Part shown: one piece after another, positions 1 to 64,000 of the stretch
Position numbering within the stretch: the stretch's first letter is position 1
Layout: every line of letters begins with the position of its first letter
NCBI RefSeq assembly: GCF_009914755.1
Contig: NC_060932.1
Direction: 5' to 3' (one strand)
Length of the DNA stretch: 64,000 nucleotides
Source: the human T2T-CHM13v2.0 reference genome, Homo sapiens
Program-made: the position numbers and the translations under genes
The notes under the pieces: model-generated
Databases searched by the model: none
Seen by the model: only the letters and a program-made list of their open reading frames with translations
Told to the model about the DNA's origin: nothing

Positions 1-277
1 CCAGGCCTGCACCATGTCCCATCACTCAGCGGCCAGCCATGATGGGGCCCAGCCTCTCAGAGTGCTCTTCCGGAGACTGGAAAACGGACGCTGGAGCTCC
101 AGCCTCCTGGCGGCCCCCTCATTTCACTCTCCTGAGAAGCCGGGAGCCTTCCTCGCTCAGAGCCCTCATGTGTCAGAGAAGTCTGAGGCTCCCTGTGTTC
201 GTGTCCCACCGAGCGTCCTCTATGAGGACCTTCAGGTTTCCTCCTCCTCAGAGGACAGCGATTCTGACCTGGAGTGA
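1..277 (+). CDS. FAM90A: FAM90A family protein, 3' end of last coding exon (copy 0, truncated by window edge)
   Basis: Encodes ...MSHHSAASHDGAQPLRVLFRRLENGRW...VLYEDLQVSSSSEDSDSDLE*, the same as the C-terminus of the downstream copies. Confidence 0.95.
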   Translation, partial: QACTMSHHSAASHDGAQPLRVLFRRLENGRWSSSLLAAPSFHSPEKPGAFLAQSPHVSEKSEAPCVRVPPSVLYEDLQVSSSSEDSDSDLE

Positions 278-817
278 GACTGCAGGTGGCAGGGGCTCCT
301 TGGCCTCCAGCTCCCGTGACTTGGAGGGGACTGTGGGACTGAGGAGCGCAGAGCAGAGAGCACACTCTGTGCGGTGACTCCGAAGCTCCCAGGCTGTGGC
401 GCTTCTGTGGATGTGGGAGCCCAGGCCAGGCAGGGAGCAGATGCAGGGACTCTGCCTCATTGAATTCTGGTGAGGGACGTTGTAGTTGGCGTGGTTCTCC
501 GGAAACGCGCCAGGAAAAGCTTCCGTGCCAGAGATTCGTTGCCTCAGAAACTGCGTGACGCGCAGGAGTCAGACTTCCGCTGGGACGTCAATAGGAAACT
601 GGGGAATTACTGTGTATTTGCTGTCTAGATGACTGAATAAGGGAAAAGTTAGGGAACCCTGAGAGGTGCAGCCCTTCCGCTGTGCCCCGCCCTGAGAGCA
701 GTGTTTCGGACGCTGGGAAGCGTGCTGTGCGAAGCGCTCTCGGGGTCTTTCCTCAGCCTCGAAAACTGGGCTCTGGAATGCCTTTGTACATATGTGTGTT
801 TAATGGGTTTTGAAGTG

Positions 818-823
818 AATAAA
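818..823 (+). terminator. AATAAA poly(A) signal of FAM90A (also at 8466, 16109, 23757, 31405, 39053, 46701, 54349, 61997)
   Basis: AATAAA about 540 nt after the stop codon, with an upstream TGTA (786-789) and a downstream GT-rich tract (ccgtgtttgtgtgt, ~863-876), just before the LTR. Confidence 0.7.
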
Positions 824-891
824 ATTCTCAAAAAGATGACATATTGTCTTTTGACTCTCATTCCGTGTTTGTGTGTAACTGATTTTCCAAG

Positions 892-1925
892 TGAAGGGGT
901 GGCCTGCCCCTCCACACCTGTGGGTGATTCTAGTCGGGTGGGATGAGAGACGGAGAAAAGAAATAAGACACAGAGACAAAGTATAGGGAGACAACAGTGG
1001 GTCCAGGGGACCGGCACTCAGCACACCTAGGACCTGCACCGGCACCGGCCTCTGAGTTCCCTCAGTTTTTATTGATTATGATTTTCATTATTTCAGCACA
1101 AAGGAATGCAGTAGGGGAGCAGGGTGATAATAAGGGTAAGGTCAACAACAACAACAACAAAACAAACACGTGAGCAAAAGAATCCATATCATTATTAAGT
1201 TCAAGGGAAGGTACTATGCCTGGACGTGCACGTAGGCCAGATTTATGTTTCTCTCCACACAAATATCTCAGCGGAGTAAAGAATAACAAGGCAGCATTAC
1301 TGCCAACATGTCTCAGCTCCCGCCACAGGGCAGCTTTTCTCCGAGCTCAGAGTTGAACAAATGTACGATCGGGCTTTACACCGAGACATTGAGTTCCCAG
1401 GGGCAAGCAGGAGACAGTGGCCTTCCTCCATCTGAACTGCAAGAGGCTTTCCTCTTTGACTAATCCACCTCAGCACAGACCCATTGCGGGTGTCACGCTG
1501 GGGGACAGTCAGGTCTTTCCCATCCCACGAGGCCATATTTCAGACTGACACATGGGGAGAAACCTTGGACAATACCCTGCTTTCAAGGGCAGAGGTCCCT
1601 GTGGCTTTCCACGGTGCATTGCACCCGTGGTTTATTGAGACTGGAGAATGGCAATGACTTCTACCAAGTATACTGCTCGTAAACATTTGGTTAACAAGGC
1701 GCGTCCTGCACAGCCCTAGATCCCTTAAACCTCGATTTTATACAGCACAGGTTTTGGTGAGCTCCAAGTTGGGTCAAAGGAAGGGGCTGCGGCAAAGCTA
1801 CAAATGATCAACATCTCAGCAAAGCAATGGTTTAAACTACAGGTCTTTTTCAAAATGGAGTCTCTTGTGTCTTCCCCTTCTAGATAGACACAGTGGCAGT
1901 CTGATCTCTCTTTCTTTACCCTACA
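892..1925 (-). mobile_element. HERV-K(HML-2) solo LTR, LTR5A-like, 1,034 bp, TSD TCCAAG
   Basis: The - strand begins TGTAGGGTAAAGAAAGAGAGATCAGACTG...GAGACTCCATTTTGAAAAAGACCTG and ends ...CCCACAGGTGTGGAGGGGCAGGCCACCCCTTCA (TG...CA termini, LTR5-type ends). TCCAAG is at 886-891 and 1926-1931. The LTR5A subfamily call rests on the recalled consensus. Confidence 0.92.
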
Positions 1926-3485
1926 TCCAAGGGCTTGAACATATCTTGACTTGTTGGCAATCCAAATCGTTACGTCTCCGAAACAGAGTTGACTGAGGGG
2001 ACCGCAGGGCTGGGCAGGACCTTTGACTTCCTATACATCCACAGGAGCAAGAAAACCTCAGCCCCACTCTACCAACACGCACCTAGTAAAATTCCGCCAA
2101 CCGAATCTCACGCACGCTAACACGTGGGGAGCGTTGCTTGCACCACGAGTCTCCATTTGGCTCAACCGCCGATGCCAAGTGTGTGGTTCCAGTTGCGACG
2201 GCCCCCCGTGAAGTGGCTTCCGGATGTGCGAAGGAACCAGGCAGAGTTTCACTGGCCAAATAGACCCCAGCAAAGCTGAAGTTAACTCCCACATTTGGGA
2301 TGTACTTCAGAGGTAAAACATTCATCCCGTCTTCTTTCCGGATGTCTGACACCATGGTTCTCCCCCTGATCCTAAGAGTAGCTGAGGCAGAGACTCACTG
2401 AAAGATCTAGGCGGGGATATCCCATCATGCACAGGCTCTCTCCATTCTCTGACCTGGGAACAACTCTCAGCAGGATTCCACATCTAGGAGGCCTCAGAAC
2501 TCAGCGGGATTTTCTGAGACACACCAACTGGCTGCTCCCTTTCCGCCGCTGTTGAGGGTCGTTATCTTGATTATCCAGATCAACTAGAAAGTATCCGTAT
2601 CCAGAATGAATAAGATCAACTCTCTGCTCCTCTGACAGCAGAAGGAGCAGGACCATAAGGAACCAAAGAGCGTGGAAGGAAACGATGTGACAGGAAAGCT
2701 CAGAGAACGGCCACAGGGGGTCGTCAGCAGGCCTTCCAACCTGAATCATGAATAACTAATGAAGCGCAAATCAAAGGGGACTCGAGTTTCAGCAGGAGCA
2801 ATTCATCCAACGGGAGATCGCCGGAGGGCCAACAAGATTGAGAGACTGGGAGCCGGGTGCAGTGTCAAAGGGGACGCGACTGGTTCCAAAGCTCGAGAAG
2901 ACCATGGGGTCACTTGGGCTACATGAGAAAACGCCCCAGTGTGCTGGTTCATCATTCCGACTCCTGCCTGTCTCTTCCCGTCCAAGGAACATGGACCCTA
3001 AGTCGTGCAGGTGCGGATGACCATGGGCAGAACTAGGGGCCGTGGCACAAAAGTTCACCGACACGGGAGTTCCACAGAAGGTGCGGTGGATCTTCGCAAA
3101 TCCAGAGACATGGCAATGGGACCCAGGGAATTACAGCCTCACAGGCGTCCGGGAGACTTTTCAGGCATAATGCCTGGAGTCGCAAGACGAGCTGAAAAAG
3201 GAGCCAGGCACTGAAGGACAAAGCGTTGTTGACTTTCCTCATCTGTGTTTCCCAGTGCGGTCCAATTCACGGTGGTTTCCAAGCGCCTCCTGGGGGAGAA
3301 AACACATGAGGGTGCGGTCAGGGTTCTCTGCTGACAGACTTACCTTGGGGAAGAAAGAGAAGCTCTGAAGATGGATCATGGCCGTGACTGCATGTCAAGG
3401 AGAGTCTCCTTGATGACACTGAGGCCTACGTCGAGATAGACAAAATGTGGTCCAATTAAAAGGTGTCTATTTTACCACATTTTTT

Positions 3486-3514
3486 AAAACAAAACAAAAC
3501 AAAACAACAAAAAA
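3486..3514 (+). repeat. (AAAAC)n / A-rich microsatellite, one per unit
   Basis: aaaacaaaacaaaacaaaacaacaaaaaa; one repeat shorter in the second unit (~11134). Confidence 0.8.
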
Positions 3515-3673
3515 GATGGAAAAGAAGACAGGGGTACAGGCACCAGTGTTACATGTCTGACGGGGAACATCTATTGTTCAAAGCTTGCAGCTGTACAAGT
3601 AGGTTTTAGAATGTCTGTCAGCAGTGGACATGATCTTAGAGTGGGCTGTGCAGATAGACCTTTCCAGGTCATG

Positions 3674-3762
3674 TAATTGGATTAAGTTAATTGCAATTAA
3701 GGTACAGGTAACTGATTAGGTTAGGGTACGTTCCATGTCAGGTGACCAGAGGCAGTATAAAA
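3674..3762 (+). promoter_or_regulatory. Putative FAM90A promoter, copy 1: TAAT-N3-ATTA, TTAATTGCAATTAA palindrome, DUX4-type motif, TATAAAA
   Basis: TAATTGGATTA 3674-3684; TTAATTGCAATTAA 3687-3700; TGATTAGGTTA (reverse complement TAACCTAATCA) 3713-3723; TATAAAA 3756-3762, followed by a pyrimidine-rich stretch about 25-30 nt downstream. Confidence 0.7.
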
Positions 3763-4914
3763 GGCAGCCTGGAAAGCAGAGGTCCCTCTCTGCCCCTTCC
3801 TCCGTCGTCCTGGATGCTGCATCGCTTCCAGCCGGGCTGCTGCAGCACCTGCCCATCTCAGCGCCAGCCTGGGAAAGAAAGTAGACGTGTAATTTCAGGT
3901 TAGTTTCGCTGAACAATTGATTGTTTCACGCAATCCCTGAGGGGGTTTTGCGGGGGGTGTGGGGGAGAAAGAGACAAAGGAGGCCGAAAGAAACCGATCA
4001 CACTGGGGCTTGCTGGTGGGGTAGGATGTGTTCTCGTTACTAGTAATTCTTGGAACAGAAAACGAGAAAACATATCCGTCTCCACGTGTGGGAGAAGACC
4101 AAGATGGGAATGGGAAAAGAAATGTACTGCAGCATGCTGAATTGGTGGGTAAATGGAAAAAGGACTTTGGAAAAAAGGGGGGTTTGCCCTTCAGCCGTGT
4201 AAGACGTCGATACGATACGGCACTTCTTCCCCGTTTGTTCAGATGAATTCGTGTGGTGTGCGTAAAATACCAGGAAAATAAATAAAGAGGGGCTGGAGCT
4301 AAAGCCAAAAGATAGAACAGGAAAGATCATCACCTGCTAGTGCGGTAGAGAGGAAGGTAACTTCTCTGTATGAATTTGTGTTTGGAAGTTACCTAATGAA
4401 ATGGCAAGAGTAGCGATTCAAGTTGTCACAGGAAGCATCCCTTATCCGTGACGTCAAGCAGACCTGCCAAAGGGTGGCACACGCCATGCCCTGTGTCTTC
4501 GATCATTCTGTCCGTCAAGGGAGATAGAATCACCGTGTCTTCTACCGGAGTGAATCGTGAGAGACCTAAGTCCAGTCTCCAGAATCAGTTGTTTGTTTGG
4601 GGTTGAAATCTCAACCCCCCATACCTAGGCCACGGGCCCTGTGGCAGGTGGGATTTACTCTTGGACTAGGTAGTCATGGCAGAGGAACACACAATATCCG
4701 AGGATGCGCACAGCACATTGTGTTCTACAGATTTGACCGACTGGTGGTGAGGTCTCCTCATGACCACACAGGCAGGGAGTTAGCAGGTGGCTTCCTGTGG
4801 GTGTGTGAATATCCAACGTGCTTAACCATCGACATGTGTGTGTTTGTGTGTGTTTCAGGTGGCTCAAGAGTCCACCCCTGAAAAAGGCGGTCATAAAACC
4901 CCCAGGAGACGAAG

Positions 4915-7900
4915 ATGATGGCACGTCGGGACCCCAAATCTTGGGCCAAGAGACTGGTGAGAGCCCAGACCCTCCAGAAGCAGCGGAGGGCCCCAGTTGG
5001 GCCAAGGGCTCCCCCGCCCGATGAAGAAGATCCCAGGGTAAGTCTAGCCCTGGATCTCTTGGGTATCGGGGTGGGGGTGGGGACGGGGGGAGGGGGTGTC
5101 CCACGGTCCTCAGAGACTGGGTTGGATTCCAAAGAGTTCTGTCACCACCAGCCAGGTTGCTTTTCCCATCCAAGGTGGGCGTGGCTTGGGACCTTCTCCC
5201 CGGCCCGATAGGTCCCTTGAGAGACTCTTGGGGGCAACCTCCCTTTCTACTTCGAGTCCTGTATAGCCACGTTTGGCTGCGTTGTTGACATCGGCTTCAC
5301 CATCGTGCCCCTTGGAACCTTGAGTCCTTCCTTTCAGAGTTCCTCCGTCCCGTGGGCTTTGCGAGGGAACATCGTATCCGAACTCTCCCGGCACTTAACG
5401 GCCCCCATGCCGGTGTCCCCTCTTTGGAATCCTTATTCAGCTCTGAATTCACAATCCGTCCCAATGTTGACGTGGGATCGCTGCCTGTGGCTTCAGCTCA
5501 CTCACTGACATCACTTCCTTTCCACCCACAGCTCAAGTGCAAAAACTGCGGGGCCTTTGGCCACACGGCCAGAAGTACCAGGTGCCCCATGAAGTGCTGG
5601 AAGGCAGCCCTGGTTCCAGCGACCTTGGGGAAAAAGGAAGGGAAGGAAAACCTGAAACCATGGAAGCCCCGGGGTGAAGCCAACCCGGGGCCCTTGAACA
5701 AGGATAAGGGAGAGAAGGAAGAGAGACCAAGGTGAGCAGTGGGAGGGGTTTTCACCACTCTTAGGGTACTGCCTCCTAAGGACATGGTGTCTCTGCACCT
5801 GCACACCGTGTGCCTTTCCGTCTCCGGGCCAGGGAAGGAACGCTGCAGAGAAATAGGCTGGAGCTCCGTGTCCTCCGGGGTTCCACACCCAGGAGCTCCT
5901 TGGGCTCTGGGAGATTCAGGGACGGGGAGAGGCGGGGGCGCTTCGTGCAGGTTCCCCACGACAGCGGGAAAAGCGATGGAATCCAAATCACAGTCCTTAG
6001 TTGGGAAGCCTAGAGGGCCACCTGGAGGATGGGAAGGTTGGCACGTGAGGGAAGGTGCAGAGGCGGAAAGGGCACCAGATGTCCATTTCTGTATCACAAA
6101 ACACGGAATGGGGCTGGGCCCCAGACGGGGTTCTCCCTGTCTCCTGGGGAAAACCAGGGGGCACGGCCTGACCTTCTTCTGTTCTGCAGGCAACAAGACC
6201 CGCAGAGGAAGGCTCTCCTCCACATGTTTTCCGGGAAACCTCCAGAGAAGCCGCTGCCGAATGGAAAAGGATCCACGGAATCTTCTGATTATCTGAGGGC
6301 GAGTGTCACCCCGGGCCCCTGGTCTTTTTCTCCTCTAGGTCACCCTGGTTGATTTCCTTTCAGCTTCCCGTCTGCGGGAGGAAATCGGGGAACCCCTCTT
6401 TCTTGCCTTCTTGGGGTCAGGGACTCCACGATCCTTCCAGGTCAATTGGATTCCAGGTGAAGGCATCTGAACATGCCGTATTTCCTGTTGCTTTCTTTCT
6501 GTCCAATTATGGCAAGCCTGCCAACAACACGTTCCTAGCGGCATGAGGAAATTAGTCCCTCAGAGGCCCCAAACGTGGAGAAGGCGAAACCCAGAAACAT
6601 GCATGTGTTCAGAGAAGACGTCCCGAGTACCCTTGAGCCAGCAACCTGCCTTAGGAAGGGCATTAGTCCGTTCCACTTCATGGAAGGCTGAGTGGAGGCG
6701 CTTTGATCCAGTTAATGCCCAAGACGCGATCTTTTGAACAATGGTGTGCTTAGATCAGCTACACATAGCTCGAGAGCGCATCTTTCATGTGTCTTGTCCT
6801 GATCAGCACTCAGGTGGAGGGTCTGTCCCTACTTCCAAGGACCGCCTGTCGATACTGTACTAAGAATTTCATGGCGTGTGCACCTTGTCTTTGGATGTGC
6901 TTGATTTTCACGTTGGCTCCATGCTGAGGAACTTCTAACCTGTGTTGTTTCCTCTCTTTCAGGTTGCAAGCGGGCCAATGCCGGTCCACACAACCAGTAA
7001 GAGGCCGCGCTTGGACCCTATCCTCGCTGATCGCTCAGCTACCGCAATGTCTGGCAGGGGCTCCGTCTTGGCTTCACTGTCTCCCCTCAGAAAAGCCAGC
7101 CTGAGCTCCTCCTCAAGTCTTGGACCAAAGGAAAGACAGACAGGGGCTGCGGCCGACATGCCTCAGCCTGCAGTCAGGCACCAGGGCCGCGAGCCTCTCC
7201 TCGTGGTGAAGCCGACACACAGCCGCCCCGAGGGTGGCTGCCGAGAAGTTCCCCAGGCTGCCTCCAAAACCCACGGACTGCCCCAGGCCGCCAGACCCCA
7301 GGCACAAGACAAACGTCCTGCGGTGACCTCACTGCCCTGCCCGCCAGCCGCCACACACAGCTTGGGCCTAGGCTCCAATCTCAGCTTCGGGCCAGGAGCC
7401 AAGAGACCTGCCCAGGCTCCGATTCAGGCTTGCCTGAACTTCCCCAAGAAACCGAGACTGGGTCCCTTCCAGATCCCCGAAAGCGCCATCCAGGGAGGTG
7501 AGCTGGGGGCCCCGGAGAATCTCCAACCTCCGCCAGCCGCAACCGAACTTGGACCAAGTACGTCGCCCCAGATGGGCAGGAGGACACCGGCCCAGGTGCC
7601 CAGCGTCGACCGGCAGCCTCCGCACAGCACACCTTGCCTGCCTACTGCCCAGGCCTGCACCATGTCCCATCACTCAGCGGCCAGCCATGATGGGGCCCAG
7701 CCTCTCAGAGTGCTCTTCCGGAGACTGGAAAACGGACGCTGGAGCTCCAGCCTCCTGGCGGCCCCCTCATTTCACTCTCCTGAGAAGCCGGGAGCCTTCC
7801 TCGCTCAGAGTCCTCATGTGTCAGAGAAGTCTGAGGCTCCCTGTGTTCGTGTCCCACCGAGCGTCCTCTATGAGGACCTTCAGGTTTCCTCCTCCTCAGA

Positions 7901-7925
7901 GGACAGCGATTCTGACCTGGAGTGA
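4915..7925 (+). CDS. FAM90A: FAM90A family protein, copy 1, 464 aa; exons 4915-5037, 5532-5731, 6190-6298, 6963-7925
   Basis: MMARRDPKSWAKRLVRAQ...DPR | LKCKNCGAFGHTARSTRCP...ERPR | QQDPQRK...DYLR | VASGPMPVH...DSDLE*. Donors are GTAAGT, GTGAGC and GCGAGT; acceptors are pyrimidine tracts ending CAG. The 1,395 nt stay in frame and match the recalled FAM90A sequence and CCHC knuckle. Confidence 0.95.
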
Positions 7926-8539
7926 GACTGCAGGTGGCAGGGGCTCCTTGGCCTCCAGCTCCCGTGACTTGGAGGGGACTGTGGGACTGAGGAGCGCAGA
8001 GCAGAGAGCACACTCTGTGCGGTGACTCCGAAGCTCCCCGGCTGTGGCGCTTCTGTGGATGTGGGAGCCCAGGCCAGGCAGGGAGCAGATGCAGGGACTC
8101 TGCCTCATTGAATTCTGGTGAGGGACGTTGTAGTTGGCGTGGTTCTCCGGAAACGCGCCAGGAAAAGCTTCCGTGCCAGAGATTCGTTGCCTCAGAAACT
8201 GCGTGACGCGCAGGAGTCAGACTTCCGCTGGGACGTCAATAGGAAACTGGGGAATTACTGTGTATTTGCTGTCTAGATGACTGAATAAGGGAAAAGTTAG
8301 GGAACCCTGAGAGGTGCAGCCCTTCCGCTGTGCCCCGCCCTGAGAGCAGTGTTTCGGACGCTGGGAAGCGTGCTGTGCGAAGCGCTCTCGGGGTCTTTCC
8401 TCAGCCTCGAAAACTGGGCTCTGGAATGCCTTTGTACATATGTGTGTTTAATGGGTTTTGAAGTGAATAAAATTCTCAAAAAGATGACATATTGTCTTTT
8501 GACTCTCATTCCGTGTTTGTGTGTAACTGATATTCCAAG

Positions 8540-9573
8540 TGAAGGGGTGGCCTGCCCCTCCACACCTGTGGGTGATTCTAGTCGGGTGGGATGAGAGACG
8601 GAGAAAAGAAATAAGACACAGAGACAAAGTATAGGGAGACAACAGTGGGTCCATGGGACCGGCACTCAGCACACCTAGGACCTGCACCGGCACCGGCCTC
8701 TGAGTTCCCTCAGTTTTTATTGATTATGATTTTCATTATTTCAGCACAAAGGAATGCAGTAGGGGAGCAGGGTGATAATAAGGGTAAGGTCAACAACAAC
8801 AACAACAAAACAAAAACGTGAGCAAAAGAATCCATATCATTATTAAGTTCAAGGGAAGGTACTATGCCTGGACGTGCACGTAGGCCAGATTTATGTTTCT
8901 CTCCACACAAATATCTCAGCGGAGTAAAGAATAACAAGGCAGCATTACTGCCAACATGTCTCGCCTCCCGCCACAGGGCAGCTTTTCTCCGAGCTCAGAG
9001 TTGAACAAATGAACGATCGGGCTTTACACCGAGACATTGAGTTCCCAGGGGCAAGCAGGAGACAGTGGCCTTCCTCCATCTGAACTGCAAGAGGCTTTCC
9101 TCTTTGACTAATCCACCTCAGCACAGACCCATTGCGGGTGTCAGGCTGGGGGACAGTCAGGTCTTTCCCATCCCACGAGGCCACATTTCAGACTGACACA
9201 TGGGGAGAAACCTTGGACAATACCCTGCTTTCAAGGGCAGAGGTCCCTGTGGCTTTCCACGGTGCATTGCACCCGTGGTTTATTGAGACTGGAGAATGGC
9301 AATGACTTCTACCAAGTATACTGCTCGTAAACATTTGGTTAACAAGGCGCGTCCTGCACAGCCCTAGATCCCTTAAACCTCGATTTTATACAACACAGGT
9401 TTTGGTGAGCTCCAAGTTGGGTCAAAGGAAGGGGCTGCGGCAAAGCTACAAATGATCAACATCTCAGCAAAGCAATGGTTTAAACTACAGGTCTTTTTCA
9501 AAATGGAGTCTCTTGTGTCTTCCCCTTCTACATAGACACAGTGGCAGTCTGATCTCTCTTTCTTTACCCTACA
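8540..9573 (-). mobile_element. LTR5A-like solo LTR, TSD TCCAAG
   Basis: Same termini and TSD as 892-1925. Confidence 0.92.
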
Positions 9574-11316
9574 TCCAAGGGCTTGAACATATCTTGACTT
9601 GTTGGCAATCCAAATCGTTACGTCTCCGAAACAGAGTTGACTGAGGGGACCGCAGGGCTGGGCAGGACCTTTGACTTCCTATACATCCACAGGAGCAAGA
9701 AAACCTCAGCCCCACTCTACCAACACGCACCTAGTAAAATTCCGCCAACCGAATCTCACGCACGCTAACACGTGGGGAGCGTTGCTTGCACCACGAGTCT
9801 CCATTTGGCTCAACCGCCGATGCCAAGTGTGTGGTTCCAGTTGCGACGGCCCCCCGTGAAGTGGCTTCCGGATGTGCGAAGGAACCAGGCAGAGTTTCAC
9901 TGGCCAAATAGACCCCAGCAAAGCTGAAGTTAACTCCCACATTTGGGATGTACTTCAGAGGTAAAACATTCATCCCGTCTTCTTTCCGGATGTCTGACAC
10001 CATGGTTCTCCCCCTGATCCTAAGAGTAGCTGAGGCAGAGACTCACTGAAAGATCTAGGCGGGGATATCCCATCATGCACAGGCTCTCTCCATTCTCTGA
10101 CCTGGGAACAACTCTCAGCAGGATTCCACATCTAGGAGGCCTCAGAACTCAGCGGGATTTTCGGAGACACACCAACTGGCTGCTCCCTTTCCGCCGCTGT
10201 TGAGGGTCGTTATCTTGATTATCCAGATCAACTAGAAAGTATCCGTATCCAGAATGAATAAGATCAACTCTCTGCTCCTCTGACAGCAGAAGGAGCAGGA
10301 CCATAAGGAACCAAAGAGCGTGGAAGGAAACGATGTGACAGGAAAGCTCAGAGAACGGCCACAGGGGGTCGTCAGCAGGCCTTCCAACCTGAATCATGAA
10401 TAACTAATGAAGCGCAAATCAAAGGGGACTCGAGTTTCAGCAGGAGCAATTCATCCAACGGGAGATCGCCGGAGGGCCAACAAGATTGAGAGACTGGGAG
10501 CCGGGTGTAGTGTCAAAGGGGACGCGACTGGTTCCAAAGCTCGAGAAGACCATGGGGTCACTTGGGCTACATGAGAAAACGCCCCAGTGTGCTGGTTCAT
10601 CATTCCGACTCCTGCCTGTCTCTTCTCGTCCAAGGAACGTGGACCCTAAGTCGTGCAGGTGCGGATGACCATGGGCAGAACTAGGGGCCGTGGCACAAAA
10701 GTTCACCGACACGGGAGTTCCACAGAAGGTGCGGTGGATCTTCGCAAATCCAGAGACATGGCAATGGGACCCAGGGAATTACAGCCTCACAGGCGTCCGG
10801 GAGACTTTTCAGGCATAATGCCTGGAGTCGCAAGACGAGCTGAAAAAGGAGCCAGGCACTGAAGGACAAAGCGTTGTTGACTTTCCTCATCTGTGTTTCC
10901 CAGTGCGGTCCAATTCACGGTGGTTTCCAAGCGCCTCCTGGGGGAGAAAACACATGAGGGTGCGGTCAGGGTTCTCTGCTGACAGACTTACCTTGGGGAA
11001 GAAAGAGAAGCTCTGAAGATGGATCATGGCCGTGACTGCATGTCAAGCAGAGTCTCCTTGATGATACTGAGGCCTACGTCGAGATAGACAAAATGTGGTC
11101 CAATTAAAAGGTGTCTATTTTACCACATTTTTTAAAACAAAACAAAACAACAAAAAAGATGGAAAAGAAGACAGGGGTACAGGCACCAGTGTTACATGTC
11201 TGACGGGGAACATCTATTGTTCAAAGCTTGCAGCTGTACAAGTAGGTTTTAGAATGTCTGTCAGCAGTGGACATGATCTTAGAGTGGGCTGTGCAGATAG
11301 ACCTTTCCAGGTCATG

Positions 11317-11405
11317 TAATTGGATTAAGTTAATTGCAATTAAGGTACAGGTAACTGATTAGGTTAGGGTACGTTCCATGTCAGGTGACCAGAGGCAGTA
11401 TGAAA
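11317..11405 (+). promoter_or_regulatory. Putative promoter, copy 2: DUX4-type motif at 11356; TATA variant TATGAAA
   Basis: Homeodomain motifs intact; TATGAAA at 11399-11405. Confidence 0.65.
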
Positions 11406-12557
11406 GGCAGCCTGGAAAGCAGAGGTCCCTCTCCGCCCCTTCCTCCGTTGTCCTGGATGTTGCATCGCTTCCAGCGGGGCTGCTGCAGCACCTGCCCATC
11501 TCAGCGCCAGCCTGGGAAAGAAAGTAGACGTGTAATTTCAGGTTAGTTTCGCTGAACAATTGTTTGTTTCACGCAATCCCTGAGGGGTTTTTGCGGGGGG
11601 TGTGGGGGAGGAAGAGACAAAGGAGGCCGAAAGAAACCGATCACACTGGGGCTTGCTGGTGGGGTAGGATGTGTTCTCGTTACTAGTAATTCTTGGAACA
11701 GAAAACGAGAAAACATATCCGTCTCCACGTGTGGGAGAAGACCAAGATGGGAATGCGAAAAGAAATGTACTGCAGCATTCTGAATTGGTGGGTAAACGGA
11801 AAAAGGACTTTGGAAAAAAGGGGGGTTTGCCCTTCAGCCGTGTAAGACGTCGATACGATACGGCACTTCTTCCCCGTTTGTTCAGATGAATTCGTGTGGT
11901 ATGCGTAAAATACCAGGAAAATAAACAAAGAGGTGCTGGAGCTAAAGCCAAAAGATAGAACAGGAAAGACCATCACCTGCTAGTGCGGTAGAGAGGAAGG
12001 TAACTTCTCTGTATGAATTTGTGTTTGGAAGTTGCCTAATGAAATGGCAAGAGTAGCGATTCAAGTTGTCACAGGAAGCATCCCTTATCCGTGACTTCAA
12101 GCAGACCTGCCAAAGGGTGGCACACGCCATGCCCTGTGTCTTCGATCATTCTGTCCGTCAAGGGAGATAGAATCACCGTGTCTTCTACCGGAGTGAATCG
12201 TGAGAGACCTAAGTCCAGTCTCCAGAATCAGTTGTTTGTTTGGGGTTGAAAGCTCAACCCCCCATACCTAGGCCACGGGCCCTGTGGCAGGTGGGGTTTA
12301 CTCTTGGACTAGGTAGTCATGGCAGAGGAACACACAATATCCGAGGATGCGCACAGCACATTGTGTTCTACAGATTTGACCGACTGGTGGTGAGGTCTCC
12401 TCATGACCACACAGGCAGGGAGTTAGCAGGTGGCTTCCTGTGGGTGTGTGAATATCCAACGTGCTTAACCATCGACATGTGTGTGTTTGTGTGTGTTTCA
12501 GGTGGCCCAAGAGTCCACCCCTGAAAAAGGCGGTCATAAAACCCCCAGGAGACGAAG

Positions 12558-15500
12558 ATGATGGCACGTCGGGACCCCAAATCTTGGGCCAAGAGACTGG
12601 TGAGAGCCCAGACCCTCCAGAAGCAGCGGAGGGCCCCAGTTGGGCCAAGGGCTCCCCCGCCCGATGAAGAAGATCCCAGGGTAAGTGTAGCCCTGGATCT
12701 CTTGGGTATCGGGGTGGGGGTGGGGACGGGGGGAGGGGGTGTCCCACGGTCCTCAGAGACTGGGTTGGATTCCAAAGAGTTCTGTCACCACCAGCCAGGT
12801 TGCTTTTCCCATCCAAGGTGGGCGTGGCTTGGGACCTTCTCCCCGGCCCGATAGGTCCCTTGAGAGACTCTTGGGGGCAACCTCCCTTTCTACTTAGAGT
12901 CCTGTGTAGCCATGTTTGGCTGCGTTGTTGACATCGGCTTCACCATCGTGCCCCTTGGAACCTTGAGTCCTTCCTTTCAGAGTTCCTCCGTCACATGGGC
13001 TTTGCGAGGGAACATCGTATCCGAACTCTCCCAGCACTTAACGGCCCCCATGCCGGTGTCCCCTCTTTGGAATCCTTATTCAGCTCTGAATTCACAATCC
13101 GTCCCAATGTTGACGTGGGATCGCTGCCTGTGGCTTCAGCTCACTCACTGACATCACTTCCTTTCCACCCGCAGCTCAAGTGCAAAAACTGCGGGGCCTT
13201 TGGCCACACGGCCAGAAGTACCAGGTGCCCCATGAAGTGCTGGAAGGCAGCCCTGGTTCCAGCGACCTTGGGGAAAAAGGAAGGGAAGGAAAACCTGAAA
13301 CCATGGAAGCCCCGGGGTGAAGCCAACCCGGGGCCCTTGAACAAGGATAAGGGAGAGAAGGAAGAGAGACCAAGGTGAGCAGTGGGAGGGGTTTTCACCA
13401 CTCTTAGGGTACGGCCTCCCAAGGACATGGTGTCTCTGCACCTGCACACCGTGTGCCTTTCCGTCTCCGGGCCAGGGAAGGAACGCTGCAGAGAAATAGG
13501 CCGGAGCTCCGTGTCCTCCGGGGTTCCACACCCAGGAGCTCCTTGGGCTCTGGGAGATTCAGGGACGGGGAGAGGCGGGGGCGCTTCGTGCAGGTTCCCC
13601 ACGACAGCGGGAAAAGCGATGGAATCCAAATCACAGTCCTTAGTTGGGAAGCCTAGAGGGCCACCTGGAGGATGGGAAGGTTGGCACGTGAGGGAAGGTG
13701 CAGAGGCGGAAAGGGCACCAGATGTCCATTTCTGTATCACAAAACACGGAATGGGGCTGGGCCCCAGACGGGGTTCTCCCTGTCTCCTGGGGAAAACCAG
13801 GGGGCACGGCCTGACCTTCTTCTGTTCTGCAGGCAACAAGACCCGCAGAGGAAGGCTCTCCTCCACATGTTTTCCGGGAAACCTCCAGAGAAGCCGCTGC
13901 CGAATGGAAAAGGATCCACGGAATCTTCTGATTATCTGAGGGCGAGTGTCACCCCGGGCCCCTGGTCTTTTTCTCCTCTAGGTCACCCTGGTTGATTTCC
14001 TTTCAGCTTCCCGTCTGCGGGAGGAAATCGGGGAACCCCTCTTTCTTGCCTTCTTGGGGTCAGGGACTCCACGATCCTTCCAGGTCAATTGGATTCCAGG
14101 CGAAGGCATCTGAACATGCCGTATTTCCTGTTGCTTTCTTTCTGTCCAATTATGGCAAGCCTGCCAACAACACGTTCCTAGCGGCATGAGGAAATTAGTC
14201 CCTCAGAGGCCCCAAACGTGGAGAAGGCGAAACCCAGGAACATGCATGTGTTCAGAGAAGACGTCCCGAGTACCCTTGAGCCAGCAACCTGCCTTGGGAA
14301 GGGCATTAGTCCGTTCCACTTCATGGAAGGCTGAGTGGAGGCGCTTTGATCCAGTTAATGCCCAAGACGCGATCTTTTGAACAATGGTGTGCTTAGATCA
14401 GCTACACATAGCTCGAGAGCGCATCTTTCATGTGTCTTGTCCTGATCAGCACTCAGGTGGAGGGTCTGTCCCTACTTCCAAGGACCGCCTGTCGATACTG
14501 TACTAAGAATTTCATGGCGTGTGCACCTTGTCTTTGGATGTGCTTGATTTTCACGTTGGCTCCATGCTGAGGAACTTCTAACCTGTGTTGTTTCCTCTCT
14601 TTCAGGTTGCAAGCGGGCCAATGCCGGTCCACACAACCAGTAAGAGGCCGCGCTTGGACCCTGTCCTCGCTGATCGCTCAGCTACCGCAATGTCTGGCAG
14701 GGGCTCCGTCTTGGCTTCACTGTCTCCCCTCAGAAAAGCCAGCCTGAGCTCCTCCTCAAGTCTTGGACCAAAGGAAAGACAGACAGGGGCTGCGGCCGAC
14801 ATGCCTCAGCCTGCAGTCAGGCACCAGGGCCGCGAGCCTCTCCTCGTGGTGAAGCCGACACACAGCCGCCCCGAGGGTGGCTGCCGAGAAGTTCCCCAGG
14901 CTGCCTCCAAAACCCACGGCCTGCTCCAGGCCGCCAGACCCCAGGCACAAGACAAACGTCCTGCGGTGACCTCACAGCCCTGCCCGCCAGCCGCCACACA
15001 CAGCTTGGGCCTAGGCTCCAATCTCAGCTTCGGGCCAGGAGCCAAGAGACCTGCCCAGGCTCCGATTCAGGCTTGCCTGAACTTCCCCAAGAAACCGAGA
15101 CTGGGTCCCTTCCAGATCCCCGAAAGCGCCATCCAGGGAGGTGAGCTGGGGGCCCCGGAGAATCTCCAACCTCCGCCAGCCGCAACCGAACTTGGACCAA
15201 GTACGTCGCCCCAGATGGGCAGGAGGACACCGGCCCAGGTGCCCAGCGTCGACCGGCAGCCTCCGCACAGCACACCTTGCCTGCCTACTGCCCAGGCCTG
15301 CACCATGTCCCATCACTCAGCGGCCAGCCATGATGGGGCCCAGCCTCTCAGAGTGCTCTTCCGGAGACTGGAAAACGGACGCTGGAGCTCCAGCCTCCTG
15401 GCGGCCCCCTCATTTCACTCTCCTGAGAAGCCGGGAGCCTTCCTCGCTCAGAGCCCTCATGTGTCAGAGAAGTCTGAGGCTCCCTGTGTTCGTGTCCCAC

Positions 15501-15568
15501 CGAGCGTCCTCTATGAGGACCTTCAGGTTTCCTCCTCCTCAGAGGACAGCGATTCTGACCTGGAGTGA
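12558..15568 (+). CDS. FAM90A: FAM90A family protein, copy 2, 464 aa; exons 12558-12680, 13175-13374, 13833-13941, 14606-15568
   Basis: Same exon structure; no stops or frameshifts. Confidence 0.95.
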
Positions 15569-16182
15569 GACTGCAGGTGGCAGGGGCTCCTTGGCCTCCG
15601 GCTCCCGTGACTTGGAGGGGACTGTGGGACTGAGGAGCGCAGAGCAGAGAGCACACTCTGTGCGGTGACTCCGAAGCTCCCCGGCTGTGGCGCTTCTGTG
15701 GATGTGGGAGCCCAGGCCAGGCAGGGAGCAGATGCAGGGACTCTGCCTCATTGAATTCTGGTGAGGGACGTTGTAGTTGGCGTGGTTCTCCGGAAACGCG
15801 CCAGGAAAAGCTTCCGTGCCAGAGATTCGTTGCCTCACAAACTGCGTGACGCGCAGGAGTCAGACTTCCGCTGGGACGTCAATAGGAAACTGGGGAATTA
15901 CTGTGTATTTGCTCTCTAGATGACTGAATAAGGGAAAAGTTAGGGAACCCTGAGAGGTGCAGCCCTTCCGCTGTGCCCCGCCCTGAGAGCAGAGTTTCGG
16001 ACGCTGGGAAGCGTGCTGTGCGAAGCGCTCTCGGGGTCTTTCCTCAGCCTCGAAAACTGGGCTCTGGAATGCCTTTGTACATATGTGTGTTTCATTGGTT
16101 TTGAAGTGAATAAAATTCTCAAAAAGATGACATATTGTCTTTTGACTCTCATTCCGTGTTTGTGTGTAACTGATTTTCCAAG

Positions 16183-17215
16183 TGAAGGGGTGGCCTGCCC
16201 CTCCACACCTGTGGGTGTTTCTAGTCGGGTGGGATGAGAGACGGAGAAAAGAAATAAGACACAGAGACAAAGTATAGGGAGACAACAGTGGGTCCAGGGG
16301 ACCGGCACTCAGCACACCTAGGACCTGCACCGGCACCGGCCTCTGAGTTCCCGCAGTTTTTATTGATTGTGATTTTCATTATTTCAGCACAAAGGAATGC
16401 AGTAGGGGAGCAGGGTGATAATAAGGGGAAGGTCAACAAAAACAACACAAAACAAACACGTGAGCAAAAGAATCCATATCATTATTAAGTTCAAGGGAAG
16501 GTACTATGCCTGGACGTGCACGTAGGCCAGATTTATGTTTCTCTCCACACAAATATCTCAGCGGAGTAAAGAATAACAAGGCAGCATTACTGCCAACATG
16601 TCTCGCCTCCCGCCACAGGGCAGCTTTTCTCCGAGCTCAGAGTTGAACAAATGTACGATCGGGCTTTACACCGAGACATTCAGTTCCCAGGGGCAAGCAG
16701 GAGACAGTGGCCTTCCTCCATCTGAACTGCAAGAGGCGTTCCTCTTTGACTAATCCACCTCAGCACAGACACATTGCGGGTGTCAGGCTGGGGGACATTC
16801 AGGACTTTCCCATCCCACGAGGCCATATTTCAGACTGTCACATGGGGAGAAACCTTGGACAATACCCTGCTATCAAGGGCAGAGGTCCCTGTGGCTTTCC
16901 ACGGTGCATTGCGCCCCTGGTTTATTGAGACTAGAGAATGGCAATGACTTCTACCAAGTATACTGCTCGTAAACATTTGGTTAACAAGGCGCGTCCTGCA
17001 CAGCCCCAGATCCCTTAAACCTCGATTTTATACAACACAGGTTTTTGTGAGCTCCAAGTTGGGTCAAAGGAAGGGGCTGCGGCAAGGCAACAAATGAACA
17101 ACATCTCAGCAAAGCAATTGTTTAAAGTACAGGTCTTTTTCAAAATGGAGTCTCTTATGTCTTCCCCTTCTACATAGACACAGTGACAGTCTGATCTCTC
17201 TTTCTTTACCCTACA
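16183..17215 (-). mobile_element. LTR5A-like solo LTR (1,033 bp), TSD TCCAAG
   Basis: Same termini and TSD; 1 bp shorter in the CAA-rich tract. Confidence 0.92.
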
Positions 17216-18963
17216 TCCAAGGGCTTGAACATTTCTTGACTTGTTGGCAATCCAAATCGTTACGTCTCCGAAACAGAGTTGACTGAGGGGACCGCAGGGC
17301 TGGGCAGGACCTTTGACTTCCTATACATCCACAGGAGCAAGAAAACCTCAGCCCCACTCTACCAACACGCACCTAGTAAAATTCCGCCAACCGCATCTCA
17401 CGCACGCTAACACGTGGGGAGCGTTGCTTGCACCACGAGTCCCCATTTGGCTCAACCGCCGATGCCAAGTGTGTGGTTCCAGTTGCGACGGCCCCCCGTG
17501 AAGTGGCTTCCGGATGTGCGAAGGAACCAGGCAGAGTTTCACTGGCCAAATAGACCCCAGCAAAGCTGAAGTTAACTCCCACATTTGGGATGTACTTCAG
17601 AGGTAAAACATTCATCCCGTCTTCTTTCCGGATGTCTGACACCATGGTTCTCCCCCTGATCCTAAGAGTAGCTGAGGCAGAGACTCACTGAAAGATCTAG
17701 GCGGGGATATCCCATCATGCACAGGCTCTCTCCATTCTCTGACCTGGGAACAACTCTCAGCAGGATTCCACATCTAGGAGGCCTCGGAACTCAGCGGGAT
17801 TTTCTGAGACACACCAACTGGCTGCTCCCTCTCCGCCGCTGTTGAGGGTCGTTATCTTGATTATCCAGATCACCTAGAAAGTATCCGTATCCAGAATGAA
17901 TAAGATCAACTCTCTGCTCCTCTGACAGCAGAAGGAGCAGGACCGTAAGGAACCAAAGAGCGTGGAAGGAAACGATGTGACAGGAAAGCTCAGAGAACGG
18001 CCACAGGGGGTCGTCAGCAGGCCTTCCAACCTGAATCATGAATAATTAATGAAGCGCAAATCAAAGGGGACTCGAGTTTCAGCAGGAGCAATTCATCCAA
18101 CGGGAGATCGCCGGAGGGCCAACAAGATTGAGTGACTGGGAGCCGGGTGCAGTGTCAAAGGGGACGCGACTGGTTCCAAAGCTCGAGAAGACCATGGGGT
18201 CACTTGGGCTACATGAGAAAACGCCCCAGTGTGCTGGTTCATCATTCCGACTCCTGCCTGTCTCTTCCCGTCCAAGGAACATGGACCCTAAGTCGTGCAG
18301 GTGCGGATGACCATGGGCAGAATTAGGGGCCGTGGCACAAAAGTTCACCGACACGGGAGTTCCACAGAAGGTGCGGTGGATCTTCGCAAATCCAGAGACA
18401 TGGCAATGGGACCCAGGGAATTACAGCCTCACAGGCGTCCGGGAGACTTTTCAGGCATAATGCCTGGAGTCGCAAGAGGAGCTGAAAAAGGAGCCAGGCA
18501 CTGAAGGACAAAGCGTTGTTGACTTTCCTCATCTGTGTTTCCCAGTGCGGTCCAATTCACGGTTGTTTCCAAGCGCCTCCTGGGGGAGAAAACACATGAG
18601 GGTGCGGTCAGGGTTCTCTGCTGACAGACTTACCTTGGGGAAGAAAGAGAAGCTCTGAAGATGGATCATGGCCGTGACTGCATGTCAAGGAGAGTCTCCT
18701 TGATGACACTGAGGCCTACGTCGAGATAGACAAAATGTGGTCCAATTAAAAGGTGTCTATTTTACCACATTTTTTAAAACAAAACAAAACAAAACAACAA
18801 AAAAGATGGAAAAGAAGACAGGGGTACAGGCACCAGTGTTACATGTCTGACGGGGAACATCTATTGTTCAAAGCTTGCAGCTGTACAAGTAGGTTTTAGA
18901 ATGTCTGTCAGCAGTGGACATGATCTTAGAGTGGGCTGTGCAGATAGACCTTTCCAGGTCATG

Positions 18964-19052
18964 TAATTGGATTAAGTTAATTGCAATTAAGGTACAGGTA
19001 ACTGATTAGGTTAGGGTACGTTCCATGTCAGGTGACCAGAGGCAGTATAAAA
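18964..19052 (+). promoter_or_regulatory. Putative promoter, copy 3: DUX4-type motif at 19003; TATAAAA
   Basis: TATAAAA at 19046-19052. Confidence 0.7.
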
Positions 19053-20205
19053 GGCAGCCTGGAAAGCGGAGGTCCCTCTCTGCCCCTTCCTCCGTCGTCC
19101 TGGATGCTGCATCGCTTCCAGCCGGGCTGCTGCAGCACCTGCCCATCTCAGCGCCAGCCTGGGAAAGAAAGTAGACGTGTAATTTCAGGTTGGTTTCGCT
19201 GAACAATTGTTTGTTTCACGCAATCCCTGAGGGGTTTTTGCGGGGGGTGTGGGGGAGGAAGAGACAAAGGAGGCCGAAAGAAACCGATCACACTGGGGCT
19301 TGCTGGTGGGGTAGGATGTGTTCTCGTTACTAGTAATTCTTGGAACAGAAAACGAGAAAACATATCCGTCTCCACGTGTGGGAGAAGACCAAGATGGGAA
19401 TGGGAAAAGAAATGTACTGCAGCATGCTGAATTGGTGGGTAAATGGAAAAAGGACTTTGGAAAAAAGGGGGGTTTGCCCTTCAGCCGTGTAAGACGTCGA
19501 TACGATACGGCACTTCTTCCCCGTTTGTTCAGATGAATTCGTGTGGTGTGCGTAAAATACCAGGAAAATAAATAAAGAGGGGCTGGAGCTAAAGCCAAAA
19601 GATAGAACAGGAAAGATCCTCACCTGCTAGTGCGGTAGAGAGGAAGGTAACTTCTCTGTATGAATTTGTGCTTGGAAGTTGCCTAATGAAATGGCAAGAG
19701 TAGCGATTCAAGTTGTCACAGGAAGCATCCCTTATCCGTGACTTCAAGCAGACCTGCCAAAGGGTGGCACACGCCATGCCCTGTGTCTTCGATCATTCTG
19801 TCCGTCAAGGGAGATAGAATCACCGTGTCTTCTACCGGAGTGAATCGTGAGAGACCTAAGTCCAGTCTCCAGAATCAGTTGTTTGTTTGGGGTTGAAAGC
19901 TCAACCCCCCCATACCTAGGCCACGGGCCCTGTGGCAGGTGGGGTTTACTCTTGGACTAGGTAGTCATGGCAGAGGAACACACAATATCCGAGGATGCGC
20001 ACAGCACATTGTGTTCTACAGATTTGACCGACTGGTGGTGAGGTCTCCTCATGACCACACAGGCAGGGAGTTAGCAGGTGGCTTCCTGTGGGTGTGTGAA
20101 TATCCAACGTGCTTAACCATCGACATGTGTGTGTTTGTGTGTGTTTCAGGTGGCCCAACAGTCCACCCCTGAAAAAGGCGGTCATAAAACCCCCAGGAGA
20201 CGAAG

Positions 20206-23200
20206 ATGATGGCACGTCGGGACCCCAAATCTTGGGCCAAGAGACTGGTGAGAGCCCAGACCCTCCAGAAGCAGCGGAGGGCCCCAGTTGGGCCAAGGGC
20301 TCCCCCGCCCGATGAAGAAGATCCCAGGGTAAGTGTAGCCCTGGATCTCTTGGGTATCGGGGTGGGGGTGGGGACGGGGGGAGGGGCTGTCCCACGGTCC
20401 TCAGAGACTGGGTTGGATTCCAAAGAGTTCTGTCACCACCAGCCAGGTTGCTTTTCCCATCCAAGGTGGGCGTGGCTTGGGACCTTCTCCCCGGCCCGAT
20501 AGGTCCCTTGAGAGACTCTTGGGGGCAACCTCCCTTTCTACTTAGAGTCCTGTGTAGCCACGTTTGGCTGCGTTGTTGACATCGGCTTCACCATCGTGCC
20601 CCTTGGAACCTTGAGTCCTTCCTTTCAGAGTTCCTCCGTCACATGGGCTTTGCGAGGGAACATCGTATCCGAACTCTCCCAGCACTTAACGGCCCCCATG
20701 CCGGTGTCCCCTCTTTGGAATCCTTATTCAGCTCTGAATTCACAATCCGTCCCAATGTTGACGTGGGATCGCTGCCTGTGGCTTCAGCTCACTCACTGAC
20801 ATCACTTCCTTTCCACCCGCAGCTCAAGTGCAAAAACTGCGGGGCCTTTGGCCACACGGCCAGAAGTACCAGGTGCCCCATGAAGTGCTGGAAGGCAGCC
20901 CTGGTTCCAGCGACCTTGGGGAAAAAGGAAGGGAAGGAAAACCTGAAACCATGGAAGCCCCGGGGTGAAGCCAACCCGGGGCCCTTGAACAAGGATAAGG
21001 GAGAGAAGGAAGAGAGACCAAGGTGAGCAGTGGGAGGGGTTTTCACCACTCTTAGGGTACGGCCTCCCAAGGACATGGTGTCTCTGCACCTGCACACCGT
21101 GTGCCTTTCCGTCTCCGGGCCAGGGAAGGAACGCTGCAGAGAAATAGGCCGGAGCTCCGTGTCCTCCGGGGTTCCACACCCAGGAGCTCCTTGGGCTCTG
21201 GGAGATTCAGGGACGGGGAGAGGCGGGGGCGCTTCGTGCAGGTTCCCCACGACAGCGGGAAAAGCGATGGAATCCAAATCACAGTCCTTAGTTGGGAAGC
21301 CTAGAGGGCCACCTGGAGGATGGGAAGGTTGGCACGTGAGGGAAGGTGCAGAGGCGGAAAGGGCACCAGATGTCCATTTCTGTATCACAAAACACGGAAT
21401 GGGGCTGGGCCCCAGACGGGGTTCTCCCTGTCTCCTGGGGAAAACCAGGGGGCACGGCCTGACCTTCTTCTGTTCTGCAGGCAACAAGACCCGCAGAGGA
21501 AGGCTCTCCTCCACATGTTTTCCGGGAAACCTCCAGAGAAGCCGCTGCCGAATGGAAAAGGATCCACGGAATCTTCTGATTATCTGAGGGCGAGTGTCAC
21601 CCCGGGCCCCTGGTCTTTTTCTCCTCTAGGTCACCCTGGTTGATTTCCTTTCAGCTTCCCGTCTGCGGGAGGAAATCGGGGAACCCCTCTTTCTTGCCTT
21701 CTTGGGGTCAGGGACTCCACGATCCTTCCAGGTCAATTGGATTCCAGGCGAAGGCATCTGAACATGCCGTATTTCCTGTTGCTTTCTTTCTGTCCAATTA
21801 TGGCAAGCCTGCCAACAACACGTTCCTAGCGGCATGAGGAAATTAGTCCCTCAGAGGCCCCAAACGTGGAGAAGGCGAAACCCAGGAACATGCATGTGTT
21901 CAGAGAAGACGTCCCGAGTACCCTTGAGCCAGCAACCTGCCTTGGGAAGGGCATTAGTCCGTTCCACTTCATGGAAGGCTGAGTGGAGGCGCTTTGATCC
22001 AGTTAATGCCCAAGACGCGATCTTTTGAACAATGGTGTGCTTAGATCAGCTACACATAGCTCGAGAGCGCATCTTTCATGTGTCTTGTCCTGATCAGCAC
22101 TCAGGTGGAGGGTCTGTCCCTACTTCCAAGGACCGCCTGTCGATACTGTACTAAGAATTTCATGGCGTGTGCACCTTGTCTTTGGATGTGCTTGATTTTC
22201 ACGTTGGCTCCATGCTGAGGAACTTCTAACCTGTGTTGTTTCCTCTCTTTCAGGTTGCAAGCGGGCCAATGCCGGTCCACACAACCAGTAAGAGGCCGCG
22301 CTTGGACCCTGTCCTCGCTGATCGCTCAGCTACCGCAATGTCTGGCAGGGGCTCCGTCTTGGCTTCACTGTCTCCCCTCAGAAAAGCCAGCCTGAGCTCC
22401 TCCTCAAGTCTTGGACCAAAGGAAAGACAGACAGGGGCTGCGGCCGACATGCCTCAGCCTGCAGTCAGGCACCAGGGCCGCGAGCCTCTCCTCGTGGTGA
22501 AGCCGACACACAGCCGCCCCGAGGGTGGCTGCCGAGAAGTTCCCCAGGCTGCCTCCAAAACCCACGGCCTGCTCCAGGCCGCCAGACCCCAGGCACAAGA
22601 CAAACGTCCTGCGGTGACCTCACAGCCCTGCCCGCCAGCCGCCACACACAGCTTGGGCCTAGGCTCCAATCTCAGCTTCGGGCCAGGAGCCAAGAGACCT
22701 GCCCAGGCTCCGATTCAGGCTTGCCTGAACTTCCCCAAGAAACCGAGACTGGGTCCCTTCCAGATCCCCGAAAGCGCCATCCAGGGAGGTGAGCTGGGGG
22801 CCCCGGAGAATCTCCAACCTCCGCCAGCCGCAACCGAACTTGGACCAAGTACGTCGCCCCAGATGGGCAGGAGGACACCGGCCCAGGTGCCCAGCGTCGA
22901 CCGGCAGCCTCCGCACAGCACACCTTGCCTGCCTACTGCCCAGGCCTGCACCATGTCCCATCACTCAGCGGCCAGCCATGATGGGGCCCAGCCTCTCAGA
23001 GTGCTCTTCCGGAGACTGGAAAACGGACGCTGGAGCTCCAGCCTCCTGGCGGCCCCCTCATTTCACTCTCCTGAGAAGCCGGGAGCCTTCCTCGCTCAGA
23101 GCCCTCATGTGTCAGAGAAGTCTGAGGCTCCCTGTGTTCGTGTCCCACCGAGCGTCCTCTATGAGGACCTTCAGGTTTCCTCCTCCTCAGAGGACAGCGA

Positions 23201-23216
23201 TTCTGACCTGGAGTGA
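20206..23216 (+). CDS. FAM90A: FAM90A family protein, copy 3, 464 aa; exons 20206-20328, 20823-21022, 21481-21589, 22254-23216
   Basis: Same exon structure; intact. Confidence 0.95.
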
Positions 23217-23830
23217 GACTGCAGGTGGCAGGGGCTCCTTGGCCTCCGGCTCCCGTGACTTGGAGGGGACTGTGGGACTGAGGAGCGCAGAGCAGAGAGC
23301 ACACTCTGTGCGGTGACTCCGAAGCTCCCCGGCTGTGGCGCTTCTGTGGATGTGGGAGCCCAGGCCAGGCAGGGAGCAGATGCAGGGACTCTGCCTCATT
23401 GAATTCTGGTGAGGGACGTTGTAGTTGGCGTGGTTCTCCGGAAACGCGCCAGGAAAAGCTTCCGTGCCAGAGATTCGTTGCCTCACAAACTGCGTGACGC
23501 GCAGGAGTCAGACTTCCGCTGGGACGTCAATAGGAAACTGGGGAATTACTGTGTATTTGCTCTCTAGATGACTGAATAAGGGAAAAGTTAGGGAACCCTG
23601 AGAGGTGCAGCCCTTCCGCTGTGCCCCGCCCTGAGAGCAGAGTTTCGGACGCTGGGAAGCGTGCTGTGCGAAGCGCTCTCGGGGTCTTTCCTCAGCCTCG
23701 AAAACTGGGCTCTGGAATGCCTTTGTACATATGTGTGTTTCATTGGTTTTGAAGTGAATAAAATTCTCAAAAAGATGACATATTGTCTTTTGACTCTCAT
23801 TCCGTGTTTGTGTGTAACTGATTTTCCAAG

Positions 23831-24863
23831 TGAAGGGGTGGCCTGCCCCTCCACACCTGTGGGTGTTTCTAGTCGGGTGGGATGAGAGACGGAGAAAAGA
23901 AATAAGACACAGAGACAAAGTATAGGGAGACAACAGTGGGTCCAGGGGACCGGCACTCAGCACACCTAGGACCTGCACCGGCACCGGCCTCTGAGTTCCC
24001 GCAGTTTTTATTGATTGTGATTTTCATTATTTCAGCACAAAGGAATGCAGTAGGGGAGCAGGGTGATAATAAGGGGAAGGTCAACAAAAACAACACAAAA
24101 CAAACACGTGAGCAAAAGAATCCATATCATTATTAAGTTCAAGGGAAGGTACTATGCCTGGACGTGCACGTAGGCCAGATTTATGTTTCTCTCCACACAA
24201 ATATCTCAGCGGAGTAAAGAATAACAAGGCAGCATTACTGCCAACATGTCTCGCCTCCCGCCACAGGGCAGCTTTTCTCCGAGCTCAGAGTTGAACAAAT
24301 GTACGATCGGGCTTTACACCGAGACATTCAGTTCCCAGGGGCAAGCAGGAGACAGTGGCCTTCCTCCATCTGAACTGCAAGAGGCGTTCCTCTTTGACTA
24401 ATCCACCTCAGCACAGACACATTGCGGGTGTCAGGCTGGGGGACATTCAGGACTTTCCCATCCCACGAGGCCATATTTCAGACTGTCACATGGGGAGAAA
24501 CCTTGGACAATACCCTGCTATCAAGGGCAGAGGTCCCTGTGGCTTTCCACGGTGCATTGCGCCCCTGGTTTATTGAGACTAGAGAATGGCAATGACTTCT
24601 ACCAAGTATACTGCTCGTAAACATTTGGTTAACAAGGCGCGTCCTGCACAGCCCCAGATCCCTTAAACCTCGATTTTATACAACACAGGTTTTTGTGAGC
24701 TCCAAGTTGGGTCAAAGGAAGGGGCTGCGGCAAGGCAACAAATGAACAACATCTCAGCAAAGCAATTGTTTAAAGTACAGGTCTTTTTCAAAATGGAGTC
24801 TCTTATGTCTTCCCCTTCTACATAGACACAGTGACAGTCTGATCTCTCTTTCTTTACCCTACA
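23831..24863 (-). mobile_element. LTR5A-like solo LTR, TSD TCCAAG
   Basis: Same termini and TSD. Confidence 0.92.
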
Positions 24864-26611
24864 TCCAAGGGCTTGAACATTTCTTGACTTGTTGGCAATC
24901 CAAATCGTTACGTCTCCGAAACAGAGTTGACTGAGGGGACCGCAGGGCTGGGCAGGACCTTTGACTTCCTATACATCCACAGGAGCAAGAAAACCTCAGC
25001 CCCACTCTACCAACACGCACCTAGTAAAATTCCGCCAACCGCATCTCACGCACGCTAACACGTGGGGAGCGTTGCTTGCACCACGAGTCCCCATTTGGCT
25101 CAACCGCCGATGCCAAGTGTGTGGTTCCAGTTGCGACGGCCCCCCGTGAAGTGGCTTCCGGATGTGCGAAGGAACCAGGCAGAGTTTCACTGGCCAAATA
25201 GACCCCAGCAAAGCTGAAGTTAACTCCCACATTTGGGATGTACTTCAGAGGTAAAACATTCATCCCGTCTTCTTTCCGGATGTCTGACACCATGGTTCTC
25301 CCCCTGATCCTAAGAGTAGCTGAGGCAGAGACTCACTGAAAGATCTAGGCGGGGATATCCCATCATGCACAGGCTCTCTCCATTCTCTGACCTGGGAACA
25401 ACTCTCAGCAGGATTCCACATCTAGGAGGCCTCGGAACTCAGCGGGATTTTCTGAGACACACCAACTGGCTGCTCCCTCTCCGCCGCTGTTGAGGGTCGT
25501 TATCTTGATTATCCAGATCACCTAGAAAGTATCCGTATCCAGAATGAATAAGATCAACTCTCTGCTCCTCTGACAGCAGAAGGAGCAGGACCGTAAGGAA
25601 CCAAAGAGCGTGGAAGGAAACGATGTGACAGGAAAGCTCAGAGAACGGCCACAGGGGGTCGTCAGCAGGCCTTCCAACCTGAATCATGAATAATTAATGA
25701 AGCGCAAATCAAAGGGGACTCGAGTTTCAGCAGGAGCAATTCATCCAACGGGAGATCGCCGGAGGGCCAACAAGATTGAGTGACTGGGAGCCGGGTGCAG
25801 TGTCAAAGGGGACGCGACTGGTTCCAAAGCTCGAGAAGACCATGGGGTCACTTGGGCTACATGAGAAAACGCCCCAGTGTGCTGGTTCATCATTCCGACT
25901 CCTGCCTGTCTCTTCCCGTCCAAGGAACATGGACCCTAAGTCGTGCAGGTGCGGATGACCATGGGCAGAATTAGGGGCCGTGGCACAAAAGTTCACCGAC
26001 ACGGGAGTTCCACAGAAGGTGCGGTGGATCTTCGCAAATCCAGAGACATGGCAATGGGACCCAGGGAATTACAGCCTCACAGGCGTCCGGGAGACTTTTC
26101 AGGCATAATGCCTGGAGTCGCAAGAGGAGCTGAAAAAGGAGCCAGGCACTGAAGGACAAAGCGTTGTTGACTTTCCTCATCTGTGTTTCCCAGTGCGGTC
26201 CAATTCACGGTTGTTTCCAAGCGCCTCCTGGGGGAGAAAACACATGAGGGTGCGGTCAGGGTTCTCTGCTGACAGACTTACCTTGGGGAAGAAAGAGAAG
26301 CTCTGAAGATGGATCATGGCCGTGACTGCATGTCAAGGAGAGTCTCCTTGATGACACTGAGGCCTACGTCGAGATAGACAAAATGTGGTCCAATTAAAAG
26401 GTGTCTATTTTACCACATTTTTTAAAACAAAACAAAACAAAACAACAAAAAAGATGGAAAAGAAGACAGGGGTACAGGCACCAGTGTTACATGTCTGACG
26501 GGGAACATCTATTGTTCAAAGCTTGCAGCTGTACAAGTAGGTTTTAGAATGTCTGTCAGCAGTGGACATGATCTTAGAGTGGGCTGTGCAGATAGACCTT
26601 TCCAGGTCATG

Positions 26612-26700
26612 TAATTGGATTAAGTTAATTGCAATTAAGGTACAGGTAACTGATTAGGTTAGGGTACGTTCCATGTCAGGTGACCAGAGGCAGTATAAAA
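26612..26700 (+). promoter_or_regulatory. Putative promoter, copy 4: DUX4-type motif at 26651; TATAAAA
   Basis: TATAAAA at 26694-26700. Confidence 0.7.
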
Positions 26701-27853
26701 GGCAGCCTGGAAAGCGGAGGTCCCTCTCTGCCCCTTCCTCCGTCGTCCTGGATGCTGCATCGCTTCCAGCCGGGCTGCTGCAGCACCTGCCCATCTCAGC
26801 GCCAGCCTGGGAAAGAAAGTAGACGTGTAATTTCAGGTTGGTTTCGCTGAACAATTGTTTGTTTCACGCAATCCCTGAGGGGTTTTTGCGGGGGGTGTGG
26901 GGGAGGAAGAGACAAAGGAGGCCGAAAGAAACCGATCACACTGGGGCTTGCTGGTGGGGTAGGATGTGTTCTCGTTACTAGTAATTCTTGGAACAGAAAA
27001 CGAGAAAACATATCCGTCTCCACGTGTGGGAGAAGACCAAGATGGGAATGGGAAAAGAAATGTACTGCAGCATGCTGAATTGGTGGGTAAATGGAAAAAG
27101 GACTTTGGAAAAAAGGGGGGTTTGCCCTTCAGCCGTGTAAGACGTCGATACGATACGGCACTTCTTCCCCGTTTGTTCAGATGAATTCGTGTGGTGTGCG
27201 TAAAATACCAGGAAAATAAATAAAGAGGGGCTGGAGCTAAAGCCAAAAGATAGAACAGGAAAGATCCTCACCTGCTAGTGCGGTAGAGAGGAAGGTAACT
27301 TCTCTGTATGAATTTGTGCTTGGAAGTTGCCTAATGAAATGGCAAGAGTAGCGATTCAAGTTGTCACAGGAAGCATCCCTTATCCGTGACTTCAAGCAGA
27401 CCTGCCAAAGGGTGGCACACGCCATGCCCTGTGTCTTCGATCATTCTGTCCGTCAAGGGAGATAGAATCACCGTGTCTTCTACCGGAGTGAATCGTGAGA
27501 GACCTAAGTCCAGTCTCCAGAATCAGTTGTTTGTTTGGGGTTGAAAGCTCAACCCCCCCATACCTAGGCCACGGGCCCTGTGGCAGGTGGGGTTTACTCT
27601 TGGACTAGGTAGTCATGGCAGAGGAACACACAATATCCGAGGATGCGCACAGCACATTGTGTTCTACAGATTTGACCGACTGGTGGTGAGGTCTCCTCAT
27701 GACCACACAGGCAGGGAGTTAGCAGGTGGCTTCCTGTGGGTGTGTGAATATCCAACGTGCTTAACCATCGACATGTGTGTGTTTGTGTGTGTTTCAGGTG
27801 GCCCAACAGTCCACCCCTGAAAAAGGCGGTCATAAAACCCCCAGGAGACGAAG

Positions 27854-30800
27854 ATGATGGCACGTCGGGACCCCAAATCTTGGGCCAAGAGACTGGTGAG
27901 AGCCCAGACCCTCCAGAAGCAGCGGAGGGCCCCAGTTGGGCCAAGGGCTCCCCCGCCCGATGAAGAAGATCCCAGGGTAAGTGTAGCCCTGGATCTCTTG
28001 GGTATCTGGGTGGGGGTGGGGACGGGGGGAGGGGCTGTCCCACGGTCCTCAGAGACTGGGTTGGATTCCAAAGAGTTCTGTCACCACCAGCCAGGTTGCT
28101 TTTCCCATCCAAGGTGGGCGTGGCTTGGGACCTTCTCCCCGGCCCGATAGGTCCCTTGAGAGACTCTTGGGGGCAACCTCCCTTTCTACTTAGAGTCCTG
28201 TGTAGCCACGTTTGGCTGCGTTGTTGACATCGGCTTCACCATGGTGCCCCTTGGAACCTTGAGTCCTTCCTTTCAGAGTTCCTCCGTCACATGGGCTTTG
28301 CGAGGGAACATCGTATCCGAAGTCTCCCAGCACTTAACGGCCCCCATGCCGGTGTCCCCTCTTTGGAATCCTTATTCAGCTCTGAATTCACAATCCGTCC
28401 CAATGTTGACGTGGGATCGCTGCCTGTGGCTTCAGCTCACTCACTGACATCACTTCCTTTCCACCCGCAGCTCAAGTGCAAAAACTGCGGGGCCTTTGGC
28501 CACACGGCCAGAAGTACCAGGTGCCCCATGAAGTGCTGGAAGGCAGCCCTGGTTCCAGCGACCTTGGGGAAAAAGGAAGGGAAGGAAAACCTGAAACCAT
28601 GGAAGCCCCGGGGTGAAGCCAACCCGGGGCCCTTGAACAAGGATAAGGGAGAGAAGGAAGAGAGACCAAGGTGAGCAGTGGGAGGGGTTTTCACCACTCT
28701 TAGGGTACGGCCTCCCAAGGACATGGTGTCTCTGCACCTGCACACCGTGTGCCTTTCCGTCTCCGGGCCAGGGAAGGAACGCTGCAGAGAAATAGGCCGG
28801 AGCTCCGTGTCCTCCGGGGTTCCACACCCAGGAGCTCCTTGGGCTCTGGGAGATTCAGGGACGGGGAGAGGCGGGGGCGCTTCGTGCAGGTTCCCCACGA
28901 CAGCGGGAAAAGCGATGGAATCCAAATCACAGTCCTTAGTTGGGAAGCCTAGAGGGCCACCTGGAGGATGGGAAGGTTGGCACGTGAGGGAAGGTGCAGA
29001 GGCGGAAAGGGCACCAGATGTCCATTTCTGTATCACAAAACACGGAATGGGGCTGGGCCCCAGACGGGGTTCTCCCTGTCTCCTGGGGAAAACCAGGGGG
29101 CACGGCCTGACCTTCTTCTGTTCTGCAGGCAACAAGACCCGCAGAGGAAGGCTCTCCTCCACATGTTTTCCGGGAAACCTCCAGAGAAGCCGCTGCCGAA
29201 TGGAAAAGGATCCACGGAATCTTCTGATTATCTGAGGGCGAGTGTCACCCCGGGCCCCTGGTCTTTTTCTCCTCTAGGTCACCCTGGTTGATTTCCTTTC
29301 AGCTTCCCGTCTGCGGGAGGAAATCGGGGAACCCCTCTTTCTTGCCTTCTTGGGGTCAGGGACTCCACGATCCTTCCAGGTCAATTGGATTCCAGGCGAA
29401 GGCATCTGAACATGCCGTATTTCCTGTTGCTTTCTTTCTGTCCAATTATGGCAAGCCTGCCAACAACACGTTCCTAGCGGCATGAGGAAATTAGTCCCTC
29501 AGAGGCCCCAAACGTGGAGAAGGCGAAACCCAGGAACATGCATGTGTTCAGAGAAGACGTCCCGAGTACCCTTGAGCCAGCAACCTGCCTTGGGAAGGGC
29601 ATTAGTCCGTTCCACTTCATGGAAGGCTGAGTGGAGGCGCTTTGATCCAGTTAATGCCCAAGACGCGATCTTTTGAACAATGGTGTGCTTAGATCAGCTA
29701 CACATAGCTCGAGAGCGCATCTTTCATGTGTCTTGTCCTGATCAGCACTCAGGTGGAGGGTCTGTCCCTACTTCCAAGGACCGCCTGTCGATACTGTACT
29801 AAGAATTTCATGGCGTGTGCACCTTGTCTTTGGATGTGCTTGATTTTCACGTTGGCTCCATGCTGAGGAACTTCTAACCTGTGTTGTTTCCTCTCTTTCA
29901 GGTTGCAAGCGGGCCAATGCCGGTCCACACAACCAGTAAGAGGCCGCGCTTGGACCCTGTCCTCGCTGATCGCTCAGCTACCGCAATGTCTGGCAGGGGC
30001 TCCGTCTTGGCTTCACTGTCTCCCCTCAGAAAAGCCAGCCTGAGCTCCTCCTCAAGTCTTGGACCAAAGGAAAGACAGACAGGGGCTGCGGCCGACATGC
30101 CTCAGCCTGCAGTCAGGCACCAGGGCCGCGAGCCTCTCCTCGTGGTGAAGCCGACACACAGCCGCCCCGAGGGTGGCTGCCGAGAAGTTCCCCAGGCTGC
30201 CTCCAAAACCCACGGCCTGCTCCAGGCCGCCAGACCCCAGGCACAAGACAAACGTCCTGCGGTGACCTCACAGCCCTGCCCGCCAGCCGCCACACACAGC
30301 TTGGGCCTAGGCTCCAATCTCAGCTTCGGGCCAGGAGCCAAGAGACCTGCCCAGGCTCCGATTCAGGCTTGCCTGAACTTCCCCAAGAAACCGAGACTGG
30401 GTCCCTTCCAGATCCCCGAAAGCGCCATCCAGGGAGGTGAGCTGGGGGCCCCGGAGAATCTCCAACCTCCGCCAGCCGCAACCGAACTTGGACCAAGTAC
30501 GTCGCCCCAGATGGGCAGGAGGACACCGGCCCAGGTGCCCAGCGTCGACCGGCAGCCTCCGCACAGCAGACCTTGCCTGCCTACTGCCCAGGCCTGCACC
30601 ATGTCCCATCACTCAGCGGCCAGCCATGATGGGGCCCAGCCTCTCAGAGTGCTCTTCCGGAGACTGGAAAACGGACGCTGGAGCTCCAGCCTCCTGGCGG
30701 CCCCCTCATTTCACTCTCCTGAGAAGCCGGGAGCCTTCCTCGCTCAGAGCCCTCATGTGTCAGAGAAGTCTGAGGCTCCCTGTGTTCGTGTCCCACCGAG

Positions 30801-30864
30801 CGTCCTCTATGAGGACCTTCAGGTTTCCTCCTCCTCAGAGGACAGCGATTCTGACCTGGAGTGA
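27854..30864 (+). CDS. FAM90A: FAM90A family protein, copy 4, 464 aa; exons 27854-27976, 28471-28670, 29129-29237, 29902-30864
   Basis: Same exon structure; intact; carries R367. Confidence 0.95.
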
Positions 30865-31478
30865 GACTGCAGGTGGCAGGGGCTCCTTGGCCTCCGGCTC
30901 CCGTGACTTGGAGGGGACTGTGGGACTGAGGAGCGCAGAGCAGAGAGCACACTCTGTGCGGTGACTCCGAAGCTCCCCGGCTGTGGCGCTTCTGTGGATG
31001 TGGGAGCCCAGGCCAGGCAGGGAGCAGATGCAGGGACTCTGCCTCATTGAATTCTGGTGAGGGACGTTGTAGTTGGCGTGGTTCTCCGGAAACGCGCCAG
31101 GAAAAGCTTCCGTGCCAGAGATTCGTTGCCTCAGAAACTGCGTGACGCGCAGGAGTCAGACTTCCGCTGGGACGTCAATAGGAAACTGGGGAATTACTGT
31201 GTATTTGCTCTCTAGATGACTGAATAAGGGAAAAGTTAGGGAACCCTGAGAGGTGCAGCCCTTCCGCTGTGCCCCGCCCTGAGAGCAGTGTTTCGGACGC
31301 TGGGAAGCGTGCTGTGCGAAGCGCTCTCGGGGTCTTTCCTCAGCCTCGAAAACTGGGCTCTGGAATGCCTTTGTACATATGTGTGTTTCATTGGTTTTGA
31401 AGTGAATAAAATTCTCAAAAAGATGACATATTGTCTTTTGACTCTCATTCCGTGTTTGTGTGTAACTGATTTTCCAAG

Positions 31479-32511
31479 TGAAGGGGTGGCCTGCCCCTCC
31501 ACACCTGTGGGTGTTTCTAGTCGGGTGGGATGAGAGACGGAGAAAAGAAATAAGACACAGAGACAAAGTATAGGGAGACAACAGTGGGTCCAGGGGACCG
31601 GCACTCAGCACACCTAGGACCTGCACCGGCACCGGCCTCTGAGTTCCCGCAGTTTTTATTGATTGTGATTTTCATTATTTCAGCACAAAGGAATGCAGTA
31701 GGGGAGCAGGGTGATAATAAGGGGAAGGTCAACAAAAACAACACAAAACAAACACGTGAGCAAAAGAATCCATATCATTATTAAGTTCAAGGGAAGGTAC
31801 TATGCCTGGACGTGCACGTAGGCCAGATTTATGTTTCTCTCCACACAAATATCTCAGCGGAGTAAAGAATAACAAGGCAGCATTACTGCCAACATGTCTC
31901 GCCTCCCGCCACAGGGCAGCTTTTCTCCGAGCTCAGAGTTGAACAAATGTACGATCGGGCTTTACACCGAGACATTCAGTTCCCAGGGGCAAGCAGGAGA
32001 CAGTGGCCTTCCTCCATCTGAACTGCAAGAGGCGTTCCTCTTTGACTAATCCACCTCAGCACAGACCCATTGCGGGTGTCAGGCTGGGGGACATTCAGGA
32101 CTTTCCCATCCCACGAGGCCATATTTCAGACTGTCACATGGGGAGAAACCTTGGACAATACCCTGCTATCAAGGGCAGAGGTCCCTGTGGCTTTCCACGG
32201 TGCATTGCGCCCCTGGTTTATTGAGACTAGAGAATGGCAATGACTTCTACCAAGTATACTGCTCGTAAACATTTGGTTAACAAGGCGCGTCCTGCACAGC
32301 CCCAGATCCCTTAAACCTCGATTTTATACAACACAGGTTTTTGTGAGCTCCAAGTTGGGTCAAAGGAAGGGGCTGCGGCAAGGCAACAAATGAACAACAT
32401 CTCAGCAAAGCAATTGTTTAAACTACAGGTCTTTTTCAAAATGGAGTCTCTTATGTCTTCCCCTTCTACATAGACACAGTGACAGTCTGATCTCTCTTTC
32501 TTTACCCTACA
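31479..32511 (-). mobile_element. LTR5A-like solo LTR, TSD TCCAAG
   Basis: Same termini and TSD. Confidence 0.92.
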
Positions 32512-34259
32512 TCCAAGGGCTTGAACATTTCTTGACTTGTTGGCAATCCAAATCGTTACGTCTCCGAAACAGAGTTGACTGAGGGGACCGCAGGGCTGGG
32601 CAGGACCTTTGACTTCCTATACATCCACAGGAGCAAGAAAACCTCAGCCCCACTCTACCAACACGCACCTAGTAAAATTCCGCCAACCGCATCTCACGCA
32701 CGCTAACACGTGGGGAGCGTTGCTTGCACCACGAGTCCCCATTTGGCTCAACCGCCGATGCCAAGTGTGTGGTTCCAGTTGCGACGGCCCCCCGTGAAGT
32801 GGCTTCCGGATGTGCGAAGGAACCAGGCAGAGTTTCACTGGCCAAATAGACCCCAGCAAAGCTGAAGTTAACTCCCACATTTGGGATGTACTTCAGAGGT
32901 AAAACATTCATCCCGTCTTCTTTCCGGATGTCTGACACCATGGTTCTCCCCCTGATCCTAAGAGTAGCTGAGGCAGAGACTCACTGAAAGATCTAGGCGG
33001 GGATATCCCATCATGCACAGGCTCTCTCCATTCTCTGACCTGGGAACAACTCTCAGCAGGATTCCACATCTAGGAGGCCTCGGAACTCAGCGGGATTTTC
33101 TGAGACACACCAACTGGCTGCTCCCTCTCCGCCGCTGTTGAGGGTCGTTATCTTGATTATCCAGATCACCTAGAAAGTATCCGTATCCAGAATGAATAAG
33201 ATCAACTCTCTGCTCCTCTGACAGCAGAAGGAGCAGGACCGTAAGGAACCAAAGAGCGTGGAAGGAAACGATGTGACAGGAAAGCTCAGAGAACGGCCAC
33301 AGGGGGTCGTCAGCAGGCCTTCCAACCTGAATCATGAATAATTAATGAAGCGCAAATCAAAGGGGACTCGAGTTTCAGCAGGAGCAATTCATCCAACGGG
33401 AGATCGCCGGAGGGCCAACAAGATTGAGTGACTGGGAGCCGGGTGCAGTGTCAAAGGGGACGCGACTGGTTCCAAAGCTCGAGAAGACCATGGGGTCACT
33501 TGGGCTACATGAGAAAACGCCCCAGTGTGCTGGTTCATCATTCCGACTCCTGCCTGTCTCTTCCCGTCCAAGGAACATGGACCCTAAGTCGTGCAGGTGC
33601 GGATGACCATGGGCAGAATTAGGGGCCGTGGCACAAAAGTTCACCGACACGGGAGTTCCACAGAAGGTGCGGTGGATCTTCGCAAATCCAGAGACATGGC
33701 AATGGGACCCAGGGAATTACAGCCTCACAGGCGTCCGGGAGACTTTTCAGGCATAATGCCTGGAGTCGCAAGAGGAGCTGAAAAAGGAGCCAGGCACTGA
33801 AGGACAAAGCGTTGTTGACTTTCCTCATCTGTGTTTCCCAGTGCGGTCCAATTCACGGTTGTTTCCAAGCGCCTCCTGGGGGAGAAAACACATGAGGGTG
33901 CGGTCAGGGTTCTCTGCTGACAGACTTACCTTGGGGAAGAAAGAGAAGCTCTGAAGATGGATCATGGCCGTGACTGCATGTCAAGGAGAGTCTCCTTGAT
34001 GACACTGAGGCCTACGTCGAGATAGACAAAATGTGGTCCAATTAAAAGGTGTCTATTTTACCACATTTTTTAAAACAAAACAAAACAAAACAACAAAAAA
34101 GATGGAAAAGAAGACAGGGGTACAGGCACCAGTGTTACATGTCTGACGGGGAACATCTATTGTTCAAAGCTTGCAGCTGTACAAGTAGGTTTTAGAATGT
34201 CTGTCAGCAGTGGACATGATCTTAGAGTGGGCTGTGCAGATAGACCTTTCCAGGTCATG

Positions 34260-34348
34260 TAATTGGATTAAGTTAATTGCAATTAAGGTACAGGTAACTG
34301 ATTAGGTTAGGGTACGTTCCATGTCAGGTGACCAGAGGCAGTATAAAA
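34260..34348 (+). promoter_or_regulatory. Putative promoter, copy 5: DUX4-type motif at 34299; TATAAAA
   Basis: TATAAAA at 34342-34348. Confidence 0.7.
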
Positions 34349-35501
34349 GGCAGCCTGGAAAGCGGAGGTCCCTCTCTGCCCCTTCCTCCGTCGTCCTGGA
34401 TGCTGCATCGCTTCCAGCCGGGCTGCTGCAGCACCTGCCCATCTCAGCGCCAGCCTGGGAAAGAAAGTAGACGTGTAATTTCAGGTTGGTTTCGCTGAAC
34501 AATTGTTTGTTTCACGCAATCCCTGAGGGGTTTTTGCGGGGGGTGTGGGGGAGGAAGAGACAAAGGAGGCCGAAAGAAACCGATCACACTGGGGCTTGCT
34601 GGTGGGGTAGGATGTGTTCTCGTTACTAGTAATTCTTGGAACAGAAAACGAGAAAACATATCCGTCTCCACGTGTGGGAGAAGACCAAGATGGGAATGGG
34701 AAAAGAAATGTACTGCAGCATGCTGAATTGGTGGGTAAATGGAAAAAGGACTTTGGAAAAAAGGGGGGTTTGCCCTTCAGCCGTGTAAGACGTCGATACG
34801 ATACGGCACTTCTTCCCCGTTTGTTCAGATGAATTCGTGTGGTGTGCGTAAAATACCAGGAAAATAAATAAAGAGGGGCTGGAGCTAAAGCCAAAAGATA
34901 GAACAGGAAAGATCCTCACCTGCTAGTGCGGTAGAGAGGAAGGTAACTTCTCTGTATGAATTTGTGCTTGGAAGTTGCCTAATGAAATGGCAAGAGTAGC
35001 GATTCAAGTTGTCACAGGAAGCATCCCTTATCCGTGACTTCAAGCAGACCTGCCAAAGGGTGGCACACGCCATGCCCTGTGTCTTCGATCATTCTGTCCG
35101 TCAAGGGAGATAGAATCACCGTGTCTTCTACCGGAGTGAATCGTGAGAGACCTAAGTCCAGTCTCCAGAATCAGTTGTTTGTTTGGGGTTGAAAGCTCAA
35201 CCCCCCCATACCTAGGCCACGGGCCCTGTGGCAGGTGGGGTTTACTCTTGGACTAGGTAGTCATGGCAGAGGAACACACAATATCCGAGGATGCGCACAG
35301 CACATTGTGTTCTACAGATTTGACCGACTGGTGGTGAGGTCTCCTCATGACCACACAGGCAGGGAGTTAGCAGGTGGCTTCCTGTGGGTGTGTGAATATC
35401 CAACGTGCTTAACCATCGACATGTGTGTGTTTGTGTGTGTTTCAGGTGGCCCAACAGTCCACCCCTGAAAAAGGCGGTCATAAAACCCCCAGGAGACGAA
35501 G

Positions 35502-38500
35502 ATGATGGCACGTCGGGACCCCAAATCTTGGGCCAAGAGACTGGTGAGAGCCCAGACCCTCCAGAAGCAGCGGAGGGCCCCAGTTGGGCGAAGGGCTCCC
35601 CCGCCCGATGAAGAAGATCCCAGGGTAAGTGTAGCCCTGGATCTCTTGGGTATCGGGGTGGGGGTGGGGACGGGGGGAGGGGGTGTCCCACGGTCCTCAG
35701 AGACTGGGTTGGATTCCAAAGAGTTCTGTCACCACCAGCCAGGTTGCTTTTCCCATCCAAGGTGGGCGTGGCTTGGGACCTTCTCCCCGGCCCGATAGGT
35801 CCCTTGAGAGACTCTTGGGGGCAACCTCCCTTTCTACTTAGAGTCCTGTGTAGCCACGTTTGGCTGCGTTGTTGACATCGGCTTCACCATCGTGCCCCTT
35901 GGAACCTTGAGTCCTTCCTTTCAGAGTTCCTCCGTCACATGGGCTTTGCGAGGGAACATCGCATCCGAACTCTCCCAGCACTTAACGGCCCCCATGCCGG
36001 TGTCCCCTCTTTGGAATCCTTATTCAGCTCTGAATTCACAATCCGTCCCAATGTTGACGTGGGATCGCTGCCTGTGGCTTCAGCTCACTCACTGACATCA
36101 CTTCCTTTCCACCCGCAGCTCAAGTGCAAAAACTGCGGGGCCTTTGGCCACACGGCCAGAAGTACCAGGTGCCCCATGAAGTGCTGGAAGGCAGCCCTGG
36201 TTCCAGCGACCTTGGGGAAAAAGGAAGGGAAGGAAAACCTGAAACCATGGAAGCCCCGGGGTGAAGCCAACCCGGGGCCCTTGAACAAGGATAAGGGAGA
36301 GAAGGAAGAGAGACCAAGGTGAGCAGTGGGAGGGGTTTTCACCACTCTTAGGGTACGGCCTCCCAAGGACATGGTGTCTCTGCACCTGCACACCGTGTGC
36401 CTTTCCGTCTCCGGGCCAGGGAAGGAACGCTGCAGAGAAATAGGCCGGAGCTCCGTGTCCTCCGGGGTTCCACACCCAGGAGCTCCTTGGGCTCTGGGAG
36501 ATTCAGGGACGGGGAGAGGCGGGGGCGCTTCGTGCAGGTTCCCCACGACAGCGGGAAAAGCGATGGAATCCAAATCACAGTCCTTAGTTGGGAAGCCTAG
36601 AGGGCCACCTGGAGGATGGGAAGGTTGGCACGTGAGGGAAGGTGCAGAGGCGGAAAGGGCACCAGATGTCCATTTCTGTATCACAAAACACGGAATGGGG
36701 CTGGGCCCCAGACGGGGTTCTCCCTGTCTCCTGGGGAAAACCAGGGGGCACGGCCTGACCTTCTTCTGTTCTGCAGGCAACAAGACCCGCAGAGGAAGGC
36801 TCTCCTCCACATGTTTTCCGGGAAACCTCCAGAGAAGCCGCTGCCGAATGGAAAAGGATCCACGGAATCTTCTGATTATCTGAGGGCGAGTGTCACCCCG
36901 GGCCCCTGGTCTTTTTCTCCTCTAGGTCACCCTGGTTGATTTCCTTTCAGCTTCCCGTCTGCGGGAGGAAATCGGGGAACCCCTCTTTCTTGCCTTCTTG
37001 GGGTCAGGGACTCCACGATCCTTCCAGGTCAATTGGATTCCAGGCGAAGGCATCTGAACATGCCGTATTTCCTGTTGCTTTCTTTCTGTCCAATTATGGC
37101 AAGCCTGCCAACAACACGTTCCTAGCGGCATGAGGAAATTAGTCCCTCAGAGGCCCCAAACGTGGAGAAGGCGAAACCCAGGAACATGCATGTGTTCAGA
37201 GAAGACGTCCCGAGTACCCTTGAGCCAGCAACCTGCCTTGGGAAGGGCATTAGTCCGTTCCACTTCATGGAAGGCTGAGTGGAGGCGCTTTGATCCAGTT
37301 AATGCCCAAGACGCGATCTTTTGAACAATGGTGTGCTTAGATCAGCTACACATAGCTCGAGAGCGCATCTTTCATGTGTCTTGTCCTGATCAGCACTCAG
37401 GTGGAGGGTCTGTCCCTACTTCCAAGGACCGCCTGTCGATACTGTACTAAGAATTTCATGGCGTGTGCACCTTGTCTTTGGATGTGCTTGATTTTCACGT
37501 TGGCTCCATGCTGAGGAACTTCTAACCTGTGTTGTTTCCTCTCTTTCAGGTTGCAAGCGGGCCAATGCCGGTCCACACAACCAGTAAGAGGCCGCGCTTG
37601 GACCCTGTCCTCGCTGATCGCTCAGCTACCGCAATGTCTGGCAGGGGCTCCGTCTTGGCTTCACTGTCTCCCCTCAGAAAAGCCAGCCTGAGCTCCTCCT
37701 CAAGTCTTGGACCAAAGGAAAGACAGACAGGGGCTGCGGCCGACATGCCTCAGCCTGCAGTCAGGCACCAGGGCCGCGAGCCTCTCCTCGTGGTGAAGCC
37801 GACACACAGCCGCCCCGAGGGTGGCTGCCGAGAAGTTCCCCAGGCTGCCTCCAAAACCCACGGCCTGCTCCAGGCCGCCAGACCCCAGGCACAAGACAAA
37901 CGTCCTGCGGTGACCTCACAGCCCTGCCCGCCAGCCGCCACACACAGCTTGGGCCTAGGCTCCAATCTCAGCTTCGGGCCAGGAGCCAAGAGACCTGCCC
38001 AGGCTCCGATTCAGGCTTGCCTGAACTTCCCCAAGAAACCGAGACTGGGTCCCTTCCAGATCCCCGAAAGCGCCATCCAGGGAGGTGAGCTGGGGGCCCC
38101 GGAGAATCTCCAACCTCCGCCAGCCGCAACCGAACTTGGACCAAGTACGTCGCCCCAGATGGGCAGGAGGACACCGGCCCAGGTGCCCAGCGTCGACCGG
38201 CAGCCTCCGCACAGCAGACCTTGCCTGCCTACTGCCCAGGCCTGCACCATGTCCCATCACTCAGCGGCCAGCCATGATGGGGCCCAGCCTCTCAGAGTGC
38301 TCTTCCGGAGACTGGAAAACGGACGCTGGAGCTCCAGCCTCCTGGCGGCCCCCTCATTTCACTCTCCTGAGAAGCCGGGAGCCTTCCTCGCTCAGAGCCC
38401 TCATGTGTCAGAGAAGTCTGAGGCTCCCTGTGTTCGTGTCCCACCGAGCGTCCTCTATGAGGACCTTCAGGTTTCCTCCTCCTCAGAGGACAGCGATTCT

Positions 38501-38512
38501 GACCTGGAGTGA
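35502..38512 (+). CDS. FAM90A: FAM90A family protein, copy 5, 464 aa; exons 35502-35624, 36119-36318, 36777-36885, 37550-38512
   Basis: Intact; carries R30 and R367. Confidence 0.95.
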
Positions 38513-39126
38513 GACTGCAGGTGGCAGGGGCTCCTTGGCCTCCGGCTCCCGTGACTTGGAGGGGACTGTGGGACTGAGGAGCGCAGAGCAGAGAGCACAC
38601 TCTGTGCGGTGACTCCGAAGCTCCCCGGCTGTGGCGCTTCTGTGGATGTGGGAGCCCAGGCCAGGCAGGGAGCAGATGCAGGGACTCTGCCTCATTGAAT
38701 TCTGGTGAGGGACGTTGTAGTTGGCGTGGTTCTCCGGAAACGCGCCAGGAAAAGCTTCCGTGCCAGAGATTCGTTGCCTCAGAAACTGCGTGACGCGCAG
38801 GAGTCAGACTTCCGCTGGGACGTCAATAGGAAACTGGGGAATTACTGTGTATTTGCTCTCTAGATGACTGAATAAGGGAAAAGTTAGGGAACCCTGAGAG
38901 GTGCAGCCCTTCCGCTGTGCCCCGCCCTGAGAGCAGAGTTTCGGACGCTGGGAAGCGTGCTGTGCGAAGCGCTCTCGGGGTCTTTCCTCAGCCTCGAAAA
39001 CTGGGCTCTGGAATGCCTTTGTACATATGTGTGTTTCATTGGTTTTGAAGTGAATAAAATTCTCAAAAAGATGACATATTGTCTTTTGACTCTCATTCCG
39101 TGTTTGTGTGTAACTGATTTTCCAAG

Positions 39127-40159
39127 TGAAGGGGTGGCCTGCCCCTCCACACCTGTGGGTGTTTCTAGTCGGGTGGGATGAGAGACGGAGAAAAGAAATA
39201 AGACACAGAGACAAAGTATAGGGAGACAACAGTGGGTCCAGGGGACCGGCACTCAGCACACCTAGGACCTGCACTGGCACCGGCCTCTGAGTTCCCGCAG
39301 TTTTTATTGATTGTGATTTTCATTATTTCAGCACAAAGGAATGCAGTAGGGGAGCAGGGTGATAATAAGGGGAAGGTCAACAAAAACAACACAAAACAAA
39401 CACGTGAGCAAAAGAATCCATATCATTATTAAGTTCAAGGGAAGGTACTATGCCTGGACGTGCACGTAGGCCAGATTTATGTTTCTCTCCACACAAATAT
39501 CTCAGCGGAGTAAAGAATAACAAGGCAGCATTACTGCCAACATGTCTCGCCTCCCGCCACAGGGCAGCTTTTCTCCGAGCTCAGAGTTGAACAAATGTAC
39601 GATCGGGCTTTACACCGAGACATTCAGTTCCCAGGGGCAAGCAGGAGACAGTGGCCTTCCTCCATCTGAACTGCAAGAGGCGTTCCTCTTTGACTAATCC
39701 ACCTCAGCACAGACCCATTGCGGGTGTCAGGCTGGGGGACATTCAGGACTTTCCCATCCCACGAGGCCATATTTCAGACTGTCACATGGGGAGAAACCTT
39801 GGACAATACCCTGCTATCAAGGGCAGAGGTCCCTGTGGCTTTCCACGGTGCATTGCGCCCCTGGTTTATTGAGACTAGAGAATGGCAATGACTTCTACCA
39901 AGTATACTGCTCGTAAACATTTGGTTAACAAGGCGCGTCCTGCACAGCCCCAGATCCCTTAAACCTCGATTTTATACAACACAGGTTTTTGTGAGCTCCA
40001 AGTTGGGTCAAAGGAAGGGGCTGCGGCAAGGCAACAAATGAACAACATCTCAGCAAAGCAATTGTTTAAAGTACAGGTCTTTTTCAAAATGGAGTCTCTT
40101 ATGTCTTCCCCTTCTACATAGACACAGTGACAGTCTGATCTCTCTTTCTTTACCCTACA
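39127..40159 (-). mobile_element. LTR5A-like solo LTR, TSD TCCAAG
   Basis: Same termini and TSD. Confidence 0.92.
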
Positions 40160-41907
40160 TCCAAGGGCTTGAACATTTCTTGACTTGTTGGCAATCCAAA
40201 TCGTTACGTCTCCGAAACAGAGTTGACTGAGGGGACCGCAGGGCTGGGCAGGACCTTTGACTTCCTATACATCCACAGGAGCAAGAAAACCTCAGCCCCA
40301 CTCTACCAACACGCACCTAGTAAAATTCCGCCAACCGCATCTCACGCACGCTAACACGTGGGGAGCGTTGCTTGCACCACGAGTCCCCATTTGGCTCAAC
40401 CGCCGATGCCAAGTGTGTGGTTCCAGTTGCGACGGCCCCCCGTGAAGTGGCTTCCGGATGTGCGAAGGAACCAGGCAGAGTTTCACTGGCCAAATAGACC
40501 CCAGCAAAGCTGAAGTTAACTCCCACATTTGGGATGTACTTCAGAGGTAAAACATTCATCCCGTCTTCTTTCCGGATGTCTGACACCATGGTTCTCCCCC
40601 TAATCCTAAGAGTAGCTGAGGCAGAGACTCACTGAAAGATCTAGGCGGGGATATCCCATCATGCACAGGCTCTCTCCATTCTCTGACCTGGGAACAACTC
40701 TCAGCAGGATTCCACATCTAGGAGGCCTCGGAACTCAGCGGGATTTTCTGAGACACACCAACTGGCTGCTCCCTCTCCGCCGCTGTTGAGGGTCGTTATC
40801 TTGATTATCCAGATCACCTAGAAAGTATCCGTATCCAGAATGAATAAGATCAACTCTCTGCTCCTCTGACAGCAGAAGGAGCAGGACCGTAAGGAACCAA
40901 AGAGCGTGGAAGGAAACGATGTGACAGGAAAGCTCAGAGAACGGCCACAGGGGGTCGTCAGCAGGCCTTCCAACCTGAATCATGAATAATTAATGAAGCG
41001 CAAATCAAAGGGGACTCGAGTTTCAGCAGGAGCAATTCATCCAACGGGAGATCGCCGGAGGGCCAACAAGATTGAGTGACTGGGAGCCGGGTGCAGTGTC
41101 AAAGGGGACGCGACTGGTTCCAAAGCTCGAGAAGACCATGGGGTCACTTGGGCTACATGAGAAAACGCCCCAGTGTGCTGGTTCATCATTCCGACTCCTG
41201 CCTGTCTCTTCCCGTCCAAGGAACATGGACCCTAAGTCGTGCAGGTGCGGATGACCATGGGCAGAATTAGGGGCCGTGGCACAAAAGTTCACCGACACGG
41301 GAGTTCCACAGAAGGTGCGGTGGATCTTCGCAAATCCAGAGACATGGCAATGGGACCCAGGGAATTACAGCCTCACAGGCGTCCGGGAGACTTTTCAGGC
41401 ATAATGCCTGGAGTCGCAAGAGGAGCTGAAAAAGGAGCCAGGCACTGAAGGACAAAGCGTTGTTGACTTTCCTCATCTGTGTTTCCCAGTGCGGTCCAAT
41501 TCACGGTGGTTTCCAAGCGCCTCCTGGGGGAGAAAACACATGAGGGTGCGGTCAGGGTTCTCTGCTGACAGACTTACCTTGGGGAAGAAAGAGAAGCTCT
41601 GAAGATGGATCATGGCCGTGACTGCATGTCAAGGAGAGTCTCCTTGATGACACTGAGGCCTACGTCGAGATAGACAAAATGTGGTCCAATTAAAAGGTGT
41701 CTATTTTACCACATTTTTTAAAACAAAACAAAACAAAACAACAAAAAAGATGGAAAAGAAGACAGGGGTACAGGCATCAGTGTTACATGTCTGACGGGGA
41801 ACATCTATTGTTCAAAGCTTGCAGCTGTACAAGTAGGTTTTAGAATGTCTGTCAGCAGTGGACATGATCTTAGAGTGGGCTGTGCAGATAGACCTTTCCA
41901 GGTCATG

Positions 41908-41996
41908 TAATTGGATTAAGTTAATTGCAATTAAGGTACAGGTAACTGATTAGGTTAGGGTACGTTCCATGTCAGGTGACCAGAGGCAGTATGAAA
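41908..41996 (+). promoter_or_regulatory. Putative promoter, copy 6: DUX4-type motif at 41947; TATA variant TATGAAA
   Basis: TATGAAA at 41990-41996. Confidence 0.65.
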
Positions 41997-43149
41997 GGCA
42001 GCCTGGAAAGCGGAGGTCCCTCTCTGCCCCTTCCTCCGTCGTCCTGGATGCTGCATCGCTTCCAGCCGGGCTGCTGCAGCACCTGCCCATCTCAGCGCCA
42101 GCCTGGGAAAGAAAGTAGACGTGTAATTTCAGGTTGGTTTCGCTGAACAATTGTTTGTTTCACGCAATCCCTGAGGGGTTTTTGCGGGGGGTGTGGGGGA
42201 GGAAGAGACAAAGGAGGCCGAAAGAAACCGATCACACTGGGGCTTGCTGGTGGGGTAGGATGTGTTCTCGTTACTAGTAATTCTTGGAACAGAAAACGAG
42301 AAAACATATCCGTCTCCACGTGTGGGAGAAGACCAAGATGGGAATGGGAAAAGAAATGTACTGCAGCATGCTGAATTGGTGGGTAAATGGAAAAAGGACT
42401 TTGGAAAAAAGGGGGGTTTGCCCTTCAGCCGTGTAAGACGTCGATACGATACGGCACTTCTTCCCCGTTTGTTCAGATGAATTCGTGTGGTGTGCGTAAA
42501 ATACCAGGAAAATAAATAAAGAGGGGCTGGAGCTAAAGCCAAAAGATAGAACAGGAAAGATCCTCACCTGCTAGTGCGGTAGAGAGGAAGGTAACTTCTC
42601 TGTATGAATTTGTGCTTGGAAGTTGCCTAATGAAATGGCAAGAGTAGCGATTCAAGTTGTCACAGGAAGCATCCCTTATCCGTGACTTCAAGCAGACCTG
42701 CCAAAGGGTGGCACACGCCATGCCCTGTGTCTTCGATCATTCTGTCCGTCAAGGGAGATAGAATCACCGTGTCTTCTACCGGAGTGAATCGTGAGAGACC
42801 TAAGTCCAGTCTCCAGAATCAGTTGTTTGTTTGGGGTTGAAAGCTCAACCCCCCCATACCTAGGCCACGGGCCCTGTGGCAGGTGGGGTTTACTCTTGGA
42901 CTAGGTAGTCATGGCAGAGGAACACACAATATCCGAGGATGCGCACAGCACATTGTGTTCTACAGATTTGACCGACTGGTGGTGAGGTCTCCTCATGACC
43001 ACACAGGCAGGGAGTTAGCAGGTGGCTTCCTGTGGGTGTGTGAATATCCAACGTGCTTAACCATCGACATGTGTGTGTTTGTGTGTGTTTCAGGTGGCCC
43101 AACAGTCCACCCCTGAAAAAGGCGGTCATAAAACCCCCAGGAGACGAAG

Positions 43150-46100
43150 ATGATGGCACGTCGGGACCCCAAATCTTGGGCCAAGAGACTGGTGAGAGCC
43201 CAGACCCTCCAGAAGCAGCAGAGGGCCCCAGTTGGGCGAAGGGCTCCCCCGCCCGATGAAGAAGATCCCAGGGTAAGTGTAGCCCTGGATCTCTTGGGTA
43301 TCGGGGTGGGGGTGGGGACGGGGGGAGGGGGTGTCCCACGGTCCTCAGAGACTGGGTTGGATTCCAAAGAGTTCTGTCACCACCAGCCAGGTTGCTTTTC
43401 CCATCCAAGGTGGGCGTGGCTTGGGACCTTCTCCCCGGCCCGATAGGTCCCTTGAGAGACTCTTGGGGGCAACCTCCCTTTCTACTTAGAGTCCTGTGTA
43501 GCCACGTTTGGCTGCGTTGTTGACATCGGCTTCACCATCGTGCCCCTTGGAACCTTGAGTCCTTCCTTTCAGAGTTCCTCCGTCACATGGGCTTTGCGAG
43601 GGAACATCGCATCCGAACTCTCCCAGCACTTAACGGCCCCCATGCCGGTGTCCCCTCTTTGGAATCCTTATTCAGCTCTGAATTCACAATCCGTCCCAAT
43701 GTTGACGTGGGATCGCTGCCTGTGGCTTCAGCTCACTCACTGACATCACTTCCTTTCCACCCGCAGCTCAAGTGCAAAAACTGCGGGGCCTTTGGCCACA
43801 CGGCCAGAAGTACCAGGTGCCCCATGAAGTGCTGGAAGGCAGCCCTGGTTCCAGCGACCTTGGGGAAAAAGGAAGGGAAGGAAAACCTGAAACCATGGAA
43901 GCCCCGGGGTGAAGCCAACCCGGGGCCCTTGAACAAGGATAAGGGAGAGAAGGAAGAGAGACCAAGGTGAGCAGTGGGAGGGGTTTTCACCACTCTTAGG
44001 GTACGGCCTCCCAAGGACATGGTGTCTCTGCACCTGCACACCGTGTGCCTTTCCGTCTCCGGGCCAGGGAAGGAACGCTGCAGAGAAATAGGCCGGAGCT
44101 CCGTGTCCTCCGGGGTTCCACACCCAGGAGCTCCTTGGGCTCTGGGAGATTCAGGGACGGGGAGAGGCGGGGGCGCTTCGTGCAGGTTCCCCACGACAGC
44201 GGGAAAAGCGATGGAATCCAAATCACAGTCCTTAGTTGGGAAGCCTAGAGGGCCACCTGGAGGATGGGAAGGTTGGCACGTGAGGGAAGGTGCAGAGGCG
44301 GAAAGGGCACCAGATGTCCATTTCTGTATCACAAAACACGGAATGGGGCTGGGCCCCAGACGGGGTTCTCCCTGTCTCCTGGGGAAAACCAGGGGGCACG
44401 GCCTGACCTTCTTCTGTTCTGCAGGCAACAAGACCCGCAGAGGAAGGCTCTCCTCCACATGTTTTCCGGGAAACCTCCAGAGAAGCCGCTGCCGAATGGA
44501 AAAGGATCCACGGAATCTTCTGATTATCTGAGGGCGAGTGTCACCCCGGGCCCCTGGTCTTTTTCTCCTCTAGGTCACCCTGGTTGATTTCCTTTCAGCT
44601 TCCCGTCTGCGGGAGGAAATCGGGGAACCCCTCTTTCTTGCCTTCTTGGGGTCAGGGACTCCACGATCCTTCCAGGTCAATTGGATTCCAGGCGAAGGCA
44701 TCTGAACATGCCGTATTTCCTGTTGCTTTCTTTCTGTCCAATTATGGCAAGCCTGCCAACAACACGTTCCTAGCGGCATGAGGAAATTAGTCCCTCAGAG
44801 GCCCCAAACGTGGAGAAGGCGAAACCCAGGAACATGCATGTGTTCAGAGAAGACGTCCCGAGTACCCTTGAGCCAGCAACCTGCCTTGGGAAGGGCATTA
44901 GTCCGTTCCACTTCATGGAAGGCTGAGTGGAGGCGCTTTGATCCAGTTAATGCCCAAGACGCGATCTTTTGAACAATGGTGTGCTTAGATCAGCTACACA
45001 TAGCTCGAGAGCGCATCTTTCATGTGTCTTGTCCTGATCAGCACTCAGGTGGAGGGTCTGTCCCTACTTCCAAGGACCGCCTGTCGATACTGTACTAAGA
45101 ATTTCATGGCGTGTGCACCTTGTCTTTGGATGTGCTTGATTTTCACGTTGGCTCCATGCTGAGGAACTTCTAACCTGTGTTGTTTCCTCTCTTTCAGGTT
45201 GCAAGCGGGCCAATGCCGGTCCACACAACCAGTAAGAGGCCGCGCTTGGACCCTGTCCTCGCTGATCGCTCAGCTACCGCAATGTCTGGCAGGGGCTCCG
45301 TCTTGGCTTCACTGTCTCCCCTCAGAAAAGCCAGCCTGAGCTCCTCCTCAAGTCTTGGACCAAAGGAAAGACAGACAGGGGCTGCGGCCGACATGCCTCA
45401 GCCTGCAGTCAGGCACCAGGGCCGCGAGCCTCTCCTCGTGGTGAAGCCGACACACAGCCGCCCCGAGGGTGGCTGCCGAGAAGTTCCCCAGGCTGCCTCC
45501 AAAACCCACGGCCTGCTCCAGGCCGCCAGACCCCAGGCACAAGACAAACGTCCTGCGGTGACCTCACAGCCCTGCCCGCCAGCCGCCACACACAGCTTGG
45601 GCCTAGGCTCCAATCTCAGCTTCGGGCCAGGAGCCAAGAGACCTGCCCAGGCTCCGATTCAGGCTTGCCTGAACTTCCCCAAGAAACCGAGACTGGGTCC
45701 CTTCCAGATCCCCGAAAGCGCCATCCAGGGAGGTGAGCTGGGGGCCCCGGAGAATCTCCAACCTCCGCCAGCCGCAACCGAACTTGGACCAAGTACGTCG
45801 CCCCAGATGGGCAGGAGGACACCGGCCCAGGTGCCCAGCGTCGACCGGCAGCCTCCGCACAGCAGACCTTGCCTGCCTACTGCCCAGGCCTGCACCATGT
45901 CCCATCACTCAGCGGCCAGCCATGATGGGGCCCAGCCTCTCAGAGTGCTCTTCCGGAGACTGGAAAACGGACGCTGGAGCTCCAGCCTCCTGGCGGCCCC
46001 CTCATTTCACTCTCCTGAGAAGCCGGGAGCCTTCCTCGCTCAGAGCCCTCATGTGTCAGAGAAGTCTGAGGCTCCCTGTGTTCGTGTCCCACCGAGCGTC

Positions 46101-46160
46101 CTCTATGAGGACCTTCAGGTTTCCTCCTCCTCAGAGGACAGCGATTCTGACCTGGAGTGA
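43150..46160 (+). CDS. FAM90A: FAM90A family protein, copy 6, 464 aa; exons 43150-43272, 43767-43966, 44425-44533, 45198-46160
   Basis: Intact; carries Q24, R30 and R367. Confidence 0.95.
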
Positions 46161-46774
46161 GACTGCAGGTGGCAGGGGCTCCTTGGCCTCCGGCTCCCGT
46201 GACTTGGAGGGGACTGTGGGACTGAGGAGCGCAGAGCAGAGAGCACACTCTGTGCGGTGACTCCGAAGCTCCCCGGCTGTGGCGCTTCTGTGGATGTGGG
46301 AGCCCAGGCCAGGCAGGGAGCAGATGCAGGGACTCTGCCTCATTGAATTCTGGTGAGGGACGTTGTAGTTGGCGTGGTTCTCCGGAAACGCGCCAGGAAA
46401 AGCTTCCGTGCCAGAGATTCGTTGCCTCAGAAACTGCGTGACGCGCAGGAGTCAGACTTCCGCTGGGACGTCAATAGGAAACTGGGGAATTACTGTGTAT
46501 TTGCTCTCTAGATGACTGAATAAGGGAAAAGTTAGGGAACCCTGAGAGGTGCAGCCCTTCCGCTGTGCCCCGCCCTGAGAGCAGAGTTTCGGACGCTGGG
46601 AAGCGTGCTGTGCGAAGCGCTCTCGGGGTCTTTCCTCAGCCTCGAAAACTGGGCTCTGGAATGCCTTTGTACATATGTGTGTTTCATTGGTTTTGAAGTG
46701 AATAAAATTCTCAAAAAGATGACATATTGTCTTTTGACTCTCATTCCGTGTTTGTGTGTAACTGATTTTCCAAG

Positions 46775-47807
46775 TGAAGGGGTGGCCTGCCCCTCCACAC
46801 CTGTGGGTGTTTCTAGTCGGGTGGGATGAGAGACGGAGAAAAGAAATAAGACACAGAGACAAAGTATAGGGAGACAACAGTGGGTCCAGGGGACCGGCAC
46901 TCAGCACACCTAGGACCTGCACTGGCACCGGCCTCTGAGTTCCCGCAGTTTTTATTGATTGTGATTTTCATTATTTCAGCACAAAGGAATGCAGTAGGGG
47001 AGCAGGGTGATAATAAGGGGAAGGTCAACAAAAACAACACAAAACAAACACGTGAGCAAAAGAATCCATATCATTATTAAGTTCAAGGGAAGGTACTATG
47101 CCTGGACGTGCACGTAGGCCAGATTTATGTTTCTCTCCACACAAATATCTCAGCGGAGTAAAGAATAACAAGGCAGCATTACTGCCAACATGTCTCGCCT
47201 CCCGCCACAGGGCAGCTTTTCTCCGAGCTCAGAGTTGAACAAATGTACGATCGGGCTTTACACCGAGACATTCAGTTCCCAGGGGCAAGCAGGAGACAGT
47301 GGCCTTCCTCCATCTGAACTGCAAGAGGCGTTCCTCTTTGACTAATCCACCTCAGCACAGACCCATTGCGGGTGTCAGGCTGGGGGACATTCAGGACTTT
47401 CCCATCCCACGAGGCCATATTTCAGACTGTCACATGGGGAGAAACCTTGGACAATACCCTGCTATCAAGGGCAGAGGTCCCTGTGGCTTTCCACGGTGCA
47501 TTGCGCCCCTGGTTTATTGAGACTAGAGAATGGCAATGACTTCTACCAAGTATACTGCTCGTAAACATTTGGTTAACAAGGCGCGTCCTGCACAGCCCCA
47601 GATCCCTTAAACCTCGATTTTATACAACACAGGTTTTTGTGAGCTCCAAGTTGGGTCAAAGGAAGGGGCTGCGGCAAGGCAACAAATGAACAACATCTCA
47701 GCAAAGCAATTGTTTAAACTACAGGTCTTTTTCAAAATGGAGTCTCTTATGTCTTCCCCTTCTACATAGACACAGTGACAGTCTGATCTCTCTTTCTTTA
47801 CCCTACA
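46775..47807 (-). mobile_element. LTR5A-like solo LTR, TSD TCCAAG
   Basis: Same termini and TSD. Confidence 0.92.
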
Positions 47808-49555
47808 TCCAAGGGCTTGAACATTTCTTGACTTGTTGGCAATCCAAATCGTTACGTCTCCGAAACAGAGTTGACTGAGGGGACCGCAGGGCTGGGCAGG
47901 ACCTTTGACTTCCTATACATCCACAGGAGCAAGAAAACCTCAGCCCCACTCTACCAACACGCACCTAGTAAAATTCCGCCAACCGCATCTCACGCACGCT
48001 AACACGTGGGGAGCGTTGCTTGCACCACGAGTCCCCATTTGGCTCAACCGCCGATGCCAAGTGTGTGGTTCCAGTTGCGACGGCCCCCCGTGAAGTGGCT
48101 TCCGGATGTGCGAAGGAACCAGGCAGAGTTTCACTGGCCAAATAGACCCCAGCAAAGCTGAAGTTAACTCCCACATTTGGGATGTACTTCAGAGGTAAAA
48201 CATTCATCCCGTCTTCTTTCCGGATGTCTGACACCATGGTTCTCCCCCTGATCCTAAGAGTAGCTGAGGCAGAGACTCACTGAAAGATCTAGGCGGGGAT
48301 ATCCCATCATGCACAGGCTCTCTCCATTCTCTGACCTGGGAACAACTCTCAGCAGGATTCCACATCTAGGAGGCCTCGGAACTCAGCGGGATTTTCTGAG
48401 ACACACCAACTGGCTGCTCCCTCTCCGCCGCTGTTGAGGGTCGTTATCTTGATTATCCAGATCACCTAGAAAGTATCCGTATCCAGAATGAATAAGATCA
48501 ACTCTCTGCTCCTCTGACAGCAGAAGGAGCAGGACCGTAAGGAACCAAAGAGCGTGGAAGGAAACGATGTGACAGGAAAGCTCAGAGAACGGCCACAGGG
48601 GGTCGTCAGCAGGCCTTCCAACCTGAATCATGAATAATTAATGAAGCGCAAATCAAAGGGGACTCGAGTTTCAGCAGGAGCAATTCATCCAACGGGAGAT
48701 CGCCGGAGGGCCAACAAGATTGAGTGACTGGGAGCCGGGTGCAGTGTCAAAGGGGACGCGACTGGTTCCAAAGCTCGAGAAGACCATGGGGTCACTTGGG
48801 CTACATGAGAAAACGCCCCAGTGTGCTGGTTCATCATTCCGACTCCTGCCTGTCTCTTCCCGTCCAAGGAACATGGACCCTAAGTCGTGCAGGTGCGGAT
48901 GACCATGGGCAGAATTAGGGGCCGTGGCACAAAAGTTCACCGACACGGGAGTTCCACAGAAGGTGCGGTGGATCTTCGCAAATCCAGAGACATGGCAATG
49001 GGACCCAGGGAATTAGAGCCTCACAGGCGTCCGGGAGACTTTTCAGGCATAATGCCTGGAGTCGCAAGAGGAGCTGAAAAAGGAGCCAGGCACTGAAGGA
49101 CAAAGCGTTGTTGACTTTCCTCATCTGTGTTTCCCAGTGCGGTCCAATTCACGGTTGTTTCCAAGCGCCTCCTGGGGGAGAAAACACATGAGGGTGCGGT
49201 CAGGGTTCTCTGCTGACAGACTTACCTTGGGGAAGAAAGAGAAGCTCTGAAGATGGATCATGGCCGTGACTGCATGTCAAGGAGAGTCTCCTTGATGACA
49301 CTGAGGCCTACGTCGAGATAGACAAAATGTGGTCCAATTAAAAGGTGTCTATTTTACCACATTTTTTAAAACAAAACAAAACAAAACAACAAAAAAGATG
49401 GAAAAGAAGACAGGGGTACAGGCACCAGTGTTACATGTCTGACGGGGAACATCTATTGTTCAAAGCTTGCAGCTGTACAAGTAGGTTTTAGAATGTCTGT
49501 CAGCAGTGGACATGATCTTAGAGTGGGCTGTGCAGATAGACCTTTCCAGGTCATG

Positions 49556-49644
49556 TAATTGGATTAAGTTAATTGCAATTAAGGTACAGGTAACTGATTA
49601 GGTTAGGGTACGTTCCATGTCAGGTGACCAGAGGCAGTATGAAA
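49556..49644 (+). promoter_or_regulatory. Putative promoter, copy 7: DUX4-type motif at 49595; TATA variant TATGAAA
   Basis: TATGAAA at 49638-49644. Confidence 0.65.
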
Positions 49645-50797
49645 GGCAGCCTGGAAAGCGGAGGTCCCTCTCTGCCCCTTCCTCCGTCGTCCTGGATGCT
49701 GCATCGCTTCCAGCCGGGCTGCTGCAGCACCTGCCCATCTCAGCGCCAGCCTGGGAAAGAAAGTAGACGTGTAATTTCAGGTTGGTTTCGCTGAACAATT
49801 GTTTGTTTCACGCAATCCCTGAGGGGTTTTTGCGGGGGGTGTGGGGGAGGAAGAGACAAAGGAGGCCGAAAGAAACCGATCACACTGGGGCTTGCTGGTG
49901 GGGTAGGATGTGTTCTCGTTACTAGTAATTCTTGGAACAGAAAACGAGAAAACATATCCGTCTCCACGTGTGGGAGAAGACCAAGATGGGAATGGGAAAA
50001 GAAATGTACTGCAGCATGCTGAATTGGTGGGTAAATGGAAAAAGGACTTTGGAAAAAAGGGGGGTTTGCCCTTCAGCCGTGTAAGACGTCGATACGATAC
50101 GGCACTTCTTCCCCGTTTGTTCAGATGAATTCGTGTGGTGTGCGTAAAATACCAGGAAAATAAATAAAGAGGGGCTGGAGCTAAAGCCAAAAGATAGAAC
50201 AGGAAAGATCCTCACCTGCTAGTGCGGTAGAGAGGAAGGTAACTTCTCTGTATGAATTTGTGCTTGGAAGTTGCCTAATGAAATGGCAAGAGTAGCGATT
50301 CAAGTTGTCACAGGAAGCATCCCTTATCCGTGACTTCAAGCAGACCTGCCAAAGGGTGGCACACGCCATGCCCTGTGTCTTCGATCATTCTGTCCGTCAA
50401 GGGAGATAGAATCACCGTGTCTTCTACCGGAGTGAATCGTGAGAGACCTAAGTCCAGTCTCCAGAATCAGTTGTTTGTTTGGGGTTGAAAGCTCAACCCC
50501 CCCATACCTAGGCCACGGGCCCTGTGGCAGGTGGGGTTTACTCTTGGACTAGGTAGTCATGGCAGAGGAACACACAATATCCGAGGATGCGCACAGCACA
50601 TTGTGTTCTACAGATTTGACCGACTGGTGGTGAGGTCTCCTCATGACCACACAGGCAGGGAGTTAGCAGGTGGCTTCCTGTGGGTGTGTGAATATCCAAC
50701 GTGCTTAACCATCGACATGTGTGTGTTTGTGTGTGTTTCAGGTGGCCCAACAGTCCACCCCTGAAAAAGGCGGTCATAAAACCCCCAGGAGACGAAG

Positions 50798-53700
50798 ATG
50801 ATGGCACGTCGGGACCCCAAATCTTGGGCCAAGAGACTGGTGAGAGCCCAGACCCTCCAGAAGCAGCAGAGGGCCCCAGTTGGGCGAAGGGCTCCCCCGC
50901 CCGATGAAGAAGATCCCAGGGTAAGTGTAGCCCTGGATCTCTTGGGTATCGGGGTGGGGGTGGGGACGGGGGGAGGGGGTGTCCCACGGTCCTCAGAGAC
51001 TGGGTTGGATTCCAAAGAGTTCTGTCACCACCAGCCAGGTTGCTTTTCCCATCCAAGGTGGGCGTGGCTTGGGACCTTCTCCCCGGCCCGATAGGTCCCT
51101 TGAGAGACTCTTGGGGGCAACCTCCCTTTCTACTTAGAGTCCTGTGTAGCCACGTTTGGCTGCGTTGTTGACATCGGCTTCACCATGGTGCCCCTTGGAA
51201 CCTTGAGTCCTTCCTTTCAGAGTTCCTCCGTCACATGGGCTTTGCGAGGGAACATCGCATCCGAACTCTCCCAGCACTTAACGGCCCCCATGCCGGTGTC
51301 CCCTCTTTGGAATCCTTATTCAGCTCTGAATTCACAATCCGTCCCAATGTTGACGTGGGATCGCTGCCTGTGGCTTCAGCTCACTCACTGACATCACTTC
51401 CTTTCCACCCGCAGCTCAAGTGCAAAAACTGCGGGGCCTTTGGCCACACGGCCAGAAGTACCAGGTGCCCCATGAAGTGCTGGAAGGCAGCCCTGGTTCC
51501 AGCGACCTTGGGGAAAAAGGAAGGGAAGGAAAACCTGAAACCATGGAAGCCCCGGGGTGAAGCCAACCCGGGGCCCTTGAACAAGGATAAGGGAGAGAAG
51601 GAAGAGAGACCAAGGTGAGCAGTGGGAGGGGTTTTCACCACTCTTAGGGTACGGCCTCCCAAGGACATGGTGTCTCTGCACCTGCACACCGTGTGCCTTT
51701 CCGTCTCCGGGCCAGGGAAGGAACGCTGCAGAGAAATAGGCCGGAGCTCCGTGTCCTCCGGGGTTCCACACCCAGGAGCTCCTTGGGCTCTGGGAGATTC
51801 AGGGACGGGGAGAGGCGGGGGCGCTTCGTGCAGGTTCCCCACGACAGCGGGAAAAGCGATGGAATCCAAATCACAGTCCTTAGTTGGGAAGCCTAGAGGG
51901 CCACCTGGAGGATGGGAAGGTTGGCACGTGAGGGAAGGTGCAGAGGCGGAAAGGGCACCAGATGTCCATTTCTGTATCACAAAACACGGAATGGGGCTGG
52001 GCCCCAGACGGGGTTCTCCCTGTCTCCTGGGGAAAACCAGGGGGCACGGCCTGACCTTCTTCTGTTCTGCAGGCAACAAGACCCGCAGAGGAAGGCTCTC
52101 CTCCACATGTTTTCCGGGAAACCTCCAGAGAAGCCGCTGCCGAATGGAAAAGGATCCACGGAATCTTCTGATTATCTGAGGGCGAGTGTCACCCCGGGCC
52201 CCTGGTCTTTTTCTCCTCTAGGTCACCCTGGTTGATTTCCTTTCAGCTTCCCGTCTGCGGGAGGAAATCGGGGAACCCCTCTTTCTTGCCTTCTTGGGGT
52301 CAGGGACTCCACGATCCTTCCAGGTCAATTGGATTCCAGGCGAAGGCATCTGAACATGCCGTATTTCCTGTTGCTTTCTTTCTGTCCAATTATGGCAAGC
52401 CTGCCAACAACACGTTCCTAGCGGCATGAGGAAATTAGTCCCTCAGAGGCCCCAAACGTGGAGAAGGCGAAACCCAGGAACATGCATGTGTTCAGAGAAG
52501 ACGTCCCGAGTACCCTTGAGCCAGCAACCTGCCTTGGGAAGGGCATTAGTCCGTTCCACTTCATGGAAGGCTGAGTGGAGGCGCTTTGATCCAGTTAATG
52601 CCCAAGACGCGATCTTTTGAACAATGGTGTGCTTAGATCAGCTACACATAGCTCGAGAGCGCATCTTTCATGTGTCTTGTCCTGATCAGCACTCAGGTGG
52701 AGGGTCTGTCCCTACTTCCAAGGACCGCCTGTCGATACTGTACTAAGAATTTCATGGCGTGTGCACCTTGTCTTTGGATGTGCTTGATTTTCACGTTGGC
52801 TCCATGCTGAGGAACTTCTAACCTGTGTTGTTTCCTCTCTTTCAGGTTGCAAGCGGGCCAATGCCGGTCCACACAACCAGTAAGAGGCCGCGCTTGGACC
52901 CTGTCCTCGCTGATCGCTCAGCTACCGCAATGTCTGGCAGGGGCACCGTCTTGGCTTCACTGTCTCCCCTCAGAAAAGCCAGCCTGAGCTCCTCCTCAAG
53001 TCTTGGACCAAAGGAAAGACAGACAGGGGCTGCGGCCGACATGCCTCAGCCTGCAGTCAGGCACCAGGGCCGCGAGCCTCTCCTCGTGGTGAAGCCGACA
53101 CACAGCCGCCCCGAGGGTGGCTGCCGAGAAGTTCCCCAGGCTGCCTCCAAAACCCACGGCCTGCTCCAGGCCGCCAGACCCCAGGCACAAGACAAACGTC
53201 CTGCGGTGACCTCACAGCCCTGCCCGCCAGCCGCCACACACAGCTTGGGCCTAGGCTCCAATCTCAGCTTCGGGCCAGGAGCCAAGAGACCTGCCCAGGC
53301 TCCGATTCAGGCTTGCCTGAACTTCCCCAAGAAACCGAGACTGGGTCCCTTCCAGATCCCCGAAAGCGCCATCCAGGGAGGTGAGCTGGGGGCCCCGGAG
53401 AATCTCCAACCTCCGCCAGCCGCAACCGAACTTGGACCAAGTACGTCGCCCCAGATGGGCAGGAGGACACCGGCCCAGGTGCCCAGCGTCGACCGGCAGC
53501 CTCCGCACAGCAGACCTTGCCTGCCTACTGCCCAGGCCTGCACCATGTCCCATCACTCAGCGGCCAGCCATGATGGGGCCCAGCCTCTCAGAGTGCTCTT
53601 CCGGAGACTGGAAAACGGACGCTGGAGCTCCAGCCTCCTGGCGGCCCCCTCATTTCACTCTCCTGAGAAGCCGGGAGCCTTCCTCGCTCAGAGCCCTCAT

Positions 53701-53808
53701 GTGTCAGAGAAGTCTGAGGCTCCCTGTGTTCGTGTCCCACCGAGCGTCCTCTATGAGGACCTTCAGGTTTCCTCCTCCTCAGAGGACAGCGATTTTGACC
53801 TGGAGTGA
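50798..53808 (+). CDS. FAM90A: FAM90A family protein, copy 7, 464 aa; exons 50798-50920, 51415-51614, 52073-52181, 52846-53808
   Basis: Intact; carries Q24, R30 and R367, plus private T178 and F461. Confidence 0.95.
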
Positions 53809-54422
53809 GACTGCAGGTGGCAGGGGCTCCTTGGCCTCCGGCTCCCGTGACTTGGAGGGGACTGTGGGACTGAGGAGCGCAGAGCAGAGAGCACACTCTG
53901 TGCGGTGACTCCGAAGCTCCCCGGCTGTGGCGCTTCTGTGGATGTGGGAGCCCAGGCCAGGCAGGGAGCAGATGCAGGGACTCTGCCTCATTGAATTCTG
54001 GTGAGGGACGTTGTAGTTGGCGTGGTTCTCCGGAAACGCGCCAGGAAAAGCTTCCGTGCCAGAGATTCGTTGCCTCAGAAACTGCGTGACGCGCAGGAGT
54101 CAGACTTCCGCTGGGACGTCAATAGGAAACTGGGGAATTACTGTGTATTTGCTGTCTAGATGACTGAATAAGGGAAAAGTTAGGGAACCCTGAGAGGTGC
54201 AGCCCTTCCGCTGTGCCCCGCCCTGAGAGCAGTGTTTCGGACGCTGGGAAGCGTGCTGTGCGAAGCGCTCTCGGGGTCTTTCCTCAGCCTCGAAAACTGG
54301 GCTCTGGAATGCCTTTGTACATATGTGTGTTTAATGTGTTTTGAAGTGAATAAAATTCTCAAGAAGATGACATATTGTCTTTTGACTCTCATTCCGTGTT
54401 TGTGTGTAACTGATTTTCCAAG

Positions 54423-55455
54423 TGAAGGGGTGGCCTGCCCCTCCACACCTGTGGGTGTTTCTAGTCGGGTGGGATGAGAGACGGAGAAAAGAAATAAGAC
54501 ACAGAGACAAAGTATAGGGAGACAACAGTGGGTCCAGGGGACCGGCACTCAGCACACCTAGGACCTGCACCGGCACCGGCCTCTGAGTTCCCGCAGTTTT
54601 TATTGATTGTGATTTTCATTATTTCAGCACAAAGGAATGCAGTAGGGGAGCAGGGTGATAATAAGGGGAAGGTCAACAAAAACAACACAAAACAAACACG
54701 TGAGCAAAAGAATCCATATCATTATTAAGTTCAAGGGAAGGTACTATGCCTGGACGTGCACGTAGGCCAGATTTATGTTTCTCTCCACACAAATATCTCA
54801 GCGGAGTAAAGAATAACAAGGCAGCATTACTGCCAACATGTCTCGCCTCCCGCCACAGGGCAGCTTTTCTCCGAGCTCAGAGTTGAACAAATGTACGATC
54901 GGGCTTTACACCGAGACATTCAGTTCCCAGGGGCAAGCAGGAGACAGTGGCCTTCCTCCATCTGAACTGCAAGAGGCGTTCCTCTTTGACTAATCCACCT
55001 CAGCACAGACCCATTGCGGGTGTCAGGCTGGGGGACATTCAGGACTTTCCCATCCCACGAGGCCATATTTCAGACTGTCACATGGGGAGAAACCTTGGAC
55101 AATACCCTGCTATCAAGGGCAGAGGTCCCTGTGGCTTTCCACGGTGCATTGCGCCCCTGGTTTATTGAGACTAGAGAATGGCAATGACTTCTACCAAGTA
55201 TACTGCTCGTAAACATTTGGTTAACAAGGCGCGTCCTGCACAGCCCCAGATCCCTTAAACCTCGATTTTATACAACACAGGTTTTTGTGAGCTCCAAGTT
55301 GGGTCAAAGGAAGGGGCTGCGGCAAGGCAACAAATGAACAACATCTCAGCAAAGCAATTGTTTAAACTACAGGTCTTTTTCAAAATGGAGTCTCTTATGT
55401 CTTCCCCTTCTACATAGACACAGTGACAGTCTGATCTCTCTTTCTTTACCCTACA
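54423..55455 (-). mobile_element. LTR5A-like solo LTR, TSD TCCAAG
   Basis: Same termini and TSD. Confidence 0.92.
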
Positions 55456-57203
55456 TCCAAGGGCTTGAACATTTCTTGACTTGTTGGCAATCCAAATCGT
55501 TACGTCTCCGAAACAGAGTTGACTGAGGGGACCACAGGGCTGGGCAGGACCTTTGACTTCCTATACATCCACAGGAGCAAGAAAACCTCAGCCCCACTCT
55601 ACCAACACGCACCTAGTAAAATTCCGCCAACCGCATCTCACGCACGCTAACACGTGGGGAGCGTTGCTTGCACCACGAGTCCCCATTTGGCTCAACCGCC
55701 GATGCCAAGTGTGTGGTTCCAGTTGCGACGGCCCCCCGTGAAGTGGCTTCCGGATGTGCGAAGGAACCAGGCAGAGTTTCACTGGCCAAATAGACCCCAG
55801 CAAAGCTGAAGTTAACTCCCACATTTGGGATGTACTTCAGAGGTAAAACATTCATCCCGTCTTCTTTCCGGATGTCTGACACCATGGTTCTCCCCCTGAT
55901 CCTAAGAGTAGCTGAGGCAGAGACTCACTGAAAGATCTAGGCGGGGATATCCCATCATGCACAGGCTCTCTCCATTCTCTGACCTGGGAACAACTCTCAG
56001 CAGGATTCCACATCTAGGAGGCCTCGGAACTCAGCGGGATTTTCTGAGACACACCAACTGGCTGCTCCCTCTCCGCCGCTGTTGAGGGTCGTTATCTTGA
56101 TTATCCAGATCACCTAGAAAGTATCCGTATCCAGAATGAATAAGATCAACTCTCTGCTCCTCTGACAGCAGAAGGAGCAGGACCGTAAGGAACCAAAGAG
56201 CGTGGAAGGAAACGATGTGACAGGAAAGCTCAGAGAACGGCCACAGGGGGTCGTCAGCAGGCCTTCCAACCTGAATCATGAATAATTAATGAAGCGCAAA
56301 TCAAAGGGGACTCGAGTTTCAGCAGGAGCAATTCATCCAACGGGAGATCGCCGGAGGGCCAACAAGATTGAGTGACTGGGAGCCGGGTGCAGTGTCAAAG
56401 GGGACGCGACTGGTTCCAAAGCTCGAGAAGACCATGGGGTCACTTGGGCTACATGAGAAAACGCCCCAGTGTGCTGGTTCATCATTCCGACTCCTGCCTG
56501 TCTCTTCCCGTCCAAGGAACATGGACCCTAAGTCGTGCAGGTGCGGATGACCATGGGCAGAATTAGGGGCCGTGGCACAAAAGTTCACCGACACGGGAGT
56601 TCCACAGAAGGTGCGGTGGATCTTCGCAAATCCAGAGACATGGCAATGGGACCCAGGGAATTACAGCCTCACAGGCGTCCGGGAGACTTTTCAGGCATAA
56701 TGCCTGGAGTCGCAAGAGGAGCTGAAAAAGGAGCCAGGCACTGAAGGACAAAGCGTTGTTGACTTTCCTCATCTGTGTTTCCCAGTGCGGTCCAATTCAC
56801 GGTTGTTTCCAAGCGCCTCCTGGGGGAGAAAACACATGAGGGTGCGGTCAGGGTTCTCTGCTGACAGACTTACCTTGGGGAAGAAAGAGAAGCTCTGAAG
56901 ATGGATCATGGCCGTGACTGCATGTCAAGGAGAGTCTCCTTGATGACACTGAGGCCTACGTCGAGATAGACAAAATGTGGTCCAATTAAAAGGTGTCTAT
57001 TTTACCACATTTTTTAAAACAAAACAAAACAAAACAACAAAAAAGATGGAAAAGAAGACAGGGGTACAGGCACCAGTGTTACATGTCTGACGGGGAACAT
57101 CTATTGTTCAAAGCTTGCAGCTGTACAAGTAGGTTTTAGAATGTCTGTCAGCAGTGGACATGATCTTAGAGTGGGCTGTGCAGATAGACCTTTCCAGGTC
57201 ATG

Positions 57204-57292
57204 TAATTGGATTAAGTTAATTGCAATTAAGGTACAGGTAACTGATTAGGTTAGGGTACGTTCCATGTCAGGTGACCAGAGGCAGTATGAAA
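57204..57292 (+). promoter_or_regulatory. Putative promoter, copy 8: DUX4-type motif at 57243; TATA variant TATGAAA
   Basis: TATGAAA at 57286-57292. Confidence 0.65.
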
Positions 57293-58445
57293 GGCAGCCT
57301 GAAAAGCGGAGGTCCCTCTCTGCCCCTTCCTCCGTCGTCCTGGATGCTGCATCGCTTCCAGCCGGGCTGCTGCAGCACCTGCCCATCTCAGCGCCAGCCT
57401 GGGAAAGAAAGTAGACGTGTAATTTCAGGTTGGTTTCGCTGAACAATTGTTTGTTTCACGCAATCCCTGAGGGGTTTTTGCGGGGGGTGTGGGGGAGGAA
57501 GAGACAAAGGAGGCCGAAAGAAACCGATCACACTGGGGCTTGCTGGTGGGGTAGGATGTGTTCTCGTTACTAGTAATTCTTGGAACAGAAAACGAGAAAA
57601 CATATCCGTCTCCACGTGTGGGAGAAGACCAAGATGGGAATGGGAAAAGAAATGTACTGCAGCATGCTGAATTGGTGGGTAAATGGAAAAAGGACTTTGG
57701 AAAAAAGGGGGGTTTGCCCTTCAGCCGTGTAAGACGTCGATACGATACGGCACTTCTTCCCCGTTTGTTCAGATGAATTCGTGTGGTGTGCGTAAAATAC
57801 CAGGAAAATAAATAAAGAGGGGCTGGAGCTAAAGCCAAAAGATAGAACAGGAAAGATCCTCACCTGCTAGTGCGGTAGAGAGGAAGGTAACTTCTCTGTA
57901 TGAATTTGTGCTTGGAAGTTGCCTAATGAAATGGCAAGAGTAGCGATTCAAGTTGTCACAGGAAGCATCCCTTATCCGTGACTTCAAGCAGACCTGCCAA
58001 AGGGTGGCACACGCCATGCCCTGTGTCTTCGATCATTCTGTCCGTCAAGGGAGATAGAATCACCGTGTCTTCTACCGGAGTGAATCGTGAGAGACCTAAG
58101 TCCAGTCTCCAGAATCAGTTGTTTGTTTGGGGTTGAAAGCTCAACCCCCCCATACCTAGGCCACGGGCCCTGTGGCAGGTGGGGTTTACTCTTGGACTAG
58201 GTAGTCATGGCAGAGGAACACACAATATCCGAGGATGCGCACAGCACATTGTGTTCTACAGATTTGACCGACTGGTGGTGAGGTCTCCTCATGACCACAC
58301 AGGCAGGGAGTTAGCAGGTGGCTTCCTGTGGGTGTGTGAATATCCAACGTGCTTAACCATCGACATGTGTGTGTTTGTGTGTGTTTCAGGTGGCCCAACA
58401 GTCCACCCCTGAAAAAGGCGGTCATAAAACCCCCAGGAGACGAAG

Positions 58446-61400
58446 ATGATGGCACGTCGGGACCCCAAATCTTGGGCCAAGAGACTGGTGAGAGCCCAGA
58501 CCCTCCAGAAGCAGCAGAGGGCCCCAGTTGGGCGAAGGGCTCCCCCGCCCGATGAAGAAGATCCCAGGGTAAGTGTAGCCCTGGATCTCTTGGGTATCGG
58601 GGTGGGGGTGGGGACGGGGGGAGGGGGTGTCCCACGGTCCTCAGAGACTGGGTTGGATTCCAAAGAGTTCTGTCACCACCAGCCAGGTTGCTTTTCCCAT
58701 CCAAGGTGGGCGTGGCTTGGGACCTTCTCCCCGGCCCGATAGGTCCCTTGAGAGACTCTTGGGGGCAACCTCCCTTTCTACTTAGAGTCCTGTGTAGCCA
58801 CGTTTGGCTGCGTTGTTGACATCGGCTTCACCATCGTGCCCCTTGGAACCTTGAGTCCTTCCTTTCAGAGTTCCTCCGTCACATGGGCTTTGCGAGGGAA
58901 CATCGCATCCGAACTCTCCCAGCACTTAACGGCCCCCATGCCGGTGTCCCCTCTTTGGAATCCTTATTCAGCTCTGAATTCACAATCCGTCCCAATGTTG
59001 ACGTGGGATCGCTGCCTGTGGCTTCAGCTCACTCACTGACATCACTTCCTTTCCACCCGCAGCTCAAGTGCAAAAACTGCGGGGCCTTTGGCCACACGGC
59101 CAGAAGTACCAGGTGCCCCATGAAGTGCTGGAAGGCAGCCCTGGTTCCAGCGACCTTGGGGAAAAAGGAAGGGAAGGAAAACCTGAAACCATGGAAGCCC
59201 CGGGGTGAAGCCAACCCGGGGCCCTTGAACAAGGATAAGGGAGAGAAGGAAGAGAGACCAAGGTGAGCAGTGGGAGGGGTTTTCACCACTCTTAGGGTAC
59301 GGCCTCCCAAGGACATGGTGTCTCTGCACCTGCACACCGTGTGCCTTTCCGTCTCCGGGCCAGGGAAGGAACGCTGCAGAGAAATAGGCCGGAGCTCCGT
59401 GTCCTCCGGGGTTCCACACCCAGGAGCTCCTTGGGCTCTGGGAGATTCAGGGACGGGGAGAGGCGGGGGCGCTTCGTGCAGGTTCCCCACGACAGCGGGA
59501 AAAGCGATGGAATCCAAATCACAGTCCTTAGTTGGGAAGCCTAGAGGGCCACCTGGAGGATGGGAAGGTTGGCACGTGAGGGAAGGTGCAGAGGCGGAAA
59601 GGGCACCAGATGTCCATTTCTGTATCACAAAACACGGAATGGGGCTGGGCCCCAGACGGGGTTCTCCCTGTCTCCTGGGGAAAACCAGGGGGCACGGCCT
59701 GACCTTCTTCTGTTCTGCAGGCAACAAGACCCGCAGAGGAAGGCTCTCCTCCACATGTTTTCCGGGAAACCTCCAGAGAAGCCGCTGCCGAATGGAAAAG
59801 GATCCACGGAATCTTCTGATTATCTGAGGGCGAGTGTCACCCCGGGCCCCTGGTCTTTTTCTCCTCTAGGTCACCCTGGTTGATTTCCTTTCAGCTTCCC
59901 GTCTGCGGGAGGAAATCGGGGAACCCCTCTTTCTTGCCTTCTTGGGGTCAGGGACTCCACGATCCTTCCAGGTCAATTGGATTCCAGGCGAAGGCATCTG
60001 AACATGCCGTATTTCCTGTTGCTTTCTTTCTGTCCAATTATGGCAAGCCTGCCAACAACACGTTCCTAGCGGCATGAGGAAATTAGTCCCTCAGAGGCCC
60101 CAAACGTGGAGAAGGCGAAACCCAGGAACATGCATGTGTTCAGAGAAGACGTCCCGAGTACCCTTGAGCCAGCAACCTGCCTTGGGAAGGGCATTAGTCC
60201 GTTCCACTTCATGGAAGGCTGAGTGGAGGCGCTTTGATCCAGTTAATGCCCAAGACGCGATCTTTTGAACAATGGTGTGCTTAGATCAGCTACACATAGC
60301 TCGAGAGCGCATCTTTCATGTGTCTTGTCCTGATCAGCACTCAGGTGGAGGGTCTGTCCCTACTTCCAAGGACCGCCTGTCGATACTGTACTAAGAATTT
60401 CATGGCGTGTGCACCTTGTCTTTGGATGTGCTTGATTTTCACGTTGGCTCCATGCTGAGGAACTTCTAACCTGTGTTGTTTCCTCTCTTTCAGGTTGCAA
60501 GCGGGCCAATGCCGGTCCACACAACCAGTAAGAGGCCGCGCTTGGACCCTGTCCTCGCTGATCGCTCAGCTACCGCAATGTCTGGCAGGGGCTCCGTCTT
60601 GGCTTCACTGTCTCCCCTCAGAAAAGCCAGCCTGAGCTCCTCCTCAAGTCTTGGACCAAAGGAAAGACAGACAGGGGCTGCGGCCGACATGCCTCAGCCT
60701 GCAGTCAGGCACCAGGGCCGCGAGCCTCTCCTCGTGGTGAAGCCGACACACAGCCGCCCCGAGGGTGGCTGCCGAGAAGTTCCCCAGGCTGCCTCCAAAA
60801 CCCACGGACTGCCCCAGGCCGCCAGACCCCAGGCACAAGACAAACGTCCTGCGGTGACCTCACTGCCCTGCCCGCCAGCCGCCACACACAGCTTGGGCCT
60901 AGGCTCCAATCTCAGCTTCGGGCCAGGAGCCAAGAGACCTGCCCAGGCTCCGATTCAGGCTTGCCTGAACTTCCCCAAGAAACCGAGACTGGGTCCCTTC
61001 CAGATCCCCGAAAGCGCCATCCAGGGAGGTGAGCTGGGGGCCCCGGAGAATCTCCAACCTCCGCCAGCCGCAACCGAACTTGGACCAAGTACGTCGCCCC
61101 AGATGGGCAGGAGGACACCGGCCCAGGTGCCCAGCGTCGACCGGCAGCCTCCGCACAGCACACCTTGCCTGCCTACTGCCCAGGCCTGCACCATGTCCCA
61201 TCACTCAGCGGCCAGCCATGATGGGGCCCAGCCTCTCAGAGTGCTCTTCCGGAGACTGGAAAACGGACGCTGGAGCTCCAGCCTCCTGGCGGCCCCCTCA
61301 TTTCACTCTCCTGAGAAGCCGGGAGCCTTCCTCGCTCAGAGTCCTCATGTGTCAGAGAAGTCTGAGGCTCCCTGTGTTCGTGTCCCACCGAGCGTCCTCT

Positions 61401-61456
61401 ATGAGGACCTTCAGGTTTCCTCCTCCTCAGAGGACAGCGATTCTGACCTGGAGTGA
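58446..61456 (+). CDS. FAM90A: FAM90A family protein, copy 8, 464 aa; exons 58446-58568, 59063-59262, 59721-59829, 60494-61456
   Basis: Intact; 5' part resembles copies 6-7 (Q24, R30) and 3' part resembles copy 1 (P251, L268, T367). Confidence 0.95.
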
Positions 61457-62070
61457 GACTGCAGGTGGCAGGGGCTCCTTGGCCTCCAGCTCCCGTGACT
61501 TGGAGGGGACTGTGGGACTGAGGAGCGCAGAGCAGAGAGCACACTCTGTGCGGTGACTCCGAAGCTCCCCGGCTGTGGCGCTTCTGTGGATGTGGGAGCC
61601 CAGGCCAGGCAGGGAGCAGATGCAGGGACTCTGCCTCATTGAATTCTGGTGAGGGACGTTGTAGTTGGCGTGGTTCTCCGGAAACGCGCCAGGAAAAGCT
61701 TCCGTGCCAGAGATTCGTTGCCTCAGAAACTGCGTGACGCGCAGGAGTCAGACTTCCGCTGGGACGTCAATAGGAAACTGGGGAATTACTGTGTATTTGC
61801 TGTCTAGATGACTGAATAAGGGAAAAGTTAGGGAACCCTGAGAGGTGCAGCCCTTCCGCTGTGCCCCGCCCTGAGAGCAGTGTTTCGGACGCTGGGAAGC
61901 GTGCTGTGCGAAGCGCTCTCGGGGTCTTTCCTCAGCCTCGAAAACTGGGCTCTGGAATGCCTTTGTACATATGTGTGTTTAATGGGTTTTGAAGTGAATA
62001 AAATTCTCAAAAAGATGACGTATTGTCTTTTGACTCTCATTCCGTGTTTGTGTGTAACTGATTTTCCAAG

Positions 62071-63103
62071 TGAAGGGGTGGCCTGCCCCTCCACACCTGT
62101 GGGTGTTTCTAGTCGGGTGGGATGAGAGACGGAGAAAAGAAATAAGACACAGAGACAAAGTATAGGGAGACAACAGTGGGTCCAGGGGACCGGCACTCAG
62201 CACACCTAGGACCTGCACCGGCACCGGCCTCTGAGTTCCCTCAGTTTTTATTGATTATGATTTTCATTATTTCAGCACAAAGGAATGCAGTAGGGGAGCA
62301 GGGTGATAATAAGGGGAAGGTCAACAACAACAACAAAAAACAAACACGTGAGCAAAAGAATCCATATCATTATTAAGTTCAAGGGAAGGTACTATGCCTG
62401 GACGTGCACGTAGGCCAGATTTATGTTTCTCTCCACACAAATATCTCAGCGGAGTAAAGAATAACAAGGCAGCATTACTGCCAACATGTCTCGCCTCCCG
62501 CCACAGGGCAGCTTTTCTCCGAGCTCAGAGTTGAACAAATGTACGATCGGGCTTTACACCGAGACATTCAGTTCCCAGGGGCAAGCAGGAGACAGTGGCC
62601 TTCCTCCATCTGAACTGCAAGAGGCGTTCCTCTTTGACTAATCCACCTCAGCACAGACCCATTGCGGGTGTCAGGCTGGGGGACATTCAGGACTTTCCCA
62701 TCCCACGAGGCCACATTTCAGACTGTCACATGGGGAGAAACCTTGGACAATACCCTGCTTTCAAGGGCAGAGGTCCCTGTGGCTTTCCACGGTGCATTGC
62801 GCCCCTGGTTTATTGAGACTAGAGAATGGCAATGACTTCTACCAAGTATACTGCTCGTAAACATTTGGTTAACAAGGCGCGTCCTGCACAGCCCTAGATC
62901 CCTTAAACCTCGATTTTATACAACACAGGTTTTTGTGAGCTCCAAGTTGGGTCAAAGGAAGGGGCTTCGGGAAAGCTACAAATGATCAACATCTCAGTAA
63001 AGCAATTGTTTAAAGTACAGGTCTTTTTCAAAATGGAGTCTCTTATGTCTTCCCCTTCTACATAGACACAGTGACAGTCTGATCTCTCTTTCTTTACCCT
63101 ACA
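62071..63103 (-). mobile_element. LTR5A-like solo LTR, TSD TCCAAG
   Basis: Same termini and TSD; carries a mosaic of variants plus private ones. Confidence 0.92.
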
Positions 63104-64000
63104 TCCAAGGGCTTGAACATTTCTTGACTTGTTGGCAATCCAAATCGTTACGTCTCCGAAACAGAGTTGACTGAGGGGACCGCAGGGCTGGGCAGGACCT
63201 TTGACTTCCTATACATCCACAGGAGCAAGAAAACCTCAGCCCCACTCTACCAACACGCACCTAGTAAAATTCCGCCAACCGAATCTCACGCACGCTAACA
63301 CGTGGGGAGCGTTGCTTGAACCACGAGTCCCCATTTGGCTCAACCGCCGATGCCAAGTGTGTGGTTCCAGTTGCGACGGCCCCCCGTGAAGTGGCTTCCG
63401 GATGTGCGAATGAACCAGGCAGAGTTTCACTGGCCAAATAGACCCCAGCAAAGCTGAAGTTAACTCCCACATTTGGGATGTACTTCAGAGGTAAAACATT
63501 CATCCCGTCTTCTTTCCGGATGTCTGACACCATGGTTCTCCCCCTGATCCTAAGAGTAGCTGAGGCAGAGACTCACTGAAAGATCTAGGCGGGGATATCC
63601 CATCATGCACAGGCTCTCTCCATTCTCTGACCTGGGAACAACTCTCAGCAGGATTCCACATCTAGGAGGCCTCGGAACTCAGCGGGATTTTCTGAGACAC
63701 ACCAACTGGCTGCTCCCTTTCCGCCGCTGTTGAGGGTCGTTATCTTGATTATCCAGATCAACTAGAAAGTATCCGTATCCAGAATGAATAAGATCAACTC
63801 TCTGCTCCTCTGACAGCAGAAGGAGCAGGACCATAAGGAACCAAAGAGCGTGGAAGGAAACAATGTGACAGGAAAGCTCAGAGAACGGCCACAGGGGGTC
63901 GTCAGCAGGCCTTCCAACCTGAATCATGAATAATTAATGAAGCGCAAATCAAAGGGGACTCGAGTTTCAGCAGGAGCAATCCATCCAACCGGAGATCGCC

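What the first reader, a model, noticed from the sequence alone, without database searches (positions are those of the whole stretch)
3674..3762. Each unit has a DUX4 / paired-homeodomain cassette just upstream of a TATA box
Seen within 50 bp: TAAT-TGG-ATTA (a P3 paired-class dimer site containing the K50 site GGATTA), the perfect 14-bp palindrome TTAATTGCAATTAA, and TGATTAGGTTA (= TAACCTAATCA), ending 32 bp before the TATA box. These motifs are invariant in all 8 copies. Established: TAAYYBAATCA is the DUX4 consensus, and K50 PRD-like factors (OTX/CRX/LEUTX type) bind TAATCC. I recall FAM90A genes among DUX4-induced transcripts, which should be verified. Inference: the array is a battery of cleavage-stage switches whose output scales with copy number, and so a possible dosage modifier of embryonic genome activation and FSHD.
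Basis: partly seen in the sequence, partly recalled or inferred. Interest (0 to 1): 0.75.

Follow-up and report, generated by a model that had tools for sequence, protein, structure and literature searches.

The report
DUX4-type promoter of FAM90A repeats
Each 7.6-kb FAM90A repeat carries a perfect binding site for the embryonic activator DUX4 just upstream of its only TATA box, which probably explains the already published induction of FAM90A genes by DUX4; binding and the transcription start are still untested.

Summary
The 50-bp homeodomain-site cluster occurs 8 times in the window with no mismatch. Within one unit it is far denser than chance. It includes the unit's only DUX4 consensus, an exact copy of a published DUX4 ChIP-seq consensus, 32 bp before the unit's only sense-strand TATA box.

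Two corrections. Invariance among the 8 copies says nothing, because the units are 98.9-99.95% identical. The TATA box reads TATGAAA in 4 of 8 units.

New here:
- The module is in 57 loci of this genome, including FAM90A1 on chr12.
- A very diverged chr19 paralogue keeps the same layout of perfect DUX4 site, 33 bp, TATA box, about 136 nt, then a CAG|GTTGGT donor.

DUX4 occupancy and the start site remain untested. The array cannot be mapped with short reads. The annotated FAM90A1 span implies an upstream start. The K50/paired-factor and dosage-modifier ideas have no support yet.

Verdict: a likely direct DUX4-responsive promoter, a new member of a known kind.

The parts
3674..3684 (.). TAATTGGATTA, which fits the paired-class P3 pattern TAATYNRATTA. 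One half is GGATTA (K50 type). On the minus strand it reads TAATCCAATTA, the third-best score for the DUX4 matrix in the unit.
3679..3689 (-). DUX-like site. The minus strand reads TAACTTAATCC, 10 of 11 consensus positions. It is the second-best DUX4-matrix score in the unit (11.6 against a maximum of 20.6) and overlaps the P3 site and the palindrome.
3687..3700 (.). Perfect 14-bp palindrome TTAATTGCAATTAA. It is perfect in 56 of 57 genomic copies; FAM90A1 on chr12 has TTAATTGTAATTAA. No factor is assigned.
3713..3723 (-). Perfect DUX4 site. The minus strand reads TAACCTAATCA, the maximum score of the Eidahl 2016 matrix. It is the only DUX4 consensus in the unit and is identical in 57 of 57 FAM90A promoter copies of the genome.
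3756..3762 (+). TATA box TATAAAA, the only sense-strand TATAWAW in the unit. It reads TATGAAA in 4 of 8 window units and in 9 of 57 genomic copies.
3786..3898 (+). Putative non-coding exon 1 (inferred). The start is placed about 30 nt after the TATA box. The end is at the donor CAG|GTTAGT (GTTGGT in units 3-8). It holds an upstream ATG at 3814 that opens a 35-codon upstream ORF.
   Evidence: The same donor is kept in the 4 paralogues of about 94% identity and in the chr19 copies.
3899..4858 (+). Putative intron 1 (inferred), ending in the acceptor ...GTGTTTCAG|G.
4859..5037 (+). Putative exon 2 with the start codon at 4915. It is the first coding exon of an intact 464-aa FAM90A reading frame that is not in the supplied gene table.
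11317..11405 (+). Cassette of unit 2 (TATGAAA variant).
18964..19052 (+). Cassette of unit 3 (TATAAAA).
26612..26700 (+). Cassette of unit 4 (TATAAAA).
34260..34348 (+). Cassette of unit 5 (TATAAAA).
41908..41996 (+). Cassette of unit 6 (TATGAAA variant).
49556..49644 (+). Cassette of unit 7 (TATGAAA variant).
57204..57292 (+). Cassette of unit 8 (TATGAAA variant).

Best explanation
The 89-bp stretch is the DUX4-responsive core promoter of each FAM90A repeat unit.

Proposed mechanism:
1. DUX4 binds the perfect site at 3713-3723. Its second homeodomain sits on the distal TGAT half and its first on the TATA-proximal TAAC half.
2. The DUX4 C-terminal activation domain recruits p300/CBP. This is established knowledge that I recall; it was not tested here.
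3. A pre-initiation complex forms on the TATA box 32 bp downstream.
4. Transcription starts about 30 nt further on. A non-coding first exon of about 110 nt is spliced from the donor at 3898|3899 to 4859, and the start codon follows at 4915.

The upstream P3-like site and palindrome are probably auxiliary homeodomain sites, either weak DUX-type sites or sites for DUX4-induced paired-like factors.

Shown: the motifs, their rarity, their presence in 57 loci, the published induction of family members, and the recurrence of the layout in a deep paralogue. Inferred: binding at this site, the start site, the splice, and any role of the upstream sites.
For: 1. The site is the maximum-scoring 11-mer of a published DUX4 ChIP-seq matrix. 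The three best matrix scores of the 7.6-kb unit all lie within 3674-3723. The exact 11-mer occurs 89 times as a matched sequence in that study's peak tables.
2. It is the unit's only DUX4 consensus (0.016 expected) and lies 32 bp upstream of the unit's only sense-strand TATAWAW, 1.16 kb before the start codon.
3. Family members are induced by DUX4 in two independent data sets, already at 12 h, and FAM90A1 is not among the DUX4c-induced genes. A FAM90A1 probe is listed with the value 128 among genes higher in day-3 embryos than in trophectoderm.
4. FAM90A1 on chr12 (36.8x induced) and three chr8 singletons, about 94% identical to unit 1 over the promoter region, keep the P3 site, the DUX4 11-mer, TATAAAA and the donor.
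5. One chr19 paralogue (locus L058), whose exons are only 70-87% identical and whose non-coding DNA does not align by blastn, has the same perfect 11-mer. It lies 33 bp before TATAAAT, with a CAG|GTTGGT donor 136 nt after the TATA start (143 nt in the array) and two more DUX-type 11-mers just upstream. The local alignment has z=4.3, with 2 of 300 shuffles as good. The chr19 gene FAM90A27P is the strongest responder (178x) and the only family member listed for mouse Dux.
6. The same 11-mer, in the same orientation and 25-40 bp (about 36 bp in the listed copies) before TATRAAA (mostly TATAAAA), recurs in about 100 dispersed repeat copies: 157 matches against 9 for the control, 57 of them FAM90A. 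DUX4-bound LTRs of the MaLR class are documented promoters that donate a first exon (PMC3836709).
Against: 1. No ChIP evidence. No FAM90A gene appears in Eidahl's table of genes that are both bound and induced. About half of the 36-mers around the FAM90A1 site are unique, so a strong peak there could have been called.
2. The start site is not shown. FAM90A1's annotated span of 6444 bp, anchored on either polyadenylation signal, puts its annotated start 1.2-1.7 kb upstream of the cassette. The supplied RefSeq models of the array hold coding parts only.
3. The putative exon 1 carries an upstream ATG. The donor is weaker (GTTGGT) in 6 of 8 units, and the TATA box is degenerate in 4 of 8.
4. Array members have few reads (at most 45 per sample) against 255-476 for FAM90A1. 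This could be multi-mapping loss or a genuinely weak array.
5. Conservation tests lack power. Among the paralogues of about 94% identity, 1 variable column falls in the 43 motif columns against 2.65-3.64 expected (P=0.12-0.24). Outside the functional elements, chr19 similarity is marginal: exon-1 body z=2.5 for one copy and 0.4 for the other; spacer and upstream not significant.
6. No FAM90A entry is in the embryo 5'-end data of Tohonen 2015. In Vuoristo 2022 there are only near-zero FAM90A1 counts.
Confidence: 0.58

Rival explanations
1. DUX4 binds the site, but the stretch acts as a proximal or intronic enhancer, not as the core promoter. Transcripts would start elsewhere: upstream, as the annotated FAM90A1 span implies, or nearer to exon 2.
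For: FAM90A1's span of 6444 bp places its annotated start 1.2-1.7 kb upstream of the cassette. The RefSeq models of the array carry no untranslated exons. There is an upstream ATG in the putative exon 1. There is no initiator-like CA at the expected distance (my reading).
Against: This is the only sense-strand TATA box of the unit. A donor 131-143 nt downstream of the TATA box is kept across chr8, chr12 and chr19 paralogues. The supplied gene table has a pseudogene model starting 1038 bp before the FAM90A17 start codon, which by my arithmetic is 21 nt before this donor. In the array, the sequence 0.5 kb upstream of the cassette is the 3' end of the previous unit.
Confidence: 0.2
2. The induction by DUX4 is indirect or shared. 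The cassette would mainly be read by DUX4-induced or maternal paired-like homeodomain factors (LEUTX, TPRX, DUXA, OTX2 or PITX type) through the P3/K50 site and the palindrome, and the DUX4 11-mer would be dispensable.
For: The P3 pattern is expected only 0.006 times per unit and is kept in 57 of 57 copies. It contains a GGATTA half. LEUTX is itself induced by DUX4. No FAM90A gene is in the bound-and-induced table.
Against: FAM90A1 is already up at 12 h, together with classic direct targets. The chr19 promoter keeps the DUX4 11-mer but has TGAT-type sites, not a P3 site, upstream. No FAM90A gene is in the target lists of nine paired-like factors, though that method may also miss multi-copy genes.
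Confidence: 0.12
3. The module is an old LTR promoter taken over by the gene: a dispersed repeat that carries the same 11-mer and TATA spacing. I recall the repeat as a MaLR MLT1-type LTR, but no tool named it.
For: There are 157 genomic matches to TGATTAGGTTA-N25-40-TATRAAA against 9 for the control. Of the first 20 non-chr8 matches, 19 belong to one repeat family with the same orientation and 36-bp spacing. DUX4-bound MaLR LTRs act as promoters.
Against: Pairwise alignments of the FAM90A flanks with those 20 copies, outside the seeded motifs, give mean z of 0.28 downstream and 0.15 upstream. Only 2 of 20 (downstream) and 1 of 20 (upstream) reach 2 or fewer of 100 shuffles. The bases next to the 11-mer differ. 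I built no profile or consensus of the repeat, so the test is not sensitive.
Confidence: 0.07
4. The cluster is a chance, non-functional run of AT-rich homeodomain-like words, copied along with the unit.
For: All copies descend from one sequence, so there is only one independent observation within chr8/chr12. Invariance is uninformative, and the paralogue test is not significant.
Against: Cluster P=0.002; DUX4 consensus expected 0.016 and P3 0.006 per unit. It sits next to the only TATA box. The layout recurs on chr19. The family is DUX4-induced.
Confidence: 0.03

Closest known systems
DUX4-bound MaLR/ERVL LTRs that act as alternative promoters (Young et al. 2013, PMC3836709; passages read)
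   Same: A DUX4 site close to a TATA-type promoter that donates a short non-coding first exon, spliced to a downstream coding exon. The identical 11-mer, orientation and near-identical spacing to TATAAAA occur in about 100 dispersed repeat copies of this genome.
   Different: No sequence homology to those copies is detectable outside the motifs. Here the promoter belongs to the duplicated gene unit itself, is present 57 times at 94-100% identity, and carries two extra homeodomain sites upstream.
Promoters of classic DUX4 targets such as ZSCAN4 and PRAMEF12 (Eidahl et al. 2016, PMC5409219; legend of supplementary figure 4 read)
   Same: Induced in the same experiments and carry high-scoring DUX4 motifs.
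   Different: ZSCAN4 has six motifs and a called ChIP peak. A FAM90A unit has one perfect motif plus two weak ones, and no peak is reported. The array cannot be mapped with reads of up to 150 nt.
Putative promoter of the chr19 FAM90A paralogue (locus L058; one of the two chr19 copies is FAM90A27P)
   Same: Perfect TAACCTAATCA, 33 bp, a TATA box embedded in GCAGTATAAA-G-CAGC (15 of 17 bases identical), then 136 nt to a CAG|GTTGGT donor.
   Different: Its upstream sites are TGAT-type DUX sites rather than a P3 site and a palindrome. The rest of the sequence is barely alignable. The sister copy (L059) has all three sites damaged.
High-copy tandem gene arrays such as D4Z4/DUX4 and DUB/USP17 (bioRxiv 10.1101/2024.09.26.615256, passage read)
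   Same: FAM90A is named there with these two as one of three families with more than 50 paralogues. It is copy-number variable and lies at 8p23.1.
   Different: FAM90A is a target of DUX4, not its source. Whether array length affects chromatin state or output is unknown.

Membership tests
Direct DUX4 target promoter | High-scoring match to the DUX4 double-homeodomain motif near the start site | tested here: met
   3713-3723 equals the ChIP-derived consensus and scores the matrix maximum of 20.6.
Direct DUX4 target promoter | Transcript induced when DUX4 is expressed | tested here: met
   From print, not from my own data: FAM90A1, FAM90A27P and six chr8 copies are induced 3.2-178x; FAM90A1 5.5x and 11.8x. 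Individual units of this window cannot be told apart.
Direct DUX4 target promoter | DUX4 occupancy in cells (ChIP or CUT&Tag) | tested here: inconclusive
   No FAM90A gene is in the bound-and-induced table. In the array, 0 of 251-365 k-mers (36-150 nt) around the site are unique. At FAM90A1, 183 of 365 36-mers are unique.
Direct DUX4 target promoter | Induced transcripts start just downstream of the site, and the response is lost when the site is mutated | not testable with these tools
   Needs 5' RACE or CAGE and a reporter assay. The annotated FAM90A1 span points to an upstream start.
TATA-box core promoter | TATAWAW about 25-35 nt upstream of the start site | tested here: inconclusive
   TATAAAA in 4 of 8 units here and, by subtracting the 9 TATGAAA copies, 48 of 57 genome-wide; TATGAAA in the rest. 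The start site is unknown.
Paired-class P3 dimer site | Palindromic TAAT-N3-ATTA fitting TAATYNRATTA (pattern recalled, Wilson et al.) | tested here: met
   TAATTGGATTA at 3674-3684; expected 0.006 per unit.
Paired-class P3 dimer site | Cooperative binding by a paired-like homeodomain dimer | not testable with these tools
   No binding data. No FAM90A gene in the target lists of nine paired-like factors. The site can also be read as overlapping weak DUX-type sites.
LTR-derived (MaLR) DUX4 promoter | Sequence homology to the LTR family beyond the motif | tested here: not met
   Mean z of 0.28 and 0.15 against 20 dispersed copies. This was a pairwise test only; no profile was built and no repeat library is on hand.

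The most novel reading that the evidence does not exclude
The 57 near-identical FAM90A promoters per haploid genome, each with a perfect DUX4 site, would act as a copy-number-variable amplifier. A pulse of DUX4 at embryonic genome activation, or in muscle of facioscapulohumeral dystrophy (FSHD), would switch on a battery of genes. These genes encode a protein that activates transcription when tethered and binds BRD2/3/4 (bioRxiv 10.1101/2021.07.30.454360). Array length and the TATAAAA/TATGAAA ratio would then set the dose and modify the strength of the DUX4 programme between individuals. The module would be old and selected, since a chr19 paralogue keeps only the DUX4 site, the TATA box and the donor.
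Probability: 0.12. Interest if true: 0.75.

Novelty: new member of a known kind. Interest (0 to 1): 0.4.

Why it matters
FAM90A is one of three human gene families with more than 50 paralogues, is copy-number variable, and has had almost no functional study. Its induction by DUX4 sits in supplementary tables, but I found no description of how it comes about. Five full-text searches found none: FAM90A with DUX4, 'genome activation', ZSCAN4 or embryo, and FAM90A alone. Supplements of papers I did not open, and papers that are not held, were not covered.

A single perfect DUX4 site beside the unit's only TATA box gives a simple, testable cause. It also shows why standard ChIP-seq would have missed it: no read of up to 150 nt around the site is unique within the window. 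With a complete genome the array can now be measured. The TATGAAA variant, in 9 of 57 copies, is a natural promoter mutant.

The wider claim, dose-dependent modification of genome activation or FSHD, would matter if true but has no evidence. FAM90A sites make up only 58 of 2052 perfect sites in the genome, so a role as a DUX4 'sink' is unlikely.

Tried and rejected
1. LTR origin. I compared the FAM90A flanks with 20 dispersed copies of the repeat that shares the 11-mer and TATA spacing. No similarity appeared beyond the motifs. Kept only as a minor rival.
2. I guessed that the first dispersed hit (chr1:42.14 Mb) was the published MLT1B-PPCS promoter. The 10 kb downstream that I scanned for reading frames (a second 10 kb was fetched but not scanned) holds a forkhead-domain exon (FOXJ3, by my recognition of the peptide), not PPCS. 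Dropped.
3. Conservation as evidence. The 8 copies and the paralogues of about 94% identity are too similar to show constraint.
4. Start site from annotated spans. The 5231-5233-bp pseudogene spans and the 6444-bp FAM90A1 span of Eidahl's table do not end on both a polyadenylation signal and the predicted start. No conclusion.
5. Retrocopies that would preserve the spliced 5' end. A 28-mer from the end of exon 1, with up to 3 mismatches, hits only the same 57 loci.
6. A 29-of-32 match to the P3 site and palindrome on chr2 (two duplicated places). No flanking homology. Left unexplained.
7. Supplements without any FAM90A entry: Tohonen 2015, Young 2013 (12 of 19 files searched) and Madissoon 2016. 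Vuoristo 2022 has only near-zero FAM90A1 counts.
8. Not held, so not seen: Geng 2012, Hendrickson 2017 and Bosch 2007. Their tables may hold ChIP peaks, embryo expression or the 5' UTR structure that bear directly on this finding.

Full report
**What is in the sequence**

At 3674-3762 the plus strand holds four elements:
- TAATTGGATTA at 3674-3684.
- The perfect palindrome TTAATTGCAATTAA at 3687-3700.
- TGATTAGGTTA at 3713-3723, which reads TAACCTAATCA on the minus strand.
- TATAAAA at 3756-3762, after a further 32 bases.

The 50-mer that spans the three homeodomain motifs occurs 8 times in the window without a mismatch, once per 7.6-kb unit. The DUX4 consensus has exactly these 8 matches.

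**Is it more than chance?**

The units are 98.9-99.95% identical. Only 137 of 7653 alignment columns vary, and 30% of all 89-column windows are invariant. So the 8 copies count as one observation, and their invariance says nothing about constraint.

I therefore judged one unit against 1000 dinucleotide shuffles:
- 5 of its 28 TAAT/ATTA cores fall in 50 bp (P=0.002).
- The DUX4 consensus is expected 0.016 times.
- The P3 pattern is expected 0.006 times.
- The unit also has a single sense-strand TATAWAW, the one 32 bp downstream of the DUX4 site.

**How good is the DUX4 site?**

Eidahl et al. 2016 (PMC5409219) give TAACCTAATCA as the MEME consensus of their top 1000 DUX4 ChIP-seq peaks. I took their frequency matrix from supplementary table 2 and scanned a unit with it.
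- 3713-3723 scores the matrix maximum, 20.6.
- The next two best sites also lie in the cassette: 3679-3689 (TAACTTAATCC, 11.6) and 3674-3684 (TAATCCAATTA, 9.6).
- The fourth best site scores 7.3.

The exact 11-mer appears 89 times as a matched sequence in that study's peak tables.

**Is the family DUX4-responsive?**

Yes, and this is already in print.
- Dmitriev et al. 2016 (PMC5323140, section 5 read) list FAM90A1 at 5.5x 12 h and 11.8x 24 h after DUX4 transfection. It carries no asterisk for DUX4c and is flagged as a previously described target.
- Eidahl's RNA-seq table lists FAM90A27P at 178x, FAM90A1 at 36.8x, and six chr8 copies at 3.2-19.8x.
- Their table 7E repeats a 'Fam90 family' block from Geng 2012.
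- Assou et al. 2012 (PMC3382239) list a FAM90A1 probe with the value 128 among genes higher in day-3 embryos than in trophectoderm.

**Spread in the genome**

The window's own genome could be searched. A 28-mer around the DUX4 site, with up to 3 mismatches, hits 57 loci:
- 53 exact copies in four chr8 blocks of 4, 10, 28 and 11 units.
- Three chr8 singletons.
- chr12:8.24 Mb, which is FAM90A1.

The 11-mer is identical in all 57. The P3 site is identical in 57 of 57, and the palindrome is perfect in 56 of 57. TATGAAA occurs in 9 of 57 copies, all in the 11.7-11.9 Mb block.

The four non-array copies are about 94% identical to unit 1 over the promoter region (about 95% to a whole unit). Their homology starts 505 bp upstream of the cassette. 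They keep the P3 site, the 11-mer, TATAAAA and the donor GTTAGT. The test has little power: 1 variable column falls in 43 motif columns against 2.65-3.64 expected (P=0.12-0.24).

**A deep paralogue**

An exon-2 pattern found two chr19 copies. Only exon pieces align to the array, at 70-87% identity.

One copy (L058) nevertheless shows the same layout:
- Two further DUX-type 11-mers, TGATTAGATCA and TGATTGCATCA, just upstream.
- The perfect 11-mer at L058:1375-1385.
- 33 bp later, TATAAAT inside a block that shares 15 of 17 bases with the array.
- A CAG|GTTGGT donor 136 nt after the TATA start, against 143 nt in the array.

The local alignment of array and L058 begins exactly at the 11-mer and has z=4.3, with 2 of 300 shuffles as good. 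Outside these elements similarity is marginal or absent:
- Exon-1 body: z=2.5 with 5 of 500 shuffles for L058, and z=0.4 with 199 of 500 for L059.
- Spacer and upstream: not significant.

The sister copy L059 has all three sites damaged. Whether this is ancient homology with only the working parts kept, or convergence, it argues that the site-TATA-exon-donor layout is functional. FAM90A27P, one of these two copies, is the strongest DUX4 responder and the only family member listed for mouse Dux. I could not settle which copy it is.

**An analogue elsewhere**

The pattern TGATTAGGTTA-N25-40-TATRAAA has 157 genomic matches against 9 for the reversed control. About 100 of them are not FAM90A. Of the first 20 such matches, 19 belong to one dispersed repeat with the same orientation and 36-bp spacing.

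I recall this repeat as a MaLR MLT1-type LTR, but no tool named it. Young et al. 2013 show that DUX4-bound MaLR LTRs act as promoters that donate a first exon. Pairwise tests found no homology between FAM90A and these copies beyond the motifs. I therefore treat this as the same working principle, not common descent.

**What is not shown**

- Binding. No FAM90A gene is in Eidahl's bound-and-induced table. For the array this means little, because 0 of 251-365 k-mers of 36-150 nt around the site are unique within the window, and peak calling on uniquely mapped reads is blind to such repeats (Young 2013). For FAM90A1, about half of the 36-mers are unique, so the absence counts mildly against strong binding.
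- The start site. It is inferred only from the TATA box and the conserved donor.
- A conflicting annotation. FAM90A1's annotated span implies a start 1.2-1.7 kb upstream.
- Weak points in the model. The putative exon 1 holds an upstream ATG. Array members show few reads.
I found nothing that supports a role of K50 or paired-like factors or the dosage-modifier idea. FAM90A sites are 58 of 2052 perfect sites genome-wide, so a titration effect is unlikely.

**Verdict**

This is a likely direct DUX4-responsive TATA promoter, repeated with the gene. It gives a mechanism for a published but unexplained induction. It is a new member of a known kind, of moderate interest, and easy to test now that the array is fully assembled.

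Noticed in passing
window 4915-7925, 50798-53808, 58446-61456: Three units carry intact 464-aa FAM90A reading frames with the same splice sites as the annotated ones, but they are not in the supplied gene table. All 8 units are intact, differing from unit 2 at 0-5 residues.
   Followed up: partly
window 6298/6299 and the same place in every unit: The third coding intron starts with GC, not GT (a GC-AG intron), in 8 of 8 units.
   Followed up: no
window 3169-3276 (and every 7648 bp); L051: The single-copy paralogues contain one full period plus 108 bp. The segment matching 3169-3276 stands at both ends of the ancestral unit, 7.6 kb apart, and a weaker 72% match extends it. Such a flanking direct repeat could have seeded the tandem array by unequal crossing-over.
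   Followed up: no
genome-wide, e.g. L032-L050: About 100 copies of an old dispersed repeat carry the perfect DUX4 11-mer 25-40 bp (about 36 in the listed copies) upstream of TATRAAA (mostly TATAAAA), in one orientation. I recall the family as a MaLR MLT1-type LTR, but no tool named it.
   Followed up: partly
L058:1349-1425 and L059 (reverse strand, about 8830-8905): One chr19 FAM90A paralogue has three DUX-type 11-mers in a row before its TATA box. Its inverted sister copy has a base change in two of them and a 10-bp deletion of the third. Their promoter region is 79% identical, while the rest of the two loci is 90-96% identical.
   Followed up: partly
G000 chr2:89071778-89071806 and chr2:90693357-90693385 (L057): A 29-of-32 match to the P3 site and palindrome, with no flanking homology. 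About 0.002 such matches are expected by my own estimate. Unexplained.
   Followed up: partly
window 3902 and the equivalent place in other units: The putative exon-1 donor is GTTAGT in units 1-2 and in all four paralogues of about 94% identity, but GTTGGT in units 3-8. The weaker form is therefore derived within the array.
   Followed up: no
L051 (chr12:8238260-8238288): In this genome FAM90A1 differs from the array at two bases inside the zinc-knuckle codons matched by the exon-2 pattern (TGTGAG where the array has TGCGGG). This would change a glycine.
   Followed up: no

What the first reader, a model, noticed from the sequence alone, without database searches (positions are those of the whole stretch)
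7863..7925. C-terminal LYEDLQVSSSSEDSDSD resembles the AF4/EAF DLxLS-SDE motif: FAM90A as an amplified transcription cofactor
Seen: after a long Pro/Ser/Ala-rich, probably disordered region with NLS-like KRPR and KKPR, the protein ends VLYEDLQVSSSSEDSDSDLE. Established, sequences recalled from memory: AFF1 (LEDDLQLSDSEDSD), AFF4 (LKDDLKLSSSEDSD) and EAF1/2 (LRNDLQLSESGSDSDD) carry a DLxLS motif plus an acidic serine run that engages the MED26 N-terminal (TFIIS-N-like) domain. Inference: with the TAF1-like knuckle and the DUX4-type promoter, this suggests a copy-number-variable primate system in which DUX4 induces a protein that links promoters to, or titrates, Mediator/super-elongation machinery in the early embryo. 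I know of no description of this function.
Basis: inference. Interest (0 to 1): 0.8.

Follow-up and report, generated by a model that had tools for sequence, protein, structure and literature searches.

The report
FAM90A tail: conserved TAF1-derived acidic motif
The acidic, serine-rich end of this FAM90A protein is a strongly conserved short docking-type motif that appears to be inherited from the general transcription factor TAF1 and fits a published Mediator-binding consensus, but its binding partner has not been tested.

Summary
Window 7863-7925 (+) encodes VLYEDLQVSSSSEDSDSDLE plus a stop codon. This is the C-terminus of an intact 464-aa FAM90A copy (4915-7925) that is missing from the hub gene table.

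LYEDLQVS fits the published AF4/EAF consensus LXXDLXLS (the MED26 platform) with one L>V change. An S/D/E run of the "SDE" type (the SL1 platform) follows directly.

The motif is not chance:
- It is the most conserved 12-residue window of the disordered last exon across FAM90 relatives.
- It is present across placental mammals. Lemur and tree-shrew copies carry the exact consensus (LYEDLRLS).

New here: a FAM90 family profile hits only TAF1 in the PDB, in two collinear places.
- The zinc-knuckle region matches TAF1 1233-1386 (E 1.2e-8).
- The tail matches TAF1 "[17 protein letters not shown]". This motif is present in 120 of 120 TAF1 orthologs examined.

FAM90 therefore looks like a bromodomain-less TAF1 derivative that keeps the knuckle and the tail motif.

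Transcriptional activator function is already published for FAM90A1 (tethering screen, TAD-seq, BRD2/3/4 partners), and DUX4 induction is also published. MED26 binding could not be tested here. Verdict: real, conserved, probably a phospho-regulated coactivator-docking or activation motif; the MED26 reading is plausible but unproven.

The parts
7863..7925 (+). The finding: C-terminal 20 residues VLYEDLQVSSSSEDSDSDLE plus TGA stop
7866..7889 (+). LYEDLQVS (residues 446-453): DLXLS-type core, LxxDLxVS; homologous to TAF1 LYEDLLMS
   Evidence: Consensus LXXDLXLS from PMC8387021. Column conservation in relatives: L 0.93, D 0.85, L 0.95, V 0.72 (the rest L/I), S 0.98. TAF1 match.
7887..7916 (+). SSSSEDSDSD (residues 453-462): SDE-type acidic serine run with four S-x-x-D/E (CK2-type) sites at 454, 455, 459, 461
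   Evidence: SDE motif described.
6963..7925 (+). Last exon (320 codons plus stop): mostly disordered Pro/Ser/Ala-rich region ending in the tail
   Evidence: No Pfam family at E<=1.
5532..5731 (+). Exon 2: zf-CCHC_6 zinc knuckle, homologous to the TAF1 zinc knuckle
   Evidence: Pfam PF15288, E 1.4e-23. Family profile against PDB TAF1 1233-1386, E 1.2e-8. hhalign probability 79%.
4915..5037 (+). Exon 1 (ATG at 4915); aligns to the TAF1 basic stretch just before the knuckle
6190..6298 (+). Exon 3; with the start of exon 4 it aligns to the second TAF1 subdomain (about 1313-1386)
7698..7766 (+). QPLRVLFRRLENGRWSSSLLAAP: second most conserved block of the last exon; confidently predicted beta-hairpin
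   Evidence: window mean 0.70. (strands at exon-4 residues 248-254 and 260-266, pLDDT 88-96).
6999..7010 (+). KRPR, NLS-like
7446..7457 (+). KKPR, NLS-like, in a conserved block NFPKKPRL
3713..3723 (-). TAACCTAATCA: DUX4-consensus-like site about 1.2 kb upstream of the ATG, once per repeat unit
   Evidence: 8 matches, 0.06 expected. The consensus used was recalled, not taken from a tool.

Best explanation
The tail is a short linear docking motif in a disordered region. It has a hydrophobic/acidic core, SVLYEDLQ(V/L)S, followed directly by a CK2-type acidic serine run.

It was inherited from the C-terminal acidic tail of TAF1. FAM90's N-terminal zinc-knuckle region derives from the same protein. 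FAM90 is thus a bromodomain-less partial TAF1 derivative that keeps the DNA-binding knuckle and this tail motif.

The motif most likely serves as a phosphorylation-tunable contact for a coactivator. It probably contributes to the transcriptional activation already shown for tethered FAM90A1. The leading candidate partner is the TFIIS-N-type domain of MED26, with SL1 for the serine/acidic run, because the motif fits the LXXDLXLS + SDE pattern of AF4/EAF proteins.

Shown here: existence, conservation, TAF1 homology, fit to the consensus. Inferred: docking and activation role. Speculative: identity of the partner (about 0.3 for MED26).
For: Conservation:
- LYEDLQVSSSSE is the most conserved 12-residue window of the last exon in an alignment of this exon with 76 of the 98 family representatives. 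Mean top-residue frequency is 0.85, against 0.70 for the next block.
- The most conserved positions are the fixed positions of LXXDLXLS.
- 58 of 98 representatives carry LxxDLx[LIV]S and 9 of 98 carry the strict LxxDLxLS.
- 35 of 40 named homologs from primates, tree shrew, bats, donkey, whales, camel, ruminants, canids, armadillo and rodents carry the relaxed motif.

TAF1 homology:
- The family profile against the PDB hits only TAF1 (3 distinct sequences), at the knuckle region (E 1.2e-8) and collinearly at the tail, [15 protein letters not shown].
- With one target sequence, the tail domain scores E 8e-5 to 2e-3 in cat-family, chicken and coelacanth TAF1.
- A tail-only HMM scores 7.4 bits on axolotl TAF1. 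This was reached by 0 of 3000 whole-protein shuffles and 0 of 3000 shuffles of its acidic C-terminal 330 residues.
- 120 of 120 listed TAF1 orthologs carry S[VI]LYEDL[LR]MS[DE]GE.

Literature:
- DLXLS binds MED26 and SDE binds SL1 (passages read).
- TND-interacting motifs are a hydrophobic helix plus an 8-16-residue acidic, CK2-phosphorylated linker.
- FAM90A1 activates when tethered, has a TAD and binds BRD2/3/4.
- FAM90A1 raises the active fraction of a reporter, not its intensity.
Against: - No binding data exist, and no complex model could be made here.
- This copy has V, not L, at the last hydrophobic position.
- Human and chimpanzee FAM90A1, the copy that was tested experimentally, has P in place of the motif's S.
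- The position of the FAM90A1 TAD is not stated in the text I could read, and the table that gives it is closed.
- By the same group's model, EAF1 (DLXLS+SDE, no NKW) is not competent for activation, and FAM90A lacks NKW.
- The reported partners of FAM90A1 are BET proteins, not Mediator.
- AlphaFold2 gives no stable helix in the tail: three helical residues at exon-4 residues 299-301, pLDDT 55-64.
- The tail match to TAF1 alone is weak database-wide (7.5 bits, E 20). It counts only because TAF1 was already singled out by the knuckle.
- In the composition-matched shuffles the best score was 7.3 against 7.4 observed.
Confidence: 0.5

Rival explanations
1. Generic acidic activation domain. The tail is an "acid blob" whose hydrophobic residues (L, Y, L, V, L) sit among acidic or phosphorylated residues. 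It contacts several coactivator surfaces in a loosely defined (fuzzy) way. The fit to DLXLS carries no partner specificity.
For: - Composition: 7 acidic residues, 6 serines, no basic residue, five bulky hydrophobic residues in 20.
- The 8-residue pattern alone is not rare. By a simple composition estimate using amino-acid frequencies I supplied from memory, about 90 matches are expected in a proteome of 11.4 million residues.
Against: Conservation is position-specific, not merely compositional. L, D, L, V/L and S are each kept at 0.72-0.98 across placental mammals. The TAF1 version is present in 120 of 120 orthologs. That is more typical of a defined peptide-groove contact.
Confidence: 0.25
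2. TAF1-mimic motif with a partner other than MED26. The motif binds whatever the invariant TAF1 tail binds, for example another TFIID or pre-initiation factor, a BET protein, or histones. FAM90A then either borrows that partner or competes with TAF1 for it.
For: - The closest sequence relative of the tail is TAF1, not AF4/EAF.
- FAM90A1 partners found by AP-MS/BioID are BRD2/3/4.
- The review of TND-interacting motifs that I searched does not mention TAF1.
Against: - No partner of the TAF1 tail motif was found in anything I could read.
- TAF1's version also fits LxxDLx[LIVM]S plus an acidic run, so this rival and the MED26 reading are not mutually exclusive.
Confidence: 0.2
3. Phospho-regulated SUMO-interaction motif of the PML type: a hydrophobic core followed by a CK2-phosphorylated SSSEDSD run.
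For: The PML SIM is VVVI followed by SSSEDSDAE, with CK2 sites that favour SUMO binding (passages read in PMC3660695). FAM90A has the same SSSEDSD string.
Against: FAM90A lacks a run of three or four V/I/L residues. Its hydrophobic residues are separated by conserved Y, E, D and Q. The SIM core rule used here is partly recalled.
Confidence: 0.05

Closest known systems
C-terminal acidic tail of TAF1 (TFIID subunit 1), motif [12 protein letters not shown](D/E)GEDD
   Same: - Exact SVLYEDL, followed by x-(V/M)-S and an acidic run.
- Lies C-terminal to a homologous zinc-knuckle region in the same order.
- Present in 120 of 120 TAF1 orthologs listed.
   Different: - In TAF1 the motif lies about 157 residues from the C-terminus and is followed by D/E/G rather than serines.
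- FAM90 matched no other TAF1 region in the profile searches, and its last exon has no Pfam family, whereas the TAF1 proteins carry bromodomain and other TAF1 Pfam domains.
- I found no published function for the TAF1 motif: paper search for 'VLYEDL' gave 0 papers. The one relevant FAM90A+TAF1 paper notes only the shared knuckle spacing.
DLXLS + SDE motifs of AF4-family pSER domains and the EAF1 C-terminus
   Same: - Consensus LXXDLXLS followed by an S/D/E-rich run.
- DLXLS is the MED26 platform and SDE the SL1 platform.
- FAM90A has LYEDLQVS plus SSSEDSDSD in the same order. Lemur and tree-shrew FAM90 have the exact consensus.
   Different: - V for L in this copy.
- No NKW motif.
- No AF4 or EAF homology domains.
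- No binding data.
- The actual AFF/EAF sequences could not be obtained from any tool, so only the consensus was compared.
TND-interacting motifs (TIMs) read by TFIIS N-terminal domains
   Same: Hydrophobic anchor residues followed by an 8-16-residue acidic linker rich in S/T that CK2 phosphorylates. The FAM90A tail has a 12-residue acidic serine stretch after the hydrophobic core.
   Different: - No FxGF.
- The anchoring helix is not predicted with confidence.
- Here the acidic run ends the protein.
FAM90A1 as a published transcriptional activator
   Same: Same family, 93% identical over the last exon. It is an ORFeome tethering-screen hit, has a TAD by TAD-seq, and BRD2/3/4 partners. It raises the reporter's active fraction and is DUX4-induced 5.5- and 11.8-fold.
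   Different: - The paper text I read does not place the TAD or discuss the tail, TAF1 or MED26.
- FAM90A1 has P where the 8p23 copies have the motif's S.
PML phospho-SIM
   Same: SSSEDSD CK2 run after hydrophobic residues.
   Different: No contiguous V/I/L core.

Membership tests
DLXLS/SDE motif pair (AF4/EAF type) | Consensus LXXDLXLS | tested here: inconclusive
   This copy reads LYEDLQVS: four of five fixed residues, with V for the last L. 9 of 98 family representatives have the strict consensus and 58 of 98 have LxxDLx[LIV]S.
DLXLS/SDE motif pair (AF4/EAF type) | Adjacent run enriched in Ser, Asp, Glu (SDE) | tested here: met
   Residues 453-462, SSSSEDSDSD, are all S/D/E. The AF4 SDE is printed as SES-(T)-SDSDSSSDSE in PMC9036721.
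DLXLS/SDE motif pair (AF4/EAF type) | Binds MED26 N-terminal domain (DLXLS) and SL1/TAF1C (SDE) | not testable with these tools
AF4 or EAF protein families | Family homology domains (ALF/CHD or EHD); NKW motif in AF4 | tested here: not met
   Pfam finds only zf-CCHC_6 in exon 2 and nothing in exons 1 and 4 (exon 3 was not scanned). No NKW in the last exon. The resemblance is at motif level only.
TND-interacting motif (TIM) | Short anchoring alpha-helix with F/V/L/I side chains | tested here: inconclusive
   Hydrophobic V, L, Y, L, V are present. AlphaFold2 gives only three helical residues (exon-4 residues 299-301) at pLDDT 55-64. Such helices often form only on binding.
TND-interacting motif (TIM) | Acidic linker of 8-16 residues with CK2-type S/T | tested here: met
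   12 residues, SSSSEDSDSDLE, with four S-x-x-D/E sites. Definition.
TND-interacting motif (TIM) | FxGF (optional; needed for LEDGF/HRP2) | tested here: not met
   No F.GF in the last exon.
TAF1-derived protein (zf-CCHC_6 group) | Zinc-knuckle region homologous to TAF1 1233-1386 | tested here: met
   Pfam PF15288, E 1.4e-23. Profile against PDB TAF1, E 1.2e-8. Axolotl TAF1, E 3.3e-5 in a database of 5.8 billion sequences. hhalign probability 79%.
TAF1-derived protein (zf-CCHC_6 group) | Collinear tail motif SVLYEDL + acidic run | tested here: met
   Shuffle controls 0 of 3000 and 0 of 3000. 120 of 120 TAF1 orthologs.
TAF1 orthologs | TBP-binding domain, DUF3591 core, double bromodomain | tested here: not met
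   TAF1 proteins carry PF09247, PF12157 and PF00439. FAM90A has none of them in exons 1, 2 and 4 (exon 3 was not scanned). It is a partial derivative, not a TAF1.
Phospho-SIM (PML type) | Core of three or four consecutive V/I/L | tested here: not met
   The PML core is VVVI. FAM90A has V-L-Y-E-D-L-Q-V.
Acidic activation domain | Activates when tethered | not testable with these tools
   Shown in print for full-length FAM90A1 and for at least one 60-aa tile whose position I could not see.

The most novel reading that the evidence does not exclude
FAM90 proteins are "mini-TAF1s". They are an offshoot of TAF1, seen so far only in placental mammals, that kept the two modules flanking the bromodomains: the promoter-DNA-binding zinc knuckle and an invariant acidic DLXLS-type docking motif.

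In people, the DUX4-induced, copy-number-variable 8p23 array would then fill the cleavage-stage nucleus with a bromodomain-less TAF1 mimic. That mimic would either couple promoters to MED26/Mediator (and SL1) or compete with TFIID for them.

A corollary is that the invariant TAF1 tail motif is itself an unrecognised MED26/TND docking site within TFIID.
Probability: 0.2. Interest if true: 0.8.

Novelty: new member of a known kind. Interest (0 to 1): 0.6.

Why it matters
FAM90A is a large, copy-number-variable gene array. It is switched on by DUX4, and FAM90A1 is about 128-fold higher in day-3 embryos than in trophectoderm. Its molecular role is barely known.

Three results turn a vague "activator of unknown mechanism" into testable hypotheses:
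- The tail is a position-specifically conserved motif.
- The motif comes from TAF1.
- It fits the consensus that docks AF4/EAF proteins on MED26.

The hypotheses are that FAM90A is a TAF1 mimic linking promoters to Mediator, and that TAF1's own invariant tail motif is a previously unnoticed contact of this kind. Published kinetics agree with an initiation-side role: the active fraction of the reporter rises, not its intensity.

Tried and rejected
- phmmer of the 39-residue tail against PDB sequences: 0 hits at E<=10. Only the family profile reached TAF1, and no EAF or AFF chain appeared at E<=10.
- Tandem Repeats Finder on the window: 0 rows, because the 7.6-kb unit exceeds its longest period. 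Units were located by exact matching instead.
- Papers not held: Takahashi 2011, Cermakova 2021 and the journal version of the activator screen. What I say of the first two rests on citing papers and recall.
The main text does not place the FAM90A1 TAD.
- Complex prediction with MED26 was not attempted, because no MED26 sequence was available from an allowed source.
- AlphaFold2 of the last exon: low confidence overall (pLDDT 56, pTM 0.29). It is informative only for the hairpin, so no fold search was run on it.
- phmmer of the hairpin block against the PDB: only non-significant sialidase hits, E 1.4.
- A first version of the shuffle script failed on a bad option and was rerun corrected.
- Phospho-SIM reading rejected for lack of a hydrophobic core.
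- A chance match was rejected on conservation grounds.
Full report
**1. The observation**

Window 7863-7925 on the + strand encodes VLYEDLQVSSSSEDSDSDLE followed by TGA.
- It closes the last exon (6963-7925) of a FAM90A copy. The four exons are 4915-5037, 5532-5731, 6190-6298 and 6963-7925.
- They give an uninterrupted 464-residue protein with GT-AG, GT-AG and GC-AG introns.
- This copy, and those at 50798-53808 and 58446-61456, are not in the hub's gene table, yet all 8 full copies in the window are intact.
- The tail is identical in 7 of the 8 full copies and in the partial copy ending at 277. The copy at 50798 has S461F.
- The last exon is 38.8% Pro+Ser+Ala and has KRPR and KKPR. It matches no Pfam family and is predicted mostly disordered.
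- Exon 2 is the zf-CCHC_6 zinc knuckle (E 1.4e-23).

**2. Is the resemblance to the AF4/EAF motif real?**

The motif itself is published.
[quoted passage not shown] They also share an SDE motif rich in Ser/Asp/Glu, which associates with SL1. The EAF1 C-terminal domain that holds both motifs recruits TAF1C and MED26 (passages read in PMC8387021; PMC6339877; PMC9036721).
- The window's LYEDLQVS matches four of the five fixed positions and has Val for the last Leu. Ten S/D/E residues follow directly, in the same order as in AF4.
- The tail also fits the general pattern of motifs read by TFIIS-N-type domains: hydrophobic anchor residues followed by an 8-16-residue acidic linker with CK2 sites (passages read in PMC9987994). 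It has no FxGF.

**3. Is it more than chance?**

The 8-residue pattern alone is not rare. A simple composition estimate, using amino-acid frequencies I supplied from memory, gives about 90 matches per proteome of 11.4 million residues. In the window's six-frame translation (127,996 codons) it occurs only at the nine FAM90A tails.

The stronger argument is conservation.
- A full HMMER scan with the last exon found 98 cluster representatives. 58 of 98 carry LxxDLx[LIV]S (V 50, L 9, I 1 over 60 occurrences) and 9 of 98 the strict LxxDLxLS. 36 of 98 lack even a relaxed form; by eye, most are fragments or models with unrelated ends, and a few are near-variants.
- I aligned the exon with 76 of the 98. 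I dropped 22, chosen by eye, as short fragments, near-identical human pieces or models with out-of-frame ends. This choice may flatter the tail.
- In that alignment LYEDLQVSSSSE is the most conserved 12-residue window (mean top-residue frequency 0.85). Next come the QPLRVLFRRL block (0.70) and the NFPKKPRL block (0.63).
- The best-kept columns are L 0.93, D 0.85, L 0.95, V 0.72 (otherwise L/I) and S 0.98. These are exactly the fixed positions of the consensus.
- The index search returned 95 proteins. I picked 40 named homologs from it, one or two per species. They span primates, tree shrew, bats, donkey, whales, camel, ruminants, canids, armadillo and rodents. 35 of 40 carry the relaxed motif.
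- The five exceptions differ only at the Ser position: human and chimpanzee FAM90A1 have P, and three Old World monkey A27P-like proteins have T.
- Lemur and tree-shrew proteins read LYEDLRLS, the exact consensus.
- The family and its tail are therefore widespread in placental mammals, not confined to primates.

**4. The unexpected relative: TAF1**

- A profile of alignment A1 searched against all PDB sequences matched only TAF1 (3 distinct sequences, E 1.2e-8), in two collinear places.
  - Profile positions 3-149 (basic stretch, knuckle and the following about 80 residues) match TAF1 1233-1386.
  - Profile positions 417-450 match TAF1 1697-1727, [31 protein letters not shown].
- The tail match alone is weak database-wide (7.5 bits, E 20). 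But TAF1 had already been singled out independently by the knuckle.
- The same profile retrieved axolotl TAF1 from 5.8 billion proteins (E 3.3e-5). Its only relaxed DLXLS-type match in 1972 residues is [19 protein letters not shown].
- With a single target, the tail domain scores E 8e-5 to 2e-3 in cat-family, chicken and coelacanth TAF1.
- A tail-only HMM (23 positions, 66 of the 77 rows) scores 7.4 bits on axolotl TAF1. None of 3000 whole-protein shuffles reached this (maximum 4.5), and none of 3000 shuffles of its acidic last 330 residues did (maximum 7.3, so the margin is thin).
- hhalign supports the knuckle-region homology (probability 79%).
- Of 740 TAF1-tail relatives found, the 120 listed (tetrapods and coelacanth) all carry S[VI]LYEDL[LR]MS[DE]GE, about 157 residues from the C-terminus.
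- The only relevant paper among the 11 that mention both FAM90A and TAF1 notes just the shared Cys/His spacing of the knuckle. It defines the TAF1 DNA-binding region 1234-1375 as two subdomains (passages read in PMC5854669). FAM90 matches both subdomains.
- A full-text search for 'VLYEDL' found 0 papers.

**5. What is already known of function**

- In an ORFeome-wide tethering screen FAM90A1 was an activator. TAD-seq found a transactivation domain in it, and AP-MS/BioID found BRD2, BRD3 and BRD4 (passages read in preprint 10.1101/2021.07.30.454360).
- The text does not say where the TAD lies.
- Tethered FAM90A1 raises the active fraction of a reporter but not its intensity (figure legend read in preprint 10.1101/2022.06.01.494187).
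- FAM90A1 rises 5.5- and 11.8-fold on DUX4 expression (table rows in PMC5323140). It is 128-fold higher in day-3 embryos than in trophectoderm (table row in PMC3382239).
- A DUX4-consensus-like site (consensus recalled) occurs once per unit, about 1.2 kb upstream of each ATG: 8 matches against 0.06 expected.

**6. Most likely mechanism**

- *Shown:* the tail is a position-specifically conserved short motif in a disordered region. It is shared with TAF1 and fits the DLXLS+SDE and TIM patterns.
- *Inferred:* it is a docking site whose affinity CK2 phosphorylation of the serine run could raise. It contributes to the activation seen for FAM90A1.
- *Speculative:* the partner is the MED26 N-terminal domain, with SL1 for the serine/acidic run.
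- *Against:*
  - There are no binding data.
  - This copy has V for L, and the tested FAM90A1 has P for S.
  - By its authors' model EAF1 (DLXLS+SDE without NKW) does not activate, and FAM90A lacks NKW.
  - The reported partners are BET proteins.
  - No confident helix is predicted in the tail.
- *Rivals:* a generic acidic activation domain; a TAF1-mimic motif with a different partner; a PML-type phospho-SIM. PML's core VVVI plus SSSEDSDAE is printed in PMC3660695, but FAM90A lacks such a core.

**7. Comparison and novelty**

- FAM90A is not a member of the AF4, EAF or TAF1 families in the strict sense. It has no AF4 or EAF homology domains, no bromodomains and no TAF1 core.
- It is best described as a partial TAF1 derivative carrying a new instance of a known kind of motif.
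- Already in print: the activator function, DUX4 induction and knuckle similarity.
- Not found in the searches above: the DLXLS/SDE fit, the conservation across placental mammals, and the TAF1 origin of the tail.

**8. Verdict**

The finding is more interesting for the TAF1 link than for the AF4/EAF resemblance alone. The decisive test, binding to MED26 or another TFIIS-N-type domain, remains to be done.

Noticed in passing
window 4915-7925, 50798-53808, 58446-61456: Three FAM90A copies with intact 464-codon reading frames and canonical splice sites are absent from the hub's gene table.
   Followed up: yes
window 7698-7766 (exon-4 residues 246-268): QPLRVLFRRLENGRWSSSLLAAP is the second most conserved block of the last exon. 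It is the only confidently folded element: a beta-hairpin at pLDDT 88-96. Its alternating hydrophobic and basic residues, together with the published BRD2/3/4 partners of FAM90A1, make it a candidate BET ET-domain ligand. That idea rests on recall. A PDB sequence search gave only non-significant sialidase hits.
   Followed up: partly
window 3713-3723 (-) and the same place in 7 further units: TAACCTAATCA, a DUX4-consensus-like site, occurs once per repeat unit about 1.2 kb upstream of each ATG: 8 matches, 0.06 expected. The consensus was recalled.
   Followed up: partly
window 53795: A C>T change gives S461F inside the acidic serine run of the copy at 50798. It is the only tail variant in the window.
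   Followed up: yes
window 4850-4915: A polypyrimidine-AG acceptor-like site (tttcag) lies about 55 bases upstream of the ATG. The real first exon and transcription start are therefore probably further upstream than the coding-only models suggest. This is inference only.
   Followed up: no
window, unit starts 4915, 12558, 20206 ...: The first unit is 7643 bases long and all later ones are 7648. The gene bodies themselves have no indels, so the 5-base difference lies between genes.
   Followed up: partly
window 6299-6300 and equivalents: The third intron uses a GC-AG splice pair in all 8 copies.
   Followed up: yes
P0227, P0228 (human and chimpanzee FAM90A1): The chromosome-12 founder copy reads LYEDLQVPSSSEDSDSDLE, with Pro where the 8p23 copies and most mammals have the motif's Ser. 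This is a natural variant worth testing.
   Followed up: partly
P0099 (axolotl TAF1) residues 1840-1852 and 1943-1972: The TAF1 tail holds further L-S-E plus serine/acidic stretches downstream of the shared motif: AIQLSESGSDSD, HLSEDEDDSEE and a terminal DSDLDSD. These may be additional motifs of the same kind.
   Followed up: no
P0296, P0257: Two predicted proteins join FAM90-like sequence to unrelated domains: a USP17-like hydrolase in Propithecus and olfactory-receptor domains in Plecturocebus. They are probably fused gene models.
   Followed up: no
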